The notes under the pieces are model-generated. The model searched no databases and was not told where the DNA came from. It saw only the letters and a program-made list of their open reading frames with translations. Shown in pieces: positions 1 through 64,000 of a DNA stretch of 64,000 nucleotides; positions within the stretch are counted from its first letter, which is position 1; every line of letters begins with the position of its first letter. The stretch comes from Anaeromyxobacteraceae bacterium (GTDB lineage: Bacteria > Myxococcota > Myxococcia > Myxococcales > Anaeromyxobacteraceae). The position numbers and the translations under genes were made by a program. The DNA is taken from positions 576,001 to 640,000 of the forward strand of contig JASGHJ010000002.1 of assembly GCA_047602405.1 (NCBI GenBank). The letters are read 5' to 3'.

Positions 1-97
1 GCAGTTCGAGGAGGCGCTGTGGCGCCCGGCCTCGGACTGGCTGCTCGCGCGGGCGGGTGAGGCCGGCGCAGCGCCTCGGTCCTCGCGGCAGGGCTGA
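1..97 (+). CDS. 3' end of a CDS entering the window (QFEEALWRPASDWLLAR...RQG*), product unknown
   Basis: Open frame from position 2 with GC3-biased codons, ending at TGA 95-97. Confidence 0.5.
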   Translation, partial: QFEEALWRPASDWLLARAGEAGAAPRSSRQG

Positions 98-174
98 GGC
101 CCGTCGCGTCGAGGCGTCGAGGCGAAGCCGCGCCGACGTAACCCCTGGAAGGCTCGGGCGTTCGCCCCGGCCGC

Positions 175-202
175 TTGACAGCGACTGTTAACGATATATC
201 GT
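175..202 (+). promoter_or_regulatory. sigma70-type promoter with an overlapping palindromic operator (probable PadR autoregulation site)
   Basis: TTGACA at 175-180, TATCGT at 197-202 (16-bp spacer); perfect palindrome ACGATATATCGT at 191-202 covers the -10. Confidence 0.7.
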
Positions 203-265
203 GAGTGTGTCTCGAACGCTCGCGATGGTCGCGGGCGCGGGACACGAAAGGCTGAAGAGGACACG

Positions 266-958
266 ATGTTCAAAAGACACGATCGGCGCCGCGAGGGCGG
301 CGAGCACGCGGGCGAGGCGGAGTTCGACCCGAGGACGTTCTGGGCGATGGCAGGCCGCGGGCACCGCGGCGGCGGGCGCGGCCACGGCGGCGACGAGGGC
401 GGCGGAGGCGACGGCGACGGGGGCAACCCGTTCGGTGGCAACCCCTTCCGCCACTTCGGCCCCTTCCGCCGGTTCCCGTGGGAGGGCATGCACCGCGGCG
501 GTCCGCGGGCGCGTCGCGGTGACATCCGCGCGGCGATCCTGGCGCTCCTCGCCGAGGCGCCGCGCAACGGCTACCAGATCATGCAGGAGGTCGAGCAGCG
601 CAGCCAGGGCCTGTGGCGGCCCAGCCCGGGCTCGGTCTACCCGGCCCTGCAGCAGCTCGAGGACGAGGGGCTCGTGAAGGCGGAGGCGAGCGGCGGGGGG
701 CGGGAGTTCCAGCTCACCGCGAAGGGCCAGGCCCACGTGAAGGAGCACGCGAAGGAGCTCGAGTCACCCTGGGCGGCGGTCGGCCGCGAGGGGGGCCGCG
801 AGGAGATGATCGAGCTCTGGCAGCAGATCGGGCAGGTCGGCTCGGCCGTCGCGCAGGTCGCGCGCTCGGGCACCGACGCGCAGCGCGCCGAGGCGAAGAA
901 GATCCTGTCGGAGGCGCGGCGCGCGCTCTACCGGCTGCTCGCCGAGGACGAGGGATGA
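266..958 (+). CDS. PadR-family transcriptional regulator with Gly/His-rich N-terminus
   Basis: RGDIRAAILALL..PRNGYQIM..WRPSPGSVYPALQQLEDEGLV winged-helix signature; GAGGA RBS. Confidence 0.93.
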   Translation: MFKRHDRRREGGEHAGEAEFDPRTFWAMAGRGHRGGGRGHGGDEGGGGDGDGGNPFGGNPFRHFGPFRRFPWEGMHRGGPRARRGDIRAAILALLAEAPRNGYQIMQEVEQRSQGLWRPSPGSVYPALQQLEDEGLVKAEASGGGREFQLTAKGQAHVKEHAKELESPWAAVGREGGREEMIELWQQIGQVGSAVAQVARSGTDAQRAEAKKILSEARRALYRLLAEDEG

Positions 959-1063
959 GCCCCGCGGTCACCTCCGGGGTCGCCCTCGGCTGGTGGTCGC
1001 TCCTGCTCTCCCAGGCGTTGCCGGGGCTGGCGTGGTGTCTCGCGCCTGCCCCCGAGGTGAACC

Positions 1064-2113
1064 ATGAATCGCAAGCAGATCGCGCTTCTCGCGGGCGCAG
1101 CGGTGGTGCTCGCGGGCGGCGTCGCCGCCGCGGCGCACCGCGGGCCACGGGACCTGGCCCTGACCGGCGTCGTGACGACGGAGGAGGTGGTGGTGAGCCC
1201 GCTCGTCGCGGGGCGCCTCGTGGCGCTCCACGTGCGGGAGGGCGACGCGGTGACCCGCGGGCAGCTCCTCGCGGAGCTCGCGCCGGCGGAGCTCGAGGCG
1301 GAGCGGAGCTACTGGGCGCGGAGCGCCGAGGTCCTCGCGGCGGCGGTGGACGAGCGCGGCGCGACCGCCGCGGCCGAGGCGCGTGAGGACGCCGCGCGGG
1401 TCCGGCAGGCCGGGGCCGCGGTGGCGGTCGCGGAGGCCGAGCGCGCCGCCGCCGCCGCGCAGCTCGACGACGCCCGCGACAGCTGGGAGCGCCAGGCGCG
1501 GCTCCTGCGGGAGGGCTCCGGGACCGCCGAGGGCGAGGAGCACGCGCGGCGGGTGCTCGAGGCGGCCGGCGCCCGGGCCGGTGCGCTCGGCCGCGAGGTC
1601 GAGGGGCGGCGCGCGGCGCTCGAGCTCGCCCGGGCGAGCGCGGCGCGGGCCGTCGCCCGGCGCGCGGCGCTCGCGGGGGCGCGCCAGCAGGCGCTCGCGG
1701 CCGACGCGCAGCGCGCCCGGGCCGACGTGCGCCTCGGCGAGGCGCGGCTCACCTCGCCGCTCGACGGCGTCGTGAGCGTCCGGGCCGCCCGGGCCGGCGA
1801 GATCGTCGGCGCGGGGCAGGCGGTGGTCACCCTCGTCGACCCCGACGACCTGTGGGTCCGGGTCGACGTGGAGGAGGGCCAGGTCGGGCGCCTGCGGCTC
1901 GGGGACCGGCTCCCGGTCCGCCTCGCCTCTGGCGACGTGCGCGAGGGCACGGTCACCTACCGGGGCGTCGACGCGGCGTTCGCCACCGCGCGCGACCTCC
2001 CCGGTCCGCGGCGCGACCTGCGCACGTTCGAGGTCCGCCTGCGGATCGACGACCGCGACCGGCGGCTCGCCCCCGGCGCCTCCGCGACCGTGCTGCTCCC
2101 GGCGGAGGGGTGA
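1064..2113 (+). CDS. HlyD-family membrane fusion / periplasmic adaptor protein
   Basis: N-terminal TM anchor, lipoyl half-motifs (V.EGD.V..GQLL; SPLDGVV), coiled coil; GAGGTG RBS. Confidence 0.9.
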   Translation: MNRKQIALLAGAAVVLAGGVAAAAHRGPRDLALTGVVTTEEVVVSPLVAGRLVALHVREGDAVTRGQLLAELAPAELEAERSYWARSAEVLAAAVDERGATAAAEAREDAARVRQAGAAVAVAEAERAAAAAQLDDARDSWERQARLLREGSGTAEGEEHARRVLEAAGARAGALGREVEGRRAALELARASAARAVARRAALAGARQQALAADAQRARADVRLGEARLTSPLDGVVSVRAARAGEIVGAGQAVVTLVDPDDLWVRVDVEEGQVGRLRLGDRLPVRLASGDVREGTVTYRGVDAAFATARDLPGPRRDLRTFEVRLRIDDRDRRLAPGASATVLLPAEG

Positions 2114-3105
2114 TGGCCGCCATCGACGTCAGGGACCTCACGAAGCGCTTCGGGGACTTCACCGCCGTGGACGGCATCGGCTTCTCGGTCGAGGAGGGCG
2201 AGATCTTCGGCCTCCTCGGCCCGAACGGCGCCGGCAAGTCCACGCTCATCCGCGTGCTCACGACCCTCCTGCCGCCGAGCGGCGGCACGGCGATCGTGGC
2301 GGGCCACGACGTCGCCCGGGATCCCGACGGCGTGCGCCGCGCGATTGGGGTCATCCCCCAGAACCTCACGAGCGATCGCGAGCTCTCGGTCGAGGAGAAC
2401 CTCGTCGTGTTCGCGAAGCTGCACGGCGTGCCGCGCGCCCGCCGCACGCGGCTCGTCGCGGAGCTCCTCGAGGCGGTCAGCCTCACGGAGTGGGCCGACC
2501 AGCAGGTGAAGCTCCTCTCCGGCGGCATGCGGCGGCGGGTGGACATCGCCCGGGGGCTCGTCCACGAGCCGCGCATCCTGTTCCTCGACGAGCCCACGAC
2601 CGGGCTCGACCCGGTCTCCCGGGCCGCGGTCTGGGAGATGCTGCGCAGGGTGAAGGAGGCGCGCGGCCTCACCGTGCTCCTCACCACCCACTACCTCGAG
2701 GAGGCCGACCAGCTCTGCGACCGGGTGGGGATTGTCGACCACGGCCGGCTGGTCGCGCTCGACGCCCCGCTCGCGCTCAAGGCCGCGCTGCCCGGGCGGA
2801 GCGTCCTCGACGCGAGCTTCGGCGGCGCGCCGGCCGCCTGGCCCGAGCGCCTGCGGGCGTTGCCGGCGGTGCGGGAGGTCTCCGGCACGGGTCCCGCGTA
2901 CCGGCTGGCCTCGGCCGACGGGCCGGTGACCACCCGCGCGCTCCTCGAGGCGGCCGCCGCCGACGGCGTCCCCGTCCTGTCCCTCGCCATCCAGAGCACC
3001 ACGCTCGACGACGTCTTCGTCCAGTTCACCGGCCGGCAGCTCCGGGACGCCCTGCAGGCGCCCCCGCCGTCCGAGAGCCCGGTCATGACCGGCAAGCGGG
3101 CCTGA
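2113..3105 (+). CDS. ABC transporter ATP-binding protein (DrrA-like)
   Basis: Walker A GPNGAGKST, signature LSGGM, Walker B LFLDEPT; TGATG coupling to the upstream gene. Confidence 0.95.
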   Translation: MAAIDVRDLTKRFGDFTAVDGIGFSVEEGEIFGLLGPNGAGKSTLIRVLTTLLPPSGGTAIVAGHDVARDPDGVRRAIGVIPQNLTSDRELSVEENLVVFAKLHGVPRARRTRLVAELLEAVSLTEWADQQVKLLSGGMRRRVDIARGLVHEPRILFLDEPTTGLDPVSRAAVWEMLRRVKEARGLTVLLTTHYLEEADQLCDRVGIVDHGRLVALDAPLALKAALPGRSVLDASFGGAPAAWPERLRALPAVREVSGTGPAYRLASADGPVTTRALLEAAAADGVPVLSLAIQSTTLDDVFVQFTGRQLRDALQAPPPSESPVMTGKRA

Positions 3106-3123
3106 GCCCGCGGAGTCTCCCCA

Positions 3124-4239
3124 ATGCATCGCATCCTCGCCATCGTGGAGCGCGAGCTGCGCCGGTTCCGGCGCTCGAAGATGCTCGTGTTCGTCACGGT
3201 CCTCTCCCCGCTGCTCCAGCTCGTCGTGCTCGGCCACGCCTTCGGCGGCACCCTCCACGGCCTGAAGGTCGGCCTCGTGGACCAGGATCACGGCCTGCCG
3301 GCGCTGAAGGTGAAGGAGCTCGCCGGCGCGGTCGCCGCGAACGCGCGCACCTTCGAGACCGTCGCCTACGCCGAGGAGGGCGCCGCCCTCGCCGACCTGA
3401 GGGACGGCAGGCTCTCCGGCGTCCTGACCATCCCGCCGGGCTTCTCGCGGCGCGTGCACGCGCGAGAGGCGCCGCGGGTCGCGCTCGTCGAGAACAACGC
3501 GGACCGGTTCGCGGCCGCCGCCCTCGGCGGCGCGGTCGGCGCCATGCTGGACGGCGCCTCCGGCCCTCGGCTCGAGCCCCGCGTGGAGCCGGGCGCGGTC
3601 CGCCTCGAGGTCGTCGAGCTGTTCCCGTTCGTGCCGTACATCCAGTACCTGATGCCCGGCACCATCTGCCTCGCGATCTTCACCATGGTGTCGATGGGCG
3701 GGGCGATGAGCTTCATCGACGACAAGACGCTGGGGCTCCACGAGGGCTACCTCGTGACCCCGCTCACGAAGCTCGAGATGGTGGCCGGCTTCACGCTCTC
3801 CGGGGCGGTCAAGGCCGTCATCTCGGGGGTCGTGCTGCTCGCGGCGGCGCTCGTCATCGCGGGCGTCGCGCAGCCGCTCGAGCCGGTCCGGCTCGCGAAG
3901 CTCGTGGTGATCATCGGCGTCACCGCGTTCGCGTTCGTCGGGATGATGTTCATGCTCATGGCCCGGGTGGAGAACCCGATGATCCCGCGGGTCGCGAGCA
4001 TGGTCCTCACGACGCTCCTCTACTTCCCGAGCGGCGCGGTCTACCCGACCCAGGCGTTCCCGGGCTGGCTGCGGGCCATCGCCGCGCTCGACCCGTTCAC
4101 CTACGCGGTCGACGCGTTGCGCGCGGTCCTGCTCCAGGGGGTCGGCCTGGGCGCCGTGGCCGGCGACCTCGCCGTGCTCCTCGCGTTCGGGGCCGTCACG
4201 AACGGGCTCGCGGCGGTGCTCCTGAAGCGGACGCTGTGA
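3124..4239 (+). CDS. ABC-2 type transporter permease
   Basis: Multiple TM helices; FPSGAVYP...PGWL...DPFTYAVDALR ABC-2 motif; operon context. Confidence 0.92.
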   Translation: MHRILAIVERELRRFRRSKMLVFVTVLSPLLQLVVLGHAFGGTLHGLKVGLVDQDHGLPALKVKELAGAVAANARTFETVAYAEEGAALADLRDGRLSGVLTIPPGFSRRVHAREAPRVALVENNADRFAAAALGGAVGAMLDGASGPRLEPRVEPGAVRLEVVELFPFVPYIQYLMPGTICLAIFTMVSMGGAMSFIDDKTLGLHEGYLVTPLTKLEMVAGFTLSGAVKAVISGVVLLAAALVIAGVAQPLEPVRLAKLVVIIGVTAFAFVGMMFMLMARVENPMIPRVASMVLTTLLYFPSGAVYPTQAFPGWLRAIAALDPFTYAVDALRAVLLQGVGLGAVAGDLAVLLAFGAVTNGLAAVLLKRTL

Positions 4240-4270
4240 GGCGGGTGCGGCGGGGCGGACGCCGTGGGGG

Positions 4271-4423
4271 TCAGCCCTTCAGCATCGCGACCAGCATCAG
4301 CGCGAAGAAGATGGGCACCGCGATGGCCACCACGCTCCCGAGCGCGAGGGCGACGATGACGCCCGCGCGGGCGGGGCCGGACGGCGGGAGCTGCTCGAGG
4401 AGGGCTCTCAGCTGGCGCTTCAC
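4271..4423 (-). CDS. Small (50 aa) membrane protein, not in ORF track
   Basis: MKRQLRALLEQLPPSGPARAGVIVALALGSVVAIAVPIFFALMLVAMLKG*; GC3-biased codons; TAAGAT 6 nt before the GTG. Confidence 0.65.
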   Translation of the reverse strand: MKRQLRALLEQLPPSGPARAGVIVALALGSVVAIAVPIFFALMLVAMLKG

Positions 4424-4489
4424 GCGGGCATCTTAGCCGAGGTTCCGCCCCGCTTGATCCCGGCGTGCGGGAAGGCTACCAACGGACGC

Positions 4490-5548
4490 GTGTCGGCGCT
4501 GGAACAGCTGGGGTGGGGCCCGTTCTTCGACGGGCAGCTCACCGACGAGGAGCGGCGGGGGCTCGTGCCCGGCCGCGTCCTCGCCGACCTCGGCCCCTGG
4601 CTCGTCGTCCGGTACGCCGATCAGGACCGCAACACCATCGTGCCGGGGAAGATCCGCGGGACCGCGGCGGCGCCGGTGGTCGGCGACTTCGTCCTCGCGC
4701 CCCCCGTGCCGTCGCCCGGCGTGGCGCGGGTCCTCGCCCGCCGGAGCCGCATCTCGCGGAACGTCGCCGGCCGGCAGGTGGGCGAGCAGGTGCTCGCCGC
4801 CAACGTCGACGTGGTGTTCGTGGTCGACGCGCTCGACGCCCTCTCCGGCGACATGGTCCGCCGCATCGAGCGCTCGGTCGCGGCGGTGGTGGCGGGCGGC
4901 GCGACGCCGGTCGTGCTGCTCGGGAAGAGCGACCTCGCCGACGAGCTCGAGCCGTTCCTCGAGGCCGCCCGCGCGGCGGCGCCCGGCGTGGAGGTCCGCG
5001 CGGTCTCGGGCAAGCGCGGGATCGGCGTCGACGGCCTGCGCGCGCACCTCGCGGCGGGCCGCACCGCCGCGTTCCTGGGCCCCTCCGGCGCCGGCAAGTC
5101 GACGCTCGTGAACGCGCTCCTCGGCGAGGACGTGCAGGTGGTGGGCGGCGTGCGCGAGCGCGACGGCCGCGGCCGGCACACCACCACGACCCGGCGGCTG
5201 TTCCCGCTCACCGGCGGCGGCGCCGTCGTCGATGGCCCCGGGATCCGGGAGCTCAAGCTCTGGGACGGAGGCGGGCTCGAGCGCACGTTCGAGGAGGTGG
5301 CCGAGGTCGCCGCGCGCTGCCGGTTCAGCGACTGCGCGCACGCCGGCGAGCCGGGCTGCGCGGTGCGCGAGGCGCTCGAGCGCGGGGCGCTCGAGGAGGA
5401 GCGGGTGGCCGGCTACCTGAAGCTCGGCGCCGAGGCCGCCGCGCAGGCCGCGCGGCGAGCGGAGCCGAACCGCGCGGAGCGCAAGCGCTGGGAGAAGGAG
5501 ACGACCCGGGCCCTGCGGAAGCTGCAGAAGGGGCGGGGGGAGGACTGA
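4490..5548 (+). CDS. rsgA: Ribosome small subunit-dependent GTPase A
   Basis: OB-fold PVVGDFV, AANVD, circularly permuted GKSD / GPSGAGKST / GRHTT / DGPG, Zn finger CRFSDCAHAGEPGC; GTG at 4490 (LEQLGW N-terminus). Confidence 0.93.
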   Translation: MSALEQLGWGPFFDGQLTDEERRGLVPGRVLADLGPWLVVRYADQDRNTIVPGKIRGTAAAPVVGDFVLAPPVPSPGVARVLARRSRISRNVAGRQVGEQVLAANVDVVFVVDALDALSGDMVRRIERSVAAVVAGGATPVVLLGKSDLADELEPFLEAARAAAPGVEVRAVSGKRGIGVDGLRAHLAAGRTAAFLGPSGAGKSTLVNALLGEDVQVVGGVRERDGRGRHTTTTRRLFPLTGGGAVVDGPGIRELKLWDGGGLERTFEEVAEVAARCRFSDCAHAGEPGCAVREALERGALEEERVAGYLKLGAEAAAQAARRAEPNRAERKRWEKETTRALRKLQKGRGED

Positions 5549-5578
5549 GCTCCCTCTTCAACCCCCGATCCCCCCCCA

Positions 5579-6829
5579 ACCCCGATCCCCCCAGCCCCAG
5601 AGGCTTCCTCGGAGCAGGGGGCGCCCGCAGGCCGACGATCGCTCTTTTGGGGTGAATTCACCCTGCGTGTCGTGGCGTGCGGACCAGGGCGGGGGCGCGT
5701 CGGGCACGCTTCGACCCGAGATCGTTCACATGGGATGGAACGCGAACAGACCACTCCGGCGCCGCCGGAGCAGTCGGTGAGTTTCGGAGGTCGGGCGGCC
5801 CGCGCTAGACAGGCGGGGCGCAGGCGGCGCCGAGCACGGCGCCCATGGCCCAGGTGCCGGGCGGGAACACGACGTTCCACATGCCCTTGCGGAACAGCTC
5901 GAAGGCCTTGCGGTACGCGTCCTGGAACGCCTTCAGCTGCTGCTGCGCCTCGATCCGCTTCCACCGGTCGGACGCCGCGATCTTCGGGTTGAGCTTGCTC
6001 GGCGGTTCCTTCCCGGCCGGATGCTGCCACCACTGCTGCCGGAGCACCCGCCGCAGCCCCGCGAACTTGCGCCGCTCGCCGTCCTCGGTGCGCGCCGCCT
6101 GCTTCTCGAGCGCCGCGAGCGCGCCCTTCACCGACTCGCGGTACCGCTCTGCCGAGAAGCCCTTCGGCGGCACGAGCGCGAGCACGGCGCTGTCGGGCAT
6201 GTTCCCGTCCTTCGAGAAGAACATCTCCGGCCGCTCGTACTCGCGCCCCGTGCCGAGCTCCTCGAACGAGGACCAGAGCCCGGGCCAGTGGCTGCCGTGC
6301 TCGACGAGCCCCGCAGCGACCGGGTTCGCGAGCGTGTAGGCCGCCTTCGCGATGACGGAGCCCTCGTCCTCGAGCGAGACCGCGCTGTAGCTCCCGGGGG
6401 CCCAGGCCGACTCGAAGCGTTCGTGGAGGGTGTTGAGGAAGAGCGCGAGGTTCATGTTCAGCTCCTGGGCGAAGCGCGGGAGCTGGGCGAAGGGGTCGGA
6501 GAGGATCAGGTGGTAGTGGTTGGAGACGACGCACCAGGCGTGAAGCTCGATTCTTGTGTCGCCGGGCGGCGACGGCGAGGAGGTAGCCGAAGGCGTTGTT
6601 GAGCCGCACGGAGGGCACCATCAGGAAGAGCCGGTGCAGGCAACGGCGGGTGAACAGGTAGGTCTTGCCCGGAAGGATTCTGGCGGGGTGCGGTCATGGC
6701 CTCCCGCGCATTCCACGCACCGTGCCGCTCCCAACTCCCTGGATTCCCAGGCCCCCGCCACCCGCACGCCGGCCGTTCCGCGGACCACCGTCCAATCGGC
6801 GGACCTCTGGGGCAGGGGGGGATTGGGGT
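5579..6829. mobile_element. Putative HUH (RAYT/IS200-like) transposase element with imperfect terminal inverted repeats
   Basis: Left ACCCCGATCCCCCCAGCCCCAGAGG (5579-5603) vs reverse complement of 6804-6829 ACCCCAATCCCCCCCTGCCCCAGAGG, enclosing a single HUH transposase gene. Confidence 0.6.
5805..6697 (-). CDS. HUH tyrosine transposase (REP-associated/IS200-like, Y1), interrupted by two +1 frameshifts
   Basis: Reconstructed MTAPRQILPGKTYLFTRRCLHRLFL...IELHAWCVVSNHYHLILSD (HUH)...AAYTLANPVAAGLVE (catalytic Tyr, NPV.AGLV); GGGAGG RBS; extra bases at ~6551 and ~6678. Confidence 0.85.
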
Positions 6830-6920
6830 AGGGGGGCCGCGGGGGGAGCCGGGCCACCCGTCCCCCGCCCGCCTACCTCCGGACCCTCCCGCGCGCGGCC
6901 GGGAGGCCGCACGTTGAGTC

Positions 6921-7667
6921 GTGACGACCGCCAACGAAACCCCCTGGGAACGCTTTCTGCTCGCCTGCTGGGCCCTGTGGGCCGTCCTCACGCGGGACGA
7001 CGTCGCCGCAGCGGTCCGCAGGCTGCACGACCGCGGGGATGGCGCGGCGCCGGACGGGCGCCCGCCGCCGCCACCCGAGCCCCGCTGGTCGCAGCCCCCC
7101 ACGCCACCGCCTCCGCCGGCGTCGGCCACGATCCTCATGCCGCCGGAGCCGGAGACCGCGCCGACGCCCGCGCCCCCCATCGCGCCGCCGTCCCCGCCCC
7201 GCGAGCCGAGCCTCACGCCCATCGGGCCGATGCCCTTCGCGGACAAGCAGGCGGAGGGCCCGCGCGCCGTCGAGCTGCTCGCGCTGCTCCAGCGGGAGGG
7301 CCGGCTGCTGGACTTCGTCGAGGAGGACCTCGGCGGGGCGAGCGATTGGGCGATCGGCCAGGCGGCGCGCGAGGTGCACGCCGGCTGCCGCCGCGCCGTC
7401 GCGCGGGTCTTCGCGCTCGAGCCGGTGCTGCCGGGCGGGGAGGGCACCGAGGTGACGGTCGAGCGCGCGCTCGTCCCGGGGCTCGTCACGCTCCGCGGCG
7501 CCGCGCCCGGCGAGGCGCCGGTGCGCGGGCGGCTGCGCCACCACGGCTGGCGCGTGCGCGACGTGCTGCCCGCGCCGCGGCTCGCGGATCCGAGGGTGGT
7601 GCAGCCGGCGGAGGTGGAGGCGGCGGGTCCCGCGGCGGAGGCGGGGGAGCCGGCGTCGCCGGCCTAG
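6921..7667 (+). CDS. DUF2760 domain protein with Pro-rich linker
   Basis: ELLALLQREGRLLDFVEEDL...IGQAAREVHAGC...GRLRHHGW...VVQPAEVE. Confidence 0.8.
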   Translation: MTTANETPWERFLLACWALWAVLTRDDVAAAVRRLHDRGDGAAPDGRPPPPPEPRWSQPPTPPPPPASATILMPPEPETAPTPAPPIAPPSPPREPSLTPIGPMPFADKQAEGPRAVELLALLQREGRLLDFVEEDLGGASDWAIGQAAREVHAGCRRAVARVFALEPVLPGGEGTEVTVERALVPGLVTLRGAAPGEAPVRGRLRHHGWRVRDVLPAPRLADPRVVQPAEVEAAGPAAEAGEPASPA

Positions 7668-8644
7668 AGCCGCCCGGTCCCGCGCCGCTTCCCCGCGAAG
7701 GTCGGCGGCACGGCCGACACGAGCGTGTCCCGCCGCACGCTCTGGCGTGGCGGCGCGACCGCGCCCAGGAGCTCCGGGCCCGCGTCCGAGAGCGCGTTCG
7801 CGAGCGCGGCGCGCATGGCGGCGGCGCTCGCGGGCCGGCGGTCGCGCTCGCGCTCGAGGGCGCTCGCGACGAGCTCGGCGAGGGCGCGCGGCACGCCGGG
7901 CCGGTGCTGCTCGAGCGGGGGCGCCGGCGCCTCGAGCTGCCGGGTCACCACCGCGATCGGCGTCGGCCCGTCGAAGGGCGGCACGCCGGCGAGCATCTCG
8001 AAGAGCATCACCCCGACCGCGTACAGGTCGGCCCGCCCGTCGACCGCCTCTCCGCGGAGCTGCTCCGGGCTCATGTACGCGGGGGTCCCGAAGACGACGC
8101 CGGTCTTCTCCCTCGTGTCGTCGGTCGCCAGCACCGAGATGCCGAAGTCGAGCACCTCGATCCGCTCGGGCGCGCCCTCGACCGGCACCACCATCACGTT
8201 CGCGGGCTTGAGGTCGCGGTGGACGATGCCGGCGCCGTGCGCCTCGACGAGCACGCGCAGGAGCTGGTCCGCGATGTTCGCGGCCCGCGCCGGCGTGAAG
8301 GGCCCGTCCTCGTCGAGCGCGCGGGAGAGGTCGCGGCCGGCCACGAGCTCCATGGCGATCCAGCCGAGCCCGTCCGGCGTGTGTCCGGACGCGAAGATCT
8401 CGATGCAGGAGAGGTCCTTGATCTGGCGGGCGGCGAAGACCTCGCGCTCGATGCGCTCGAGCGCGTCCGGATCGACCGACTCCTGATCGAAGAGCTTCAC
8501 CGCGACCGCCCGGCCCGTCCCGAGCTCCTCGGCCCGGTACACCGTCCCCGCGCCGCCCTGGCCGAGCCGCTGGACGAGCCGGTAGCGCTCGGCGACCGTC
8601 GTCCCGGCCCGATCGTCCGGGGGCGCGTCGGCGGGTGGGGACAT
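7664..8644 (-). CDS. Hanks-type Ser/Thr protein kinase (cytoplasmic, no TM)
   Basis: GQGGAGTVY, VAVK, HRDLKPAN, DFG, GTPAYMSPEQ, DLYAVG. Confidence 0.95.
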   Translation of the reverse strand: MSPPADAPPDDRAGTTVAERYRLVQRLGQGGAGTVYRAEELGTGRAVAVKLFDQESVDPDALERIEREVFAARQIKDLSCIEIFASGHTPDGLGWIAMELVAGRDLSRALDEDGPFTPARAANIADQLLRVLVEAHGAGIVHRDLKPANVMVVPVEGAPERIEVLDFGISVLATDDTREKTGVVFGTPAYMSPEQLRGEAVDGRADLYAVGVMLFEMLAGVPPFDGPTPIAVVTRQLEAPAPPLEQHRPGVPRALAELVASALERERDRRPASAAAMRAALANALSDAGPELLGAVAPPRQSVRRDTLVSAVPPTFAGKRRGTGRL

Positions 8645-8672
8645 GGAGCGGTCATCCTAGTAGCCTCGCCCC

Positions 8673-9437
8673 ATGCCCGTCCACGACGCCGCGCGCGGGT
8701 TCGACACCGCGGCCGACGCGTACGTCCGGGGCCGCCCGGAGTACCCCCCGGCGGCCCTCGCCTGGGTGTCGCGCGGACTCTCGCTCGGGCCCGGCCGTCG
8801 CATCCTCGACCTCGGCGCCGGCACCGGGAAGCTCTCGGCGGCGCTCGCCGCGACCGGCGCGGAGGTCCTGGCCCTCGAGCCGAGCGCGGGCATGCTCGCG
8901 AAGGCCCGCGCGCCCCGGCTCCGCGGCCTGCGCGCGCTCGCCGAGGCCCTCCCGCTGCGCGACGCCTCGCTGGACGGGGCCACCGCCGGCACGGCGTTCC
9001 ACTGGTTCGACGGGGACCGCGCGGTGCCGGAGCTCCGGCGCGCGCTCCGGCCCGGCGGGCGCGCGGCGCTCCTGTGGAACCTGCGCGACGTCGAGGTGCC
9101 CTGGATCGCCGCGCTCGGCGCGATCGTGAACCGCGGCGAGGCCGGCGTGCCGCGGTACCGCCACGGCCTCTGGCGCCGGGCCCTGCTCACGGCGCCCGGC
9201 GGGTTCCGGCTCGTCGAGGAGGCCGTGTTCCGGCACGTGCACCACCTGTCGCTCGACCAGCTCGTCGATCGCGTGACCTCGGTGAGCTTCGTGGCCGCCG
9301 CCGCGCCGGCCGCGCGGGCGGCGGTGCTCGACGAGGTGCGGGCGCTCGTCGCGGCGCACCCCGACACGCGCGGGCGCGACGTCCTGCCGCTCGCCTACCG
9401 GACGGACGCCTTCCTCTTCGAGCGGCTGCCGGGCTGA
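8673..9437 (+). CDS. Class I SAM-dependent methyltransferase
   Basis: YVRGRPEYP, ILDLGAGTGK, AFHWFD, LRPGG. Confidence 0.92.
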   Translation: MPVHDAARGFDTAADAYVRGRPEYPPAALAWVSRGLSLGPGRRILDLGAGTGKLSAALAATGAEVLALEPSAGMLAKARAPRLRGLRALAEALPLRDASLDGATAGTAFHWFDGDRAVPELRRALRPGGRAALLWNLRDVEVPWIAALGAIVNRGEAGVPRYRHGLWRRALLTAPGGFRLVEEAVFRHVHHLSLDQLVDRVTSVSFVAAAAPAARAAVLDEVRALVAAHPDTRGRDVLPLAYRTDAFLFERLPG

Positions 9438-9449
9438 TAGAGTGCTCCC

Positions 9450-9590
9450 GTGATCCGGATCTCCTGGGGGCTCGCGCTCCTCGCCGCCGTCGTCATCGCG
9501 CTCGTCGCGCGCAGCCCGCGCCTCCTCGTGCCGATGGGCATCGTCTTCCTCGTCTGGTACTTCGTCGAGACCTCGCGGCGCCGGAAGTAG
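9450..9590 (+). CDS. Small (46 aa) two-TM membrane protein, not in ORF track
   Basis: MIRISWGLALLAAVVIALVARSPRLLVPMGIVFLVWYFVETSRRRK*; TAGAGT 6 nt before the GTG; GC3 bias. Confidence 0.65.
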   Translation: MIRISWGLALLAAVVIALVARSPRLLVPMGIVFLVWYFVETSRRRK

Positions 9591-10426
9591 CGCCCTCGGA
9601 CGGCGGCGGCCTCGCCCGGCTGGCGGAGGCACGGCCAGTCCAGCTCGCCGCGCGGGTGGGCTTCCTCGCGAAGACCGTCCTCTACGGCCTCGTGGCGGAG
9701 GCGGCCGTGCGCGCGGCCCACCGGAGCCCACAGGCCGCCACCGACCCGAAGGGCGCGCTCTTCTCGCTCGCGCGCAGCGAGCACGGCGACCTCGCGGCCG
9801 GCATCGTCGCCGCGGCGATCGGCGCGCTCGGCCTCTGGTTCGTGCTCGAGGCCGTCGTGAACCCGTTCCGCACGCCGGGCACGGCGCTCGGCGTCGTGTC
9901 GCGCGCGGGCCAGGCGCTCGGCGGGCTCGGCTACGTGGCGCTGGCGCTCGCGGGGTTCCACTTCGCCTCCGGCGGCGGGGAGGGCCCGAGCGGCGACGCG
10001 CTCGCCCGCGCCTTCGTGGCCCGCGGGCTCGCCCACCCGGAGGGAGACCTCGGGGTGGCGGCCGTCGGCGTGGCGGCGGCCGTGGTCGGCGTCCGGCAGA
10101 TGCTGATGGGCCTCTCCGGCACGTGCCTCGAGGCGCTCGAGCTCTCCGGCCGCCCCGTCGCGTTCCGCGGCCTGGCGCGGGCCCTCGCCGCGGCCGGCTT
10201 CGGCACGCAGGGCGCGCTCTTCACGCTCGTGGGCGCGCGCTTCACGCAGGCGGCCTGGTACCACCGGCCGGCGGCCGCCGCGGGCACGGCGGGCGCGCTG
10301 GAGCTCGTCGCCCGCACGGTCCTCGAGCCCCGGGTCCTCCTCGTGGCGGCCGCGGGGCTCACCGCCTACGCGCTCTACGCGGGCGTCGAGGGGGCGTGCC
10401 GGCGCTTTCCCCCGTGCGCAACCTGA
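9590..10426 (+). CDS. DUF1206-like multi-pass membrane protein (start codon uncertain)
   Basis: Repeated ARVGFLAKTVLY / AAGFGTQGALF units and hydrophobic helices at the 3' end of ORF 6665..10426; no clear ATG. Confidence 0.65.
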   Translation, partial: APSDGGGLARLAEARPVQLAARVGFLAKTVLYGLVAEAAVRAAHRSPQAATDPKGALFSLARSEHGDLAAGIVAAAIGALGLWFVLEAVVNPFRTPGTALGVVSRAGQALGGLGYVALALAGFHFASGGGEGPSGDALARAFVARGLAHPEGDLGVAAVGVAAAVVGVRQMLMGLSGTCLEALELSGRPVAFRGLARALAAAGFGTQGALFTLVGARFTQAAWYHRPAAAAGTAGALELVARTVLEPRVLLVAAAGLTAYALYAGVEGACRRFPPCAT

Positions 10427-10451
10427 CGGGGTGCGGCTGCCGGGCGCGGGG

Positions 10452-11408
10452 ATGTCGTGGAGGGAGTTCCTCTCCGGGGTGAAGGGGGAGATCACCCGCG
10501 ACAACGTCACCGACATCGCGGCGACGGTCACCTACTACGGCGTGCTCGCGCTCTTCCCGTTCCTGCTCTTCCTCGTGGCGCTCGTCTCGGTCGTCATCAC
10601 GCCGCAGGATGCCGAGCAGCTCGTCCAGCAGCTCGCCCAGGTGGCGCCGCCGGCGGTGACCCAGATCGTCGGGGACCGGATCCGCGACCTCGGCGCCCAG
10701 CAGAACGTGACGCTCCTCGGCTTCGGCGCGCTCGGCGCCATCTGGGCGGCCTCCGGCGGCGTCATGGCGCTGATGCGGGCGCTCAACGTCGCCTACGACG
10801 TGAAGGAGGGCCGGCCCTGGTGGAAGGTCCGGCTCATCGCGCTCGGCATGACGGTGGGCGCCGGCGCGGTCGCGCTCGCGGCGGCGCTCGTCGCCATCGC
10901 CGCGGCGCCGATCGCCGACGCGGTCGGGGGCACGCTGGGCGCGGCGATCGGCTGGCTGCGCCTCCCGGTGGCGGGCGTCCTCATGATGCTCCTGTGGGCG
11001 GTCACCTACTACCTGCTCCCGGACGTGGAGCAGGACTTCAAGTTCATCACGCCCGGCTCGGTGATCGGCGTCGTGGTCTGGGTGGCCGCGAGCTGGGGCT
11101 TCTCGAAGTACGTGGTCCACTTCGGCTCGTACGACAAGACGTACGGCTCGCTCGCCGGGATCATCGTGCTGCTCCTCTGGATGTGGCTCTCGACCCTCGT
11201 GCTCCTCGTCGGCGCGGAGGTGAACGCGTTCATCGAGCACCGCTCCGAGGAGGGCAAGCGCGAGGGCGCGAAGTCGATGGCGGACACGGGCACCACCCCC
11301 GTGACCGGGAGGGACCGTGCGGCGGCCCCGAGACCACGCGCGGGCCTCCTCACCCTCGGCGCCTTCGTGGCCGGGATCCTGGTGGCGAGGCGGAAGGCGC
11401 CCGCCTAA
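10452..11408 (+). CDS. YihY/virulence factor BrkB family membrane protein
   Basis: AATVTYYGVLALFP, ALNVAYDV, YYLLPD, YDKTYGSLAGIIVLLLWMW, GAEVNA. Confidence 0.93.
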   Translation: MSWREFLSGVKGEITRDNVTDIAATVTYYGVLALFPFLLFLVALVSVVITPQDAEQLVQQLAQVAPPAVTQIVGDRIRDLGAQQNVTLLGFGALGAIWAASGGVMALMRALNVAYDVKEGRPWWKVRLIALGMTVGAGAVALAAALVAIAAAPIADAVGGTLGAAIGWLRLPVAGVLMMLLWAVTYYLLPDVEQDFKFITPGSVIGVVVWVAASWGFSKYVVHFGSYDKTYGSLAGIIVLLLWMWLSTLVLLVGAEVNAFIEHRSEEGKREGAKSMADTGTTPVTGRDRAAAPRPRAGLLTLGAFVAGILVARRKAPA

Positions 11409-11418
11409 GCTCCGCGGC

Positions 11419-12399
11419 ATGCGGAAGAAGCCCCGCCTCGGCATCTCGTCCTGCCTGCTCGGCAACAACGTCCGGTACGACAGCGGCCACAAGAAGGACG
11501 ACTTCCTCGTCGAGACGCTCGGCGACTTCGTGGAGTGGGTGCCGGTGTGCCCCGAGGTCGAGGTGGGCATGGGCGTCCCCCGCGAACCGATCAGGCTCGT
11601 CGGCGACCCCGCGGCCCCGCGGCTCGTCGCCGACCGGAGCGGCAAGGACCACACCGAGGCGATGCGCGCCTGGGCCGAGGAGCGCCTCGAGAAGCTCGCC
11701 GCGCTCGACCTCGTCGGCTACGTGACGAAGAAGGACTCGCCGTCCTGTGGCCTCGCGCGGGTGCGGGTCTGGTCCGGCAAGAAGGCTCCCGCTCCCGGAG
11801 CGGGCTCCGGTCCTCCGCGCCGCGAGGGCGTCGGCGCCTTCGTGGCGGTGCTCCAGGAGAAGCTGCCGCTCCTGCCGATCGAGGAGGAGGGCCGGCTCCA
11901 CGACCCGTGGCTCCGCGAGAGCTTCGTCGAGCGCATCTTCGCGTACCACCGGTTCAAGGAGGCCCGCGAGGCCGGCATGGACCGCGGCGGGCTCGTCGCC
12001 TTCCACACGCGGCACAAGCTCGCGCTCCTCGCCCACAGCCCCGACGCGTACCGGAAGCTCGGCCGCCTCGTCGCGGGCCTCGCGAAGGGCCAGAAGCTCG
12101 ACCCCGTGCTCGACGCCTACGGCGCGGGCTTCCTCACCGGGCTCGCCGTGCGCGCGTCGCGCGGCAAGCACGTGAACGTGCTCCAGCACATGGCGGGCTA
12201 CTTCAAGGACGTGCTCCCGCCCGCGGAGCGCAAGGAGCTCGAGGGCCTGGTCGCCGACTACGGTCGCGGCCTCGTGCCGCTCGTCGTGCCGCAGACGCTG
12301 CTCCGCCACCACGTGCGCAAGCACGGCGTGGCCTACCTCGCCGACCAGACCTACCTCGACCCGGATCCGAAGGAGCTCATGATCCGGAACCACGTCTGA
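11419..12399 (+). CDS. ybgA: DUF523/DUF1722 (YbgA-like) protein
   Basis: GISSCLLG..VRYD.GHK, VCPEVE.GMG.PR, KKDSPSCG, FH..HKL.LLAHS, NVLQHM.GYFK. Confidence 0.9.
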   Translation: MRKKPRLGISSCLLGNNVRYDSGHKKDDFLVETLGDFVEWVPVCPEVEVGMGVPREPIRLVGDPAAPRLVADRSGKDHTEAMRAWAEERLEKLAALDLVGYVTKKDSPSCGLARVRVWSGKKAPAPGAGSGPPRREGVGAFVAVLQEKLPLLPIEEEGRLHDPWLRESFVERIFAYHRFKEAREAGMDRGGLVAFHTRHKLALLAHSPDAYRKLGRLVAGLAKGQKLDPVLDAYGAGFLTGLAVRASRGKHVNVLQHMAGYFKDVLPPAERKELEGLVADYGRGLVPLVVPQTLLRHHVRKHGVAYLADQTYLDPDPKELMIRNHV

Positions 12400-12406
12400 G
12401 CCCCGC

Positions 12407-13894
12407 GTGACGGTCCCCGCCCAGCGCATCCGCGCGCTCAACGCGGCGCCGGTCCGGCGCGACGGCGCCTACGTCCTCCACTGGATGACCTCCGCGCGCC
12501 GCGCGCGCTTCAACCCCGCGCTCGAGCGCGCCGCGGAGCTCGCGCGCGGGCTCGACCGGCCGCTCGTCGTGCTCGAGGCGCTCCGCATCGGCTACCCGCA
12601 CGCCTCCGACCGGCTCCACGCCTTCGTGCTGCAGGGCATGGCCGACAACGCGCGGCGGCTCGAGGGGAAGGCGACCTACCACCCCTACGTCGAGCGCGCG
12701 GCGGGGGAGGGGAAGGGGCTCCTCGAGGCGCTCTCCGCGAAGGCGTGCGTCGTGGTGGGCGACGACTTCCCGACCTTCTTCCTGCCCCGCATGCTGGAAG
12801 CCGCCGGGAGGCGGCTCGGCGAGCTCGGCGTGCGTCTCGAGGCGGTCGACGCCTCCTGCATCGTCCCGTTCCGGCTCGCCGGGAAGGACTTCCCGACCGC
12901 GTACGCCTACCGGCGCTTCCTCCAGAAGCACCTCGTCGAGTGGCTGGAGAAGCTGCCCGTCGAGAACCCGCTCCGGAGGCTCCCCGCGCCCGTCGCGCTC
13001 CCGCGCGAGGTGCTCCGGCGCTGGCCCGCGGCGACGCTCGAGGCGCTCGACCGGCCCGGGCCGCTCGTGTCGGGCCTCGCGATCGACCACGCGGTCGCCG
13101 CCGTGGAGGAGCGCGGCGGCGCGGCCGCGGCGGAGGCGCGGCTGCGCGGCTGGCTCGAGGGCGGCCTGCCGCGCTACGAGACCGACCGGAACGAGCCGGA
13201 CGCGGAGGGCGTGACGAGCGGCCTCTCGCCGTACCTGCACTTCGGGCACCTCGGGAGCTTCGAGGTGGTCTCGACGCTGCTCCGGCGCGAGAAGTGGATC
13301 CCGCCCGAGCACGGCAGGGCCGACGGCGCGCGCGCCGGCTGGTGGGGCCTCCCGGCGCACGTCGAGGGCTTCCTCGATCAGCTCGTGACCTGGCGCGAGC
13401 TCGGGCACGTCACCTCGGCGCACCGTCCCGACCACCAGGCGTACGGCTCGCTCCCGGAGTGGGCGCAGGCGACGCTCGCGAAGCACGCCCGCGACGAGCG
13501 GGAGCACGTGTACGACCTCGCGGCGCTCGAGGGGGCGCGCACCGCCGATCCCCTCTGGAACGCGGCCCAGCGCCAGCTCGTGCGCGAGGGACGGATGCAC
13601 AACTACCTGCGCATGCTCTGGGGGAAGAAGATCCTCGAGTGGTCGCGCTCGCCGGAGGAGGCGCTCCGGGCGATGGTCCGGCTCAACGACCGCTGGGCGC
13701 TCGACGGCCGGGATCCGAACTCATACTCCGGGATCTTCTGGTGCCTGGGGCGCTACGATCGGCCGTGGGGCCCGGAGCGCCCGGTGTTCGGGACCATCCG
13801 CTACATGTCCTCGCAGAACACCGCGCGGAAGGTCGGCGTGAAGCGGTACCTCGCGCGCTTCGGCGAGGGCGGAGCACAGGGGCGGCTGCTGTAG
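12407..13894 (+). CDS. phrB: Deoxyribodipyrimidine photolyase (class II CPD type)
   Basis: SGLSPYLHFG, RMHNYLRMLWGKKILEW, LDGRDPNSYSGIFW, RPW.PERPVFGTIRYM. Confidence 0.92.
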   Translation: MTVPAQRIRALNAAPVRRDGAYVLHWMTSARRARFNPALERAAELARGLDRPLVVLEALRIGYPHASDRLHAFVLQGMADNARRLEGKATYHPYVERAAGEGKGLLEALSAKACVVVGDDFPTFFLPRMLEAAGRRLGELGVRLEAVDASCIVPFRLAGKDFPTAYAYRRFLQKHLVEWLEKLPVENPLRRLPAPVALPREVLRRWPAATLEALDRPGPLVSGLAIDHAVAAVEERGGAAAAEARLRGWLEGGLPRYETDRNEPDAEGVTSGLSPYLHFGHLGSFEVVSTLLRREKWIPPEHGRADGARAGWWGLPAHVEGFLDQLVTWRELGHVTSAHRPDHQAYGSLPEWAQATLAKHARDEREHVYDLAALEGARTADPLWNAAQRQLVREGRMHNYLRMLWGKKILEWSRSPEEALRAMVRLNDRWALDGRDPNSYSGIFWCLGRYDRPWGPERPVFGTIRYMSSQNTARKVGVKRYLARFGEGGAQGRLL

Positions 13895-14007
13895 GCGGGC
13901 GCGCGCCGCCGCGAAGGAGTGGGTCGGTGGAGCCCCGGAACTCCGCCTGCCCGACGAGGTTCGTGGGATGGTCTTCACAGCGCGTGAGCCCGTAACATCC
14001 GCGGTCC

Positions 14008-14487
14008 ATGCGCTCCCCGAGTCCGCTCCTCCTCGCCGCCGCCCTCCTCTCCTTCTCGAGCGCCCGGGCCGACGAGCCCGCCCGCGTCGTGAAGGCCGAC
14101 GCCGCGCACGATCAGCTCTCGCGCAAGGAGGGCGAGGGGTCAAAGCCGTTCTACCGCCTCTCCGCCGGTGCCGCGTTCGACCTCGACGTCTCATCGCTGC
14201 CCGTCGCGGTCCCGCGGGAGCTCGCGCAGGCCGGTGTGAAGGGCCCGAACTCGGTGCAGGTCGTGTTCTCCGGCGGCGCCGGCGACTTCTCGCTCGACTG
14301 GCGGCCGGGCACCTCGCGCCTGCGCGTCTCCGGCGAGTCCCTGAAGACGAACCCCGGCTCGCCCCGCTTCGAAACCTTCAGGTCCGGCCAGAGCGTCGTC
14401 GTGGCCATCGGCCATCTCGCGCCGAGGACCGGCAGCCAGGGGCCCGTGTTCACGCCGATGTGGGTCGGGATGATCCAGGTCGACTGA
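14008..14487 (+). CDS. Secreted hypothetical protein
   Basis: Signal peptide (LLLAAALLSFSSARA), beta-rich body, GC3 bias. Confidence 0.7.
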   Translation: MRSPSPLLLAAALLSFSSARADEPARVVKADAAHDQLSRKEGEGSKPFYRLSAGAAFDLDVSSLPVAVPRELAQAGVKGPNSVQVVFSGGAGDFSLDWRPGTSRLRVSGESLKTNPGSPRFETFRSGQSVVVAIGHLAPRTGSQGPVFTPMWVGMIQVD

Positions 14488-14616
14488 GCGGGACCTCGTC
14501 CGCGTCGGCCGGCAGCGTCGTCTCGGTGCGGGCTTCGCCCCGCCGCCGACGTGATCGATCCTCTCGCGCCCCTCCGGGGCGTGCGCAGGGTGCGGCCCGG
14601 CGCCATGTTGCACGAC

Positions 14617-15588
14617 ATGGCCGACGGCGCGGTGCTCGTGACCGGTGCGACGGGGTTCGTGGGCTCGGCCCTCGTGCCCGCGCTCCTGGCGAGAGGCCGC
14701 CGCGTGCGCGCGACGACGCGCGCGCTCCGGCCCGGGCTCGACCCGCGCCTGGAGTGGGTGGAGGCCGATCTCGCGCGCCCTGAGGGGCTCGCCCGGGCGC
14801 TCGGCGGCGTGGAGGCCGCGTTCTTCCTCGTGCACGGCATGGCGAGCGGCCGGCCGGACTACGCCCGCGAGGAGCGGCAGACCGCGCTCGCCTTCGCGCG
14901 CGAGGCGGGCAGGGCCGGCGTCCGGCGCGTCGTCTACCTCGGCGGCGTCGAGCCCGAGGGGGCGCCGTCGCGCCACCTCGCGAGCCGCCTGGAGGTCGGC
15001 GAGGCGCTGCGGGCCGGCCCGGTGCCCACGCTCGAGCTCCGGGCCGCGATGATCGTCGGCGCGCGGAGCGCGTCCTGGCGCATCGTGCGCGACCTCGCGC
15101 TGCGCCTGCCCGCGATGGTGCTGCCCGCGTGGTCGCGGACGCGCTCCTGCCCGATCGCCGTCGACGACGTCGTCGCCGCGCTCGGCGCGGCGCTCGAGGT
15201 GCCGGCGGCCGGGAGCGAGGTCTTCGACGTCCCGGGCCCGGAGACGCTCTCGGTCGCCGAGATCCTCGGCCGCGTGACCGCGCAGCGCGGCCGGGCCTTC
15301 CGCGCCGTCCGCGCGCCGCTCCCGGCGCCCGAGGTCTCCTCGCTGTGGCTGAAGCTCGTGTCCGACGCCGACTGGACCGTGGTCCGCGAGCTCGTGCTCG
15401 GCCTCGAGTCGGACCTGTTGCCGCGCGACGACCGCTACTGGAGCCTCGCCGGCCTTCCGCCACGCCTGTCCTTCGACGACGCGGCGCGCCGGGCCCTCGC
15501 CGACGACCCGCCGCCCTCCGGCCTGCGCGGCGCCGTCATGGCGCTCGAGGAGTCGCTCGTGGGGCTGCTGGGGGCGGCCAAACGTTGA
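14617..15588 (+). CDS. NAD(P)-dependent epimerase/atypical SDR (YbjT-like)
   Basis: VLVTGATGFVG Rossmann motif, FLVHGM, YLGG, SRHLASRLEV, PIAVDDV. Confidence 0.9.
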   Translation: MADGAVLVTGATGFVGSALVPALLARGRRVRATTRALRPGLDPRLEWVEADLARPEGLARALGGVEAAFFLVHGMASGRPDYAREERQTALAFAREAGRAGVRRVVYLGGVEPEGAPSRHLASRLEVGEALRAGPVPTLELRAAMIVGARSASWRIVRDLALRLPAMVLPAWSRTRSCPIAVDDVVAALGAALEVPAAGSEVFDVPGPETLSVAEILGRVTAQRGRAFRAVRAPLPAPEVSSLWLKLVSDADWTVVRELVLGLESDLLPRDDRYWSLAGLPPRLSFDDAARRALADDPPPSGLRGAVMALEESLVGLLGAAKR

Positions 15589-15601
15589 ACGGAGGCTCCC
15601 C

Positions 15602-15646
15602 CCGTTCGCCCCCCGCAGGGCCGCGAGCGGCCCGAAGACGAGGGGC
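15602..15646 (+). repeat. Single degenerate copy of the REP family seen at 34534-34710
   Basis: CCGTTCGCCCC..GCAG-GGCCGC-GA-GCGGCC-CGAAGACGAGGGGC between convergent genes. Confidence 0.75.
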
Positions 15647-15649
15647 GCA

Positions 15650-16501
15650 TCACGGCGCCCCCGGGAACCCCACGTAGGTCTGCCCGAGCCAGGTGAGCTT
15701 GCCGTCCGCGCCGAGGAGGTCGACGGGCCAGGCGGGATCGACCGGGTTCGAGCGTCCGATGAACCACGCGTAGCGGAACACGTCGGCGCGCCCCTCGAGC
15801 AGCGGCACCGCCTCGGCCATGTAGTCGGCCTGCCCCTTCGTCGAGCCCTTCCGCGAGGCCTCGTCGGCGCAGGAGAACTCGGTCAGCCACAGCGGCTTCC
15901 CGTACTTCGCGAACCGGTCGAGGTACCACGAGAGCGCGCCGCCGTAGCAGACGTAGGCGTGCACCGCGAGGTGGTCCACCCGGCAGCCACCGCGCGCGGC
16001 GCAGGCGGCGAAGAACGCGTCGAGCCAGGCGACGGGGTCCGTCTCCCAGCAGGCGCCGCCGCAGTAGTTCACGGCGGGCGCCACGAGCAGGAGGCCGCGG
16101 TCGTCCGCGATCTGCTCGAGGAGCGGCCAGAGGTCGGCCGCTTCCGTCGGGGAGAGGTTCGCCTGCGCGGTCTTGAAGTTGGGCTCGTTGAAGCCGAGGA
16201 GGTACTTCGCGCCGGGCGGGATGGCGGCCTCGATCCCCGGCACGTCGGCCGCGGTGATCTTCCCCCAGACCATGGGCACGAACTCCGCGCCGGCGGGCGC
16301 GGCGCCGGGGTGCGTCGACCAGTTGTAGTACCAGCCCACCTGCGGCCCGAGCGCGTCGGCGTCGGCCTGGCTCGTGAGGTCGTACGCGACGCCGCGCTTC
16401 GTGCCCGCGGCCGGCCGCTCGCCGCCGCCCGCGTCCTTCGAGGCGAGGCGGCAGGCGGGGAGGGTGAGGGCGGCCGTGAGCAGGGCGAGGCGGAGGAGCA
16501 C
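15650..16501 (-). CDS. Glycoside hydrolase family 128-like (beta-1,3-glucanase) lipoprotein
   Basis: Lipobox LPAC; KRGVAY, WYYNW, FVPMVWG, LLGFNEP (acid/base), WLTEF (nucleophile), RYAWF. Confidence 0.85.
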   Translation of the reverse strand: MLLRLALLTAALTLPACRLASKDAGGGERPAAGTKRGVAYDLTSQADADALGPQVGWYYNWSTHPGAAPAGAEFVPMVWGKITAADVPGIEAAIPPGAKYLLGFNEPNFKTAQANLSPTEAADLWPLLEQIADDRGLLLVAPAVNYCGGACWETDPVAWLDAFFAACAARGGCRVDHLAVHAYVCYGGALSWYLDRFAKYGKPLWLTEFSCADEASRKGSTKGQADYMAEAVPLLEGRADVFRYAWFIGRSNPVDPAWPVDLLGADGKLTWLGQTYVGFPGAP

Positions 16502-16595
16502 GACGCGAGGCTATCACCCGGGGCGCCCACGCAGGTCCCCGGGAACGGGTCCTCGTACGTGGCATGATGCCCCCTCACCCGAGGTGGAGGTCTCC

Positions 16596-17283
16596 ATGCC
16601 GGTCGCCGTGCCCCGACCGTCCGGACTGTCCGAGCCCGGCGCCGTTCCCGTCCTCGTCGTGGGCTGCCTCGCCGTGGGCCTCGCGGCGGGTGCGCTGCTC
16701 GGCGTCGTCTCGCAGTGGTTCAGCCTCCTCGTCCTGTTCCCCGCGTTGCTCGGCTTCGCCGTCGGGGTCTTCGCCACCTGGCGGATCACGGAGGGCCGGA
16801 TCCGCGCGCCGGTGCTCGCGGGGACCGTCGCGCTCTGCGGGGCGCTCGCCGCCCAGGCGACGGTGCACGTGGTGGACTACGAGGCCTTCCGGCGACGCGG
16901 CGCGGCGGCCATCCGCGGCGACTCGCCCGGCGCCGACGTGGACGCCGAGATCGACGCGTTCCTCGCGGCCCAGACCGGCCAGACGGGGCTCCCTGGGTTC
17001 ATCGCCTTTCGCGCGAAGCAGGGCGTCGGCATCTCGCGGGGCGGCAAGACCACGAACTTCACCGGCTGGGGCGCCTACGGACTCTGGATGGTCGAGCTCC
17101 TCGTGGCGGGGATCACGGCCGCGTGGCTCGCGTTCGACCGGGCGCGCCAGCCGTTCTGCGAGCTTCTCGGTGACCCGCCCCGGGAAGTCGAAGGAGTCGA
17201 CGAAGACGCGGCACCGCACCGGGCTGCGCATCGAGGAGGCCCGAGAGCTGCGAGCCTCGGCCCTCGCCACGCCCGAGAGGTGA
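16596..17283 (+). pseudogene. Multi-TM membrane protein apparently carrying an internal deletion/frame switch after ...RQPFCE
   Basis: Four hydrophobic segments, GGAGG RBS; after ~17162 the GC3-biased reading continues in another frame (SVTRPGKSKESTK...TPER*, stop 17283). Confidence 0.5.
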
Positions 17284-17534
17284 GCTGGTCGTGCACCTGG
17301 GCGCTGAAGGGTGAGGCCGACGGACGGATCCGGGCGTCGGCGACGATCTACGGGGTCGATGCGATCCAGGCCCTCGAGCTCGCGCTGCTGCATGCGGGGG
17401 CGCGCGTCGCCGCCGAGGTTCCGGGACTCCGGTGGGGTGACTCGTCGAACCTCGGCTTGCCCACGCACGACGAGCAGATGCTCCTGAGCGCCTTCCGCCG
17501 CCGGCGCAGGGAAGCCGAAGGCACGCAGGGGTAG
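17280..17534 (+). CDS. Small protein resembling DUF6968 family
   Basis: W.C.W.L.G...IYGVDAIQALELAL motif; GTGA overlap with the upstream stop; less biased codon usage. Confidence 0.5.
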   Translation: MSWSCTWALKGEADGRIRASATIYGVDAIQALELALLHAGARVAAEVPGLRWGDSSNLGLPTHDEQMLLSAFRRRRREAEGTQG

Positions 17535-17604
17535 ACGAGTTCTCGAGACCTGGCGGGCGGCGGTCTCCGCGCGGAGCCAGCCGCGCGCTCTGCGCGCCGA
17601 AGGC

Positions 17605-18276
17605 TCACCCCGGCGGCGCGATCGACGCGACGAGCAGGCTCCACGTCACGTGCGACACGAGCGCGGGCACGAGGCTGCCGCGCCAGGCCGCGAGCGCGCC
17701 CCAGGCGGCGTAGGTGGGCAGGGTCGCGAGCGCGAGGAACGGCTCGCCGGTGACGAGCGCGAGCACGACCGCGAGCCCCACCGCCGCGGTGAGGCCCCGG
17801 GCCGGGCCGAGGCGCCGCGCGAGCCAGGCCTGCACGACCCCGCGCCAGAACAGCTCCTCCGCGGGCGCGATGAGGAGGGCGATCGCGAGGGCGGCCGCGA
17901 ACGTTCGGGCCTCGAACCGGCGGAGCGTGCCCTCGAGCGGCCCGCAGAGCGCGTCGGAGAACCCGCCGCAGAAGCCCCACAGGAAGAGCCGGGTCCCGAG
18001 GTACAGGACCGCCCCGGCCGCGAGCCCGAGGGCCACGTCGGCGGCGCCGGGCCGCAGGCGCTCCAGGAGGCCGGCCGGCGCCGCCCGGGCCGACGCGGTC
18101 ATCCAGGCGAGGCAGAGCGGCGAGGCGAGGAGGAAGAACGACCGCGGGCTCGCGTCGATGAGGAGCGCGAACACGCCGGCGAGCACCACGGCGGCGGCGA
18201 CGGCGAGGCGCGGAAACGGGGCGAGGGGCGCGGGCACGGGCGCGACAGTGTAGAGGGGGAGCGCGGTGGGCGTCAC
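17605..18276 (-). CDS. CPBP (CAAX/Abi) family intramembrane metalloprotease
   Basis: AEELFWRG motif, C-terminal SHVTW, multiple TMs. Confidence 0.85.
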   Translation of the reverse strand: MTPTALPLYTVAPVPAPLAPFPRLAVAAAVVLAGVFALLIDASPRSFFLLASPLCLAWMTASARAAPAGLLERLRPGAADVALGLAAGAVLYLGTRLFLWGFCGGFSDALCGPLEGTLRRFEARTFAAALAIALLIAPAEELFWRGVVQAWLARRLGPARGLTAAVGLAVVLALVTGEPFLALATLPTYAAWGALAAWRGSLVPALVSHVTWSLLVASIAPPG

Positions 18277-18326
18277 GCGACGGGGTCGTTGCGGTCCACC
18301 CGGCGGCGTGAAACGCTCCCCGGGCC

Positions 18327-18746
18327 ATGGCGGATCCCGTCCGCGACCCCCTCCGTCTCCTCGCCGTCTTCCACGGCGTGCTCGCCGGGCTCACCGTGCT
18401 CGGCTCCGCCTTCCCGCTGCTCTACGTCGGGCTCGGCGCCTGGTTCCTGAGGGGCGGCCCCGGCGCCACCGGCCCGCACCCGCCGCCAGAGTTCGTGGGC
18501 TGGTTCATGGTCGCGTTCGGGCTCGCCTTCTTCGTGGCGGTGCTCGCGTTCGCCGTGATGCTCGGCCTCGCGGCGCGCTTCCTGTCGCGCGGGCGGCACT
18601 GGACCTACTGCCTCGTCGTCGCCGCGCTCTCCTGCGCCTTCTTCCCGTTCGGCACCGCCCTCGGGGTCTTCACGATCATCGTGCTCGCGAGGCCCGAGGT
18701 GAAGGCGGCGTTCGAGGGGCAGGCCGTCACAGCGTCCGCTCCATGA
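18327..18746 (+). CDS. Hypothetical membrane protein
   Basis: Hydrophobic; conserved-looking C..FPFGTALGVFTIIVL.RPEVKAAF tail. Confidence 0.75.
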   Translation: MADPVRDPLRLLAVFHGVLAGLTVLGSAFPLLYVGLGAWFLRGGPGATGPHPPPEFVGWFMVAFGLAFFVAVLAFAVMLGLAARFLSRGRHWTYCLVVAALSCAFFPFGTALGVFTIIVLARPEVKAAFEGQAVTASAP

Positions 18747-19251
18747 ACCGCCAGCTCGCGTGCAGGCGCTCGGGCACCTCTCCCCCGGGGTAGGGCCCGC
18801 GGTCGACGAACCCCATTCGCGCGTAGAGCCCGTGCGCGGAGGTCATGAACGGCGCCGTGTCGAGCACGACGCGGGAGAGCCCCAGCGCCCGCGCGTCCTC
18901 GAGCAGGCGCGCCATGATGCGCTCGCCGAGCCGGTGGCCCCGGAAGCCCGGGCGCACGTACACGCGCTTCACCTCGCCCACGTCGCCGTGCAGGCGCCGC
19001 AGGCCGCCCATCCCGGCGGGCGCGCCGTCCAGCGAGACGAGGTAGAAGACGCCGTCCGGCGGCCGCAGGCAGACCTTCGCGAGCGCCCCGGGCACGTACG
19101 CCGCCACCGGCGCGCCGAGCACCTCCACCGGCCCGAGCCCGAACCGCTCCTCGATCCCTTCGCAGACCCAGCCGATGTACTCGACGTTGAGCTCGACGAG
19201 CACGTCTCGGTGCAGGGCGAGGTCGGCGGGCGTGAAGACGGGGGCGGACAT
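18727..19251 (-). CDS. GNAT N-acetyltransferase
   Basis: GEVKRVYVRPGFRGHRLG (motif A), LDT..FM..A.GLY.RMGF. Confidence 0.9.
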   Translation of the reverse strand: MSAPVFTPADLALHRDVLVELNVEYIGWVCEGIEERFGLGPVEVLGAPVAAYVPGALAKVCLRPPDGVFYLVSLDGAPAGMGGLRRLHGDVGEVKRVYVRPGFRGHRLGERIMARLLEDARALGLSRVVLDTAPFMTSAHGLYARMGFVDRGPYPGGEVPERLHASWRFMERTL

Positions 19252-19336
19252 CGCGGCGAGGCTCGCACGCCGCCACACCCGGGATCAAAGGGGCGCCGCC
19301 GGGAGCCGGTGCCGCGGCCGGTGGTATCCTCCTCGG

Positions 19337-20590
19337 GTGAACCTGCGTCCGCTGGCCGCCGCCCTCGCGCTGGCCCCCTCGCCCTCGCTCGCCCAGGCCT
19401 TCGACGGCACGCAGGCGCTCGACGCCTTCACCGGCCCCGCGGCGACCGAGGGGCGCATCATCGGGCTCGGCGGCGCCGTGGTCGGGCTGGGGGAGGGCGT
19501 CGGCGCGGCCATGTTCAACCCCGCCGCGGTGGCGCACCGGCGCCGCGATCTCGACCGGGGCTGGGATCTCGGCGGCACGCTCACCTACTACCTCCCGATC
19601 GCCCGCGACCTCGGTCACACCGACCTCGGCAACGACGGTCGCGCGGACACGGCACTCGAGGCGGAGCAGAACGCCCAGCTCGGCGGCATGGTGCAGGTCG
19701 GCCGGTTCGGGTTCGGCGTCGTCGCGACCGTGTGGCAGGCGGCGGTCCGGCGCGGCGGCGGCGACGCCGTGCAGGTGGCGACCTCCGACGTCTCCTTCAT
19801 GGCGGGCTGGGCGTTCCTGCGCGACGAGCTCATCCTCGGCGCCGCGTCCACGGTCGGCGCGGGCGAGGTGAAGTGGTTCGGCCCCGGCGTGCCGCTCACG
19901 GCGACCGTGCCGTCGGTGCGGTACGAGGGCCCCCGGCTCCGGTTCGGCGCGCTCGTGCGCCCGCGCGGCGAGCCCTGGCGGTTCGGCCTGGCCTGGGATC
20001 CCGGCGCCATCGCCGAGGTCCGGGGTGACCGGGCGCTCGTGCCGGTGCAGACGCCCGCCTCCTTCAGGTTCCCGTGGACCCTCTCCTTCGGCGGCGCGCT
20101 CTGGCTCGGCCCGAACGCGCGCCACCTCAACGAGCCGCCGGTGAAGGTCGCGCACCCGGAGGGCTGGGGCCCGGCGCCGGCCTACGAGCCGTCGCGCCAC
20201 CCGCCCGTCCTGGTCACCGCCCAGCTCGACCTCGTCGGCCCCTCGCCGGACGCCGTGACCATCGAGAGCGCGCTCTTCCCCGACCGGCCCGCGGTGCGCT
20301 CCGGCGTGCAGGGCTCGATCGTCCCGCGGGTGGGCGTGGAGTGGGAGGCCTGGCGCCGCTGGATCCGTGGGCGCGCGGGCAGCTACCTCGAGCCGTCGCG
20401 CTCCGGCGCCGGACCGCGCCTGCACGGCGCCGGCGGCTTCGAGGTGCGGATCCCGTGCTGGCCCTGGGACCTCCAGGCCGGCGCCTACGCCGACGTCGCC
20501 CGGCTCTACCGGAACGTGACGGTGTCGCTCGGCTTCTGGAACGAGACGGCGCCGCTCCCGCCCGCGGGGGCCGGCGCGCCGGCCCCGTGA
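19337..20590 (+). CDS. Probable outer-membrane beta-barrel protein (FadL-like N-terminus)
   Basis: Signal peptide; RIIGLGGA.V...AMFNPAA; alternating beta strands; TATCCT 6 nt before the GTG. Confidence 0.65.
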   Translation: MNLRPLAAALALAPSPSLAQAFDGTQALDAFTGPAATEGRIIGLGGAVVGLGEGVGAAMFNPAAVAHRRRDLDRGWDLGGTLTYYLPIARDLGHTDLGNDGRADTALEAEQNAQLGGMVQVGRFGFGVVATVWQAAVRRGGGDAVQVATSDVSFMAGWAFLRDELILGAASTVGAGEVKWFGPGVPLTATVPSVRYEGPRLRFGALVRPRGEPWRFGLAWDPGAIAEVRGDRALVPVQTPASFRFPWTLSFGGALWLGPNARHLNEPPVKVAHPEGWGPAPAYEPSRHPPVLVTAQLDLVGPSPDAVTIESALFPDRPAVRSGVQGSIVPRVGVEWEAWRRWIRGRAGSYLEPSRSGAGPRLHGAGGFEVRIPCWPWDLQAGAYADVARLYRNVTVSLGFWNETAPLPPAGAGAPAP

Positions 20591-20655
20591 CAGGGCGCGC
20601 GCCCGAGGTCTCGATCGCGGGTGACAGGCCCCCGGGACCATGATGGACTGCGCGT

Positions 20656-22246
20656 ATGGGTCACTCCCGGAGCATCCGCGCCCGGCTCCTCCCGGTGGCG
20701 CTCGTGTTGCTGGCGCTGCCGCAGGCCTCCGGGGCCGCGCCGACCCTCGACGCCGCCGCGATCTACCGGCGGGCGCTGCCCAGCGTCGTCACGCTGCGGG
20801 TCACGCGGGCGGACGGCACGCCGGCCACGGGCACCGGCTTCCTGGCCCTCAAGGAGGGGCTCGCGCTCACGGCCTGGCACGTCGTGCGCGGGGCGCGGTC
20901 GGTGGTGGCGGTCTTCTCCGACGGCGAGGAGTTCGAGGTCTCGGGCCTCGTGGACCGGGACGAGAAGCGCGACCTCGCGCTCGTCCGCGTGAAGGTGGCG
21001 GGACGTCCCGCCCTCGTGCTCGAGCGCGCCGATCCCGCAGTGGGAGCGCGCGCGTTCGTCATCGGCGCGCCGAAGGGGCTCGAGTTCTCGATCAGCGACG
21101 GGGTGGTCGCCCAGGTCCGCGCCGTCGAGGGGGTGAAGCAGCTCCAGTTCACCTGCCCCGCGAGCCCGGGCAACAGCGGCAGCCCGCTCCTCGGCGAGCA
21201 GGGGACCGTGCTCGGCGTCGTCTCGTGGCAGGTCGTGAAGGGCCAGAACCTGAACTTCGCCGTGCCCGCGGCCTACGCGGCGGGGCTCGACACGTCCCTG
21301 CCCACGACGCCCTGGGCGGCGGTGGTCACGGCCTCGCCGGCTCCCGCCGCGACCCGCGCGGAGGACGTGCTGCGCGCCGCCGCGGTCGTCGTCCAGGACG
21401 CCGACGTGCTCACGGACCAGCTCCTCGCGACACACGTGTACGTCCGGTGGGGCTTCGACGGGGCGCTCCCGCCCGTCTACTTCGACGTGCTCGGCCGGCT
21501 CGGCCGCTCGCGCATCGACCTCGAGTCGACCGACTGGGACGACCCGGTGCGCGCCCGGCGGGCCCAGCGGATCCGCGAGGACGTGATCACCTTCTTCGGC
21601 GTCCTCACGAGCCTCCACGACGCGATCGCGCTCGCCGAGCGCCACCGGGGCTGGACGGTGCGGGCGAAGGAGGCCGCGTCGATGGCGCTCGCGCCCACCG
21701 GGAGCTTCAGCGGCGCGATGGACGAGCCTCTTCAAGGATCCCGCGCTGCTCGCGTCGGCGCCCGAGGCGTGGCGGGATCTCGCGCTCGGCCGCTACGAGG
21801 AGCCCGCGCTCGGGATCGGGGTGTACGCGGAGCGCCGCCTCGTCGTGCAACACGTCGCGGGCGGCGGGCTGGGCTCCACCTTCGGGCTCGCGATCGGCGA
21901 TCGCATCCTCGCGGTCGACGGGGTGGCGCCGAAGGGCCTCCTCGAGCTGAAGGCGGCCATCCGCGCCCACCGGGACGGGCCCCTCGTCCTCGCCGTAGAG
22001 CGCGACGGGGCACGGCTCGAGCTGCGCGCCGGGAGCGAGGTGCCGGCGCCCGCGTCGTCCGCGGCCGCCGGGCTGCCCTCGCGCCCATCGGCCACGCCGG
22101 TCTCGAAGCCCCGGGCGCCCGCGGGGGTCGAGCGCACGCGGCGGGTGGGGGAAAGGTGCGTCTGGTCGGAGCAGTGCCTCCCGGGCCTCGTGTGCCCGCA
22201 GGATCACTGCGTGCCCGAGCGCAGGCCACCCGGGGACGGCGGCTGA
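20656..22246 (+). CDS. Trypsin-like (S1C) serine protease with PDZ domain and Cys-rich tail; +1 frameshift at ~21720-21730
   Basis: Signal peptide, TAWHVV, DLAL, SPGNSGSP; continues LFKDPALL...LAIGDRILAVDG (PDZ) in the frame of ORF 21821..22246. Confidence 0.8.
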
Positions 22247-22346
22247 GCCGCACGCTCCGGGGCGGCGCACCACCCGGAACGCGACCCACGATGCGCACCC
22301 TGCGCGCCCTCCCCGACGCGGCCCCCGTCCCTAGCTTTAAGGGCCG

Positions 22347-23612
22347 ATGTCCTCGAGGACGCCACAGCCGGTCCCCCCCGGGGCCGTCCATGCGCTCGCC
22401 GAGGTCGCGCGGGCCGCGGCCGAAGGCCGGCCGGCGCAGGACCAGGCGCGGCTCCTCGCCCGCGCCCTCCGGGGTGCCGTTCCGGCGATCGAGGTGGCGG
22501 CCGTACTGCTCGACCGGGAGGACCGGCTGGAGGTCGCGGCCGCCGACGGGCTGGACGGCGCGGAGGGCGCCTCGCTCGCGCTCGGCGAAGGCGCCGCTGG
22601 GCGGGCCGTGGCGACCGGGCGGCCGGTGTACCAGGCCGACGCCGCGGGGGCGCCTGCGCTCGGGCCCCTCGGCGAGCGCGCCCTCGGCACGGTGTGGGCC
22701 GCGCCGCTCACCGCGCGCGGACGGACCCTCGGCGCGGTGATCGTCGGGGCGGCGGCGCCGGCGGCGTTCGGCGGCCTCGAGCTCTCGCTCCTCGAGGTCG
22801 TCTGCGCGCAGGCGGGCGCGGGGCTGGCGCTCGCCGAGGCCCACGCCGCGCTCGCGCGCGCCTTCGGCGAGCGGGAGGCGGTGCTCGAGGAGGGGCGCGC
22901 CCAGGCGCACCGCCGCGCGCAGGTGCTCGGGGCCGTGGCCCACGACCTGCGCACGCCGCTCTCGACCGTGCTCATGTCCGTCTCGCGGGTCTCGGGGGCG
23001 GCGGCCCAAGGTCCCGCCGGCGACCCGGCGCGCCGCGCGGCCGAGCTCATCACGCGCGCCGCGCACAAGATGGAGGGGCTCGTCGCGGACCTCGCCGAGC
23101 TCGCGGCGCTCGAGGCGGGGAGCCGGGAGGTGAACGCGGCGCCGGAGCGCCCCGGCGCGCTCGCGCGGGAGGCCTGCGACGCGACGCAGGCGCTGGCCGC
23201 GGAGCTCGGGGTGGAGCTCGACCTCACGTTCGCCCCGGACCTCCCGCGGATCCTGGCCGACCGCGCGCTCGCGCTGCGGGCCTTCGGCGAGCTCATCACC
23301 GGGGCGCTCCGGGCGAGCCCGCGCGGTGAGCGCGTGGCGGTCCGGGCGGAGGTGCGCGGGGACGAGGTGCGCTTCGAGATCCGCGACGCCGGGCCGGCCC
23401 TCGGCGAGGACGCCCACCGCAGGCTCTTCGACGCCCGCGCGGTCGGCGGCGGGGCCCGCGGCGCGGGGCTCGGGTTCGCCCTCGCGCGCGCGCTCGTGGA
23501 GGCGCAGGGCGGCCGCATCGGCTCCGAGCGCACCGCCGCGGGTGCGATCCTCTGGTTCACGCTGCCGGTCGTGCGCGAGGCGCCGGCCAGGGCCGGAACG
23601 ACCTCCTCCTAG
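22347..23612 (+). CDS. GAF-domain sensor histidine kinase-like protein (degenerate N-box)
   Basis: GAF (APL.ARGRTLG), H-box AHDLRTPL, GAGLGF, GGRI; N-box reads ELITGA. Confidence 0.85.
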   Translation: MSSRTPQPVPPGAVHALAEVARAAAEGRPAQDQARLLARALRGAVPAIEVAAVLLDREDRLEVAAADGLDGAEGASLALGEGAAGRAVATGRPVYQADAAGAPALGPLGERALGTVWAAPLTARGRTLGAVIVGAAAPAAFGGLELSLLEVVCAQAGAGLALAEAHAALARAFGEREAVLEEGRAQAHRRAQVLGAVAHDLRTPLSTVLMSVSRVSGAAAQGPAGDPARRAAELITRAAHKMEGLVADLAELAALEAGSREVNAAPERPGALAREACDATQALAAELGVELDLTFAPDLPRILADRALALRAFGELITGALRASPRGERVAVRAEVRGDEVRFEIRDAGPALGEDAHRRLFDARAVGGGARGAGLGFALARALVEAQGGRIGSERTAAGAILWFTLPVVREAPARAGTTSS

Positions 23613-24602
23613 AACCGGCCCGCGACCGCGACGCCGCCGGCGCCCGGCCCCACGAAGGGCGCCGCCGAGAGCCGCGGTGGCTCCGCCGCTCGCCGGTCGC
23701 CCTTCCAGTCGGTGAAAAGCGCCTCCACGCCCGCCGCCGCGCCGAGGCCGAGCCCGGTGAAGAGGAGGAGGTTGCGGGTGGACTCGCGGGCGTGGACCCG
23801 GTCCGCCGACTGCTGCAGCTGGCTCGCGGGGATCGCGACGGTGAGGGCGCCCGCGACGAGGCGGTCGTACTCCCTGCGCGCGTCGCTCGCGAGCGCGTGG
23901 GAGACCCCGGCGCCGGCGAGGGCCGCGACCGCCGCGCCGCCGGTGGTCCAGAACGCCCAGGTCGGGAGCGGCGGCGGGTTGAGGCGGCGGATCACCGCGG
24001 CCTCGACGCCGCGGGCCTTCCCCGCGCGCAGCCCGCGGTCGGGGAAGACCGCGGCGATCGCCGGTCCGACAATCGCGAGCAGCTCCTCGCCGTCGCGCTG
24101 CTCGACGGTGCGGTCGAAGGACTGCCAGCGCCTTCGACCTCTTGAGGTCGAGCCGGCGCACCGAGAGCGCGTAGCGCCTGCCGGTGAGGACGATGCTCGC
24201 GGTCACGAGCTCGTCCACGCCGAGCGACCCCGCGATCTCCGCGAGGCAGGCGTCGTCCGCCTGGCAGCCGAGCATCTGGCGCTGGTACTCGAACCCCAGC
24301 ATGTCGCGGATCTCGGCCATGCCGATGGCGGAGACGCCCTCGAGCTTGCGCACCTCGGGGACGAGCGACTGGTCGAACACGGCGAGCGCGCGCTTCGGCA
24401 CGTCCCCGGTGACGCGCGGGTCGAGCACCGCCACGCGGAGCGCGCCGCCCTTCGCGCCCGCGGGGAGCCGCTGGGGCGGCGGGACGGAGAGGTCCGGGGC
24501 CTTCGCCCCGGGTGGGGGCGGGAGCGGCACGGCGGTGGACGGGGCCGCGGGACGGGCGGCCGGCTGGGCGACGAGGAGGAGGGCGGCGAGCATCCCGGTC
24601 AT
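23609..24602 (-). CDS. Exported myxobacterial-type hypothetical protein; +1 frameshift at ~24125
   Basis: Signal/Pro-rich N-terminus, VAVLD...QMLGC..DACLAEIAGSLGVD domain; removing one base joins it to ORF 23609..23995 ending GVAVAGRF; AGGAG RBS. Confidence 0.75.
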
Positions 24603-24612
24603 GTCGGGCTCC

Positions 24613-27600
24613 TCACTGGCAGGTGAGCGCGAGCGTGCCCGCGGCGGCGCCGGAGCAGCACCGCTGGGCGGTGGTGGTGGAGGTGCCGACCGGGAGGCAC
24701 TCCAGCCGGTAGCGCACCTTCGCCTCGAGGTAGCGGGAGGTGATGGAGGTGTAGCCCGCGAGGTTCCCGTTCGTGCCCTCCGGCGAGACGGCGAGCGAGA
24801 GCACGCGCCGGTCCCCGCCGAAGAGCCGCCGGACCCGCACCGAGCGGGTCGCGAGGTCGTACTGGTTCCAGGCCGGATCGTCGTCGGAGCTCCACAGGAG
24901 CGCCGGCCCCGGCGCGGTGGGCGTGAGGGGCTCCCACCGGTCGCCGTTGCGCACCCAGAGCCGGGCAGCCTGCGTGGCGCCGTTCGCGCCGACGCGAGAG
25001 AGCCCCGCGCTCGCGTCCCAGATCACGGTCGCGCCCCAGAACTTCGCCGGTCCGGTGCCAGCGGCGCCGAAGTTCGCGTGGAACACGTGGGCGGGGCGCC
25101 GGTCCGCGGCGCCGTCGACCACCCAGGTGTCGCCGGAGGCGGAGGCCTGCGTGCCCGCGTTGCCGCCGAACAGCACGCCCTCCCCGCGGGCCGACAGGTA
25201 GGCCCCGGCGGCGAGCGTCCGCGGGGTCGGGCGCGCGAACGGGAAGAGCGGGTACCAGGTCACCCCGTCGAACTCCCAGACGTCGTCGAGGAGGGAGCCG
25301 CCGAACACGAGGACGCGGCCGCGCTTCTCGTCGCACCACATGACGTGGTCGCGCCGCTGGGCCGGCGCCCGCGGCGTCGTCATCCAGGACCAGGCGGCGC
25401 CATCCCAGATCCAGGTGTCGCCGGTGTCGCCGCCGAAGAGCACCGTCCCGCCCGCGATCGGGCAGTGGGCCATCCGGTGGCCCGAGCCCGTGGGCGGGAG
25501 CGTGGCGAGCGGGTGCGGCGTCCAGAGGACGCCCGGCCCTGTCCAGCCCGGATTGGAGGCGACCCACTTCCCGGTCCAGGTCGCCACGCCGTCGTCGGTC
25601 CCCCTGAAGTAGACGGCCTCCTGGTGCGTGGTGTCCCAGACCATCGCCTGGTCGTCCGCGCCGTTGCCGGTGGGCTCGGCGTACGCGAAGGGGTCGGCCG
25701 CGTCGACGATGCTCCAGCCGGGATCGGTCGTGAGCCGGGATTGCGTCGTGACGCTGCCCGGGGTGGGGTAGCTCGCGCCCGTGCCCTGGATGACGCCGCC
25801 GACCTGCACGAGGCGCCCCGCGCCGAGCCACGCCAGCGTGCCGCGCATGAGCCCGCTGTCGCCGATCGCGGCCGTCGTCGGGACCTGCGTCCACCGGACG
25901 CCGTCCCACGCCCACTCGTCCATGAGCGGGTAGTTCGTGGAGGTGCCGAGCCCGTCGAAGAGCCAGGCGCGGCCCTGGTCCCGCACGTCGGTCATCGCGT
26001 GGCCCGAGCGCGCCGGGGGCGACACGCCCGGCGCGAACGCGAGGGCGAACCCGTCCTCGAGCCGGCTCGTCTCGGCGGTGGCGGGCTGGAACGTGGTGCA
26101 GGGCGAGGGGCCAATCCCGGTGCACCCGCCGAACCGGACGAGCCCGCCGTGCTCGAGGTCGGAGGCCCCGCAGGCCTGCTGGACGAGCGACACCGTCGGC
26201 GTGGCGGGCGCGGTGCGCGCGACCCAGGCCGCGCCGGTCCACCCGCGCAGGAGGTTGTTCCGGACGTCGTAGGCGAGGTACGTGCGGGTCTTCACGTCCC
26301 ACCAGAGCGCCCACTCGGCCGTCTTCGAGGCGGGGTCCACGCCGGCGACGAACGGGAACCCGCCCGCGAGCGTCCACGCGCTGCCGTTCCAGGTGTAGGT
26401 GCCCGCGTCGGCGACGGCGAGCGGCGCGCCGCCGTCGTCGCGCGTGGCGAGGAGCGAGGCCGTCACCGCGACGAGCGGCTGGGCCTGGGCGATCGGCCGC
26501 CAGTCGGCGCCATCCCAGTACTGGGTGCCGTTCGCCACCACCACCGCGGCGCGGGTCGCGTCCCAGAACAGGCCGGTGGTGAAGTTCGGGAGCAGCGTGC
26601 ACGAGCACTGGGTGGCGGAGCAGCCCGACCAGCAGACCTTCTTCCAGTTCTCGCCGTCGAGCTCCCAGGTCTCCGCGCTGCCGGTGACGAGCACGGTCCG
26701 GCCGCGGACCGGGTCGTGCGCCATCTTCGGGGAGGCATCGGCCACGGGGTGGGCCGGCGGGAACAGCTGCCGCCAGCGCCGGCCGTCCCACTCCCAGGTG
26801 TCGGAGAGCGGCACGTCCTGGGTGGAGCCGTTGTTCGCCGGGGTGGGGGTGTAGCCGCCGAACAGCACGGTGCGGCCGGTGTCGAGGTCGTGGGCCATCG
26901 CGCAGGAGGCGCGCGCCGAGGGGGAGAGCGGGCCCGGCGTCGCCTCCACCATCGACGGCGCGCCGGCGGTCGCGACCGACCCGGAGTTGCGCCGCCCGAG
27001 CGTGGCCTCGTTCGCCACCTCGACCTGCGTGGGCGAGAAGCGGCTCGGGCCCCACACCGCGTCGGCGGTGAGGACGTGCGGGTTCGCGTCCACGCTGCCG
27101 AGCTGCTTGAAGCCGGTGGTGGCGGTCCACTCGCCCTCCCAGACGAGGGCGCGCGGGCTCGAGTTCCCGGCGAGGTCCTCCTGGGCGACGAACACCTCGG
27201 GGAGGTTGCCGCTCGACACGGCGAACGGCGCGGGGTCGCCGAACCCGCCGGTCGCGCCGGCGGTGGTACGGCCGATCTGCGCGCCGGTCGGGCCGTCGCC
27301 GTCGTAGACGACCACCGCGTTCCCGGCCACCGCCGCGCCCGGGCCGCCCTGGACGTGGTACGCCTTCGCGCCGGAGGTCCCGTCCACGCCCCACGGGTAC
27401 CGGGCGTAGGTGATCTTGCCGATCGTGAGCGTGTCGGGCGCGGGCGGCGCGGTCGTGTCCACCCGCAGCGTCCCGAGCGCGAGCGTGGCGGGGTTGCCCA
27501 CCGCGTCGGTCACCTGGGCGAGGACCTGCCGTGCGCCCGCGGCCGGCGTCGCCGCGAGGAGCGCCGCGTACTGCGGCGGCGCGAGCGCGGTGTCGGTGAC

Positions 27601-29241
27601 GAAGGCGCTCGCCCCGCCGTCCACCCCCACCGCGGGCGCCGCGGAGAGCGGCTCGTCCACCGCGAAGGTGACGCGCACCGGCCCGCTCGCGGTCGCGCCG
27701 GTGAAGGTGCAGCCGTAGGCCTCGCGCGCCTTCGTCCAGAGGTCGTCCTGCGCGAGGCGGGCCGGGCCGTAGGCGTCGCAGCGCTCGAGGAGCGCCTGGC
27801 CCGCGAGCCTCGGCGGCTGGAAGTCCCGCGTGAGGAAGGTGTTCACGAGCGCCCGGTTGCCCGCGGGGTCGGTCGCCTGCACGTACACGCCGGCGGTCTC
27901 GACGCGGGGCTGCGCGCCGGCGGCGTCGTCGGTGATCTGGAACGTGCACGCGCGCTGGAGGCCCGACGCCGTGCAGGCGCTGGCGGGCAGCGCGGCGGTG
28001 CCGATCGTGACGACCACCTCGGCGGGCTCCGAGAGGGTGAAGGTCAGCTTCGCGGCGTCGTGGCCCGGCCGTGCGCTGAAGGTGGCGGCCGGGGCGGCGC
28101 AGGGCGCGGTCGTCGCGTCGTCGGCGCAGAGGGTCAGCGCGGTGACGGCGGGCGGCCCGAAGTCGAGCGCGACGGACGGGCCGGCGACGGTCTGCGCGTT
28201 GCCCGCGAGGTCGGTGAGCTCGAAGGAGAGCGCCTTCGCGCCCTCGCCGTCGGCGGCCGCGGCGAGGTGACCGTAGGTGTACGTGCGGCCGGACTGGGCG
28301 CCCTTGTCCATCGCGATCCCGCCCAGCTTCACGACGGGATCGGCCCCCAGGTCCTCGCTGGCCGTGAACGAGACGCGCACGAGCGTCCCCGCCGCGGCTG
28401 CGGCGGGCGGGGCGGGTGTCACCGCCGGCGCCGCGGCGAGCGCGGGCGCCGTCCGGTCGAACACCGCGCGCGGCGGGAGCGTCAGCGCGGCGACGTTGCC
28501 GCCCGCGTCCACGAGCTCCGCCGTGATCGGGAGGCCGCCCGGGTCCTCGGCCTCGAGGCCGGTCGCGGCGTAGGTGAAGGCGTAGGCCCGGCCGCTCGAG
28601 GCGGCGGGGTCCTTCGCCATCGGCACGCCGTCGATCTTCACCGCGGGCTCGGCGGCGAGCTCCTCGCTCGAGGTGAAGGTGACCCGCACCGTGCCGGGGA
28701 AGCGCGTGGGGGAGCCGGTGAGGGTGGGGGCGAGCGCGGCGGGCGCGGCGAAGTCGAAGCGCACCTGGCCGAGCGCGCGGCCCGTCGAGACGAGCCCCTG
28801 CACGTCCTGGAGGTCGGTGGTGACGGGGAAGTCCTGCCCCTGCGGCTCGTCGCCCTGCGGCGCGTAGCGGTAGACGTAGGTGCTGCCGCTCGAGGCGGTG
28901 GCGTCCTTCTGGAACAGCCGGGGCGGGGTGAGCCCGAGCCGGACCACCGGGTCCTTCCCGAGCGCCTTCGTGGCGGTGAACTCCACCCGGACGTCCGCGC
29001 CCTCCCGCGCGGTCGACGGCGCGAGCGTCTTCGCGCCGACGTCGGGGGTCGCGGAGAGCTGGTCGGAGGGGATGCAGACCGGGGGCGAGACGGTCGTCAC
29101 GCAGGTGAACCCGGCCGGGCAGGCGCTGGCGTCGCAGGTGAGCTTGATGCCCGGGGGGACCGGGAGCTCGGAGGAGCAGGCGGCGAGCAGCAGGGCCGCG
29201 GCGGCCGTGGCGCGGCCGGGGTGGCGCACGGGCATCTTCAC
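24613..29241 (-). CDS. Large (~1540 aa) surface lipoprotein with Ig-like repeats and a Kelch/galactose-oxidase-like propeller
   Basis: Lipobox LLLAAC; repeated V.V.FT.SE.L...P.V / D.AGN Ig-like units; repeated VLFGG...DTW.WDG..W Kelch units. Confidence 0.8.
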   Translation of the reverse strand: MKMPVRHPGRATAAAALLLAACSSELPVPPGIKLTCDASACPAGFTCVTTVSPPVCIPSDQLSATPDVGAKTLAPSTAREGADVRVEFTATKALGKDPVVRLGLTPPRLFQKDATASSGSTYVYRYAPQGDEPQGQDFPVTTDLQDVQGLVSTGRALGQVRFDFAAPAALAPTLTGSPTRFPGTVRVTFTSSEELAAEPAVKIDGVPMAKDPAASSGRAYAFTYAATGLEAEDPGGLPITAELVDAGGNVAALTLPPRAVFDRTAPALAAAPAVTPAPPAAAAAGTLVRVSFTASEDLGADPVVKLGGIAMDKGAQSGRTYTYGHLAAAADGEGAKALSFELTDLAGNAQTVAGPSVALDFGPPAVTALTLCADDATTAPCAAPAATFSARPGHDAAKLTFTLSEPAEVVVTIGTAALPASACTASGLQRACTFQITDDAAGAQPRVETAGVYVQATDPAGNRALVNTFLTRDFQPPRLAGQALLERCDAYGPARLAQDDLWTKAREAYGCTFTGATASGPVRVTFAVDEPLSAAPAVGVDGGASAFVTDTALAPPQYAALLAATPAAGARQVLAQVTDAVGNPATLALGTLRVDTTAPPAPDTLTIGKITYARYPWGVDGTSGAKAYHVQGGPGAAVAGNAVVVYDGDGPTGAQIGRTTAGATGGFGDPAPFAVSSGNLPEVFVAQEDLAGNSSPRALVWEGEWTATTGFKQLGSVDANPHVLTADAVWGPSRFSPTQVEVANEATLGRRNSGSVATAGAPSMVEATPGPLSPSARASCAMAHDLDTGRTVLFGGYTPTPANNGSTQDVPLSDTWEWDGRRWRQLFPPAHPVADASPKMAHDPVRGRTVLVTGSAETWELDGENWKKVCWSGCSATQCSCTLLPNFTTGLFWDATRAAVVVANGTQYWDGADWRPIAQAQPLVAVTASLLATRDDGGAPLAVADAGTYTWNGSAWTLAGGFPFVAGVDPASKTAEWALWWDVKTRTYLAYDVRNNLLRGWTGAAWVARTAPATPTVSLVQQACGASDLEHGGLVRFGGCTGIGPSPCTTFQPATAETSRLEDGFALAFAPGVSPPARSGHAMTDVRDQGRAWLFDGLGTSTNYPLMDEWAWDGVRWTQVPTTAAIGDSGLMRGTLAWLGAGRLVQVGGVIQGTGASYPTPGSVTTQSRLTTDPGWSIVDAADPFAYAEPTGNGADDQAMVWDTTHQEAVYFRGTDDGVATWTGKWVASNPGWTGPGVLWTPHPLATLPPTGSGHRMAHCPIAGGTVLFGGDTGDTWIWDGAAWSWMTTPRAPAQRRDHVMWCDEKRGRVLVFGGSLLDDVWEFDGVTWYPLFPFARPTPRTLAAGAYLSARGEGVLFGGNAGTQASASGDTWVVDGAADRRPAHVFHANFGAAGTGPAKFWGATVIWDASAGLSRVGANGATQAARLWVRNGDRWEPLTPTAPGPALLWSSDDDPAWNQYDLATRSVRVRRLFGGDRRVLSLAVSPEGTNGNLAGYTSITSRYLEAKVRYRLECLPVGTSTTTAQRCCSGAAAGTLALTCQ

Positions 29242-29420
29242 CTCGGGTGACGCAGGTAAGGGTCACTCCTACCTGCCGCCCGCTGGACGCTCCGTCAACG
29301 CGATCCCGGTCCCCAGGTGGGGGGCGCGCGCCGCACCTGTCCCGTCCCGTGCGCCCCGATCGGCGGGCCTCGCGGCGTGCCCCGCCCTCGCGAACGGATG
29401 ACGCACCGCCGCCTTCTGGC

Positions 29421-31334
29421 TCAGTGCGTGGTCACCGGGTGTGGTGCGCCGTCGCCGCAGGCGGCCGCGAAGACCGCCTCGACGAGCGCGGCGCCCTCGG
29501 GTGAGTCCTCGCCCAGCACGACGGTGGCGCGCGCGAGGTCGGGCGAGCGGGTGACGAGCGCCTCCAGGATCGCCTCGGCCCCCACCTCGCGCAGGTCGGC
29601 GTGGACGACCGCGGCGTCGAACCGCTCGCCGGCCGCCAGCAGGGTGAGCGCGTGGCGCGGGCTCGTGTGCGGGACCACGTCGAAGCGCTCGGCGAGGAGC
29701 CGGTAGAGCGCCGCGAGGGCGAGCGGGTCCTCGTGCAGCGCGAGCACCCGCGCCCGCCGCCGCAGCGGCTCGGCGCGGAGCGCGACCCGGGCGTCGGGCG
29801 TGGCGGAGCGCAGCCGCACGCGGAACACCGTGCCCGTGCCGGGCGCGCTCTCGACCGAGATGCTCCCGCCCACGCTCTCCACGATCCCGTAGCAGGCCGC
29901 GAGGCCGACGCCGACGCCGCGCCCGCCCCGCCCCGCGGTGAACCCGGCGGTCGGCGTGAAGAACGGGTCGAAGGCGTGCGGCAGCACCTCCGGCGGGATG
30001 GGCGTGCCCCGGTCCAGGACCTCGAGCTCCACGCCGAGCTCGTCGCGCCGCACGGACACCCGCACGAGCGCACCGTCGGCGGGTGGCGGCTCCGGGTACG
30101 AGGCGAACGCGTCGAGGACGAGCCGCCCGAAGACGTGCCCGAGCGCCGAGGCGCTGCCGCGCACCGGCAGCGGCCCGGGCGGCAGGTTTACCTCGAGGCG
30201 GGCGTGCGCGTGCAGCTCCGGCGCCACCAGGCGGCGCACCGCCTCGAGCACGAGCGCGAGGTCGGAGGGGCCCTGGTCGTCGCCGGGCTCGCGGGAGAAC
30301 GCGGCGAGGTCCTTCACGATCTGCGTCATGCGGCGGGTGGCCGCCGCCGCCTCGATCACCGCGTCGCGCACCTCTCCGTCGCGGGTGGCGGGGGCGCCGG
30401 AGCCGACCTCGTCGCGGAGGAAGTCGAGGTTCGCCTGGACGATGGCGAGGGGGTTGTTGATCTCGTGGGTGAGCCCCCGGGACAGCCGCCCCACCGCGGC
30501 CAGGCGGTCGGACGCGCCCAGCCGGCTGCGCGTCGTCTCGAGCTCGACGAGGCGCTGGGCGAGCTCGGCGCGCGAGGTCTCGAGCGCGGCGGTGCGATCG
30601 GCCACCACCGCCTCGAGCCGCTCGCGGGTGACCACCGTGCTCCTCAGGCGCGCGGCCATGGCGTCCATCGCCCGGGCGAGCTGGCCGACCTCGTCGCGCT
30701 CGGAGATCGCGATCGGCACGTCGAGCTCGCCGCGCTCGATCCGGGCCGCGCCGTCGTGGAGCGCGGAGAGGCCCCGGCGCAGCCGGGCGAGGAAGAGCGT
30801 GGCGCCGACCGCCAGCAGGAGCGCGCTGCCGCCGGCGGCGGTGAACGCGACGGCCCGGAGCGTGCTCGCGTGCCGCGACTCGTCCGCGGCGGCGGCGACC
30901 TCGTGCTTGTACACGTCGAGGTAGACCGCGGCGGTGAGCCGGCCGACGCGGACCTGGATCCGGTCGACCCACGCCGTGAACGCGGTGCCGCGGCCCGCGC
31001 CGAGGGGGTGCGCGCGGAGGTCCTGGACGAGCTCGAGGAGCGAGGCGACGTCGTCGCTCGGCTGGTCGAGCACCGCCTGCACCCGGCCGAGCGCGCTCCA
31101 CATGCGCGCGTACGCGGCGGGCTCCTCCGGGGCGGGCTCGCTCTCCAGGTCGGCGATGAGCGCGCTCGAGGCGGCGGCGAGCTCGAGCGCGGCCCGCGAC
31201 CGCGAGAGGGCGATCTCCTGCTCGGCGTGGGCCACGCCGCCCCGGAGCGCGCTCCAGAGCAGCACGCCCGAGAGCGCCGCGACGACGGCGGCGATGAGCA
31301 GCGTCCCGCCGACGATCTTGGTGCGGATCAGCAC
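29421..31334 (-). CDS. Membrane HAMP histidine kinase with degenerate C-terminal receiver
   Basis: Two TMs, HAMP (DEVGQLARAMD), H-box THEINNPL, FDPFFT, GVGLA, GTGTVFRV; GTG overlapping the upstream stop. Confidence 0.88.
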   Translation of the reverse strand: MLIRTKIVGGTLLIAAVVAALSGVLLWSALRGGVAHAEQEIALSRSRAALELAAASSALIADLESEPAPEEPAAYARMWSALGRVQAVLDQPSDDVASLLELVQDLRAHPLGAGRGTAFTAWVDRIQVRVGRLTAAVYLDVYKHEVAAAADESRHASTLRAVAFTAAGGSALLLAVGATLFLARLRRGLSALHDGAARIERGELDVPIAISERDEVGQLARAMDAMAARLRSTVVTRERLEAVVADRTAALETSRAELAQRLVELETTRSRLGASDRLAAVGRLSRGLTHEINNPLAIVQANLDFLRDEVGSGAPATRDGEVRDAVIEAAAATRRMTQIVKDLAAFSREPGDDQGPSDLALVLEAVRRLVAPELHAHARLEVNLPPGPLPVRGSASALGHVFGRLVLDAFASYPEPPPADGALVRVSVRRDELGVELEVLDRGTPIPPEVLPHAFDPFFTPTAGFTAGRGGRGVGVGLAACYGIVESVGGSISVESAPGTGTVFRVRLRSATPDARVALRAEPLRRRARVLALHEDPLALAALYRLLAERFDVVPHTSPRHALTLLAAGERFDAAVVHADLREVGAEAILEALVTRSPDLARATVVLGEDSPEGAALVEAVFAAACGDGAPHPVTTH

Positions 31335-32695
31335 GGCCGCACCACCCTGGCGGCCCGCGCCTCCGCGAGCCCGGCGTCGGGGGCCCGCGGCCCGCGGCCC
31401 CGATCCGCGTCGAGGTCCGCGAGCGCCGCGGCGAGGAAGGCGTCGGCGTCGGCGAAGGCGGCCTCCTCGCGGAGCTCCGCCACCCCGAGCGCGAGGTCGA
31501 GGCCGGCTTCGCCGGCGAGCGCCAGCACCCGGTCCGCGACCGAGGGCAGGGCGCCCTCGCCCGGGTCGAAGACCACGGCGAGGACGAGGGTGTCCCAGGG
31601 CCCGACCACGTCGGTCCGCCGGAGCGCGCCGCGCAGGAGCCCGGAGACCTCGCCGGCGCCGGTGGCGCCGCGCGGCCGGGCGACGAGCAGGCCGAGCGGG
31701 TGGCCGTGGGCCTGGGCGTAGTCGAAGGCCTCGCGCGCGGTCCGGGCGCCGTCCGGCGTGGTCAGCGCGCCGGGGGCGACGTCCTCGACGGCGCCGCGCG
31801 CGGCGCGGGCGGCGCGGGCGCGCTTCAGGATGGCGCCGGCGAGCTCGGGGCCGCCGAGGTCCACCTCGAAGTCGGCGGCGGCGACCGGCACCGCGAGCGC
31901 CATGCGGGCGAGCGCGGCGCGCACCATCGGCGCGGTCGCGCCGAACCGGCGCTCCGCGTCCGCGACGGCGGACTCGAGGCGGCCGGGGCTGGGCGGGCCG
32001 ATCCACACGTCCGCGAGCGGCCCGGAGAGGCGGACCGCCTCGCCGACGTCGCGGCCCGCGATCTCGGGGGCCCGGTGGCTGTGGCGGATGGCCTCCTGGA
32101 GCCCCGCCGGCAGGTTCCAGCGCTCGGCGAGGAGCTCGCCGGCCTCGAGGTGATCGACGCCGAGCCCGGCGCGCTCGGCCACCGGCAGGAGCGCGTGGTC
32201 GTCCTCGGCGGCGGCCCAGATCCGGCCGTAGCCGTCCCCGAAGAGCTCGGCCAGCGCGAGCGCGCCGAGGTCCTGGAGCAGCGCGGCGAGGAAGGTCTCC
32301 TCGGGGTCGAGCCCGGTGAGCTCCGCGAGCGCGCGGCCCGCGAGCCCGCAGAAGACGGCGCGCCGCCAGAACCGCCCGTGGTCGAACCGGGTGGGGCCGC
32401 CCTGCCGGCGCGCGCGCACGAGCGCGAAGGAGAGCGCCGTCGTGACCGTCGCGTTCGTGCCGACGATCGCGATGGCCCGCCCGAGCGTGGTGACCTTGCC
32501 GCGCGTCGCGACCGAGGCCGAGTTCGCGAGCCGCAGCAGCTTCGCGGCGATGGCGGGATCGCGCTGCACCGCCCGGCCGACCGCCTCGAGGTCGGCCTCG
32601 TCGCGCTCGCAGAGCTCGAGCACCTCGAGCGCCACGGCGGGCAGCGTCGGGAGGGTCGGGCAGGCGAGCAGCCGTGCGCGGAGGAGGGGTTCCAC
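31328..32695 (-). CDS. HDOD domain protein with degenerate GGDEF-like C-terminus
   Basis: LPTLPAVA, DPAIAAKLLRLANS, FWRRAV, LLQDLG, ERWNLP; C-terminal LRRTDVVGPW lacks GGDEF. Confidence 0.85.
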   Translation of the reverse strand: MEPLLRARLLACPTLPTLPAVALEVLELCERDEADLEAVGRAVQRDPAIAAKLLRLANSASVATRGKVTTLGRAIAIVGTNATVTTALSFALVRARRQGGPTRFDHGRFWRRAVFCGLAGRALAELTGLDPEETFLAALLQDLGALALAELFGDGYGRIWAAAEDDHALLPVAERAGLGVDHLEAGELLAERWNLPAGLQEAIRHSHRAPEIAGRDVGEAVRLSGPLADVWIGPPSPGRLESAVADAERRFGATAPMVRAALARMALAVPVAAADFEVDLGGPELAGAILKRARAARAARGAVEDVAPGALTTPDGARTAREAFDYAQAHGHPLGLLVARPRGATGAGEVSGLLRGALRRTDVVGPWDTLVLAVVFDPGEGALPSVADRVLALAGEAGLDLALGVAELREEAAFADADAFLAAALADLDADRGRGPRAPDAGLAEARAARVVRPC

Positions 32696-32704
32696 GCGGG
32701 GCCT

Positions 32705-33121
32705 CTACCCGGGCTGCATCCGCGCCTTCATGCTCTCGACGGCGCGGCGCATGGAGGCGAGGCGGACCGCCTTCGAGATCGCCTGATCCACCTCGGCGCG
32801 CTCCCAGGGCTTCGGGAGGATGGCGGCCACGAGCTCGGTGGCCTTCAGGTCCATGATCTCCGGGAGGTCGGCGTACGCGGTCAGCATGAGCCGCCCGAGG
32901 CCGGGGTGCTCGGCCGCCACCCGGCGCAGGAGCTCGACGCCGGTCATGCCCGGCATCGCGTAGTCGGCGATGACCACGTCGATCTCGTGGGTCGCGAGGT
33001 GCTTGAGTGCGGCCTCACCCGAGTCGGCGGTCGCGATGGCGTAGCGCCGGCCGAAGCTGCGATCGAACGCGCGGAGGAGCGAGGGGTCGTCGTCCACGAT
33101 GAGGATCCGCACCAGCGTCAC
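32705..33121 (-). CDS. Single-domain response regulator
   Basis: ILIVDDD, VIADYAMPGMTG, LTAY, PKPW; GGAGG RBS. Confidence 0.92.
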   Translation of the reverse strand: MTLVRILIVDDDPSLLRAFDRSFGRRYAIATADSGEAALKHLATHEIDVVIADYAMPGMTGVELLRRVAAEHPGLGRLMLTAYADLPEIMDLKATELVAAILPKPWERAEVDQAISKAVRLASMRRAVESMKARMQPG

Positions 33122-33340
33122 GCACACACCTCCGTCGGGCCGCAGACGGCCGGTTCCCCGTGGTGCACGCGGCAGGCCGCCGACGGGCCGGGCGGGACGC
33201 CCGGGAAAGGCCGGAAAATGCCGTTCGCACGGGGAGATGACGCAGGGCGGGGCAGGGCGCGGCCACACCCCTGGGTCGGCGAGGCCCCGGCCGGAGCACC
33301 CGGCGGCGGGCCCCGCGCGCGCGCGTGCTAGACATGCGGC

Positions 33341-34501
33341 ATGGGTCTGTTCGACATCTTTCGGGGCCGGGGGAAGCTCGAGAAGGCGCTCCGCGAGCTC
33401 GAGGCGGAGGCGCCGGCCGGCGAGGCCCTCCTCGACGAGGGCTCCGCGGACGAAGGAGCGCTCGCGCCGGCTCTCGCCGCGAAGGCCGTGAAGGCCGACG
33501 CCGCGGACGCGCCGGACGCGCGCTACGCGGAGGCGATGGGCGTCGACCCCGCGAGCCTCGGCGCGTCCCCGCCGGCGCTCGACGCGGCCGAGCGCGAGAT
33601 CGCCGGCGCCCTCCTCGAGCACTTCGAGGCGAACCGGCCGGGCCCGGCCTCGTTCCCGGCGATCGCGACCCAGGTGCTCGAGCTCGTGCGCGACCCCGAG
33701 GTGCAGGTGCCCGCCCTGGCGCGCCTCATCGAGGACGATCCCGCGCTCTCGGCCGCGGTCCTCGTGCTCGGCAACTCGGCCCTCTACCGCGGCGTGCAGG
33801 AGCTCCGCACCGTGAAGGAGGCGATCGCGCGGCTCGGGCTCACCGAGGTCGCGCGCATCGCCGCCGCGCTCTCGACGCGCTCGCTCTACCAGGCGGGCGT
33901 CCGCGCCGAGTTCGCCGCGTTCGCGCCGCAGTGGAACCGGCTGTTCTTCCACGCCGCCACGGTGGCGCGGGCGAGCGCCGATCTCGCGAAGGCCCGCCGC
34001 CTCGCCGAGGCGGAGGCGGTCTACCTCGCCGGCATGCTCCACGACGTGGGCAAGTCCCTCGCGCTGCGCTCCCTCGCGGCGCTCACGATCGCGGGCCAGG
34101 TCGAGGTGAAGGACGACGACGCGCTCGAGCGCATCCTGCACCGGGTGCACGTGGAGGTCGGCGGCGCCGCCCACCAGGAGTGGGGCCTGCCCCGGCACCT
34201 CGCCGAGGCCGCGGTGCGCCACCACGACGCCGCGATCCCGCCGGGCCCGGAGCACGCCGGGCTCCACGTCGTCCGGCTCGTCTCCGCGCTGCACCTGCTC
34301 CACGAGCGCCCCGCGCTCCACCCCGACGCCGCCGCCGAGGCCGTCCAGAGCGCCCGCGCGCTCGGCCTCGGCCCGGAGCGGGTCGCCGCGCTCGTGGCCG
34401 CCATCGGCGAGACCGAGGACTGGGTCGCGATGATGTTCGGCGACGCGGGCGGCCCGGCGAGCGCCCCACGCGGCGCCGGAGGGCCGCGCCCGGCGCGGTA
34501 G
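33341..34501 (+). CDS. HDOD domain protein
   Basis: SFPAIA, DPALSAAVL.LGNS, AIARLG, GMLHDVGK, WGLP. Confidence 0.88.
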   Translation: MGLFDIFRGRGKLEKALRELEAEAPAGEALLDEGSADEGALAPALAAKAVKADAADAPDARYAEAMGVDPASLGASPPALDAAEREIAGALLEHFEANRPGPASFPAIATQVLELVRDPEVQVPALARLIEDDPALSAAVLVLGNSALYRGVQELRTVKEAIARLGLTEVARIAAALSTRSLYQAGVRAEFAAFAPQWNRLFFHAATVARASADLAKARRLAEAEAVYLAGMLHDVGKSLALRSLAALTIAGQVEVKDDDALERILHRVHVEVGGAAHQEWGLPRHLAEAAVRHHDAAIPPGPEHAGLHVVRLVSALHLLHERPALHPDAAAEAVQSARALGLGPERVAALVAAIGETEDWVAMMFGDAGGPASAPRGAGGPRPAR

Positions 34502-34533
34502 CCGTCCGGCCCTGGCCGCGCGGGAAGGGCTTC

Positions 34534-34710
34534 TCCGTTCGCCCCGAGCGTAGCCCGCCGCAGGCGGGCGGAGACGAGGGGCCTGGGCCTGGCCCCGAGA
34601 ACATCCGCCGATTCAAGTTACTGATGGTGAATGGTGTCCGTCGCTCGGGGAGGCCAGGGGCGCCCCTCGTCTCCGGGCCGCTGCGCGGCCCTACGCTCGG
34701 GGCGAACGGA
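34534..34710. repeat. Inverted REP doublet (REPIN-like) with GTAG-tagged hairpins
   Basis: TCCGTTCGCCCCGAGCGTAG-[15-nt hairpin]-CGGAGACGAGGGGC at 34534-34582 and inverted at 34662-34710. Confidence 0.85.
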
Positions 34711-34830
34711 TCTTCACGGGCCCGCGCGGAAGGGCGGGTGGCTCCGTCGGGGCGAACGGATCTTCATGGGCCCGCGCGGAAGGGCGGGTGGTCCCGTCGA
34801 GGCGAACGGATCTTCACGGGGCGAACGGAT
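34697..34830. repeat. 50-bp tandem repeat (~2.5 copies) derived from the REP end
   Basis: GGCGAACGGATCTTCAYGGGCCCGCGCGGAAGGGCGGGTGG at 34701 and 34751, partial at 34801 and 34820. Confidence 0.9.
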
Positions 34831-34855
34831 GGACCGCGCCTCGCGCGCCCTGCGC

Positions 34856-36523
34856 TCACCCGCCGCCCGCCAGCAGCTCCGTCTCCTCCGCGTCCGGCTC
34901 GCCGGGGCCGAGGAGGTCCACGCCGTTGCGCGCGAGCCGCGCGGCCGCGGCGGCGGCGCGGCGGGGGCGGCCGGCCTCGAGGCACCACTGCGCGTGCGCG
35001 GCGAGGAGCGCGACCTCGAGCGCGCGGCCGAGCGTGAGCGCGGCGCGCCGCGCACCGGCCTCGAGCGATGGGCCGCGCGCGGCGGCGAGGAACGCCCGGG
35101 CGCGCGCCGCGGCGGCGCGGGCGGCGGCGACCGCCGGCGCGAGCGCGGGGTCGCGCGCCGCGCCGAGCCGGGCCTCGAGCTCGCCCGCGAGCGCCTCGGG
35201 CGCGCCCGGGGTCGCGAGGGCGCGCAGGGCGTCCAGCGAGAGCACGTTCGTCGTGCCCTCCCAGATGGGCAGCACCTGCGCGTCGCGCAGCAGCCGCGGC
35301 ACGCCGGTGTCCTCGACGTAGCCCGCGCCGCCGAAGCACTCGACGACCTCGGAGGCGACCGCCACCGCCTGCTTGCCGGTGGTGAGCTTCGCGAGCGGCG
35401 TGAGCACCCGGAAGAGCGCGCGCTCGGCGTCGCTCGCCTCGCCGCCCTCGACGCGGCCGAGGAGCTCGCCCGCGCGGAACGCGAGCAGGAGCGCCCCCTC
35501 GCGCTCCGCCTCGAGCCCGGCGAGGGTGTCCGCGTGGAGGGGCTTCCCCGCGAGCGGCCCGCCGAACGCGCTGCGGCGGCCGGCGTAGTCGCGCGCCAGC
35601 ATGAGCGCGCGGGTCATGCCGGAGGCGGCGGCGACGGCGTTCCAGGTGCGGGTGACGTTCAGCATGGTCGCGACGTTCCGGACCCCGCCGTCGAGCCCGG
35701 CGACCGGCAGCGCCCGCGCGCCGTCGAGCGTGAGCTCCGCCGTCGGGAGCTTCCTCGTGCCGAGCTTCTCCTTCAGCCGGTTGACGAGGATCCCGTTCGA
35801 GCTGCCGTCCGGGAGCCGGGTCTCGACGTAGAAGAGCGCGAGGCCGCGCGAGCCGGTGGGCGCGCCCTCGGGGCGGGCGAGCGCGAGGGCCATCTCGGAC
35901 GTGGTCGCCGAGGAGAACCACTTCGTGCCGAAGAGGCGCCACCCCTCGCCGTCGCGCCGGGCGACCGTCTCGGTGCCGCCGACGTCCGAGCCGCCGGTGC
36001 GCTCGGTCATCCACTGGCCGCTCGTCCACATCGCCGCGGGATCGCGGGAGGTGAGCCGGGGCACCGCGCGCTCCACGAGGGCCCGGTCCCCGACGTCGAG
36101 GAGCGTCCGGGCCGCGCCGTCGGTCATCGCGAGCGGGCAGGCGTAGACGTCCGTGGACGGGTCGAGCACGTGCACGAGCGCGAGCTGGTGCGTGCGGGAG
36201 CGGGCGCCGTGCCGCCGCTCGTAGGCGGTCGCGACGAGCCCGTGGCGGGCGGCGAGCGCCTGGGCGCGGCGCCAGAGCGGCGTGAGCTCGATGCGGTCGA
36301 CCCGCCGGCCCCAGGGATCCCAGGCCACGAGCGCGGGCTCGAGCGCGCGCTCCGCGAGCTGCTGCTCGAGGAGCGGCCCCGCCGCGAGCGCGCCCAGCTC
36401 CCGCAGCTCGGGCTCGATCCCGAGGAGCTCCTCCGGCGAGAAGGTCCGCGCGAGGAGCTCCCGCAGGAGGGGGTCGGCGTCGTAGGTGTTCGGGAGGCGC
36501 GGCGGCTCCTGGAAGAAGGCCAT
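34856..36523 (-). CDS. Acyl-CoA dehydrogenase, AidB-like
   Basis: CPLAMTDGA, TSGQWMTERTGGSDV, KWFSS, RLKEKLGT, FGGAGYVED, PIWEGTTNV. Confidence 0.92.
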   Translation of the reverse strand: MAFFQEPPRLPNTYDADPLLRELLARTFSPEELLGIEPELRELGALAAGPLLEQQLAERALEPALVAWDPWGRRVDRIELTPLWRRAQALAARHGLVATAYERRHGARSRTHQLALVHVLDPSTDVYACPLAMTDGAARTLLDVGDRALVERAVPRLTSRDPAAMWTSGQWMTERTGGSDVGGTETVARRDGEGWRLFGTKWFSSATTSEMALALARPEGAPTGSRGLALFYVETRLPDGSSNGILVNRLKEKLGTRKLPTAELTLDGARALPVAGLDGGVRNVATMLNVTRTWNAVAAASGMTRALMLARDYAGRRSAFGGPLAGKPLHADTLAGLEAEREGALLLAFRAGELLGRVEGGEASDAERALFRVLTPLAKLTTGKQAVAVASEVVECFGGAGYVEDTGVPRLLRDAQVLPIWEGTTNVLSLDALRALATPGAPEALAGELEARLGAARDPALAPAVAAARAAAARARAFLAAARGPSLEAGARRAALTLGRALEVALLAAHAQWCLEAGRPRRAAAAAARLARNGVDLLGPGEPDAEETELLAGGG

Positions 36524-36573
36524 GCGCGGATGCTAACCCGCGCCGGAGCCGAGGGCCGCCCGCCCAGGCGGGC

Positions 36574-37290
36574 TCAGCCCAGGTACGCCGCGATCACCCG
36601 CGCGTCCTTGCGGAGCGCGTCGGGCGTGCCGGACACGGCGATGCGGCCGCGCTCGAGCACGAAGGCGTGGTCGGCGACCTCGAGGGCCGCCTTCGCGAAC
36701 TGCTCGACGAGCAGCATCGTCACGCCCTCGGCCTTGAGCCGGCGGATGGTCCGGAAGACCTCCTGGACCACCACCGGCGCGAGCCCCATCGACGGCTCGT
36801 CGAGCAGCATGATCTTCGGGCGGGCCATCAGCGCGCGCCCGATGGCGAGCATCTGCTGCTCGCCGCCGGAGAGCGTGCCCGCCGACTGCCTGCGGCGGTC
36901 GGCGAGGCGGGGGAAGAGGCCGTAGACGCGGTCGAGGTCGGCGGTCGCCTTCGCGCGGAAGCCGAAGAAGCGGGGGAGCCGGGAGAACGCGCCGAGGAGC
37001 AGGTTGTCCTCCACCGAGAGCGGCGCGAAGACCTTCCGCCCCTCCGGCGAGTGCGCGAGCCCGAGGCGGGCGATCCGCGAGGCGGGCAGGCCCTCGACCG
37101 GCTTGCCGTCGAGCAGCACGCGGCCGCGGGACGGGGTGATCATCCCGGACACCGCGCGCATGGTGGTGGTCTTGCCGGCCCCGTTCGCGCCGATGAGCGC
37201 GACCACCGTGCCCGCCTTCACCTCGAGCGACACGCTCCGGAGCACCTCGGAGAGGCCGTAGCCGGCGTGCAGGTCCTCGACCACGAGCAT
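36574..37290 (-). CDS. livF: Branched-chain amino acid ABC transporter ATP-binding protein
   Basis: GANGAGKTT, PEGRKVF, LSGGEQQMLAIGRALM, LDEPSMGLAP, VEQ. Confidence 0.93.
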   Translation of the reverse strand: MLVVEDLHAGYGLSEVLRSVSLEVKAGTVVALIGANGAGKTTTMRAVSGMITPSRGRVLLDGKPVEGLPASRIARLGLAHSPEGRKVFAPLSVEDNLLLGAFSRLPRFFGFRAKATADLDRVYGLFPRLADRRRQSAGTLSGGEQQMLAIGRALMARPKIMLLDEPSMGLAPVVVQEVFRTIRRLKAEGVTMLLVEQFAKAALEVADHAFVLERGRIAVSGTPDALRKDARVIAAYLG

Positions 37291-37300
37291 CGCCGTCTCC

Positions 37301-39262
37301 TCAGGCGGGGGCGCCGGCCGAGGCCGGCGGCGGGTGGGCGGCGTCGTCGGCCGCGCCGAGGTACGCCTCGATGACGCGCGGGTTGCGCTTCACCTCGTCG
37401 GGCGGCCCCTCGGCGATGAGCCGGCCGCCGTCGAGCACGGTGACGGTGTCGCAGAGGGAGGTGACGACGTCCATGTGGTGCTCGATGAGCACGATGGTCA
37501 CGCCGCGCTGGTGGACGCGCCGGATGACCTCGACCTGCTTCGCCACGTCGGGCGCGGCGAGGCCGGCGGCGGGCTCGTCGAGCACGAGCAGGTCGGGCCG
37601 GCGGGCCAGCGCGCGGGCGATCTCGAGGAAGCGCTGCGCGCCGTAGGTGAGGTCCTTCGCGGGGGTGCGGGCGTGCTCGCCGAGCCCCACGAACTCGAGG
37701 AGCGCGAGCGCGGCGGCCTGGGCGCGCCGCTCCTCCCCGCGCCCGAGCCCGATGGTGATGAGCGGGAGCGGCACGCGGTACGCGCCCCGGAGCGCCACCA
37801 TCACGTTCTCGAGCGCGGACATGCCGCCGAAGAGCTGGAGGTTCTGGAACGTGCGCGCGACCCCGGCCCTCGCCGCGCGGAAGAGGCTCCCCGACGGCAG
37901 GGCCGTGCCCCTCAGGAGCGCCTCGCCCGACGTCGGCGTGTAGAGCCCCGACACGACGTTGACGAGCGTGCTCTTGCCCGAGCCGTTCGGCCCGATGAGG
38001 CCGTGGATGGTCCCCTGCCGGACCGTGAGCGAGACCCCGTCCACCGCCTTCACGCCGCCGAAGTGCCGCTTCAGCGCCTTGAGCTCGAGGAGCGGCGCGC
38101 CGTCGGCGGCGCGCGCCGGCAGCACCTCGTCGAGCGGCGCGGGGGCCGGGAGCGGCGGCGGCGCCACGTTGAAGAGGCCGGCCAGGAACCGGGTCGCGAA
38201 CCCCATCAGCCCCTCGGGCAGGCCCACCACCACCGAGAAGAGCATCAGGGCGAAGATCGCCTTGCGCCAGTCCTCGGTGCTCTGCACGAGCGCGCCGCCG
38301 ACGACGAGCGTCGCGGTGGAGGCGATGGGGGCGAGCGCCTGGAACCGGGAGAGCGTCCGGCGCGAGAGCCCGCGGACGCCGGCGAACAGCGTGATGGCGA
38401 GGCCGGCCCCGGAGAACGCGAGGAAGAGCGTGCGCGAGGAGAGGAGGTTCGGCAGGAGCGCGACGAGCGTCGCGCCGACGAAGGCGCCCCACAGGCTCTT
38501 GCGGCCCCCCAGCACCACCCCGAGGAGCAGGATGACGGTGAGCTCGTACACGAAGCTGTGCGGCTGCAGGTACTGGAAGTTGAAGGCGTAGAGCCCGCCC
38601 GCGAGGCCGCCGAGGGACGAGCCGAAGGCGAAGCCGAGCACCTTGTGGCGGTAGGTGCCGACGCCCATCGCGTCGGTCGCGATGGGGCTGTCGCGCAGGG
38701 CCTCGAAGGCGCGGCCCCACTGCGAGGACAGGAGGTTCCGCATCCCCACCCAGACGATCGCCAGCATCGCCATGCACAGCCAGTAGAACTCGCGTGGCGA
38801 GAGCACGTGGCCGAGCAGGGCCGGGCGCGAGAGCGACAGCCCCTGGGCGCCGCCGGTGAGGGACTCGAGCTCGTTGAGGGTGGTGCTCGTGAGCGCGGTG
38901 AAGGAGAGCGTGGCGAGGGCGAACTGCGGGCCCTCGAGGCGGAGCGACGGCAGCGCGAGCAGCGCGCCCAGCAGGGCGGCCGCGAGCAGCCCGGCCACGA
39001 GCGACACGAGCAGCGGGGCGCCGAGCTTCACCGCGAGGAGGCCGGCGGTGTACGCGCCGATCCCGAGGAAGGCGGCCTGCCCGAGGTTCACCTGGCCGAG
39101 GTAGCCGACGGTGACGTCGAGGCCGATGAGCAGGATGCCGTAGATGGCGAGCAGGGTGAGGAGCCCGAGGAGGTACGGGTTCGTCACCGCGAGCGGCAGG
39201 CAGAGGAGCAGGGCGACCATGCCCAGCTCGGCGCCGCGGACCAGGAGGAGCCGCTTCCACAT
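37301..39262 (-). CDS. Fused LivM permease / LivG ATP-binding protein
   Basis: GYLGQVNLGQAAF, WGRAFEALRDS, then GPNGSGKST, ARTFQN, LDEPAAGL, IEHHM; ATG at 39262. Confidence 0.92.
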   Translation of the reverse strand: MWKRLLLVRGAELGMVALLLCLPLAVTNPYLLGLLTLLAIYGILLIGLDVTVGYLGQVNLGQAAFLGIGAYTAGLLAVKLGAPLLVSLVAGLLAAALLGALLALPSLRLEGPQFALATLSFTALTSTTLNELESLTGGAQGLSLSRPALLGHVLSPREFYWLCMAMLAIVWVGMRNLLSSQWGRAFEALRDSPIATDAMGVGTYRHKVLGFAFGSSLGGLAGGLYAFNFQYLQPHSFVYELTVILLLGVVLGGRKSLWGAFVGATLVALLPNLLSSRTLFLAFSGAGLAITLFAGVRGLSRRTLSRFQALAPIASTATLVVGGALVQSTEDWRKAIFALMLFSVVVGLPEGLMGFATRFLAGLFNVAPPPLPAPAPLDEVLPARAADGAPLLELKALKRHFGGVKAVDGVSLTVRQGTIHGLIGPNGSGKSTLVNVVSGLYTPTSGEALLRGTALPSGSLFRAARAGVARTFQNLQLFGGMSALENVMVALRGAYRVPLPLITIGLGRGEERRAQAAALALLEFVGLGEHARTPAKDLTYGAQRFLEIARALARRPDLLVLDEPAAGLAAPDVAKQVEVIRRVHQRGVTIVLIEHHMDVVTSLCDTVTVLDGGRLIAEGPPDEVKRNPRVIEAYLGAADDAAHPPPASAGAPA

Positions 39263-39267
39263 GCGCG

Positions 39268-40146
39268 TCAGACCTTCCGGATGACGGCCTTGCCGAACAG
39301 GCCGGTGGGGCGGACCGCGAGGGCGAGGATGAGGAGCACGAGGCCGGGCGCCTCGCGCCAGCCCGAGCCGACGTAGAGGCTGGCGAGGCTCTCGAGCGCG
39401 CCGAGGAAGACCCCGACCACGACGACGCCGAAGCCGGACTCGAGGCCGGCGACCACCGCGACCGAGAACGCCTTCAGGACGAGGGCGGAGGCCATGGTGG
39501 GCCCGACCGTCGTGATGGGCGAGACGAGGATGCCGGCGAGCGCCGCGACGAGCCCGGAGAGCGCGTAGGAGAGCTGCACCGTGCGGGTGGCGGAGATGCC
39601 CATGAGCTCGCCCGCGTCGCGGTCGGCCGAGATGGCCTCGAAGGCCTTCCCGAGCAGGGTCTGCCGCTTGAAGACCTCCACGAGCGCCATGATGGCGACG
39701 ACGCCGAGGAGCACGGAGAGCTCGAGCGGCGTGACGCCCACCGGCCCGACCTGGATGGCGTCCTGCGGGATGGGGGTGGGGAAGGGCCGGTCGTCCCGGC
39801 CCCAGACGTTCTCCGCGAAGGAGAACAGGAACAGCCCCATGATGATGGTGAGCAGGATCCAGCCCTCGCCGCGCTGCTCGAGGGCGAGCCGCACCGCGGC
39901 GCGCTCCACGGCGAGGCCGAGGAGCGCGCCGAAGAGGAGCCCGCCCAGGACGACGAGCGGGTACGGCAGGCCGAGCCCGATGAGCGTCAGCGTGAAGAAC
40001 GCCGACACCATGACGAGCTCGCCCTGGCCGAAGTTGAGGCTTTTCGAGGTGGCGTAGGTGAGCTGGAAGCCGTACGCGACGAGCGCGTAGACGAGCCCCA
40101 TGAAGGCGCCGCTGACGGCGATCTGGGCGATGACCTCGAAGGGCAT
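39268..40146 (-). CDS. livH: Branched-chain amino acid ABC transporter permease
   Basis: YALVAYGFQL...LNFGQGE, LKAF...G, RPTGLFG. Confidence 0.92.
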   Translation of the reverse strand: MPFEVIAQIAVSGAFMGLVYALVAYGFQLTYATSKSLNFGQGELVMVSAFFTLTLIGLGLPYPLVVLGGLLFGALLGLAVERAAVRLALEQRGEGWILLTIIMGLFLFSFAENVWGRDDRPFPTPIPQDAIQVGPVGVTPLELSVLLGVVAIMALVEVFKRQTLLGKAFEAISADRDAGELMGISATRTVQLSYALSGLVAALAGILVSPITTVGPTMASALVLKAFSVAVVAGLESGFGVVVVGVFLGALESLASLYVGSGWREAPGLVLLILALAVRPTGLFGKAVIRKV

Positions 40147-40170
40147 GGGGCGCGTCGGGCGCGGGAGCCG

Positions 40171-41397
40171 CTACTTCTTGGCGCCGCGGGCCTGGAGGCG
40201 GACCTTGTCGGCGTCGTTCGCGAAGACGACGCGGCCGTCCTTCACCATGCCCATCACCACCTGCTCGGCGCGGAACGCCTCGTGCGTCTCGACGTTCGCG
40301 GGGTCCCACTTCGAGTAGGGCTTCGCCCAGCGGGCGATGACGCCCTCGACCGGCTCCTTCAGGTCCTCGAGCGCGTCGCGGATCTTCAGGCTCTCCGCCG
40401 AGCCCGCCTGCTTCACGGCGGCCGCGAAGATGAGGACCGCGTCGTAGCCCTGCGCGGCCGAGACCGGGGAGGGGATGCGGTCGACGGCGTAGGCCTTGTG
40501 GTAGCTGTCGATGAAGGCCTTCGCGCGCGGCGTGATGGGCTCCTCGATGAAGGTCTGCGGCATGAGGGTGCCGTTGCCGTTCGGCCCGGCGTTGTCGATG
40601 TAGTTCGACATCGACAGCGTCCAGCCGCCGATGAGCGGGACCTTGAAGCCGATCTTCGCCATGCCGTTCGAGACCGCGGCGAGCTCGGGGCCGATGCCCC
40701 AGATCAGCACCGCCTGGGCGCCCTTCGCCTTGCCGGTGAGGAGCTGCGCGCTCATGTCCTTGTCGCCGATGTTGAACTTCTCGGTGGCGACCACCTCGAG
40801 CTTGTTGCCCTGCTTCGCGATCTGGCCCACGAGGTCGTCGCGCCCGGAGACCCCGTAGTTCGTGGCGTCGTGGAGCAGGAGCACCTTCGTGAAGCCCCGG
40901 CGGATCGCCTCCTGGACCACCATCGCGGCCTGGATGCCGTCGTGCGCGGCGAAGCGGAAGATGGAGAGCTGCTTCGGGCTCGTCTCCGGCTTCGTCCACT
41001 GCGTCATGGAGGCCGACCCGGCGGCCGGGCAGATGATCTTCGTGATGCCCTTCTCCTGCAGGTGCTTGTCGCCGGCGAGCACCACGCCGGTGTTGACCGA
41101 GCCGATGACGCCGGCGAGGTCGGTCATCGACGCGAGCTCCTGGGCGATGAGCGCGCCGCGCTCGTTCTTCGCCTCGTCGTCGCGCTCGATGATCTCGATC
41201 TTGTGCTTCTGCTTGCCGACCTGGACGCCGCCCTGGGCGTTGAGCTCGGCGATGGCGAGCTTCGCGCCGTCGCGGAACGAGGTGCCCATCGGCGCGGAGC
41301 CGCCGGAGAACGGGCCGGTGAGGGCGAGCTTCAGGGTCTGGGCGGACGCGGGCAGCGCGAGCGCGGCGGCGAGCAAGGCTCCAGCCAGTCTCATCAT
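40171..41397 (-). CDS. LivK-like ABC substrate-binding protein
   Basis: Signal peptide, GPFSGGSA, DDEAK, AAQGYDAV; first gene of the liv-type operon. Confidence 0.92.
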   Translation of the reverse strand: MMRLAGALLAAALALPASAQTLKLALTGPFSGGSAPMGTSFRDGAKLAIAELNAQGGVQVGKQKHKIEIIERDDEAKNERGALIAQELASMTDLAGVIGSVNTGVVLAGDKHLQEKGITKIICPAAGSASMTQWTKPETSPKQLSIFRFAAHDGIQAAMVVQEAIRRGFTKVLLLHDATNYGVSGRDDLVGQIAKQGNKLEVVATEKFNIGDKDMSAQLLTGKAKGAQAVLIWGIGPELAAVSNGMAKIGFKVPLIGGWTLSMSNYIDNAGPNGNGTLMPQTFIEEPITPRAKAFIDSYHKAYAVDRIPSPVSAAQGYDAVLIFAAAVKQAGSAESLKIRDALEDLKEPVEGVIARWAKPYSKWDPANVETHEAFRAEQVVMGMVKDGRVVFANDADKVRLQARGAKK

Positions 41398-41548
41398 CTG
41401 GTGACCCCCTTCAGGGATTGGGGTTACGTTAAGTGAAGCGACGTCGCGGGGTTGGTTAAGGATATTGCGCCAGCGTGCACGGCAACGGTGGCACGCCGGG
41501 AAGCCCTGTTGGGGCCCCCGTGCCAGGGTCCGTGCTGGACGCGGCGCG

Positions 41549-42319
41549 TCAGCGCGCGCGGGGGCGGCTGCGCGGGGCGCCCTTGCGAGCGTCGCCGGGC
41601 GCGCCCTTCCGGCCGCGGCCGGCGGCCGGCGCCGCGCCTCGGGGGCGCGGCACCGTCTTCCGCGCGAGGAAGATCACGTGGTGCGGCGACCCCGGGCCGT
41701 GCGCCTTCACCCGGCGTGCCTCGGCCTCGAGGCCGTGCCGCTGCAGCCGGGCGAGGTAGGCTTCGTCCGGCCCTGCGGACCAGACCGCGAGCACGCCGCC
41801 CGGGGCGAGCGCCGCCGCGCAGGCCTTGATCCCTCGGTCGGAGTAGAGCGAGGCGTTGGCGGCCTTCACGATGGGGGCGGCCCCGTTGTCGACGTCGAGG
41901 AGGATCGCGTCGTAGGCGCCCTTCGCCTCGCGGATGCGGCGGGCGACGTCGTCCACCTGGAGCCGCACGCGCGGGTCGTCGAGCGGTCGACCGGCGAGGT
42001 GCGCCACCGGGCCGCGGTTCCAGTCCACCACCGCCTGCGAGAGCTCGACGAGCACCACCTTCGCGTCGACAGGCAGCCGGTCGAGGAGCGCCCTGAGCGA
42101 GAAGCCGAGCCCGAGGCCGCCGAGCAGCACCGCGCGCCGCCGGTCGAGCTTCGCCAGCCCGAGCTCGGCGAGCGCGATCTCCGAGCCGTGGCTCCGGCTC
42201 GTCATGAGGATCCGGCCGCCGACCCGGAGCGCCCATTCGTCGCCGCGCCGCGCGAGCACGAGGTCGCCTTCGGGGAAGGGGTCGGTCGCGACCGTCTGCC
42301 AGGGGAGCATGGGGGCCAT
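41549..42319 (-). CDS. Spermidine-synthase-like SAM-dependent methyltransferase
   Basis: LMTSRSHGSE, VLLGGLGLGFS, YDAILLDVDNG, PGGVLAVWS. Confidence 0.85.
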   Translation of the reverse strand: MAPMLPWQTVATDPFPEGDLVLARRGDEWALRVGGRILMTSRSHGSEIALAELGLAKLDRRRAVLLGGLGLGFSLRALLDRLPVDAKVVLVELSQAVVDWNRGPVAHLAGRPLDDPRVRLQVDDVARRIREAKGAYDAILLDVDNGAAPIVKAANASLYSDRGIKACAAALAPGGVLAVWSAGPDEAYLARLQRHGLEAEARRVKAHGPGSPHHVIFLARKTVPRPRGAAPAAGRGRKGAPGDARKGAPRSRPRAR

Positions 42320-42420
42320 GGTGTACCCGACCCGGGCGCCGGGGGGAACCGCCCGCGGCGCCCGGGGCCCGGCCGGCTGCGCGCGAGGTCACGCACCGCC
42401 GCGGCGCGGCTCCGGTGAGG

Positions 42421-43419
42421 ATGCCCCTCGCCGCCCTCGCCGCCGCCCTCCTCCTGGCCGCGCCCCCCGCCCCGCCGCTCCCGGCGGGCTCGCGCCTCGT
42501 GCCGGTCCGCGGCGCGTCGCTCCACGTCCGCACGCTCGGGGCGGACCACCCCGGCCCCGCGGTCGTGCTCCTCTCCGGCCCGACCGGCCACTGGCACGCC
42601 GACTCCGGGTGGTTCGCGCTGCTGCAGCCCCTGCTCGCGCGGAGCCACCGCGTGCACGCGATCGACCGGCCGGGCCAGGCGTTCTCGCCCCCCGCGGCGG
42701 ACGGCTCCTACCGCCGCCTCGGCGACGACCTCGCGGCGCTCCTGCCCGCGCTCGAGCGCGAGCCGGTGGTGGTGGTCGCGTTCGCGAGCGCGAACCTCGC
42801 GCTGCACCGCCTCCTCGCGGCCGGCGGTGCCCGGCACGTCCGGGCGGCGCTGCTCATCGACCCCGACGCGCTCCACCCCGACCTCGTCCGGTTCTACGCC
42901 GACCAGGCGCAGCCGTTCGCGGACCAGGCGGCGCTCCGGGCGTACGTCGAGGCGGGGAAGTACGACGCCCGCGCGGAGGGGTTCCGGACGGAGGAGCTGC
43001 GCGAGGTGCGCGCGATGGTCCCGGCGGAGGTCGCGGCCGCCATGGACTGGCCCTACTACGAGGCGGTGGCCCGCCTGCGCGCGGACCGCGCGCACGTGCT
43101 CGCCCGCTTCGCCGAGACCGCGCGCTACGGCGAGGACGTGGAGGCGGCCGCCGCGGTGCCGTGGCCGGCCGGGGTGCCGGTGTGGAGCCTCGACACGGAC
43201 TTCGAGGCGGCGGACGCCGCGCGGGCACGGGACCCGGCCGAGCGCGCGAAGCTCGAGCGCTGGCGGGCGCTCTCCACGGCCTTCATGGCCGGGCTCCCCG
43301 GCGGCTGCCGGATCGCGTCGACCTCGCAGGAGCACCTGGCGGTCGTGGCGGAGGCACCGCGGGTCGCGGCGCTCGTCGAGGGGCTCCTCGGCGAGGCGCC
43401 GTGCCCCGCCCGGCCCTGA
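42421..43419 (+). CDS. Secreted alpha/beta-hydrolase-fold protein (atypical nucleophile elbow)
   Basis: Signal peptide, PAVVLLSG, AIDRPGQAFS, VVVVAFASAN, C-terminal EHL. Confidence 0.7.
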   Translation: MPLAALAAALLLAAPPAPPLPAGSRLVPVRGASLHVRTLGADHPGPAVVLLSGPTGHWHADSGWFALLQPLLARSHRVHAIDRPGQAFSPPAADGSYRRLGDDLAALLPALEREPVVVVAFASANLALHRLLAAGGARHVRAALLIDPDALHPDLVRFYADQAQPFADQAALRAYVEAGKYDARAEGFRTEELREVRAMVPAEVAAAMDWPYYEAVARLRADRAHVLARFAETARYGEDVEAAAAVPWPAGVPVWSLDTDFEAADAARARDPAERAKLERWRALSTAFMAGLPGGCRIASTSQEHLAVVAEAPRVAALVEGLLGEAPCPARP

Positions 43420-43427
43420 GGGCCCGC

Positions 43428-44597
43428 TCAGCGCCGCGGCCCGAGCGCTCCGCGCAGCCGCTCGAGCGCGACCGCGAGCTCCGCCGGCGGCACCGCCGTG
43501 AAGCAGACGCGGATCGAGCGGCCGAAGTCCTTGCCGCACGCCGTGCCGGGGGTGACGAGCACGCCCGCCGCGAGGCAGCGCTCGAGGAGCGCGTCGAGCG
43601 GCTCGTCCGGCGCGAGCCAGGGCGAGGCGTCGACGAAGAGGAAGGTCCCGGCCTCGGGCGCGGGGATGCCGAACACCGCGGCGGCGGCGCGGCCGGCGGC
43701 GGCGTACTCGGCGCGGGCCTCGGCGAGCCAGGGGTCGCCCGCCTCGAGCGCGCGGGCCGCCGCGAGCTGCATGGGCCGGGAGGCGCAGTAGTGGAGGAAG
43801 GTCTGCACGCCGCGGATGGCCCCCATGGCGGCCGGGGGCCCGAAGGTCCAGCCCACCCGGGCGCCCGCGAGCGCGTGGGACTTCGAGACCGTGGTGGTCA
43901 CGATCGTCCGGTCGAGGAGGTCCTCGCGGAGCCAGGAGGGCCGGGCGCGCGCGACGTACACGAGCTCGTCGTAGGCCCCGTCGGCGAGCACCCACAGGTC
44001 GTGACGGCGGGCCACCCGAGCGATCGCGTCGAGCGTGCCGGCGTCGAGCACGCGGCCGGTCGGGTTGTGCGGGTCGTTCAGGTAGAGCGCGGCGGTGCGC
44101 GGCGTGATCGCGCGCTCGAGCGCCGCCTCGGCGTCGAAGCCCGGCTCGCCGAGCCGGGTCCAGAACGGCACCTCCACGGCGCGCGCGCCGCGGCTCGTGG
44201 TGATGCCGCGGATGAGCGGCCAGAACGGCGCCGGGAGCAGGAGCTCCTCGCCGGGGTCGAGGAGCGCCGTGACGATCGTCGCGAAGCCGCCGGTCGCGCC
44301 GGGCATGATCTGGAGCTGCCCGTCGCCGAGGGAGAGCCCGTGGCGCGCGAGGAGCCGGCGGCGCACCGCCTCGAGCAGCGCCGGCTCGCCGCCCACCGGC
44401 GCGTACGCGTGCAGCCTCGGGTGGTCGGCCGCCCGCTGGTCCTCGGCGCGCGCGCCGGCGGGCGGCGGCCGGTAGGTGTCGCCGACGTGGAGCGGGAAGA
44501 CCGGGCCGGGCAGGCTCCGCGCGCGCTCGACGAGCGCGCTGTAGACACGGTCGGAGAGGCCCTGGGCGTGGGGCGAGGTCGCGGGGGCGCGGGGCAC
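43428..44597 (-). CDS. PLP-dependent aminotransferase class I/II
   Basis: NDPHNPTG, DGAYDE, SKSHALAGARVG (PLP Lys). Confidence 0.92.
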   Translation of the reverse strand: MPRAPATSPHAQGLSDRVYSALVERARSLPGPVFPLHVGDTYRPPPAGARAEDQRAADHPRLHAYAPVGGEPALLEAVRRRLLARHGLSLGDGQLQIMPGATGGFATIVTALLDPGEELLLPAPFWPLIRGITTSRGARAVEVPFWTRLGEPGFDAEAALERAITPRTAALYLNDPHNPTGRVLDAGTLDAIARVARRHDLWVLADGAYDELVYVARARPSWLREDLLDRTIVTTTVSKSHALAGARVGWTFGPPAAMGAIRGVQTFLHYCASRPMQLAAARALEAGDPWLAEARAEYAAAGRAAAAVFGIPAPEAGTFLFVDASPWLAPDEPLDALLERCLAAGVLVTPGTACGKDFGRSIRVCFTAVPPAELAVALERLRGALGPRR

Positions 44598-44630
44598 GGC
44601 GACGAGGATACGCGCGCCCCGCGCCGCGGC

Positions 44631-45479
44631 TCAATTCCTCAGGCCGATCCAGACGGTCCCGAGGCGGGCCCGGCCGGAGCCGTCCGACCCGAGGAGGTCC
44701 TGGTAGAGGAGGCTCGCGCCCACCTCGAGGTGCCCGGTCGCGGAGACCGAGGCGGCGAGGAGGAGCGGGACCGCGTAGCGGTCGCCGAAGTTGCCGACCT
44801 GCGGGTCGAGCTCCGCCTGGTAGGCGAGCCCGGCCGTCACCGCGAGCATGGGCAACAGCTGCAGCGTGAGCGTGGCGGGCGCGGAGAGGAAGTCGCGGTT
44901 CGAGGTCACCGGGCCCGGGAACACGAGCTGGTACGCGGCGCCGGAGACCGGGAAGGCGAGCGCGTTCCGGCGCTGGCGCGCGTCGCGGTCGTTGAGGCCG
45001 AACGTGACCGAGGGCGAGAAGCCGACCGAGACGAACGGGCCGCGGAGCTTCACGGTCACGCCGGCCTCGCCGGACCAGGCGGCGTCGTCCTGCGACGCGA
45101 TGGGCGCGGCGTTCACGGCGAGGCGCAGCGCGAGGTCGGAGCCCTCGGAGCGGCCCAGCCCGACGAGCACCTCCGCCGAGGCGTCGTTGTAGGTCCGCGA
45201 GCAGCCCCGGTCGCTGCCGCCGAGGCAGATGCCCGCGAGGTGCCGGATGCCGACGGTGAGCCCGTCGGCGACGCCGAAGTAGACGCCGGGGTGCAGCAGG
45301 AACGGTTCGCCCACCTCGCCCGAGGCGAGGTTCGCGGTGAGCGGCACCCACGCCTCGATCGCGCCACCCGGGAGCGTGGCGCCCCGCTGGGTGACGCGCG
45401 GGTCGTCGTCGAAGGCGCGCGCAGGCGCGGCGGTGGCGAGGAGCGTGAGGGCGGCGAGCCCTGCGGCGAGCTTGGTCAT
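44631..45479 (-). CDS. Hypothetical exported / outer-membrane beta-barrel protein
   Basis: Signal peptide ending ARA, amphipathic beta strands, C-terminal VWIGLRN. Confidence 0.65.
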   Translation of the reverse strand: MTKLAAGLAALTLLATAAPARAFDDDPRVTQRGATLPGGAIEAWVPLTANLASGEVGEPFLLHPGVYFGVADGLTVGIRHLAGICLGGSDRGCSRTYNDASAEVLVGLGRSEGSDLALRLAVNAAPIASQDDAAWSGEAGVTVKLRGPFVSVGFSPSVTFGLNDRDARQRRNALAFPVSGAAYQLVFPGPVTSNRDFLSAPATLTLQLLPMLAVTAGLAYQAELDPQVGNFGDRYAVPLLLAASVSATGHLEVGASLLYQDLLGSDGSGRARLGTVWIGLRN

Positions 45480-45667
45480 GTGGTCCCCCCGGCGCCGGCA
45501 CGTGCCGGCGCCCCCGGGGGAAAGGTGCGGACGGCCCGGCCGGGAAGCGAGGCTGTCCGGTTCCCGTGGCGGCGCCGGCGCGCGGCGGCGATAATGGCGA
45601 CCCTGCGCAGGGTCGCTCGGACGGGTCGTCGAAGTCGAGGCCGGGCGCCGGAGAGGGAGGGGGAGGC

Positions 45668-46537
45668 GTGAACGAAGGCGGCGGGAAGCGGCGCTCGTAC
45701 CTCGCCGCGGCGTTCGCCGCGCGCCCCTTCGGCATGCCCGTGCCGCCGCACCTCTTCGGCGTCGCGGCGTTCGGCCTGCTCGGCGCCGCCCTCTCGCCGG
45801 GCTTCTGGCTCATCGGCGCGGGCGCCGAGATCGCCTACCTCTGGGCCGTCTCCCGGAACGGCCGGTTCCGCGCGCACGTGGACGGCCTCGCCGCCGCCGG
45901 GGGCGCGACCGAGGCCTGGGAGCGGGAGCGGACGGCCGCGCTCGCCCGGCTCGACCCGGCCGCCCGCCGCCAGCAGGACGAGCTCGAGGATCGCTGCGCC
46001 GAGGTGCTCGAGGCGCTGCGGGCGAGCCCCGGCTCCGACCTCCAGGCGGAGAGCCTCTCGCAGCTCGCCTGGCTCCACCTGCGCCTGCTCGTCGCCCGCT
46101 CGGCGCTCGCCCGCGTGGTCGAGGAGGCGCGCCGCGACGCGCCGGAGCTCGCCCGGCAGGCCGAGCGGCTCACCGCCCGCCTGAAGGACCCGGGCCTCGA
46201 CCGCGCGCTCCGCCAGAGCCTCGAGGACCAGGCGGCGGTGATCGGCCAGCGGCAGGCGGCGCACGCCCAGGCGGTGCCGCGCCTCGAGCGCGCCGACGCC
46301 GAGCTGTCCCGCATCTCCCACCAGGTCGCGCTCGTGCGCGACCAGATCCTGCTCGCCGCCGGCGACGACGGCGCCGGCAGGGCCGTCGACGGCCTCGCGG
46401 CCACGCTCGACCAGGCCGGCGAGTGGATGCGCGAGGAGCAGGAGCTCCTCGGCGGCCTCGACCTCACCACCGCGCCGTCCCCGGAGCGCCTGCTCGCGCG
46501 CCGCCGGGCGGGCGCAGCGACCGGAGCACGTCCATGA
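45668..46537 (+). CDS. Hypothetical protein with N-terminal TM hairpin and long coiled coil
   Basis: GGAGG RBS plus GTG; AAFAARPFGMPVPP, TM pair, heptad-rich C-terminus; ATGA-coupled to the next gene. Confidence 0.75.
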   Translation: MNEGGGKRRSYLAAAFAARPFGMPVPPHLFGVAAFGLLGAALSPGFWLIGAGAEIAYLWAVSRNGRFRAHVDGLAAAGGATEAWERERTAALARLDPAARRQQDELEDRCAEVLEALRASPGSDLQAESLSQLAWLHLRLLVARSALARVVEEARRDAPELARQAERLTARLKDPGLDRALRQSLEDQAAVIGQRQAAHAQAVPRLERADAELSRISHQVALVRDQILLAAGDDGAGRAVDGLAATLDQAGEWMREEQELLGGLDLTTAPSPERLLARRRAGAATGARP

Positions 46538-48204
46538 TCCTGCGAAAGCCCCGCGGCAGCGCCGCCGGCAACGTCCTCACGCTCCTGCTCGTCCTCGCGC
46601 TCGTCGGCCTCGGGGCCTGGCTCGTGCTGAGGAAGCCCGCCGCCGGGCCGGCCGGGGCCCCCGCCGAGGAGGCCGGGCCCGTGGCGCCGAAGGGCTCGAC
46701 GCCCCAGCCCATCGAGCCGGTCACCGGGCCCCCGCAGCTCGCGGCGCCCGCCGCCTACGAGCCGAAGAACGGCGTCGTCGAGGTCGACATCTCAGAGTAC
46801 GCGGGCTACGGCGGGCTCATCGTCGCGAACGGCGGGATGAACCCGAACCCGGACTCGTTCTTCGCGAGGACCTACGGCTTCCAGGTGAAGCTCACCCGCA
46901 GCGAAGGCGAGACCTGGTCGCCGCTCAACAACGGGCGCTTCGCGGCGATCGGCACCACCACCGACACCCTCGCCGTGCTCGGCCGGCCCTTCCAGGCCGT
47001 GGTGCCGGTGCAGATCGGGTGGTCGCGCGGCGCCGACATGGTGGTCGTGGACCAGGGCATCGCCACCGTGAACGCGCTCGCGGGCAAGGTGCTCGCCGCC
47101 TCGCAGTACAACGAGGCCGAGTTCTTCGTCCGCTACCTCGCCCGCGAGGCGGGGCTGCCGGTGAAGGTGCTCCGGGACCTCGACGCCCGCCCCGACCGCG
47201 GCGAGCTCGGGCTCGTGTTCTACGAGGACGCCTTCAAGGCCTGCGACGCCTACCAGTTCGAGCTCGCCGGGAAGCACCGGCTGGCCGGCTGCGTGGGCTG
47301 GTCGCCGCGCACCGACGAGGTGGTCGCCGCCTCGAAGGGCGCGGCGAAGGTGCTCGTCTCGAACCGCAACCTGCTCGTGATCGCGGACGTGCTCGCCGTG
47401 AACAAGGCCTTCGCCGAGAAGCACCCGGACATGGTGAAGGGGCTCGTACACGGCCTCCTCGAGGGCAACCGGCGCCTGCGCGACGAGCCCGCCCAGCACC
47501 TCGCGGTGGTGCAGAAGGCCTTCGGCTGGAGCGACGCCGACGCGAGGGAGGAGCTCGCGAAGGTCCACCTCGCGAACTACCCCGAGAACCGCGCCTTCTT
47601 CGAGGGCACCATCGACGCCGCGGGGTCGTTCGGCGGCATCTTCCAGGCGGCGGTGCTCGCCTACGGGCCCCTCATCCCGAACCCGACCGACGCGACCCGC
47701 TTCGCGTGGCCGCGCGCGCTCGACGAGCTCGGGAAGGCCGGCCTGTTCAGGGAGCAGAAGATCGCCATCGCGCCCATCCGCACCGGCGCGAGCGGCACCG
47801 TGGAGGGTGACCCGCTCCTCAAGAAGGACATCCGCTTCTTCTTCGAGCCCAACTCCGCGAAGCTCGACCAGGCGGAGAAGCGGAACCTCGACTACCTCGA
47901 CACGGTGAAGGGCTTCCTGCAGGTCTCGCCCGGCTCGATCGTGGTGCTGCGCGGCCACGTCGACAACGGCCGGGTGGAGACCTTCCGCCAGCAGGGCGGC
48001 AAGGAGCTCGTCGACGCCATGGCGCTGAAGGCGATGGAGCTCTCGCGCCAGCGGGCGCTCGCGGTCAAGCAGGCCCTGCTCACCCGCCACCCGAAGCTGC
48101 CGGCCGATCGCGTGGAGGCGGTGGGGCGCGGCTGGGAGGAGCCGGCGGGCCCGGACCCGGACCTCAACCGCCGGGTCGAGGTCCAGTGGTTCACGGTGGA
48201 GTGA
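46534..48204 (+). CDS. Membrane-anchored ABC-type (NMT1/SsuA-like) substrate-binding domain fused to an OmpA-like domain
   Basis: N-terminal TM; WSRGADMVV, IADVLAVN (SBP); FFEPNSA, GHVD, LSRQRALAV, G.GWEEP, NRRVEV (OmpA_C). Confidence 0.85.
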   Translation: MILRKPRGSAAGNVLTLLLVLALVGLGAWLVLRKPAAGPAGAPAEEAGPVAPKGSTPQPIEPVTGPPQLAAPAAYEPKNGVVEVDISEYAGYGGLIVANGGMNPNPDSFFARTYGFQVKLTRSEGETWSPLNNGRFAAIGTTTDTLAVLGRPFQAVVPVQIGWSRGADMVVVDQGIATVNALAGKVLAASQYNEAEFFVRYLAREAGLPVKVLRDLDARPDRGELGLVFYEDAFKACDAYQFELAGKHRLAGCVGWSPRTDEVVAASKGAAKVLVSNRNLLVIADVLAVNKAFAEKHPDMVKGLVHGLLEGNRRLRDEPAQHLAVVQKAFGWSDADAREELAKVHLANYPENRAFFEGTIDAAGSFGGIFQAAVLAYGPLIPNPTDATRFAWPRALDELGKAGLFREQKIAIAPIRTGASGTVEGDPLLKKDIRFFFEPNSAKLDQAEKRNLDYLDTVKGFLQVSPGSIVVLRGHVDNGRVETFRQQGGKELVDAMALKAMELSRQRALAVKQALLTRHPKLPADRVEAVGRGWEEPAGPDPDLNRRVEVQWFTVE

Positions 48205-48209
48205 GGGGC

Positions 48210-49625
48210 TCAGCGGCGCCGCTTGCCGCCCCACGAGCCGACGAGCTTCGGCTTCCCGCCGCCGCCCGCCCCCGCGCCTCCGGAGCCGCCGGCGTGGCCG
48301 CCGCCGGACGCCGGCGCGTGACCGCCGCCGGAGGAGGACGGGCGGTGACCGCCGCCCCCGCCGCGTGCGTTGTGCGCGGCCGCGCGGCGCCGGTTCCGGT
48401 TCATGCCCGCGGGGCGGGCGTGCGGCCCCGGGTCCGCCGCGTTCGCCGCGGCCCGCGCGAGCTCGGTCCTGAAGATCTCGCGGTCGCGGGGGACCTCGGC
48501 GCGCGGCAGCTGCCGGCGGGTGAGCTTCTCGATGTCCCGGAGCTGGTCGGCCTCCTCGGGCGAGGCGAACGACGAGGCCCGGCCGGAGGCGTCCATGCGC
48601 GCGGTGCGTCCGACCCGGTGCACGTAGTCCTCCGGCACGTGGGGCAGGTCGAAGTTCACCACGTGGCCGATCTCGGCGACGTCGATGCCGCGGGCGGCGA
48701 TGTCGGTCGCGACGAGCACACGGTACTGGCCGGAGCGGAAGCCCTCGAGCGCCTGCTTGCGCTGGCCCTGGCTCCGGTCGGCGTGGATGCGGGTGACCTT
48801 GTGCCCCGCGCGGTCGAGCGCCTTCGCGACCTTGTCGGCGCGCCGCTTCGTGCGCGTGAAGACGAGGGTGGAGAGGCCGTCCTCCTCGAGAAGCGCGAGC
48901 AGGAGCGGCAGCTTCTCGGTGGCCGTGGCGAGGAAGACCCGCTGGTCGGCGCGCTCGGCCGTGGTGCCGCTCCGGTTCATCTCGACCATGACCGGGGCCT
49001 TGAGGTGCGTCTTCGCGAACTCGCCCACCTCGCCCGCCATGGTCGCGGAGAAGAGGAGGGTCTGCCGGACCTTCGGCACCCGCTGCAGGATCCGGGTGAG
49101 CTGGGGCTTGAACCCCATGTCGAGCATCCGGTCGGCCTCGTCGAGGACCAGCACCTCGAGCCGGTCGAGCTTCGCGTTCCCCTGCGCGAGGTGATCCACG
49201 AGCCGTCCCGGGGTCGCGATGACGACCTCGTGGTGCTTGAGCTCGTCCGCCTGGCGGGCCATGCCGACGCCGCCGATCACGACGGCGCCGCGCACGGCGC
49301 CACCGGCGGCGGCGCCCCGCGCCGGCTGCCGGCCGCGGGCGAACCGGTCGAGCTGGTCGGCGATCTGCAGCGCGAGCTCGCGGGTGGGGGCGAGCACGAG
49401 CGCCCGCGGGCCGACGTGGTGGTGCGGGTTCGTCGCGAGCCGCTCGACGATCGGGAGGAGGAAGGCGGCGGTCTTCCCGGTGCCGGTGGCCGCGATGCCG
49501 ATCACGTCCTTGCCGGCGAGGGCGGGCGGGATGGCCTGGGCCTGGATGGGCGTGGGGTGCTCGAAGCCGGCCTTGTCGAGGGCGTCGAGGGTCTTCGGAG
49601 AGAGGCCGAGGGAGGCGAAGCTCAT
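48210..49625 (-). CDS. DEAD-box RNA helicase (RhlE-like)
   Basis: PTPIQ, TGTGKT, PTRELA, TPGRL, DEAD, SAT, ARGID, HRVGRTAR; Gly/Arg-rich tail. Confidence 0.96.
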   Translation of the reverse strand: MSFASLGLSPKTLDALDKAGFEHPTPIQAQAIPPALAGKDVIGIAATGTGKTAAFLLPIVERLATNPHHHVGPRALVLAPTRELALQIADQLDRFARGRQPARGAAAGGAVRGAVVIGGVGMARQADELKHHEVVIATPGRLVDHLAQGNAKLDRLEVLVLDEADRMLDMGFKPQLTRILQRVPKVRQTLLFSATMAGEVGEFAKTHLKAPVMVEMNRSGTTAERADQRVFLATATEKLPLLLALLEEDGLSTLVFTRTKRRADKVAKALDRAGHKVTRIHADRSQGQRKQALEGFRSGQYRVLVATDIAARGIDVAEIGHVVNFDLPHVPEDYVHRVGRTARMDASGRASSFASPEEADQLRDIEKLTRRQLPRAEVPRDREIFRTELARAAANAADPGPHARPAGMNRNRRRAAAHNARGGGGGHRPSSSGGGHAPASGGGHAGGSGGAGAGGGGKPKLVGSWGGKRRR

Positions 49626-49658
49626 GCGGGGCGCACCCTACACGATATAGAAGGGGGC

Positions 49659-50117
49659 GTGTCGAAGGCCTTCACGAGCGAGGAGACCCCGGACCTCGGC
49701 CCCGTGGTCCGCGTGCCGCCGCGGCTCGCGCCGGGCGAGGTGCGGTACGTGACGCCCGAGGGGCAGGCGGCGCTGCGGCGCGAGCTCGCGACGCTCCCGG
49801 CGAACGATCCGCGCGCCGCGGTGGTGGAGCGGACGCTCGCGGCGCTGACCGTGCTCGGCCCCGAGGCCGCGCCGGAGGGCAGGGTGGGCTTCGGCACCTG
49901 GGTCGAGGTCGAGGACGCCGCGGGCCTGCGGAAGCTCTACCGGCTCGTCGGACCCGACGAGGCCGACCCGCGCCGCGGGCTCGTGTCGGTGCACGCCCCG
50001 GTCGGCGCGGCGCTGCTCGGCCGCGAGGTGGACGACGCCGTCGAGGTGGACCTCCCCGGCGGACGCGCGGAGTACACCGTGATCGCCGTGCACCGGGCCG
50101 CCCCTCCCGAGCGCTGA
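49659..50117 (+). CDS. GreA/GreB-family protein with shortened N-terminal coiled coil
   Basis: SKAFTSEE, YVTPEG, VGFGTWV, YRLVGPDEAD, SVHAPVGAALLG. Confidence 0.85.
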   Translation: MSKAFTSEETPDLGPVVRVPPRLAPGEVRYVTPEGQAALRRELATLPANDPRAAVVERTLAALTVLGPEAAPEGRVGFGTWVEVEDAAGLRKLYRLVGPDEADPRRGLVSVHAPVGAALLGREVDDAVEVDLPGGRAEYTVIAVHRAAPPER

Positions 50118-50247
50118 AGGGGCCGGGGACCCGTGCGCGGCGCCGCGCGCCCCGGATGAGCGCGCAGGGCGCCTCATGGGGCCTTGCGCCCGTCTCGCCG
50201 CTTCGGACCGAGCCTTCTGCTAGACCAAGGCAGAGAGGAAGAGCGCC

Positions 50248-51691
50248 ATGACCGCGCCCCATGCGCCCGATCGACGGCTCCGCACCGGCATCGCCGGGCT
50301 CGACGACGTGCTCGGCGGCGGCTTCCCGTCGCCGCGCATCTACCTCGTGCAGGGGGACCCCGGGGCCGGGAAGACCACGCTCTGCCTCCAGTTCCTCCTC
50401 GAGGGGCGCCGGGAGGGCGAGCGCACCCTGTACGTCTCGCTCTCCGAGTCGCGGGAGGAGCTCGAGCACACCGCGTCGGCGCACGGCTGGTCCCTGGAGG
50501 GCGTCGACGTGCTCGAGATCCCGAGCGACGGGGCGGCGGACGAGGCCGACAGCACGTTCTACACGCCCTCGGAGGTGGAGCTCGGGCGCCGCATGGAGGC
50601 GATCCTGCGGGAGGTGGACGCGCTCCGCCCGACCCGGATCGTGCTCGACTCCTGCTCCGAGCTGCGCCTGCTCGCGGAGGGGCCGCTCCGGTACCGCCGC
50701 CGAGATCCTCGCGCTCAAGCACCGGCTCACCGCGCTCGGGTGCACGATCCTCCTCATCGACAACCCGCAGCCCGGCGACCCGGACATGCTCCTGCAGAGC
50801 CTCGTCCACGGCGTCATCACGATGGAGCAGCTCTCGCCGCTGTACGGCGCCGAGCGGCGCCGCCTCCGGATCGCGAAGCTCCGCGGCATCCGCTACCGCG
50901 GCGGCTACCACGACTTCACCATCGCGGCGGGCGGCCTGCGCGTCTTCCCCAGGCTCGTGGCGGCAGAGCACCACACGGGCTTCGAGGCCGGGGCGGTCCA
51001 GAGCGGGGTGCCGGCCCTCGACGCGCTCTTCGGCGGCGGGCCGGATCGCGGCTCGAGCCTCCTCCTCATCGGCCCGTCCGGCTGCGGCAAGTCCACCGTG
51101 GCGTTCCACTACGCCGCCGCCGCCGCCACGCGGGGGGAGCGGGCGGCGGTCTTCTCGTTCGACGAGAGCGCCACGGCCTTCCGGGCACGGGCGGCGTCGC
51201 TCGGGCTCGGCCTCGAGGCGCACGTCCTCGACGGCCGCGTCGCGGTGCGGCAGGTCGATCCGGCCGAGCTCTCGCCCGGCGAGTTCTCCCACGCCGTGCG
51301 CGAGGAGGCCGAGACGGGCGGCGCGCGCGTCGTGGTGATCGACAGCCTCAACGGCTACCTCAACGCCATGCCGGAAGAGCGCTTCCTCGCGCTCCAGCTC
51401 CACGAGCTGCTCATGTACCTCGCGCAGCGCGGCGTCCTGACCGTGCTCACCGTCGCGCAGACGGGCCTGGCGGGCGCGCCGGGCGAGTCGCCGGTGGACG
51501 TGAGCTACCTCGCCGACTCCGTGCTGCTGTTCCGCTACGGGCGGCCCGAGCGCCGGGTCGTGAAGACCCTTTCGGTCGTGAAGAAGCGCACCGGCGTTCA
51601 CGCCACCACCCTCCACGAGCTCACGCTCGACGGCGGCCTCCGGATCGGGCCCCCGCTCGACCGGTCCGAGGCCGGGGGAGTCCAGGATTGA
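50248..51691 (+). CDS. KaiC-like duplicated RecA-type ATPase; +1 frameshift at ~50700
   Basis: Two Walker A motifs (GDPGAGKT, GPSGCGKS), RRRLRIAKLRG, GG.RVFPRL, VVIDSLNGY, SYLAD, VVKKRTG; halves lie in two frames. Confidence 0.88.
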
Positions 51692-53244
51692 GCGCGGATC
51701 CCGGCCTGCGGGTGGTGGTGCTCGCCCCGTCCATGCGCGACGGGCCGCTCACGGTCGAGCTCCTGGGCCGCGCCGGCGTCGCCTGCGACATCGCGGAGGA
51801 CGCGCCGCACCTCTTCGCTGCGCTGGAGGAGGGGGTGGGCGCGGCGGTGATCGCCGACGAGGGGCTCTCCCCCGATTCGCTCGCGAGGCTGACCGCGCTC
51901 CTGCGCCGGCAGGCGCCGTGGTCCGACCTGCCGGTGCTGCTGCTCACCCGGTCGCGCGCGCGGGGCGGGCCGCCGCCGGAGGCCCTGGAGGCGCTCTCGG
52001 GAAACTCGAACGTCGTGCTCCTGGAGCGGCCGATCCAGGGGGTGACGCTCGTCGCCGCGGTCCGGTCGGCGCTCCGCGCGAGGGCGCGCCAGTACGCGAC
52101 CCGCGACCTGCTCGACCGCCTGGCCGGATCCATCCGCTCGCGCGACCAGTTCCTCGCGCTCCTCGGGCACGAGCTGCGCAACCCGCTCGGCGCCATCACG
52201 CTCGCGAGCGAGCTCCTCGATCGCGGCGCGGACCCGGGTCGGCCGCGCGAGATCATCGCCCGGCAGAGCCGGAAGCTCTCCCGGCTCGTCGACGACCTCC
52301 TCGAGGTCTCCCGGGTGACCTCCGGCAAGATCGAGCTCCGGCCCGCGAGGCTGGACCTGCGGGAGGTAGTCGCCTCCTCCCTCGCGCTCGTGGAGTCCAC
52401 CGCAGCCCAGCGCGGCGTCGTGCTCGAGGTCTCGCTGCCCGACCGGCCGGTCGCGCTCGAGGGCGACGCCGTCCGGCTCGAGCAGGTCACCGGCAACCTG
52501 CTCGTGAACGCGGTGAAGTACACGCCGCCGGGCGGGCGGGTCACCGTGCTCCTCGACGCCGCGGGCGGGCGTGCCCGCCTGCGGGTGCGGGACACCGGCG
52601 CCGGCATCCCGCCCACCGAGCTCGAGCGGATCTTCGAGCCGTTCGCGCAGGCCCGCACGACGCTCGCCCGCAGCGAGGGCGGCCTCGGGCTCGGCCTCGC
52701 CCTCGTGCGGGGGCTGGTCGCCATGCACGGCGGAGAGGTCGTGGCGCGCAGCGACGGCGAGGGCCTGGGCAGCGAGTTCGAGGTCTCCCTGCCGCTCGAG
52801 CGGCCCGCGGCGCTCACGCCCGTCGCCGTCGCCGCCCCCGCCGCGCCCGGGCGCGGGGCCGCGCGCGCGCGCCGAGTCCTCGTCGTCGAGGACAACCCCG
52901 ACAACGCGGACGCGCTGAGGCTCCTCCTCGAGCGGATGGGCCACGCCGTGGAGGTGGCCGGCGACGGTCCGGGCGGGGTCTCCTGCGCGCTCGCCCACCG
53001 CCCCGAGGTGCTCCTCGTGGACATCGGGCTGCCGGGCTTCGACGGCTACGAGGTCGCCCGGCGGGTGCGCGCGGCCCTGGGCCCGGCGCCCTACCTCGTC
53101 GCGCTCTCCGGCTACGGTCAGGCCCGCGACCGGGAGCAGGCGCGCCAGGCGGGCTTCGACCTGCACCTCACGAAGCCGGCCACGCCCGAGCGCCTCGAGC
53201 AGATCGTGGGCCGCCCCGCGATGGCGCGCGGCGCGTCCGCCTGA
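51688..53244 (+). CDS. Hybrid sensor histidine kinase/response regulator with N-terminal pseudo-receiver
   Basis: QAPWSDLPVLLL, GHELRNPL, NLLVNAVKY, DTGAGI, GLGLGL, VVEDN..VDIGLP..KP; TTG overlapping the upstream stop. Confidence 0.92.
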   Translation: MSADPGLRVVVLAPSMRDGPLTVELLGRAGVACDIAEDAPHLFAALEEGVGAAVIADEGLSPDSLARLTALLRRQAPWSDLPVLLLTRSRARGGPPPEALEALSGNSNVVLLERPIQGVTLVAAVRSALRARARQYATRDLLDRLAGSIRSRDQFLALLGHELRNPLGAITLASELLDRGADPGRPREIIARQSRKLSRLVDDLLEVSRVTSGKIELRPARLDLREVVASSLALVESTAAQRGVVLEVSLPDRPVALEGDAVRLEQVTGNLLVNAVKYTPPGGRVTVLLDAAGGRARLRVRDTGAGIPPTELERIFEPFAQARTTLARSEGGLGLGLALVRGLVAMHGGEVVARSDGEGLGSEFEVSLPLERPAALTPVAVAAPAAPGRGAARARRVLVVEDNPDNADALRLLLERMGHAVEVAGDGPGGVSCALAHRPEVLLVDIGLPGFDGYEVARRVRAALGPAPYLVALSGYGQARDREQARQAGFDLHLTKPATPERLEQIVGRPAMARGASA

Positions 53245-53245
53245 G

Positions 53246-54346
53246 TCACGACCGCCCCTCCGCGGGTGCGAGCGCCGCGGCCCTGCGCGCGCGGCGCCAG
53301 CCGAGCACGCGGTCGCGCAGCCCGAGGGCGGGCCGCTCCACGAGCCGGTACGAGAGCTCGGCCACGGCGAGCGCCGCGAGCACGTTCAGGGGGAACCGCC
53401 CGAGCGCGAGGTTCCGCGCCTCGCCGGAGAAGAACGGCTGCTGCCAGAGGTACAGGCTGTACGACAGCACGCCCACGTGTGCGACCGCGGGCAGGTTGAG
53501 GAGCCGGCCGACCGCGGAGGCGGGGTTGCGCAGCGCCCACACGAGGATGCTCGCGACCGCGAGCGCCTCGAGCGTGTAGCGCACCGGGTACTCGTACCAG
53601 CCGTGGAAGCGCAGGACCAGCAGGGGGGAGGCGACCGCGAGGAACGCCGCCGAGAGGAGCGCCGCGGGCCCGCTCGCGGCCGTCGCGAGCGCGCGCGACG
53701 GCGCCGGGCCGAGGAGCCGGCCGCGCTCCAGCGCGACGAGGCAGCCGACCGCCAGCGCGTCCATCCGCGCGTGGAACATGAACGAGAGGCTCTCCCAGGG
53801 CGACAGGAGGTGGTGCACGGAGCGGATGACGGGCGAGGCGAGCAGCACCAGGAGCGCCACGCGGACGCCGCGGCGCCCCGCGACCGCGAGGGTCGCCGGC
53901 CAGAGCAGGTAGAACTGCTCCTCGACCGAGAGCGACCAGGTGTGCCCGAGCCACCAGCCCGCGCGCAGGTAGTCGGTCAGGAACAGGAGCGTGTGGCGGA
54001 ACGCACCTTCCGGCGGCGGCGGCGCGAGGAGCGCCACCGCGGCCACGTAGACCCAGAGCGGGGGCAGGATGCGGAACGCCCGGCGCAGGTAGAACTCGCC
54101 GAGCGAGATCCGGCCCCGCCGGGCCTGCTCGCGGGCGAGCAGCGTCGTGATGATGAACCCGCTGATCCCGAAGAAGAGCGTGACCCCGAGCGGCCCGAGG
54201 TTCTCGAGGAGCGCGATCGGGACCGATTCGGGGTGCTCCCGGCCGGCCGCGAAGAACGAGTGCGCCACGAGGACGCAGGCGATCGAGACGGCCCGGAGCC
54301 CGTCGAGCGACGGGACGCGGTCGCCGACCGGCGGCGTGCTGGACAT
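53246..54346 (-). CDS. Acyltransferase family 3 (OafA-like)
   Basis: SLDGLRAVS, FFGISGFII, FYLRRAFRILP, HTWSLSVEEQFY, SYSLYLWQ. Confidence 0.94.
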   Translation of the reverse strand: MSSTPPVGDRVPSLDGLRAVSIACVLVAHSFFAAGREHPESVPIALLENLGPLGVTLFFGISGFIITTLLAREQARRGRISLGEFYLRRAFRILPPLWVYVAAVALLAPPPPEGAFRHTLLFLTDYLRAGWWLGHTWSLSVEEQFYLLWPATLAVAGRRGVRVALLVLLASPVIRSVHHLLSPWESLSFMFHARMDALAVGCLVALERGRLLGPAPSRALATAASGPAALLSAAFLAVASPLLVLRFHGWYEYPVRYTLEALAVASILVWALRNPASAVGRLLNLPAVAHVGVLSYSLYLWQQPFFSGEARNLALGRFPLNVLAALAVAELSYRLVERPALGLRDRVLGWRRARRAAALAPAEGRS

Positions 54347-54443
54347 GCGCGGGCTCCCCCGTCGAGGAACCTGCGCCCTGCGAGGGCGACCGCCCAGCCT
54401 CCCCGCGAGACGTCCCGCCCCGGGGTGCGGCCGCGCCGGCGGG

Positions 54444-55157
54444 TCACTCCGCGGCGAAGCGGAGCGGCATCACCACCCAGAGCGAGACCGGCTGGCCGGA
54501 CGGGTCGGCCCCGGCGACCCAGCGGCAGTCCTGCACCGCCTGCCAGATGGCGGCGGCGATGCGGTCGGGGACGCCGCCGGTGAGCGTGGAGAACCGCGCG
54601 GGCGTGCCGTCCCGGCCGACCGCGAACTTCACGGTCACGGGCCCGGACACGAAGCCGGCGAGGTCGCGCGGTACGCGCAGGCCCTGCTGCACGCACAGGC
54701 GCTGCGCCAGGGCGGGCGCGCGGAACCCGGCCTGCGCGTAGAGCGTCTCCTCGGTCACGCCGCCCGCGCCGTTGCCGCCCGCGATGGGCGCGGTGCCCGG
54801 CACGAAGTCCGGATCGGCCGGGCCGTCGCCCACCGGCGCCGGATCGGGCGGGCCGGGCTCCGTCGCGGCGACGGGAGGGACGTCGACGGGCTGGACGATC
54901 GTGTCGCGCGGCGGCGTCGGCCGCGCCAGGCGCGGGGCGGGCTGCGAGGCCGGCCGGGGAGCTGCCGGCGGCCTCGAGGGGAGGATCACCGGCTGGCCGA
55001 TGGGCACGGGCGGCTGCTCGGGCGGAGGCCGGGCGACGAGCGTCGCGAGCACGAGGGCGGCGACGAGGATCCCCTGCAGGCCGGTCGAGCCGAGCAGGTA
55101 GAGGGCGCGGGTCGCCGTCTGGCGACCGGTCTCGCGGGCGGTGACGTCTGCGAACAT
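54444..55157 (-). CDS. TonB-like energy transducer (TM + Pro-rich linker + C-terminal domain)
   Basis: GAGGAGG RBS; TM, Pro-rich segment, VTVKFAVGRDG, AVQDCRW..G.D..GQPV. Confidence 0.78.
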   Translation of the reverse strand: MFADVTARETGRQTATRALYLLGSTGLQGILVAALVLATLVARPPPEQPPVPIGQPVILPSRPPAAPRPASQPAPRLARPTPPRDTIVQPVDVPPVAATEPGPPDPAPVGDGPADPDFVPGTAPIAGGNGAGGVTEETLYAQAGFRAPALAQRLCVQQGLRVPRDLAGFVSGPVTVKFAVGRDGTPARFSTLTGGVPDRIAAAIWQAVQDCRWVAGADPSGQPVSLWVVMPLRFAAE

Positions 55158-55265
55158 GGGGCCTCCTCGTGGGCGCACCTAGCGTGAAGGAGCCGGATCG
55201 CTCCCGTCAACGGGCCCGCCCATGAGGGTCCAACGCGCGGCCGCCCTGGAGGATCTGCGCCTCGT

Positions 55266-56207
55266 TCACGGGGGAGGGCACGGCGGGGTGAGCCCGAGCG
55301 CGGCGGCGTCCACCCGGTAGACGTCCCTGAGGCCGTTGCCGGGCCCGCGCAGCGCTGCCGCGAGGCCGGCCGCGTCCCGGCGCACGCCGCGCCGCCGCCT
55401 GAAATCGTTCCTGTTGCTCGTGAAGTAGAACGTCCGGCCGTCCGGCGAGAGCCGCGGCCCGAAGTCCCACCCCTCGGAGTTCACCCCTGCGCCGAGGGGC
55501 CGGGGAGGGGTGAAGCCGCCGGCGCACGCGAAGCTGACGAAGAGGTCGTACTGCCCCGCGCCGCCCGCGCGGCCCCGGGCGGCGAAGACGAGCGTCCGCC
55601 CGTCGCCGGACACGAGCGGCTCGATCTCCGCGTCCGGGCCGTTCACGGCCGGCCCCAGGTTCTCCGGCGGGCCGAAGCGGTCGCCCAGCCAGCGGGCGCG
55701 CCACAGATCCGACTTCCCGGCGCCGCCCGGCCGCTCGGAGCCGAAGTAGATCGTCCCGTCGTCGGAGAGTGTCGGGAACCACTCGTCCGCGGGCGACGAG
55801 AGCTCCTCCAGGTGCCGGGGCGGTCCCCACCGCCCGTCCGCCCGGCGATCCATGACCCAGAGCTCGGTGTCCGGCCGCGGGAGGTCCCCGCCGTCGGTCG
55901 GGCGGTTCGAGATGAAGTACAGGTGCGCCCCGTCCCGGGTGACGAAGACGTCGCCGTCGTCCCACTCGCCGCTCCAGGGCGCGACCTCGGGCGGTGTCCA
56001 GCCCGCGCCCGACCGCCGGCTCTCCATCACCGTCCAGTGCGCGAAGTCCGGCGTGCTGCGCAGGAAGTACATGGTCTGGCCGTCCGGCGTGAATGCGACG
56101 TGCGCGTCGTCGTCGCCCGTCGACACGACGCCCTCGAGGAAGCGCGCGGGTGGCGCGTGCGGCGCGGCGGCGGCGACGAGGAGCGAGAGCGCGGCGAGGG
56201 CGAGCAT
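55266..56207 (-). CDS. Secreted PD40/TolB-like beta-propeller protein
   Basis: Repeated FTPDG..YF, SDDG.IYF.S.RPGG.G..DLW, PENLGPAVN, SPDG..FYFTSNR. Confidence 0.85.
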   Translation of the reverse strand: MLALAALSLLVAAAAPHAPPARFLEGVVSTGDDDAHVAFTPDGQTMYFLRSTPDFAHWTVMESRRSGAGWTPPEVAPWSGEWDDGDVFVTRDGAHLYFISNRPTDGGDLPRPDTELWVMDRRADGRWGPPRHLEELSSPADEWFPTLSDDGTIYFGSERPGGAGKSDLWRARWLGDRFGPPENLGPAVNGPDAEIEPLVSGDGRTLVFAARGRAGGAGQYDLFVSFACAGGFTPPRPLGAGVNSEGWDFGPRLSPDGRTFYFTSNRNDFRRRRGVRRDAAGLAAALRGPGNGLRDVYRVDAAALGLTPPCPPP

Positions 56208-56217
56208 GCCCCCGACG

Positions 56218-57021
56218 CTAGCCGCGCCCGCCGCGCCGCGCTTCCAGGAACGTGCGCGGCGCGGAGCCCAGCACGCTGCGGAACGCATCGGTGAGGTGGG
56301 CGTGGTGCGCGAAGCCGAGCTCGAGCGCGAGCCGCGCGAGCGCGCCGCGCCCGCCCTCGAGCGCCTCGAGGGCGGCGAGCACCCGGAGCTGCCGGCGGTA
56401 CGCGCGGACGGGCATGCCGGTCGTGGCGCGGAAGACGCGCATGAGGTGGAACGGGGAGGCGCCGACCCCGGCGGCGAGCGCCCCGATCGGCAGGTTCCGG
56501 TCGAGCTCCGCCGCGAGCCGGGCCTTCACCGCGTCGACGAGCCGCCGGTCCCGCCGGCCCGGCGGAGGGTCCCCGCGGCGCCCGCCGGCCCGGGCGATCT
56601 CGCCGACGAGCTCGAGCGCGGCCTCCTCGCCGGGCAGGCCCGAGGTCCCGGCCGCCAGCGCCGCGCGGAGGCGCGCGAGCAGGACGTGGGCCCGCGGGGT
56701 CGCGCCGAACGCCACCCGGGGCGAGGCGCCGAAGGCCTCGTCGGCGAGCCCGGGCGCGAGCTCGAGGACGGTCAGGTCGTCGCCCCCGTCGACGGGGTGG
56801 CTCACCCGGTAGGCGTCGCCTCCCCGGTGGAGGAGCGCGGTGCAGGCGTCGCCGAGGTGCGCCCGGGCGCCGAGGTGGTAGACGAACGCGCCGCGGCGGA
56901 CGAGGGCGAGGTGGGTCGGCTCGTCGCCGCGCTCCGGGCCCGGGCCCGCGCGGGGGCTCCGGCAGCGGACGTCGAGGACGCCGACCGAGGGCGACGCGAG
57001 GCGGAGGTGGACGGCGGCCAC
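56218..57021 (-). CDS. AraC-family transcriptional regulator
   Basis: SPFHLMRVFR..TG, LALELGFAHHAHLT.AFR...G..P. Confidence 0.92.
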   Translation of the reverse strand: MAAVHLRLASPSVGVLDVRCRSPRAGPGPERGDEPTHLALVRRGAFVYHLGARAHLGDACTALLHRGGDAYRVSHPVDGGDDLTVLELAPGLADEAFGASPRVAFGATPRAHVLLARLRAALAAGTSGLPGEEAALELVGEIARAGGRRGDPPPGRRDRRLVDAVKARLAAELDRNLPIGALAAGVGASPFHLMRVFRATTGMPVRAYRRQLRVLAALEALEGGRGALARLALELGFAHHAHLTDAFRSVLGSAPRTFLEARRGGRG

Positions 57022-57030
57022 CGCGGAAGC

Positions 57031-57666
57031 CTAGCGCCGGGCCCTCCCGTAGGCCCGCGGATCGAGGCCATGCCGGAACGCGACGCTCACGCGGGGGCCG
57101 GCCCGCGCGACCTTCGGGACCGCGTGCTCCCACGCGAGGTTCGCGGTCCCGCCCATCACGAGGAGGTCGCCGGCGCCCAGCGGGAACGCGAGGGAGCGGC
57201 CGCCGCCGCGGCGGCGGAGGCGGAGGGTCCGCGGGCTCCCCAGCGAGAGGAGCGCGATGACGGGCTCGGCGACCTCCCTCGCGATGCGGTCGGCGTGCCA
57301 GGCCACGCCGTCGCGACCGTCCCGGTAGAGGTTGAACCCGGCCGAGTCGAAGGCGACGCCGTACCGGGTCGAGAGCGCCTGGCGCACGGCCTCGAGCGCC
57401 GCCGGCTCGAGCGGCGCGCCGGAGGCGAGCTCCCAGTGATCGGTGAGGCGGGGCTCCGGCACCCGGCGGTCCCACATCCAGCGCGTGCGCTGGCCCCAGT
57501 CGCGCGCCGCGAGCACCGCCTCGAGGAGCCCGTCCGCGCCGGTCACCCAGCCCCGGCCGAGCTCGAGCCAGGAGGTCGCGTCGAGCGCGATCCGCTGGAC
57601 GTGCGAGAAGCCGGCGTCGAAGGCGGTCGGGCCGGCGTCGAGGAGGGAGGGCTGGAACGGCTCCAC
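57031..57666 (-). CDS. AlkB-family 2OG-Fe(II) dioxygenase
   Basis: NLYRDGRDGVAWHAD (HxD), GDLLVMGG, WEHAVPK, RVSVAFR. Confidence 0.92.
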   Translation of the reverse strand: MEPFQPSLLDAGPTAFDAGFSHVQRIALDATSWLELGRGWVTGADGLLEAVLAARDWGQRTRWMWDRRVPEPRLTDHWELASGAPLEPAALEAVRQALSTRYGVAFDSAGFNLYRDGRDGVAWHADRIAREVAEPVIALLSLGSPRTLRLRRRGGGRSLAFPLGAGDLLVMGGTANLAWEHAVPKVARAGPRVSVAFRHGLDPRAYGRARR

Positions 57667-57763
57667 CCGCTGTCGTTACCCGGCGGGTGCGCCGCCCGCA
57701 GGCGACGGGCGGCGGGGTGCTCGTCCTCCCCACGGGGGCGCGTCCCTTCGCTAGACTCCCCGG

Positions 57764-58465
57764 ATGCCCGCCCGACGCCGCGCCCGGAGCCCGTGGTTCA
57801 CGCCCGCGCTCTTCCGGTTCCTCGAGGAGCTGCGCCTCCACAACGACCGCGACTGGTTCGCCCGGAACAAGGACCGCTACCTCGCCGACGTCCGCGACCC
57901 GATGCTCCGCTTCGTCGCCGACGTGGGGCCGGTGCTCCGGAAGCTCGCCCCGCGCCTCGTCGCCGACCCGAAGCCCGTCGGCGGCTCGATGTTCCGCATC
58001 CAGCGGGACACCCGCTTCGCGAAGGACAAGTCGCCCTACAAGACGAACGCCGCCGCGGTGTTCCGGCACGAGGCCGGGCGCGACGTGCACGCGCCGGGGC
58101 TCTACGTCTCCCTGGGACCGGGCGAGGTCGAGGTCGGCGGGGGCGTCTGGCACCCGGAGCCCGAGCACCTCCGGCTGCTGAGGAGGTCGATGGTCGACTC
58201 GCCGGCCGCGTGGAAGAAGGCGCTGGGCGCGAAGGGCGTCTCTCGGCTCACCTGGTGCGGCGACGTGCTCACCCGCACGCCGAAGGGCTACCCCGAGGAC
58301 CACCCGCTCGACGCCTGGCTGCGCAAGAAGGACCTCGCGGCCGGCGCGACGCTCACCGAGCGCGACGCGCTCGCCCCGGACTTCCTCGACCGGTGCGCCG
58401 AGATTCGGCGGCCGCTGACGCCCGCCCTCTCGGTGATGACGAGGGCGGTCGGGCTGCGCTGGTGA
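57764..58465 (+). CDS. DUF2461 (TIGR02453-like) protein
   Basis: FL.EL..HNDRDWF..NK..Y, FRIQRDTRFAKDKSPYKT, PKGYP.DHP. Confidence 0.9.
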   Translation: MPARRRARSPWFTPALFRFLEELRLHNDRDWFARNKDRYLADVRDPMLRFVADVGPVLRKLAPRLVADPKPVGGSMFRIQRDTRFAKDKSPYKTNAAAVFRHEAGRDVHAPGLYVSLGPGEVEVGGGVWHPEPEHLRLLRRSMVDSPAAWKKALGAKGVSRLTWCGDVLTRTPKGYPEDHPLDAWLRKKDLAAGATLTERDALAPDFLDRCAEIRRPLTPALSVMTRAVGLRW

Positions 58466-58496
58466 CGCGCCGGGCGCCGGCGGTGGCGCGCCCCGG

Positions 58497-61400
58497 TCAG
58501 AACCGGATCAGCTGCGCGCGGGCCGCCTCGGCCTCGAACGCCTCCTCCCACCGCGGCCCGGAGAGCCGCTCCGCGAGCGCGACCGCGAGGTGCTTCGGCG
58601 CGTAGCCGAGCGGCACGTTCCGGCCGAGCCCCTGGATGCAGGAGGGGCAGTTCGTCAGGATGGTCGTGGCCGGGGTCTCGTGCCTCGCCTCCGCGAGGGC
58701 GCCGCGCTTTCTGTGCAGCATGGCGTCGGTGATGTCGGGGCGCGAGAGCGCGAGCGTGCCGGCCTCCGAGCAGCAGTGCGGCACCGCGTGCACCTGGCCG
58801 AAGCCGCCGAGCCGGTCGAGCACCTTCAGCGCCTTCCCCTCGAGCGAGTCGTGGCAGGGGGCGTGGTAGAGCGCCTCGCCGTCGCCGCCGGCGGGGGCCT
58901 CGAGGCCGCGCTCGGCGGCGTAGGCCGCGACGTCCACGATGCGCCCGCCGAAGACCCGGCCCGCCTCCATCTCGGCGAGCCCCTCCCGGCAGGTGCCGCA
59001 GGTGACCACGCAGCCGTCGAAGGTGAGGTGGGCGAACATCTCCCGGATCTGGGCGAAGAGGATCGTGTCGTGCAGCTGCGTGCGGCCGTGCTGCTCGGTG
59101 CGCGCGTTCACGCGAGCCGGGAAGCCGCAGCACAGGAACGGCGGCGGCAGGATGACCCGCGTCCCGGTGGCGAGGAGGACATGCAGCGCCGCCATCGAGA
59201 TGCCGGAGTACAGCCGCTCCGAGCCGCAACCCGGGAAGTAGAAGACCGTGCGCGTCGCCGCGCCGGTGGCCGGGTCTCCGGCGGCGGGCGGCTCGAACAC
59301 GAGCACCTGGTCGGGCTCGCAGGCGGGCAGGACGTCGCGCAGGGTCCGCTGCGGCACCTTCGGCACCGGCGAGCGCAGCATGACGAGCGGGTAGGGGCCC
59401 GGGCCGCCGCCGGCGGGCTGGAGCGGCGCCGCGATCGCGCAGCCCATCCGCTGCACCGCCCCGCCGAGCTGGACCACGCCGGCGCGGAAGACCGCGTTGA
59501 AGGTGGGCGAGCGGCTGTCGAGGTACCTGAGCGTCGCGTTCGTCGCCGGGGTGCTCGACTTGTAGCCCCAGGAGGCGAGGAGCTCGCGCTCGAGGATCGA
59601 GACCTTCCCGGAGTCGATGTCGACCGGGCAGGGCGCGAAGCACTTGTGGCAGACGGTGCAGTGGTCGGCGACCTCCTCGAGCCAGCGCAGGAGCTCGAAG
59701 CGCGTCGAGCGCTCGCGCTGCGCGTCGTAGAGGAGGGCCTCGATGAGCGCGCCGATGGCGAGGTTCTTGTTGCGCGGGTGGAAGAACATCCCGCGGCCCG
59801 GGTGGTAGGTGCAGCAGTCGGGCTTGCACTTGCCGCAGCGGACGCAGTGGGCGATCGCCTTCGCGAGCGCCTCGAGCTGCCCGTGCTGCAGGATGCGCGC
59901 CTCGAGCTCGAGCAGGTTGAACGACGGCGTGTAGACCTGGTCGAGGACCGCCCGGTCCTCGAGCTTCCGCGGGTTCATCACGCCGCCGGGGTCCACCGCG
60001 GCGCGGTGGCGGGCGAGCTCCTCGACCCGGCCGGGCTCGAGGTACTTGAGCTTCGTGACGCCGATGCCGTGCTCGCCGGAGACGACGCCGCCCAGCGAGA
60101 CGACCTTCGCCATCACCTTGTCGAGCACGTGGTCGGTCCGCTCGAGCATCTCCCGGTCGTTCGAGAGCACCGGGACGTTCACGTGCACGTTGCCGTCGCC
60201 CGCGTGCATGTGGGTGGCGAGCGCGATGCGCCGGTCGCGCGCGTGGCCGTGCACCTGCTCGAGCGCCTCGACCACCCCGGGGTGGCCGCGGAAGAGCTGG
60301 CCGAGGTCCCGGCGGAGCTCGGCGGTCACCTGCAGCGCGCGCACCGCCGCGGGCCCCGCGCCGGCGAGCGCCTCCCTGGCCTTCCCGAGCCGGTCGAGCG
60401 CGGCGGGGGCCTTGTCGGCCGCCTGGCCCTTGCCGCCGTCGCCGCCGGCCGCCTGCCGCAGCACCGCCTCGGCCCGGTCGAGGAACCGGCCCTGGGCGTG
60501 GCGCTCCTCGTCGACGTTGGTCGCCTCGACCCACCGCGCGAACTCCGCGAGGGCCTCGAGCGGCAGCACGATGTCCTCGTTCATCTTGAACGCGTTCGTG
60601 CGGCGCGCGATGGCGCCGAGGCGCTTGCGGTCGTGCCAGAAGCGCTTCCCCTCCGCCGCGTCGCGCGCGACGAAGAGCTCGGTCGAGGGGTGCGGCCCGA
60701 GGATGCTCCGGATCTTCGCGATGCCGCGCTCGACCTCGGCCTCGGCGTGGCCGACGACGTCGATGAGCAGCACCGCCCGCGGCGTCTCCGCGCGCGCCGC
60801 CTTCACCTGGTAGTCGATGGCCCGGACGTACTCGTCGTCGAAGTGCTCGAGCGCCGAGAGCGCCTCGTGCCCGTCGTTCGGGAACGGGAAGGCGCGGGCG
60901 AGGTCGAGGATCACCTCGGAGGCCTCGTCGAAGTCGGGGCCGAAGAACTCGAGGCAGAGCGTGCGCTGCGCCTCGTACTGCGGGTGGAGGATGAACTCGG
61001 CGGAGGTGATGACGCCGTCGGTGCCCTCCTTCTGGAGCCCGGGCACGCCGCCGAGGGCCTTGTTCGTGATGTCCTTCCAGAGCCCCTTCTTGCGGATCTC
61101 GGCGCCGGTGAGGGCGATGCGCCGGGGGGGCGCGCCCGAGCCGTCGTCGACCTCGAAGGTGACCGGGTCCTGGGGGAGGATCTTGCGGAGCCGGTGATCG
61201 ACGCGGCGCACCGTCCAGGTCCGGCCGCTCGGCATCGCCATCCGCCAGGAGAGCAGGTTGTCGATGCAGGTGCCCCACAGGACGCAGTCCTTGCCGCCCG
61301 CGTTCTCGGCGATGTTGCCGCCGATGGTGCAGGCCCACGCGCTCGTCGGGTCGGTCGCGAACACGAGCCCGCGCTCGGTGGCGTGCTCCATCGCGCGCTC

Positions 61401-62150
61401 GGTCACGACGCCGGCCTCGACCTCGAGCACCTTCGCGGCGCGAGCGACGCCGTCGACCTCGATCGTCCGCTCGGTGACGCCGCGGATGCGGTCGAGCCGC
61501 TCGGAGTTGACGACGACGCAGCGGGGGTGGAGCGGCACGGCGCCGCCGGTCAGGCCGGTGCCCGCGCCGCGCGGGATGGCCTTGAGGCCCAGGCGCGCGA
61601 TCGCGGCGAGGAGCGGCGCGACCTGCGCCTCGTCGGTGGGGAAGGTGACCGCGAGCGGGAGGTGGAGGCGCCAGTCGGTCGCGTCGGTCGCGTGCGACAC
61701 GAGGGTGAACGGGTCGAAGCGGACCGACTCCTGCCCGACCACGCCGCCGAGCTCGCGGGCGAGGAGCCTCCTCAGCTGAGGGGCGGCCTCGACGTCGGCC
61801 CGGAAGGCCGCGAGGGCGCGGCGGCTCTCGCCGAGCACCTCGAACACGAGGGCCTCGCCGCCGGCGTTGGCCTCGACGAGCGCGAGGTCCTTCTCGACGT
61901 TGGCGAAGAAGCGGCGCCGCCGCGCGCGGGACGAGACGAGCTCCTCGAAGAGGTAGGGGTTCCGGCGGTGGACGAGCAGCTCCCCGAAGAAGCGGTTGAG
62001 GAGCCGCGCGCTCCGGCCGGTCACCCGGCGGGTGCGCAGCTCCTCGAGGTGCCTCCAGACCGAGTCGCCGAGCAGGAGCGAGACGGCGCGCCGGTCGTCG
62101 GCGGAGGTGTAGTTGAACGGGATCTCACGGTGAGGAGCGGTGTCGCGCAC
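58497..62150 (-). CDS. Large FAD-linked oxidase / Fe-S / CCG-domain oxidoreductase (DUF3683-type)
   Basis: REIPFNYTS, RGAGTGLTGG, IGGNIAENAGG, HAGDGNVH, SGEHGIG, CxxCxxC clusters, FPGC, CCG, CPSC. Confidence 0.9.
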   Translation of the reverse strand: MRDTAPHREIPFNYTSADDRRAVSLLLGDSVWRHLEELRTRRVTGRSARLLNRFFGELLVHRRNPYLFEELVSSRARRRRFFANVEKDLALVEANAGGEALVFEVLGESRRALAAFRADVEAAPQLRRLLARELGGVVGQESVRFDPFTLVSHATDATDWRLHLPLAVTFPTDEAQVAPLLAAIARLGLKAIPRGAGTGLTGGAVPLHPRCVVVNSERLDRIRGVTERTIEVDGVARAAKVLEVEAGVVTERAMEHATERGLVFATDPTSAWACTIGGNIAENAGGKDCVLWGTCIDNLLSWRMAMPSGRTWTVRRVDHRLRKILPQDPVTFEVDDGSGAPPRRIALTGAEIRKKGLWKDITNKALGGVPGLQKEGTDGVITSAEFILHPQYEAQRTLCLEFFGPDFDEASEVILDLARAFPFPNDGHEALSALEHFDDEYVRAIDYQVKAARAETPRAVLLIDVVGHAEAEVERGIAKIRSILGPHPSTELFVARDAAEGKRFWHDRKRLGAIARRTNAFKMNEDIVLPLEALAEFARWVEATNVDEERHAQGRFLDRAEAVLRQAAGGDGGKGQAADKAPAALDRLGKAREALAGAGPAAVRALQVTAELRRDLGQLFRGHPGVVEALEQVHGHARDRRIALATHMHAGDGNVHVNVPVLSNDREMLERTDHVLDKVMAKVVSLGGVVSGEHGIGVTKLKYLEPGRVEELARHRAAVDPGGVMNPRKLEDRAVLDQVYTPSFNLLELEARILQHGQLEALAKAIAHCVRCGKCKPDCCTYHPGRGMFFHPRNKNLAIGALIEALLYDAQRERSTRFELLRWLEEVADHCTVCHKCFAPCPVDIDSGKVSILERELLASWGYKSSTPATNATLRYLDSRSPTFNAVFRAGVVQLGGAVQRMGCAIAAPLQPAGGGPGPYPLVMLRSPVPKVPQRTLRDVLPACEPDQVLVFEPPAAGDPATGAATRTVFYFPGCGSERLYSGISMAALHVLLATGTRVILPPPFLCCGFPARVNARTEQHGRTQLHDTILFAQIREMFAHLTFDGCVVTCGTCREGLAEMEAGRVFGGRIVDVAAYAAERGLEAPAGGDGEALYHAPCHDSLEGKALKVLDRLGGFGQVHAVPHCCSEAGTLALSRPDITDAMLHRKRGALAEARHETPATTILTNCPSCIQGLGRNVPLGYAPKHLAVALAERLSGPRWEEAFEAEAARAQLIRF

Positions 62151-62331
62151 GCGGGTGGGCCTCTCGGGGGGAGGCGTCAGAGAAGCACGATTCGTGCCCC
62201 GGCATGGAGCCTTCGCGTCGCGGGTTTGCCGGCGTCGACCCGGCGTCGCTGCTGCAAGCTTTTCGCGTCGGGTTCACGGGGTACTGGGCAAATCGACGAA
62301 TCTTTGAAATTCTCGTCCAGTTAACCCGGGG

Positions 62332-62736
62332 ATGACGATGCAGATCCAGTGGACGCCCGCACTGTCCGTAGGGCACGAGCTCATCGACGGCCAGCACCAG
62401 GAGCTCTTCAAGCGCTTCGACGCGCTGGTCGCCGCCCTGTCGCAGGCGGACCGCGCCGCGGTCGGCCAGCTCTACGAGTTCCTCGGCGAGTACGTCGTGA
62501 GCCACTTCTCCGAGGAGGAGCGGCTGATGGAGGTGGCCGGCTACCCCGCCGCCGCCATCCACCGCGCGGCCCACGAGCGCTTCATCCGCGACTACGAGGA
62601 TCTCAAGAAGCTCTACGCGCAGGCCGGCCCGTCCGCCGCGGTCACCGTGAAGACGCAGACCTGGGTCTTCGACTGGCTGAAGGCGCACATCTGCGGGACC
62701 GACATGCGCTTCGCGGAGTGGCTGCGCACGCGCTGA
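62332..62736 (+). CDS. Bacteriohemerythrin
   Basis: W...LSVG...ID.QH, HFSEEE, HRAAH, HICGTD di-iron ligands. Confidence 0.93.
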   Translation: MTMQIQWTPALSVGHELIDGQHQELFKRFDALVAALSQADRAAVGQLYEFLGEYVVSHFSEEERLMEVAGYPAAAIHRAAHERFIRDYEDLKKLYAQAGPSAAVTVKTQTWVFDWLKAHICGTDMRFAEWLRTR

Positions 62737-62837
62737 GCGCGCCCCGGCGGAGGCTGTAAGCGCCGGTGGGACCGCGTGCCTTGAAGCCTCCGGCGAGCGC
62801 GTGCTTGGCTGACGGCTCCTCACCTCCAGGAGCCGCG

Positions 62838-63236
62838 ATGTCCATGCCCCAGGCCGCCGCCACCTTCGACGCCGACGCCCTCGAGCTCGAGGCCCAGCAC
62901 GTCGAGCTCGTCCGCCGCGTGAAGGCGCTCTCCGCGTCCATCGCGAAGGGCACTCCCGACCTCGCCCGCCACCTCGACTTCCTGCAGGAGCACGCGGTCG
63001 CCCACTTCGGCCTCGAGGAGGAGCACATGCGCGCCGCGGGCTACCCGGGCCTGCTGCGCCACCAGGCCGAGCACGACCGCTTCATCGAGGACCTCCTCGA
63101 GCTCGCGCAGGCGCACGAGCAGCGCGGCGCGCTCGCCTTCGCGCACCTCGACACCGAGGGCTGGCTCACGAAGTGGATCGAGCGCCACGTCGGCGGCACC
63201 GACGCCGAGCTCGCGGCCTGGATGAAGGCCCGCTGA
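62838..63236 (+). CDS. Bacteriohemerythrin (second copy)
   Basis: QH, HFGLEEE, HQAEH, HVGGTD; AGGAG RBS. Confidence 0.88.
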   Translation: MSMPQAAATFDADALELEAQHVELVRRVKALSASIAKGTPDLARHLDFLQEHAVAHFGLEEEHMRAAGYPGLLRHQAEHDRFIEDLLELAQAHEQRGALAFAHLDTEGWLTKWIERHVGGTDAELAAWMKAR

Positions 63237-63278
63237 GCCTCCCGCCTCCGTTCCCTTCTTCTGGCCGCGTTTGCGGTG

Positions 63279-63548
63279 GGACGCCTCACGGGGTCTCTCC
63301 GCACCGCTTGGCCTTGGGCAAAGGCCCGCCGCGTCGGGGATCCTGGAGACGGTGGAGCGCTGTGGGAGGCCCGCGGCACCACCACGTGTGCCATGCGAGG
63401 CGGGGGTGACGTCGTGGAGGGCGCAGGGCGGTGACGAAGGCGAGGCGTGACCGGCCGCCTCGCATGTCACACTTGGTGCAGGTCGCGGCTGCGATTTTGG
63501 GCGGGCCTGCCGAAAGCCGGCGGTGCGGAGAGACCCCGCGAGGCGTCC
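63279..63548. repeat. Long nested inverted repeat (MITE-like element or structured RNA)
   Basis: 63279-63330 pairs with 63500-63548; 63371-63403 pairs with 63455-63488. Confidence 0.8.
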
Positions 63549-63590
63549 GGGGAACGTGGAGATGGGGTGAGGAAGCAGAGGCTCAGCGCT

Positions 63591-63764
63591 CGACTGAACT
63601 CAGCTGAACTCCACTGAACTCAACTCTCCCCAACTCAACCACGCCCGCCATCCCTCCTCGACCCACCAACCCCGATCGTAGGCGGCCGGATCGCCCGGCG
63701 AACCGGCCGCCCACGGTCACCCCCAGAGGAAACCCGGAGGAGGAAACCCGGAGAGGAACCCGGG
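63591..63764. repeat. Cluster of short tandem repeats and a GTAG hairpin
   Basis: CTGAACTC x3 at 10-bp period (63594, 63604, 63614); GTAG then GGCGGCCGG/CCGGCCGCC stem (63678-63711); GAGGAAACCCGGA x2 plus a variant (63726-63764). Confidence 0.75.
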
Positions 63765-63769
63765 GCAGC

Positions 63770-64000
63770 CTAGAGCTTGACCTGCAGCTCGTAGCGCCGG
63801 TTCTTCGCCTTCTTCGCCGGCGTGTCGTCGGGCTTCACGAGCATCTTCTCGGAGCCCATCCCGACCGCCTCGATCTCGCCCGCGGGGATCCCCTTCGCGA
63901 CGAGCTCCTTCACGACGACCTGGGCGCGCTTCTCCGAGAGCTCCTTGTTCTTGGCGGCGTCACCCGAGCTGTCGGTGTGCCCGGACACCACGAACTTGAA
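63770..64000 (-). CDS. C-terminus of an OmpA/MotB-family protein (truncated by window edge)
   Basis: SGHTDSSG...N.ELSEKRA..V...G.G...NRR. Confidence 0.9.
   Translation of the reverse strand, partial: FKFVVSGHTDSSGDAAKNKELSEKRAQVVVKELVAKGIPAGEIEAVGMGSEKMLVKPDDTPAKKAKNRRYELQVKL

Follow-up and report, generated by a model that had tools for sequence, protein, structure and literature searches.

A Y1 HUH gene region in an Anaeromyxobacteraceae genome raises the question of whether the gene, together with the repeats that flank it, is a mobile element or a resident part of the host. The original prediction for the window (the whole 64,000-nt stretch of DNA analyzed here) was of a tyrosine transposase bounded by terminal inverted repeats, possibly a distinct and poorly described class of single-strand transposon or a domesticated nuclease. 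Y1 genes between inverted repeats were named TIRtrons or TIRYTs by Di Nocera 2013 (PMC3733652); most TIRYTs were placed in TnpA-Y1 subclass 2.1 (Quentin 2018, PMC6006769), and the group has also been equated with RAYT group 1 (Bertels 2017, PMC5581495). Because a tyrosine transposase between inverted repeats has already been described, that architecture is not new, and the class suspected to be poorly described carries a name. Transposon and domesticated nuclease each proved right in part, and the family is best read, from comparison of its sequences, as a rarely mobile, probably host-regulated variant of the TIRtrons.

Organization of the Element in the Window

The genome that contains the window (G000, 6.16 Mb) carries seven copies, W (the window copy), B, Cc, D, E, F, and G. 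Copies W, B, Cc, and D show 97-98% DNA identity, E stands at 60%, and F and G at 42-43% protein identity. The features of W are listed in Table 1. The longest inverted repeat within 5000-7500 has arms at 5562-5603 and 6804-6845 that are 76% complementary. The tandem duplication anticipated at the left end was found, and this C-rich stutter starts 11 nt past the rsgA stop codon. Farther along the window are an ORF at 12407-13894, which we take from its translation to be photolyase-like, and beside it one at 11317-12399, presumably of the DUF523/DUF1722 type.

Table 1. Features of the window copy, with the type III secretion gene loci discussed in the text.
Feature	Position	Strand	Remarks
Y1 HUH gene region	between rsgA (4454-5548) and DUF2760 gene (6921-7667)		gene on minus strand
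Tandem C-rich stutter AACCCC(C)GATCCCCCC	5560..5592	+	at and just outside the 3' end
3' inverted end TCCCCCC-AG-CCCCAGAGG	5586..5603	+	core CCCAGAG
140-nt segment	5607..5746	.	length fixed, sequence locus-variable; contains private palindrome 5650-5663
Internal hairpin ending GGTCTG	5747..5777	-	after stop codon; 3' limit of homogenized tract
Class-2 TnpA-Y1 (RAYT-like) gene	5805..6697	-	296 aa in intact copies
Predicted sigma-54 promoter	6710..6726	-	-24 GGCACG and -12 TGGA variant; ATG 29 nt past GG
Dyad 2	6770..6786	-	centre 52 nt upstream of -24 GG; predicted activator site
Dyad 1	6789..6805	-	centre 71 nt upstream of -24 GG; abuts 5' end core; predicted activator site
5' inverted end TCCCCCCC-TG-CCCCAGAGG	6822 to 6804	-	C-rich extension reaching 6836 (feature 6804..6836)
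Type III secretion gene loci	L165 (G000:C1:2176000-2192500), L166:2796-4699, L167:3073-3864		

The expected enzyme of about 296 aa was recovered in its NHYH and YTLANPVAAGLV motifs on the minus strand, but the window holds no 296-aa ORF, for the gene (read from 6697 to 5805) has two +1 frameshifts, with an extra base at 6678 and another at 6551. Both extra bases change AGATC to AGAATC. Throughout G000 a +1 codon-phase shift was detected at 163/210 informative AGAATC/GATTCT sites, or about 78%, vs. 25/1060 AGATC/GATCT sites, and a relative with about 92% identity has neither extra base in its short-read contigs, in 4/4 runs. The bases at 6551 and 6678 are therefore very likely assembly errors. 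The window gene was treated as likely intact because the AGAATC signature is assembly-wide and the relative's short-read contigs are without both bases; a true pseudogene was rejected on the same genome-wide signature. The 296-aa protein was taken from the intact paralogue P0001 at G000:C2:3257163. The G000 assembly has a systematic one-base insertion at AGATC (less often CGATC or GGATC) that gives AGAATC, and its apparent pseudogenes are therefore to be distrusted.

Inverted Ends and the 3' Segment

The Y1 genes of this family lie between inverted ends, as had been noticed in the window, and the core of these ends is conserved family-wide. CC[CG][AG]GAG occurs 100-135 nt before the start codon in 49/55 dereplicated members (2.7% of control windows), and the inverted core occurs +170 to +270 after the stop codon in 34/54 (control 2-13%). 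In a held-out set of 40 loci fetched afterwards, the 5' core was found in 34/40 and the 3' inverted core in 30/40. Of the eight close copies, seven have the 5' core 114 nt ahead of the ATG and one has it at 113 nt. The family-wide end core is CCN-GA-CC(C/G)AGAG-TA. The C-rich and G-rich arms proposed as the mark of the class do not serve as such, since long C/G runs at the ends are confined to this clade.

The view that the gene is bounded by something other than REP arrays was borne out. All 11 matches of the strict motif TCCCCCC+N2-3CCCAGAG in G000 are located at the ends of W, B, Cc, D, or E. In the same genome CCCAGAG was observed 673 times vs. 616 expected, the end-core 7-mers were not in excess, and no convincing stand-alone inverted pairs of the kind expected for a REP array or MITE were found; the ends are therefore not a REP family. 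Extra end copies occur outside 38/108 5' ends and 36/76 3' ends vs. 33/358 background windows, and these extra cores form irregular tandem arrays. Arrays of the family end core were also seen some 5 kb ahead of copies G and F (G000:C2:3732497-3732636 and C2:3481504-3482400); cargo-carrying composites at these two copies were considered and rejected, the genes between the distant end arrays being ordinary host genes. Among 21 distant homologues, short recurring end motifs of other sequence were seen, but per locus they did not exceed the control (3/21 vs. 1/21). Distant Myxococcota homologues (L145-L151, L153-L157) keep the sigma-54-type promoter and have other end motifs (GAGGTGTCAAACACCTC; GTGCCAC).

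Two perfect palindromes had been pointed out as subterminal features, namely GGGTGAATTCACCC (5650-5663) and CTCCGGC-GCC-GCCGGAG (5754-5770). Both were located there, but a role for them as subterminal hairpins of the transposase was not supported; the conserved palindromes are those at the 5' end, which look like a host activator site. The first palindrome is private to the window copy and missing from the other copies. The sequence CAGACC[AG]CTCCGG occurs five times in G000, every time inside an element, and identity between copies breaks at the hairpin 5747-5777. The segment that separates this hairpin from the 3' end measures 138-141 nt in each of W, B, Cc, w2, b2, and E, and its sequence is for the most part unrelated from copy to copy: it is wholly different between W and B/Cc/D, and also between species at the same locus. 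At three orthologous loci it differs, yet it is common to copies within each genome. No source for the segment was found in G000 or in phages, and 60 family genomes gave only short weak matches. A structured RNA was rejected, as no Rfam match was obtained; 36 3' segments gave a mean folding z of -0.4 to -0.5 and no positional conservation.

The Protein and Its Relatives

No variation was seen among 117 homologues at H60, H62, Y120, N124, P125, or a C-terminal FPxGT; the protein has the motifs H60-x-H62 and Y120-x-x-x-N124-P125 and a 150-aa C-terminal extension. The HUH motif, the Y---NP signature, and the Y1 core fold are those of TnpA-Y1 class 2. The AlphaFold model (pLDDT 91) best matches E. 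coli TnpA-REP (4ER8), then the TnpA of IS608 and ISDra2. The HMM search that had been suggested as a check placed the family under the curated cut-offs of both the RAYT and the IS200 models: NCBIfam NF047646 (RAYT) scored 44-58 bits, under its 80-bit cut-off, for 4/4 proteins, and at E<=1 the sole Pfam match was a sub-threshold Y1_Tnp in 4/4 proteins. The C-terminal half is unclassified; its 150 aa match no Pfam family, and its Atlas neighbours are all unnamed Myxococcota ones, with scores that are leads only.

The family was found in 24/24 genomes of the same genus and in 65/251 genomes of the phylum (E<=1e-20), and 1,412 representative proteins fall below 1e-30. A full-length match is absent from 72,556 plasmids and 50,697 phages. 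The Y1 gene is under purifying selection, with dN/dS of 0.14-0.36 in nine orthologous pairs vs. 0.05 for rsgA, i.e., three to seven times the rsgA value.

As in TIRtrons/TIRYTs, inverted repeats rather than REPs flank the Y1 gene of the family and keep a near-constant spacing to it, and the family shares NHYH, Y---NP, a proximal SS motif, and an extra C-terminal domain. The subclass 2.1 core (about 111 aa, proximal SS motif) was recognized from H60 to Y120, with WPGLWSS after the core. All 20 TIRYTs in subclass 2.1 are reported to have a C-terminal domain like Bac_DnaA_C, HTH_23, or HTH_28 (PMC6006769), whereas Pfam detected no such DnaA_C/HTH domain in 4/4 proteins of the family. The family protein is also longer (296 aa vs. 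a median of 238) and reaches five near-identical copies per genome. Most described TIRtron/TIRYT cases have GGGGWSAS, although unrelated TIRs are listed too (PMC3733652); here the end core is CC(C/G)AGAG, and GGGGWSAS is exact in 5/108 5' ends and present with at most one mismatch in 35/108. With no HTH-type tail and mostly no exact GGGGWSAS, the family is therefore provisionally filed as a TIRtron variant rather than as a member of a group already described. No Anaeromyxobacter entry was found in two supplementary files searched for a placement in subclass 2.1.

Similarities to other groups are partial. The family shares its fold with the RAYT/TnpA-REP genes of REPtrons (groups 2 and 3; PMC2817692, PMC3333891, PMC8266576), among which 4ER8 is the best match, and, as is reported there, its orthologues stay in place in the genome and change more quickly than neighbouring genes, and a flanking repeat is tandemly amplified. 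Unlike REPtrons of these groups, it has no GTAG head (GT(A/G)G REPs) and no high-copy REP family, and its gene is multi-copy and bears the 150-aa extension. The HUH/Y1 chemistry and core fold are those of IS200/IS605 TnpA (2XM3, 2VJV), from which it differs in having Y---NP rather than Y---Q and twice the length. IS200/IS605 elements are described as having neither inverted ends nor target repeats (PMC3333891), whereas the family has inverted ends and occasional flanking duplications. TnpA-Y1 subclass 2.3 (Quentin 2018) is likewise long, multi-copy, and NHYH-bearing without REPs, but the family lacks the 55-aa insertion described for that subclass, and its HUH-to-Y distance is 58-60 rather than about 110.

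A Predicted Promoter Layout in Common with Type III Secretion Genes

Sigma-54 promoters require an enhancer-binding protein, and predicted sites for both occur upstream of the Y1 gene. GG-N9-TG[CT] is located 13-31 nt before the start in 52/55 members (1.7% of control windows) and within 60 nt of it in 21/23 distant homologues. The distance from end core to GG is bimodal, at 82-87 nt (34) and 93-98 nt (15), one helical turn apart. Between the two, and in helical phase, lie two dyads with the consensus GGTCCGC-N3-GCGGACC; a dyad score of at least 10 was obtained inside 30/34 held-out 5' ends and in 0/30 3' ends.

The element has this promoter-plus-dyad layout in common with type III secretion genes of the host. 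In G000, GTCCGC-N3-GCGGAC occurs 33 times vs. 1-6 for other spacers, and 5/29 stand-alone dyads have a promoter match vs. 14/3000 random sites. Among the host genes concerned are sctQ, a FliH/SctL gene before the secretion ATPase, and an FHA/YscD gene. Leaders of sctQ (the best 30 of 46 matches) and of FHA genes (the best 30 matches, of which the final ten are weak and perhaps not orthologues) were scanned with matrices trained on element leaders only; promoter and dyad precede 18/30 sctQ and 7/30 FHA/YscD leaders, with 0/146 and 0/150 in controls. The sctQ/FHA spacings to the -24/-12 element follow steps of about 10.5 nt (51-52, 61-62, 70-72, and 81-84 nt), and the -12 variant TGGA/TGAA is common to host sctQ promoters and copies W and E. 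Since the predicted sigma-54 switch upstream is the same, the host likely turns on the Y1 gene and the secretion genes together. The end core occurs in 0/34 host leaders with the promoter-dyad layout. Dyad pairs are broken on one side in 94 cases vs. 10 compensated, and 10/14 doubly changed pairs are complementary, a slight lean to pairing.

The genome contains rpoN and 38 activator matches. An activator beside the secretion cluster was sought as a candidate and rejected, the nearest one being set apart by housekeeping genes. The dyads are kept in elements of G003, G005, G011, G017, and G049, where sctQ was not found with the query used, and the predicted regulon therefore extends beyond secretion genes. 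When five other genomes were searched with a plain pattern, enrichment was slight (18 matches vs. 11 in the control). The dispersed sctQ, R, S, V, FliH/SctL plus ATPase, and FHA/YscD genes show a tandem dyad, a sigma-54-type promoter, and a TGGA -12 box; they start 27-30 nt past the GG, so that their mRNAs would be nearly leaderless. An unrelated RAYT-like gene of 225 aa (L253:1447-2124; G000:C1:1420870) likewise carries the double dyad, and 29 nt ahead of its start lies a weaker promoter match, GG-N10-GC; two further RAYT-like genes at G000:C2:2439175 and C2:1013669 (L261, L263) have ATCTCTGCCGAATTCAAG-like sequence on both sides in direct orientation.

A comparable arrangement was reported in Desulfovibrio vulgaris, from a related bacterial group, where a predicted sigma-54 activator, DVUA0100, controls type III secretion genes, with predicted sigma-54 promoters and an activator site before the operons (PMC4641369). 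The likeness concerns this general layout, and no transposase is mentioned in the available part of that account. In Myxococcus, needleless type III secretion lyses prey (PMC11804543, PMC12075869).

Fixed Loci and Homogenized Copies

The loci are fixed, and the copies cluster by genome. In the sister genome G010, a flank-matched element is present at the loci of 7/7 G000 copies, the three divergent ones included, and 4/4 tested G000 loci carry the element in G007 and G015. For the four close copies, the flanks of G000 and G010 are 91-95% alike and the CDSs 92.3-92.8%, vs. CDS identities of 97.6-98.8% within G000 and 99.3-100% within G010. The four G000 copies form one clade in the tree (99/98), which groups by genome. 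Pairing by locus was rejected for B+b2 and Cc+c2 (p-AU 1e-91 and 8e-8), the two of four pairs that the test covers, w2 and d2 being identical. In a second case, L127/L136, with one flank in common, the CDSs are 76% identical vs. 99.6% to their own paralogues. As the loci are fixed and identity is closer within than between genomes, the copies have been homogenized in place and are not freshly transposed, a statement that draws on one well-resolved species pair and one single-flank case.

In short-read assemblies from independent studies, G010-type copies form a single collapsed contig that stops at the GGTCTG hairpin, with a depth about 3-6 times that of flanking contigs in 3/4 runs, depth being a weak guide. 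RecA-type conversion, without the enzyme, could be the source of homogenization. Swapping the 140-nt segment needs exchange via about 15-20 nt of end homology, and we therefore infer that end-directed replacement is favoured over RecA. Copies W and B have about 40 nt beyond the 5' end in common (window 6823-6862 vs. G000:C2:3257002-3257037). G010 is without these 40 nt at both loci; the exchange between W and B therefore once reached outside the end.

Signs of Mobility

Comparison of the rsgA-DUF2760 interval in relatives, proposed as a check for an empty site, yielded element-free neighbours in G006, G011, and G019, i.e., at 3/29 rsgA loci, the others showing no DUF2760 nearby. G010 is without DUF2760, and the loss adjoins the 5' end of the element. 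At L008, compared with window 6873-7667, a duplicated 5' end lies about 100 nt after a kinase stop codon (DUF2760 is missing in G010). For locus B no exact empty site was found in 17 distant relatives, the neighbour gene being non-syntenic and no end core following directly after the gene.

Among 80 loci, perfect 35-bp direct repeats abut the ends of L060 and L128, and a 55-bp one is present at L108; 39 held-out loci gave none. Abutting repeats thus occur at 3/119 loci tested, the window locus not among them, and all three come from MAG assemblies. Two candidate duplications were discarded: that of L112 (143+ nt) does not abut the ends, and that of L032 (about 95 nt) is degenerate at a locus with no 3' end. 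L060 interrupts a recombinase zinc-ribbon ORF. Groups of near-identical copies with a sharp 5' boundary occupy unrelated loci in G009 (five copies), G204 (three), and G266 (five and three). The four close-copy loci share no target sequence, and neither an end-to-end circle nor an empty-site joint was seen in short-read contigs. The 35/55-bp duplications and the interrupted gene indicate that insertion is a rare but continuing event in the family, its route being likely other than plain peel-and-paste.

Explanations for the Family

The explanation we consider probable, with some reserve, is a TIRtron-type Y1 gene at fixed sites, with homogenized copies, likely switched on by sigma-54 and the host activator predicted for the type III secretion genes. 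In Y1 chemistry the catalytic tyrosine (Y120 here) would nick single-stranded DNA and then rejoin it. Sigma-54 and the host activator at the dyads would bring about expression of the transposase; the dyads would be enhancer sites of that activator rather than transposase hairpins, leaving the end core CC(C/G)AGAG as the presumed site of the enzyme. Upon activation, Y120 would nick the DNA at the end core or next to it, the two ends being cut on opposite strands, and rejoin it. Such nicking and rejoining would yield the stuttered ends and the deletion beside the 5' end in G010, would exchange whole element bodies between resident sites, and would, rarely, place the element at a new site, flanked by a duplication of about 35 bp.

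A purely selfish, slow IS whose expression is timed through an enhancer taken from the host, whose copies are homogenized by ordinary RecA gene conversion, and which brings no host benefit is an unlikely explanation, albeit one to be taken seriously. The near-identical groups at unrelated loci and the one insertion into a gene would suit it, and gene conversion of IS copies has a reported precedent in Wolbachia wBm (PMC3196728). Yet the loci are kept in all inter-species pairs compared, no plasmid or phage in the sets searched carries a full-length match, and the swapped 140-nt segment, past which homology extends for only about 15-20 nt, is more in keeping with end-directed exchange than with RecA. 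High identity within a genome is usually the sign of recent transposition, but recent insertions made independently in the two species, at an identical set of four hot spots, would require coincidence at 4/4 sites that share no target sequence, and the three divergent copies are common to both species as well; we give this account hardly any credence.

It is quite improbable that the dyads are REP-like hairpins which the transposase recognizes and spreads and some of which landed near secretion genes. They are numerous with the 3-nt spacer, can fold, and stand directly behind a CAGA-like tetranucleotide, as REPs are reported to stand behind GTAG (PMC8266576); against this, the 3' ends contain none, host copies hold helical-phase distances to the -24/-12 element across a family, host leaders lack the end core, and dyad changes are mostly uncompensated. 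A fully immobile host nuclease whose inverted ends are merely regulatory sites would be compatible with the fixed loci, the purifying selection, and a promoter that keeps phase with the core of the 5' end. Against it stand an inverted core at the 3' end too, stuttered arrays, loci that differ between lineages, flanking duplications, and an interrupted gene, and it seems extremely improbable. The TIRtron-type gene at fixed sites remains the reading adopted here.

The fixed-loci homogenization, the predicted sigma-54 promoter and dyads in common with type III secretion genes, and the 35-bp duplications are new features, and the sigma-54 promoter, host enhancer, in-place homogenization, and 35-bp duplications are absent from the available portions of the TIRtron/TIRYT descriptions. 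No description of these features was found in the literature searched on RAYTs, TIRYTs, target duplication by TnpA-REP, and Anaeromyxobacter transposases, which took in few subscription papers, and the sigma-54 regulon survey PMC12316311 does not contain "transposase" as a whole word.

Implications

Near-identical copies in a genome, the measure by which RAYTs are classed as mobile or domesticated, do not necessarily indicate recent transposition. The retention by bacteria of RAYT-like transposases that have ceased to spread calls for an explanation (PMC5581495, PMC6006769). On a rather unlikely reading, the family would consist of domesticated HUH nucleases in the myxobacterial type III secretion (prey-lysis) regulon; once the activator is at work, the enzyme would cut at the ends of its element and swap element bodies and the fixed-length 140-nt cassette between standing sites, possibly taking in outside single-stranded DNA. 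If this were true, a host trigger would be defined for a RAYT-like gene, which would also show replace-in-place movement and long target duplications.

The analysis also yields, as a by-product, a family-wide predicted activator motif for type III secretion genes of Anaeromyxobacteraceae. The likeness of predicted promoters ties the family to the system by which Myxococcus lyses prey (PMC11804543, PMC12075869), and the predicted promoter and enhancer in common with type III secretion offer a specific condition under which expression and activity of the transposase may be sought.

Follow-up and report, generated by a model that had tools for sequence, protein, structure and literature searches.

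In the BIME mosaics of E. coli, a conserved linker that is not itself palindromic lies between two palindromes, and tandem arrays occur. As set out in the accessible parts of three papers on REPs, REPINs and RAYT enzymes (PMC3116915, PMC3733652, PMC8266576), REPs are high-copy extragenic hairpins in which GTAG is followed by a stem, and an inverted pair of them forms a long hairpin; 18% of Pseudomonas REPs are singlets (PMC3116915), and HUH enzymes cleave at CT in the vicinity of REPs and carry out strand transfer (PMC8266576). TIRtron/TIRYT elements and REP-less TnpA-Y1 genes of class 2, as far as the available sections of PMC3733652 and PMC6006769 describe them, comprise a RAYT-like gene that has a non-REP motif of its own at its borders; stray copies of this motif occur elsewhere in the genome. 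The most pertinent system for the present locus is that of the Ssn nucleases (SsnA, CDD cd10448) and their NTS/SRM hairpins (Chenal et al. 2025, PMC11893778). In the accessible text of that paper, a single-domain GIY-YIG gene of about 100 aa is bracketed by inverted copies of a hairpin with a defined orientation, which is dispersed in hundreds of copies and has a conserved CG(Y)TC-like 5′ foot, and the cut that SsnA makes in single-stranded DNA lies a few bases upstream of this hairpin. A search of the literature on Ssn since 2025 returned only this founding description.

The element considered here lies in a window (the whole stretch of 64,000 nt that was analyzed, G000:C2:576001-640000) of a 6.16-Mb genome with 74% GC from an Anaeromyxobacteraceae bacterium (the source genome, G000). 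It is probably a mosaic of two repeat families, in which hairpins that bracket a GIY-YIG gene surround a 32-nt motif that borders Y1/HUH genes (Table 1).

Table 1. Features of the element, its neighborhood and the Y1 gene in the same window (window positions).
Feature	Position	Strand	Remarks
Arm A	about 34534-34583	+	long-form G·A-mismatch hairpin
Arm B	about 34661-34710	-	second hairpin copy, inverted
32-nt motif ACRTCYGCCSAWTCAAG-TNAC-N5-GTGAA	34601-34632	+	orphan copy of the flanking motif of RAYT-like genes (Y1/HUH, 'WGG' clade)
Inner inverted repeat, left half	34588-34599	+	locus-specific
Inner inverted repeat, right half	34644-34658	-	locus-specific
Tandem copies, two of 50 nt plus partial ones	34697-34830	+	start at the foot end of arm B
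HDOD-domain gene	33341-34501	+	converges on the element
Acyl-CoA dehydrogenase (AidB-like) gene	34856-36523	-	converges on the element
RAYT-like Y1 gene of the window	5808-6693	-	frameshift near 6553-6570

Architecture of the element and its hairpin family

The two inverted 49-nt arms with identical flanks that the initial annotation had noted are present, inward-facing, at 34534-34582 (+) and 34662-34710 (-), and the stem covariation described there is complete, with four of the six pairs differing between CCCGCC-GCA-GGCGGG and GGCCGC-GCA-GCGGCC, all of them in a compensatory manner. The inner inverted repeat around a core of about 44 nt was likewise found. This core had been called AT-richer and unique; the first is true (50% GC over 44 nt versus 76% in the window), but the second is not, as the core holds the 32-nt genomic repeat. 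What had been missed is an outer stem. In the hairpins of this family, a CCGYT foot is followed by an outer stem of 6 bp, which encloses in turn tandem GA/GA, an internal GTA/GGA and an inner stem with its short loop; in arm A, the foot is CCGTT and the outer stem CGCCCC/GGGGCC, and the tandem GA and the internal GTA/GGA are followed by a 7-bp inner stem that closes a C-GCA-G loop. A copy identical to arm A over 48 nt is located at G000:C2:3618844-3618891. GTAG, which together with the hairpin had been regarded as the signature of a RAYT substrate, starts 16 nt inside the arm, within the outer stem rather than at the foot, and its last G is paired. Because the hairpin is nested, GTAG represents one of three C-GNA-G words per arm instead of a terminal tag. 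DNA hairpins are known to gain stability from sheared G·A pairs and from GNA loops.

The whole 177-nt element folds far better than expected (z = -9.3, with 0 of 200 shuffles equally good), and the 79-nt spacer does not exceed chance (z = -1.3, 22 of 200 shuffles equally good). Single arms are no better folded than shuffles in ViennaRNA, whose model does not cover sheared G·A pairs (z from -0.4 to -1.3), and an Rfam scan of 34300-35000 gave no match near the gathering score. The IHF consensus ends in TTR; the linker here lacks this end, in which it differs from E. coli BIMEs, and the core was rejected as an IHF site for the same reason. A further difference from BIMEs is that linker and palindromes belong here to two different enzyme genes.

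A pattern scan revealed 271 long-form hairpins in the genome versus 2 in 2 Mb of Markov-5 sequence (with an earlier pattern, 293 were counted, compared with 2 in 1.5 Mb of simulated sequence), so that the predicted high copy number was borne out for a structure-conserving, REP-like family of single-strand hairpins. Short forms amount to about 25 copies under a stricter rule, the loose short-form pattern having a high chance rate (100 matches versus 17 in 2 Mb simulated). Inner stems are perfectly paired in 225 of the 271 long-form copies and comprise 54 different sequences, and a C-GNA-G loop is found in 157 of these 225. Among unique inserts of 17 nt, 50 of 63 pair, and among those of 15 nt, 17 of 22 (shuffled mean 3.2 in both cases). 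The outer pairs 1 and 4 switch jointly between C-G and T-A, being paired in 265 and 259 of the 271 copies (177 and 149 when shuffled), a count that is partly circular because the definition of a copy required at least 4 of 6 outer-stem pairs. Conservation of the tag is partial: GTA occupies its position in 210 of 271 copies, but homologous hairpins elsewhere read GAGC-CTG-TCGA or GAGC-GAAG-TCGA, without any GTAG.

At a threshold of 400 nt, 238 of the 271 copies (88%) are singlets, and the remainder form nine pairs (four outward, three direct, two inward) and two arrays; the second inward doublet also encloses a Y1 motif, in decayed form. In addition, a decayed single hairpin was seen at window positions 15601-15650 (G000:C2:591602-591648), and some hairpins are nested in opposite orientation inside the loops of others (G000:C1:60455, 787655, 1148112, 1568036, 1829819). 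Short tandem stutters often begin at a hairpin foot or tail (window 34697-34830; G000:C2:3071850-3071960; C1:1893129-1893591), which suggests repeated local copying beside the hairpin.

The GIY-YIG nuclease gene bracketed by the hairpin

One of the three GIY-YIG matches in the genome is a stand-alone ORF of 102 aa (G000:C1:1892791-1893096; PF01541, E = 3e-15), which is preceded by six hairpins and followed by an inverted one 15 nt past the stop codon, i.e., in the same inward geometry as in the doublet. Its close homologs (E < 1e-20, among 61 genomes of the family) have hairpin flanks in 11 of 11 cases, nine recognized by regex and two short-form ones by eye, with hairpins on both sides in seven; for distant GIY-YIG genes, the count within 200-nt flanks is 0 of 19. 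Across 80 homolog loci drawn from Pseudomonadota, Actinomycetota, Chloroflexota and Bacteroidota, a G·A hairpin was found beside 75 and on both sides, inward, in 53; the far-flank controls yielded 0 and 8, and the reversed ones 1 and 2. At least five exact long-form copies are present in 16 of the 61 genomes, namely in 10 of 11 with a close nuclease and in 6 of 50 without it; the Fisher p of 9e-7 overstates this association because related genomes are not independent. Hairpins without a close nuclease were encountered in two single-contig genomes (G007 with 42, G025 with 59) and two fragmented ones (G041 with 121, G047 with 158), and the former two indicate that the hairpin can be maintained where no close nuclease gene is detectable.

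A GIY-YIG homolog with 95% identity exists in Anaeromyxobacter sp. (L142). The closest relative at the doublet's site, G046, has a second hairpin-bracketed GIY-YIG gene (L141, G046:C12:16000-18000) that is absent from the corresponding place in the source genome, G000:C1:878545-878922, where one hairpin and short tandem repeats are found instead. By analogy with SsnA, the hairpin is likely the single-strand DNA substrate of the nuclease whose gene it brackets. GIY-YIG domains hydrolyze DNA and are not known to carry out strand transfer, so the spread of the hairpin would require host functions.

The gene layout and a CG(Y)TC-like 5′ foot of the hairpin are shared with the Ssn nucleases, and the parallel extends to the protein, as counterparts of Y6, Y17 and E64 of SsnA are present in an alignment to the gonococcal homolog. 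Nevertheless, the G000 protein, whose nearest solved structures are UPF0213 proteins, is only 30-35% identical to eight Ssn-type proteins and falls outside their group. In a 55-row tree built on 99 columns, with its deep forks unresolved, these eight (among them the NTS-flanked gonococcal protein and two rows without a strict SRM match, assigned by sequence) make up a 100/100 group whose branch measures 2.15; the G·A-hairpin proteins do not appear there as one resolved clade. The hairpins differ as well: compared with the SRM hairpin as presented in the accessible text on it, those of G000 contain a nested insert and G·A mismatches in tandem. Matches to the SRM pattern were seen in 0 of the 80 homolog flanks and in 24 of 371 loosely defined copies, 15-nt flanks included, and genome-wide their number is close to background (72 in 6.2 Mb, compared with 20 in 2 Mb of simulated sequence). 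Judging by sequence, the doublet would function in the manner of an Ssn/SRM hairpin pair without belonging to that system, since it belongs with another protein branch and another hairpin. A literature search, mostly of open-access main texts, returned nothing on the G·A-hairpin branch or on its link with a Y1 motif, nor on GTAG palindromes or RAYTs in Anaeromyxobacter or on GIY-YIG enzymes in connection with REPs, and otherwise led to the known REP literature; the tree data in the Ssn supplements could already include this nuclease branch.

The core motif, its Y1/HUH genes and its pairing with hairpins

The 32-nt motif of the core is represented by 24 exact-pattern copies at 19 loci of the genome and by none in 3 Mb of Markov-5 sequence; 18 columns are invariant over 18 aligned copies, and the conserved core, read on the reverse strand, begins with CTTGA. 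Seven of the loci adjoin RAYT-like genes, of which there are three, all in one clade; the other 12 loci are orphan. In the genomes examined, the motif is present at 27 of 30 loci of this Y1 clade, a count that is partly circular because the motif regex was shaped on the same loci, versus 0 of 139 controls (0 of 11, 19, 29 and 80), with 0-3 matches in reversed-sequence controls. It is likely a recognition or end site of these Y1/HUH genes. Variable or foreign cargo in the loop, which the initial annotation had considered possible, was rejected because the core is a repeat within this genome. The proteins of the clade match PF01797 and NF047646 weakly (36-41 bits on NF047646 for both proteins tested, versus a cut-off of 80), and their genes resemble REP-less Y1 class 2 or TIRYT genes. 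PDB searches with two Y1 proteins gave no useful match and none to a solved RAYT, whose GTAG-guide residues are W94/Q95/R104 in E. coli TnpA-REP. In contrast to TIRtron/TIRYT elements as portrayed in the available sections of the respective papers, the motif is a 17-32-nt oriented word, direct or outward-facing, instead of a long TIR with GGGGWSAS; genes between its copies differ, and its stray copies stand beside hairpins of another enzyme. In a second motif subtype (L060, L068, L069, L137, L139), the motif abuts the Y1 start codon, after a promoter-like TACAAT/TACACA, and judging by this position may double as an operator for Y1 self-regulation.

The RAYT-like gene within the window is of a different clade. 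As had been stated, it is not flanked by the repeat, the nearest long hairpin being 5.9 kb away. It has its own inverted ends (CCCCAGAGG / CCTCTGGGG, bounding 5595-6812) and is one of four copies that are about 98% identical (the others at C2:2523914, C2:3257163 and C1:2221346), so that this element appears, by its sequence, to behave like a recently active IS. As a partner of the doublet it was ruled out, since it has its own ends and is linked neither to the hairpins nor to the motif.

The motif often occurs together with a hairpin. An inverted hairpin stands downstream of it at 7 of the 12 orphan loci of G000 (at 12-55 nt in six cases and through a stuttered tail in one), at one Y1-flanking copy, at 3 of 6 motif copies in G046 and at 1 of 3 in G025; in every single-hairpin case, it is both downstream and inverted. 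Overall, the spacing varies from 12 to 66 nt, the spacer sequences being unrelated, and the motif stands alone in genomes without hairpins. In a tandem array at G000:C2:3676051-3677040, seven hairpins and six motifs follow a 157-nt period.

Genes located between motif copies differ at two orthologous loci. G000:C2:1013256-1015119 and its counterpart L276 (G046:C9:195117-196947) share the order motif-gene-motif-Y1 with three direct motif copies, but the enclosed genes, of 296 aa in G000 and 313 aa in G046, are on opposite strands, have no DNA match to each other, and give no match in Pfam. The second locus, G000:C2:1324908-1331434 (after polA) versus L277, has a Y1 gene with outward-facing motifs; in G000, a DUF2019 ORF absent from G046 lies between the Y1 gene and a motif, about 5 kb of additional genes are found only in G000, and a related elongated hairpin is situated on one side of the Y1 gene in G000 and on the other side in G046. 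At one orphan site, two motifs are about 250 nt apart in G000 and about 20 nt in G046. The differing genes at the two Y1 loci, seen in one genome pair, are a lead for HUH-driven cassette exchange. It is conceivable, though rather doubtful, that an HUH (Y1) enzyme uses the core as an att-like site and exchanges cargo genes from one motif to another, in the manner of an integron but without a tyrosine recombinase, with GIY-YIG hairpins serving as landing marks; if so, two single-strand enzymes would cooperate on the doublet as a hybrid substrate.

The same observations bear on an unlikely alternative, according to which a Y1/HUH enzyme mobilizes both parts: it would use GTAG and the inner stem as a REP-like target, join its own motif nearby, and move motif-hairpin units and the inter-motif genes, the GIY-YIG nuclease merely sharing the hairpin. 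The recurrent motif-hairpin geometry at eight G000 loci and four in relatives, the 157-nt array, the hairpins on opposite sides of an orthologous Y1 gene (88 nt upstream in G000, downstream in G046), and the exchanged genes all agree with it, as does the cutting at CT and strand transfer reported in the accessible part of PMC8266576, given the CTTGA start of the motif's reverse strand. Nevertheless, hairpin abundance tracks the GIY-YIG gene and not the Y1 clade (at least five hairpins in 8 of 21 genomes with the clade and in 8 of 40 without, p = 0.14), only 2 of 30 Y1-clade loci have a hairpin close by, about 260 hairpins lack the motif, the short hairpins that flank many nuclease homologs have no GTAG, and the spacing is variable, with unrelated sequence in the spacers.

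A passive pile-up of both repeats in a permissive gap, with hairpins kept as terminators or mRNA stabilizers and no enzyme link, is improbable. The site does lie between convergent genes, the spacing is variable, and 5 of the 12 orphan motifs have no hairpin, but 7 of 12 is far above the crude per-gap rate of 6.5% (100 of 1547; binomial p = 3e-6, and still 7e-4 at 15%), the genome-wide background for a motif followed by an inverted hairpin being 0.46%. The crude ORF caller behind this rate placed 129 of 270 hairpin copies inside over-called ORFs, which makes its intergenic context unreliable, and only the per-gap rate was kept. Moreover, the constant downstream, inverted placement in single-hairpin cases is against accidental accumulation, and the strand-specific C-GNA-G loops fit a fold of one DNA strand better than a terminator.

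Probable stepwise assembly of the site and its significance

Among 30 acyl-CoA dehydrogenase loci examined, the HDOD neighbor is kept in six. In G046, whose protein is 94% identical, the site has one hairpin, nearly identical to arm B, and neither the core, nor arm A, nor the tandem copies at 34697-34830; four more distant syntenic relatives have no hairpin there. The doublet was therefore likely built stepwise, and we infer that arm B is the older arm; alternatively, G046, the single informative orthologue, may have lost arm A and the core. Over 800 kb of G046, a strict match was found at 9 of 28 G000 hairpin sites, and diverged or short forms are present at several of the remaining 19. In both directions between G000 and G046, about ten sites were recognized by eye as clean gaps of one hairpin, with no obvious target duplication; at least 5 of the 16 G046-only matches are false, lying inside genes. 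The presence/absence differences expected by the initial annotation thus exist, but the unit of change between the two genomes is the single hairpin. From this and from the single arm at the orthologous site, we infer that the doublet is not mobilized as a whole, contrary to what had been proposed.

The reading as a classical REPIN, i.e., a GTAG-tagged REP doublet moved whole by a RAYT with variable cargo in its loop, is the least probable of all and is largely refuted by the single-arm orthologue and the excess of singlets (88% versus 18% for Pseudomonas REPs in the accessible part of PMC3116915): the inverted pair does form a long hairpin, GTA is frequent at the tag position and the genome has 11 Y1 genes, but a hairpin is found on one side of one of them and on both sides of none, the bracketed gene being that of the GIY-YIG nuclease, GTAG is internal with its last G paired, the core is a repeat, and the tested Y1 proteins score well below the NF047646 cut-off. 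What survives of the REP/RAYT assignment is that a RAYT-like system is involved at the locus via the core motif; the arms belong to the GIY-YIG-bracketing family.

For the mosaic of GIY-YIG-bracketing hairpins around a Y1 motif, which remains the preferred explanation, the following course may be proposed. As in the SsnA system, the hairpin would fold on exposed single strands, with the outer stem, the sheared G·A pairs, the inner stem and the C-GNA-G loop; the GIY-YIG nuclease would bind it and nick next to the 5′ foot, and single hairpins would then be copied or deleted by host repair or recombination. At the present site, arm B would have been there first, the Y1 motif would have been deposited 30-50 nt past its tail, probably by HUH cut-and-strand-transfer near the hairpin, and arm A would represent a further single gain.

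On this explanation, a GTAG-containing repeat that resembles a RAYT substrate is reassigned to another enzyme class. The 102-aa nuclease and the 50-nt hairpin, with its 54 natural stem variants, make up a candidate enzyme-substrate pair from a branch that is widespread and sister to the Ssn nucleases; a new site-specific cutter of single strands could be obtained from it, and it could bear on the spread of REP-like repeats that have no transposase. Finally, the oriented pairing of motif and hairpin, together with the differing inter-motif genes, makes cross-talk between two single-strand DNA systems testable.
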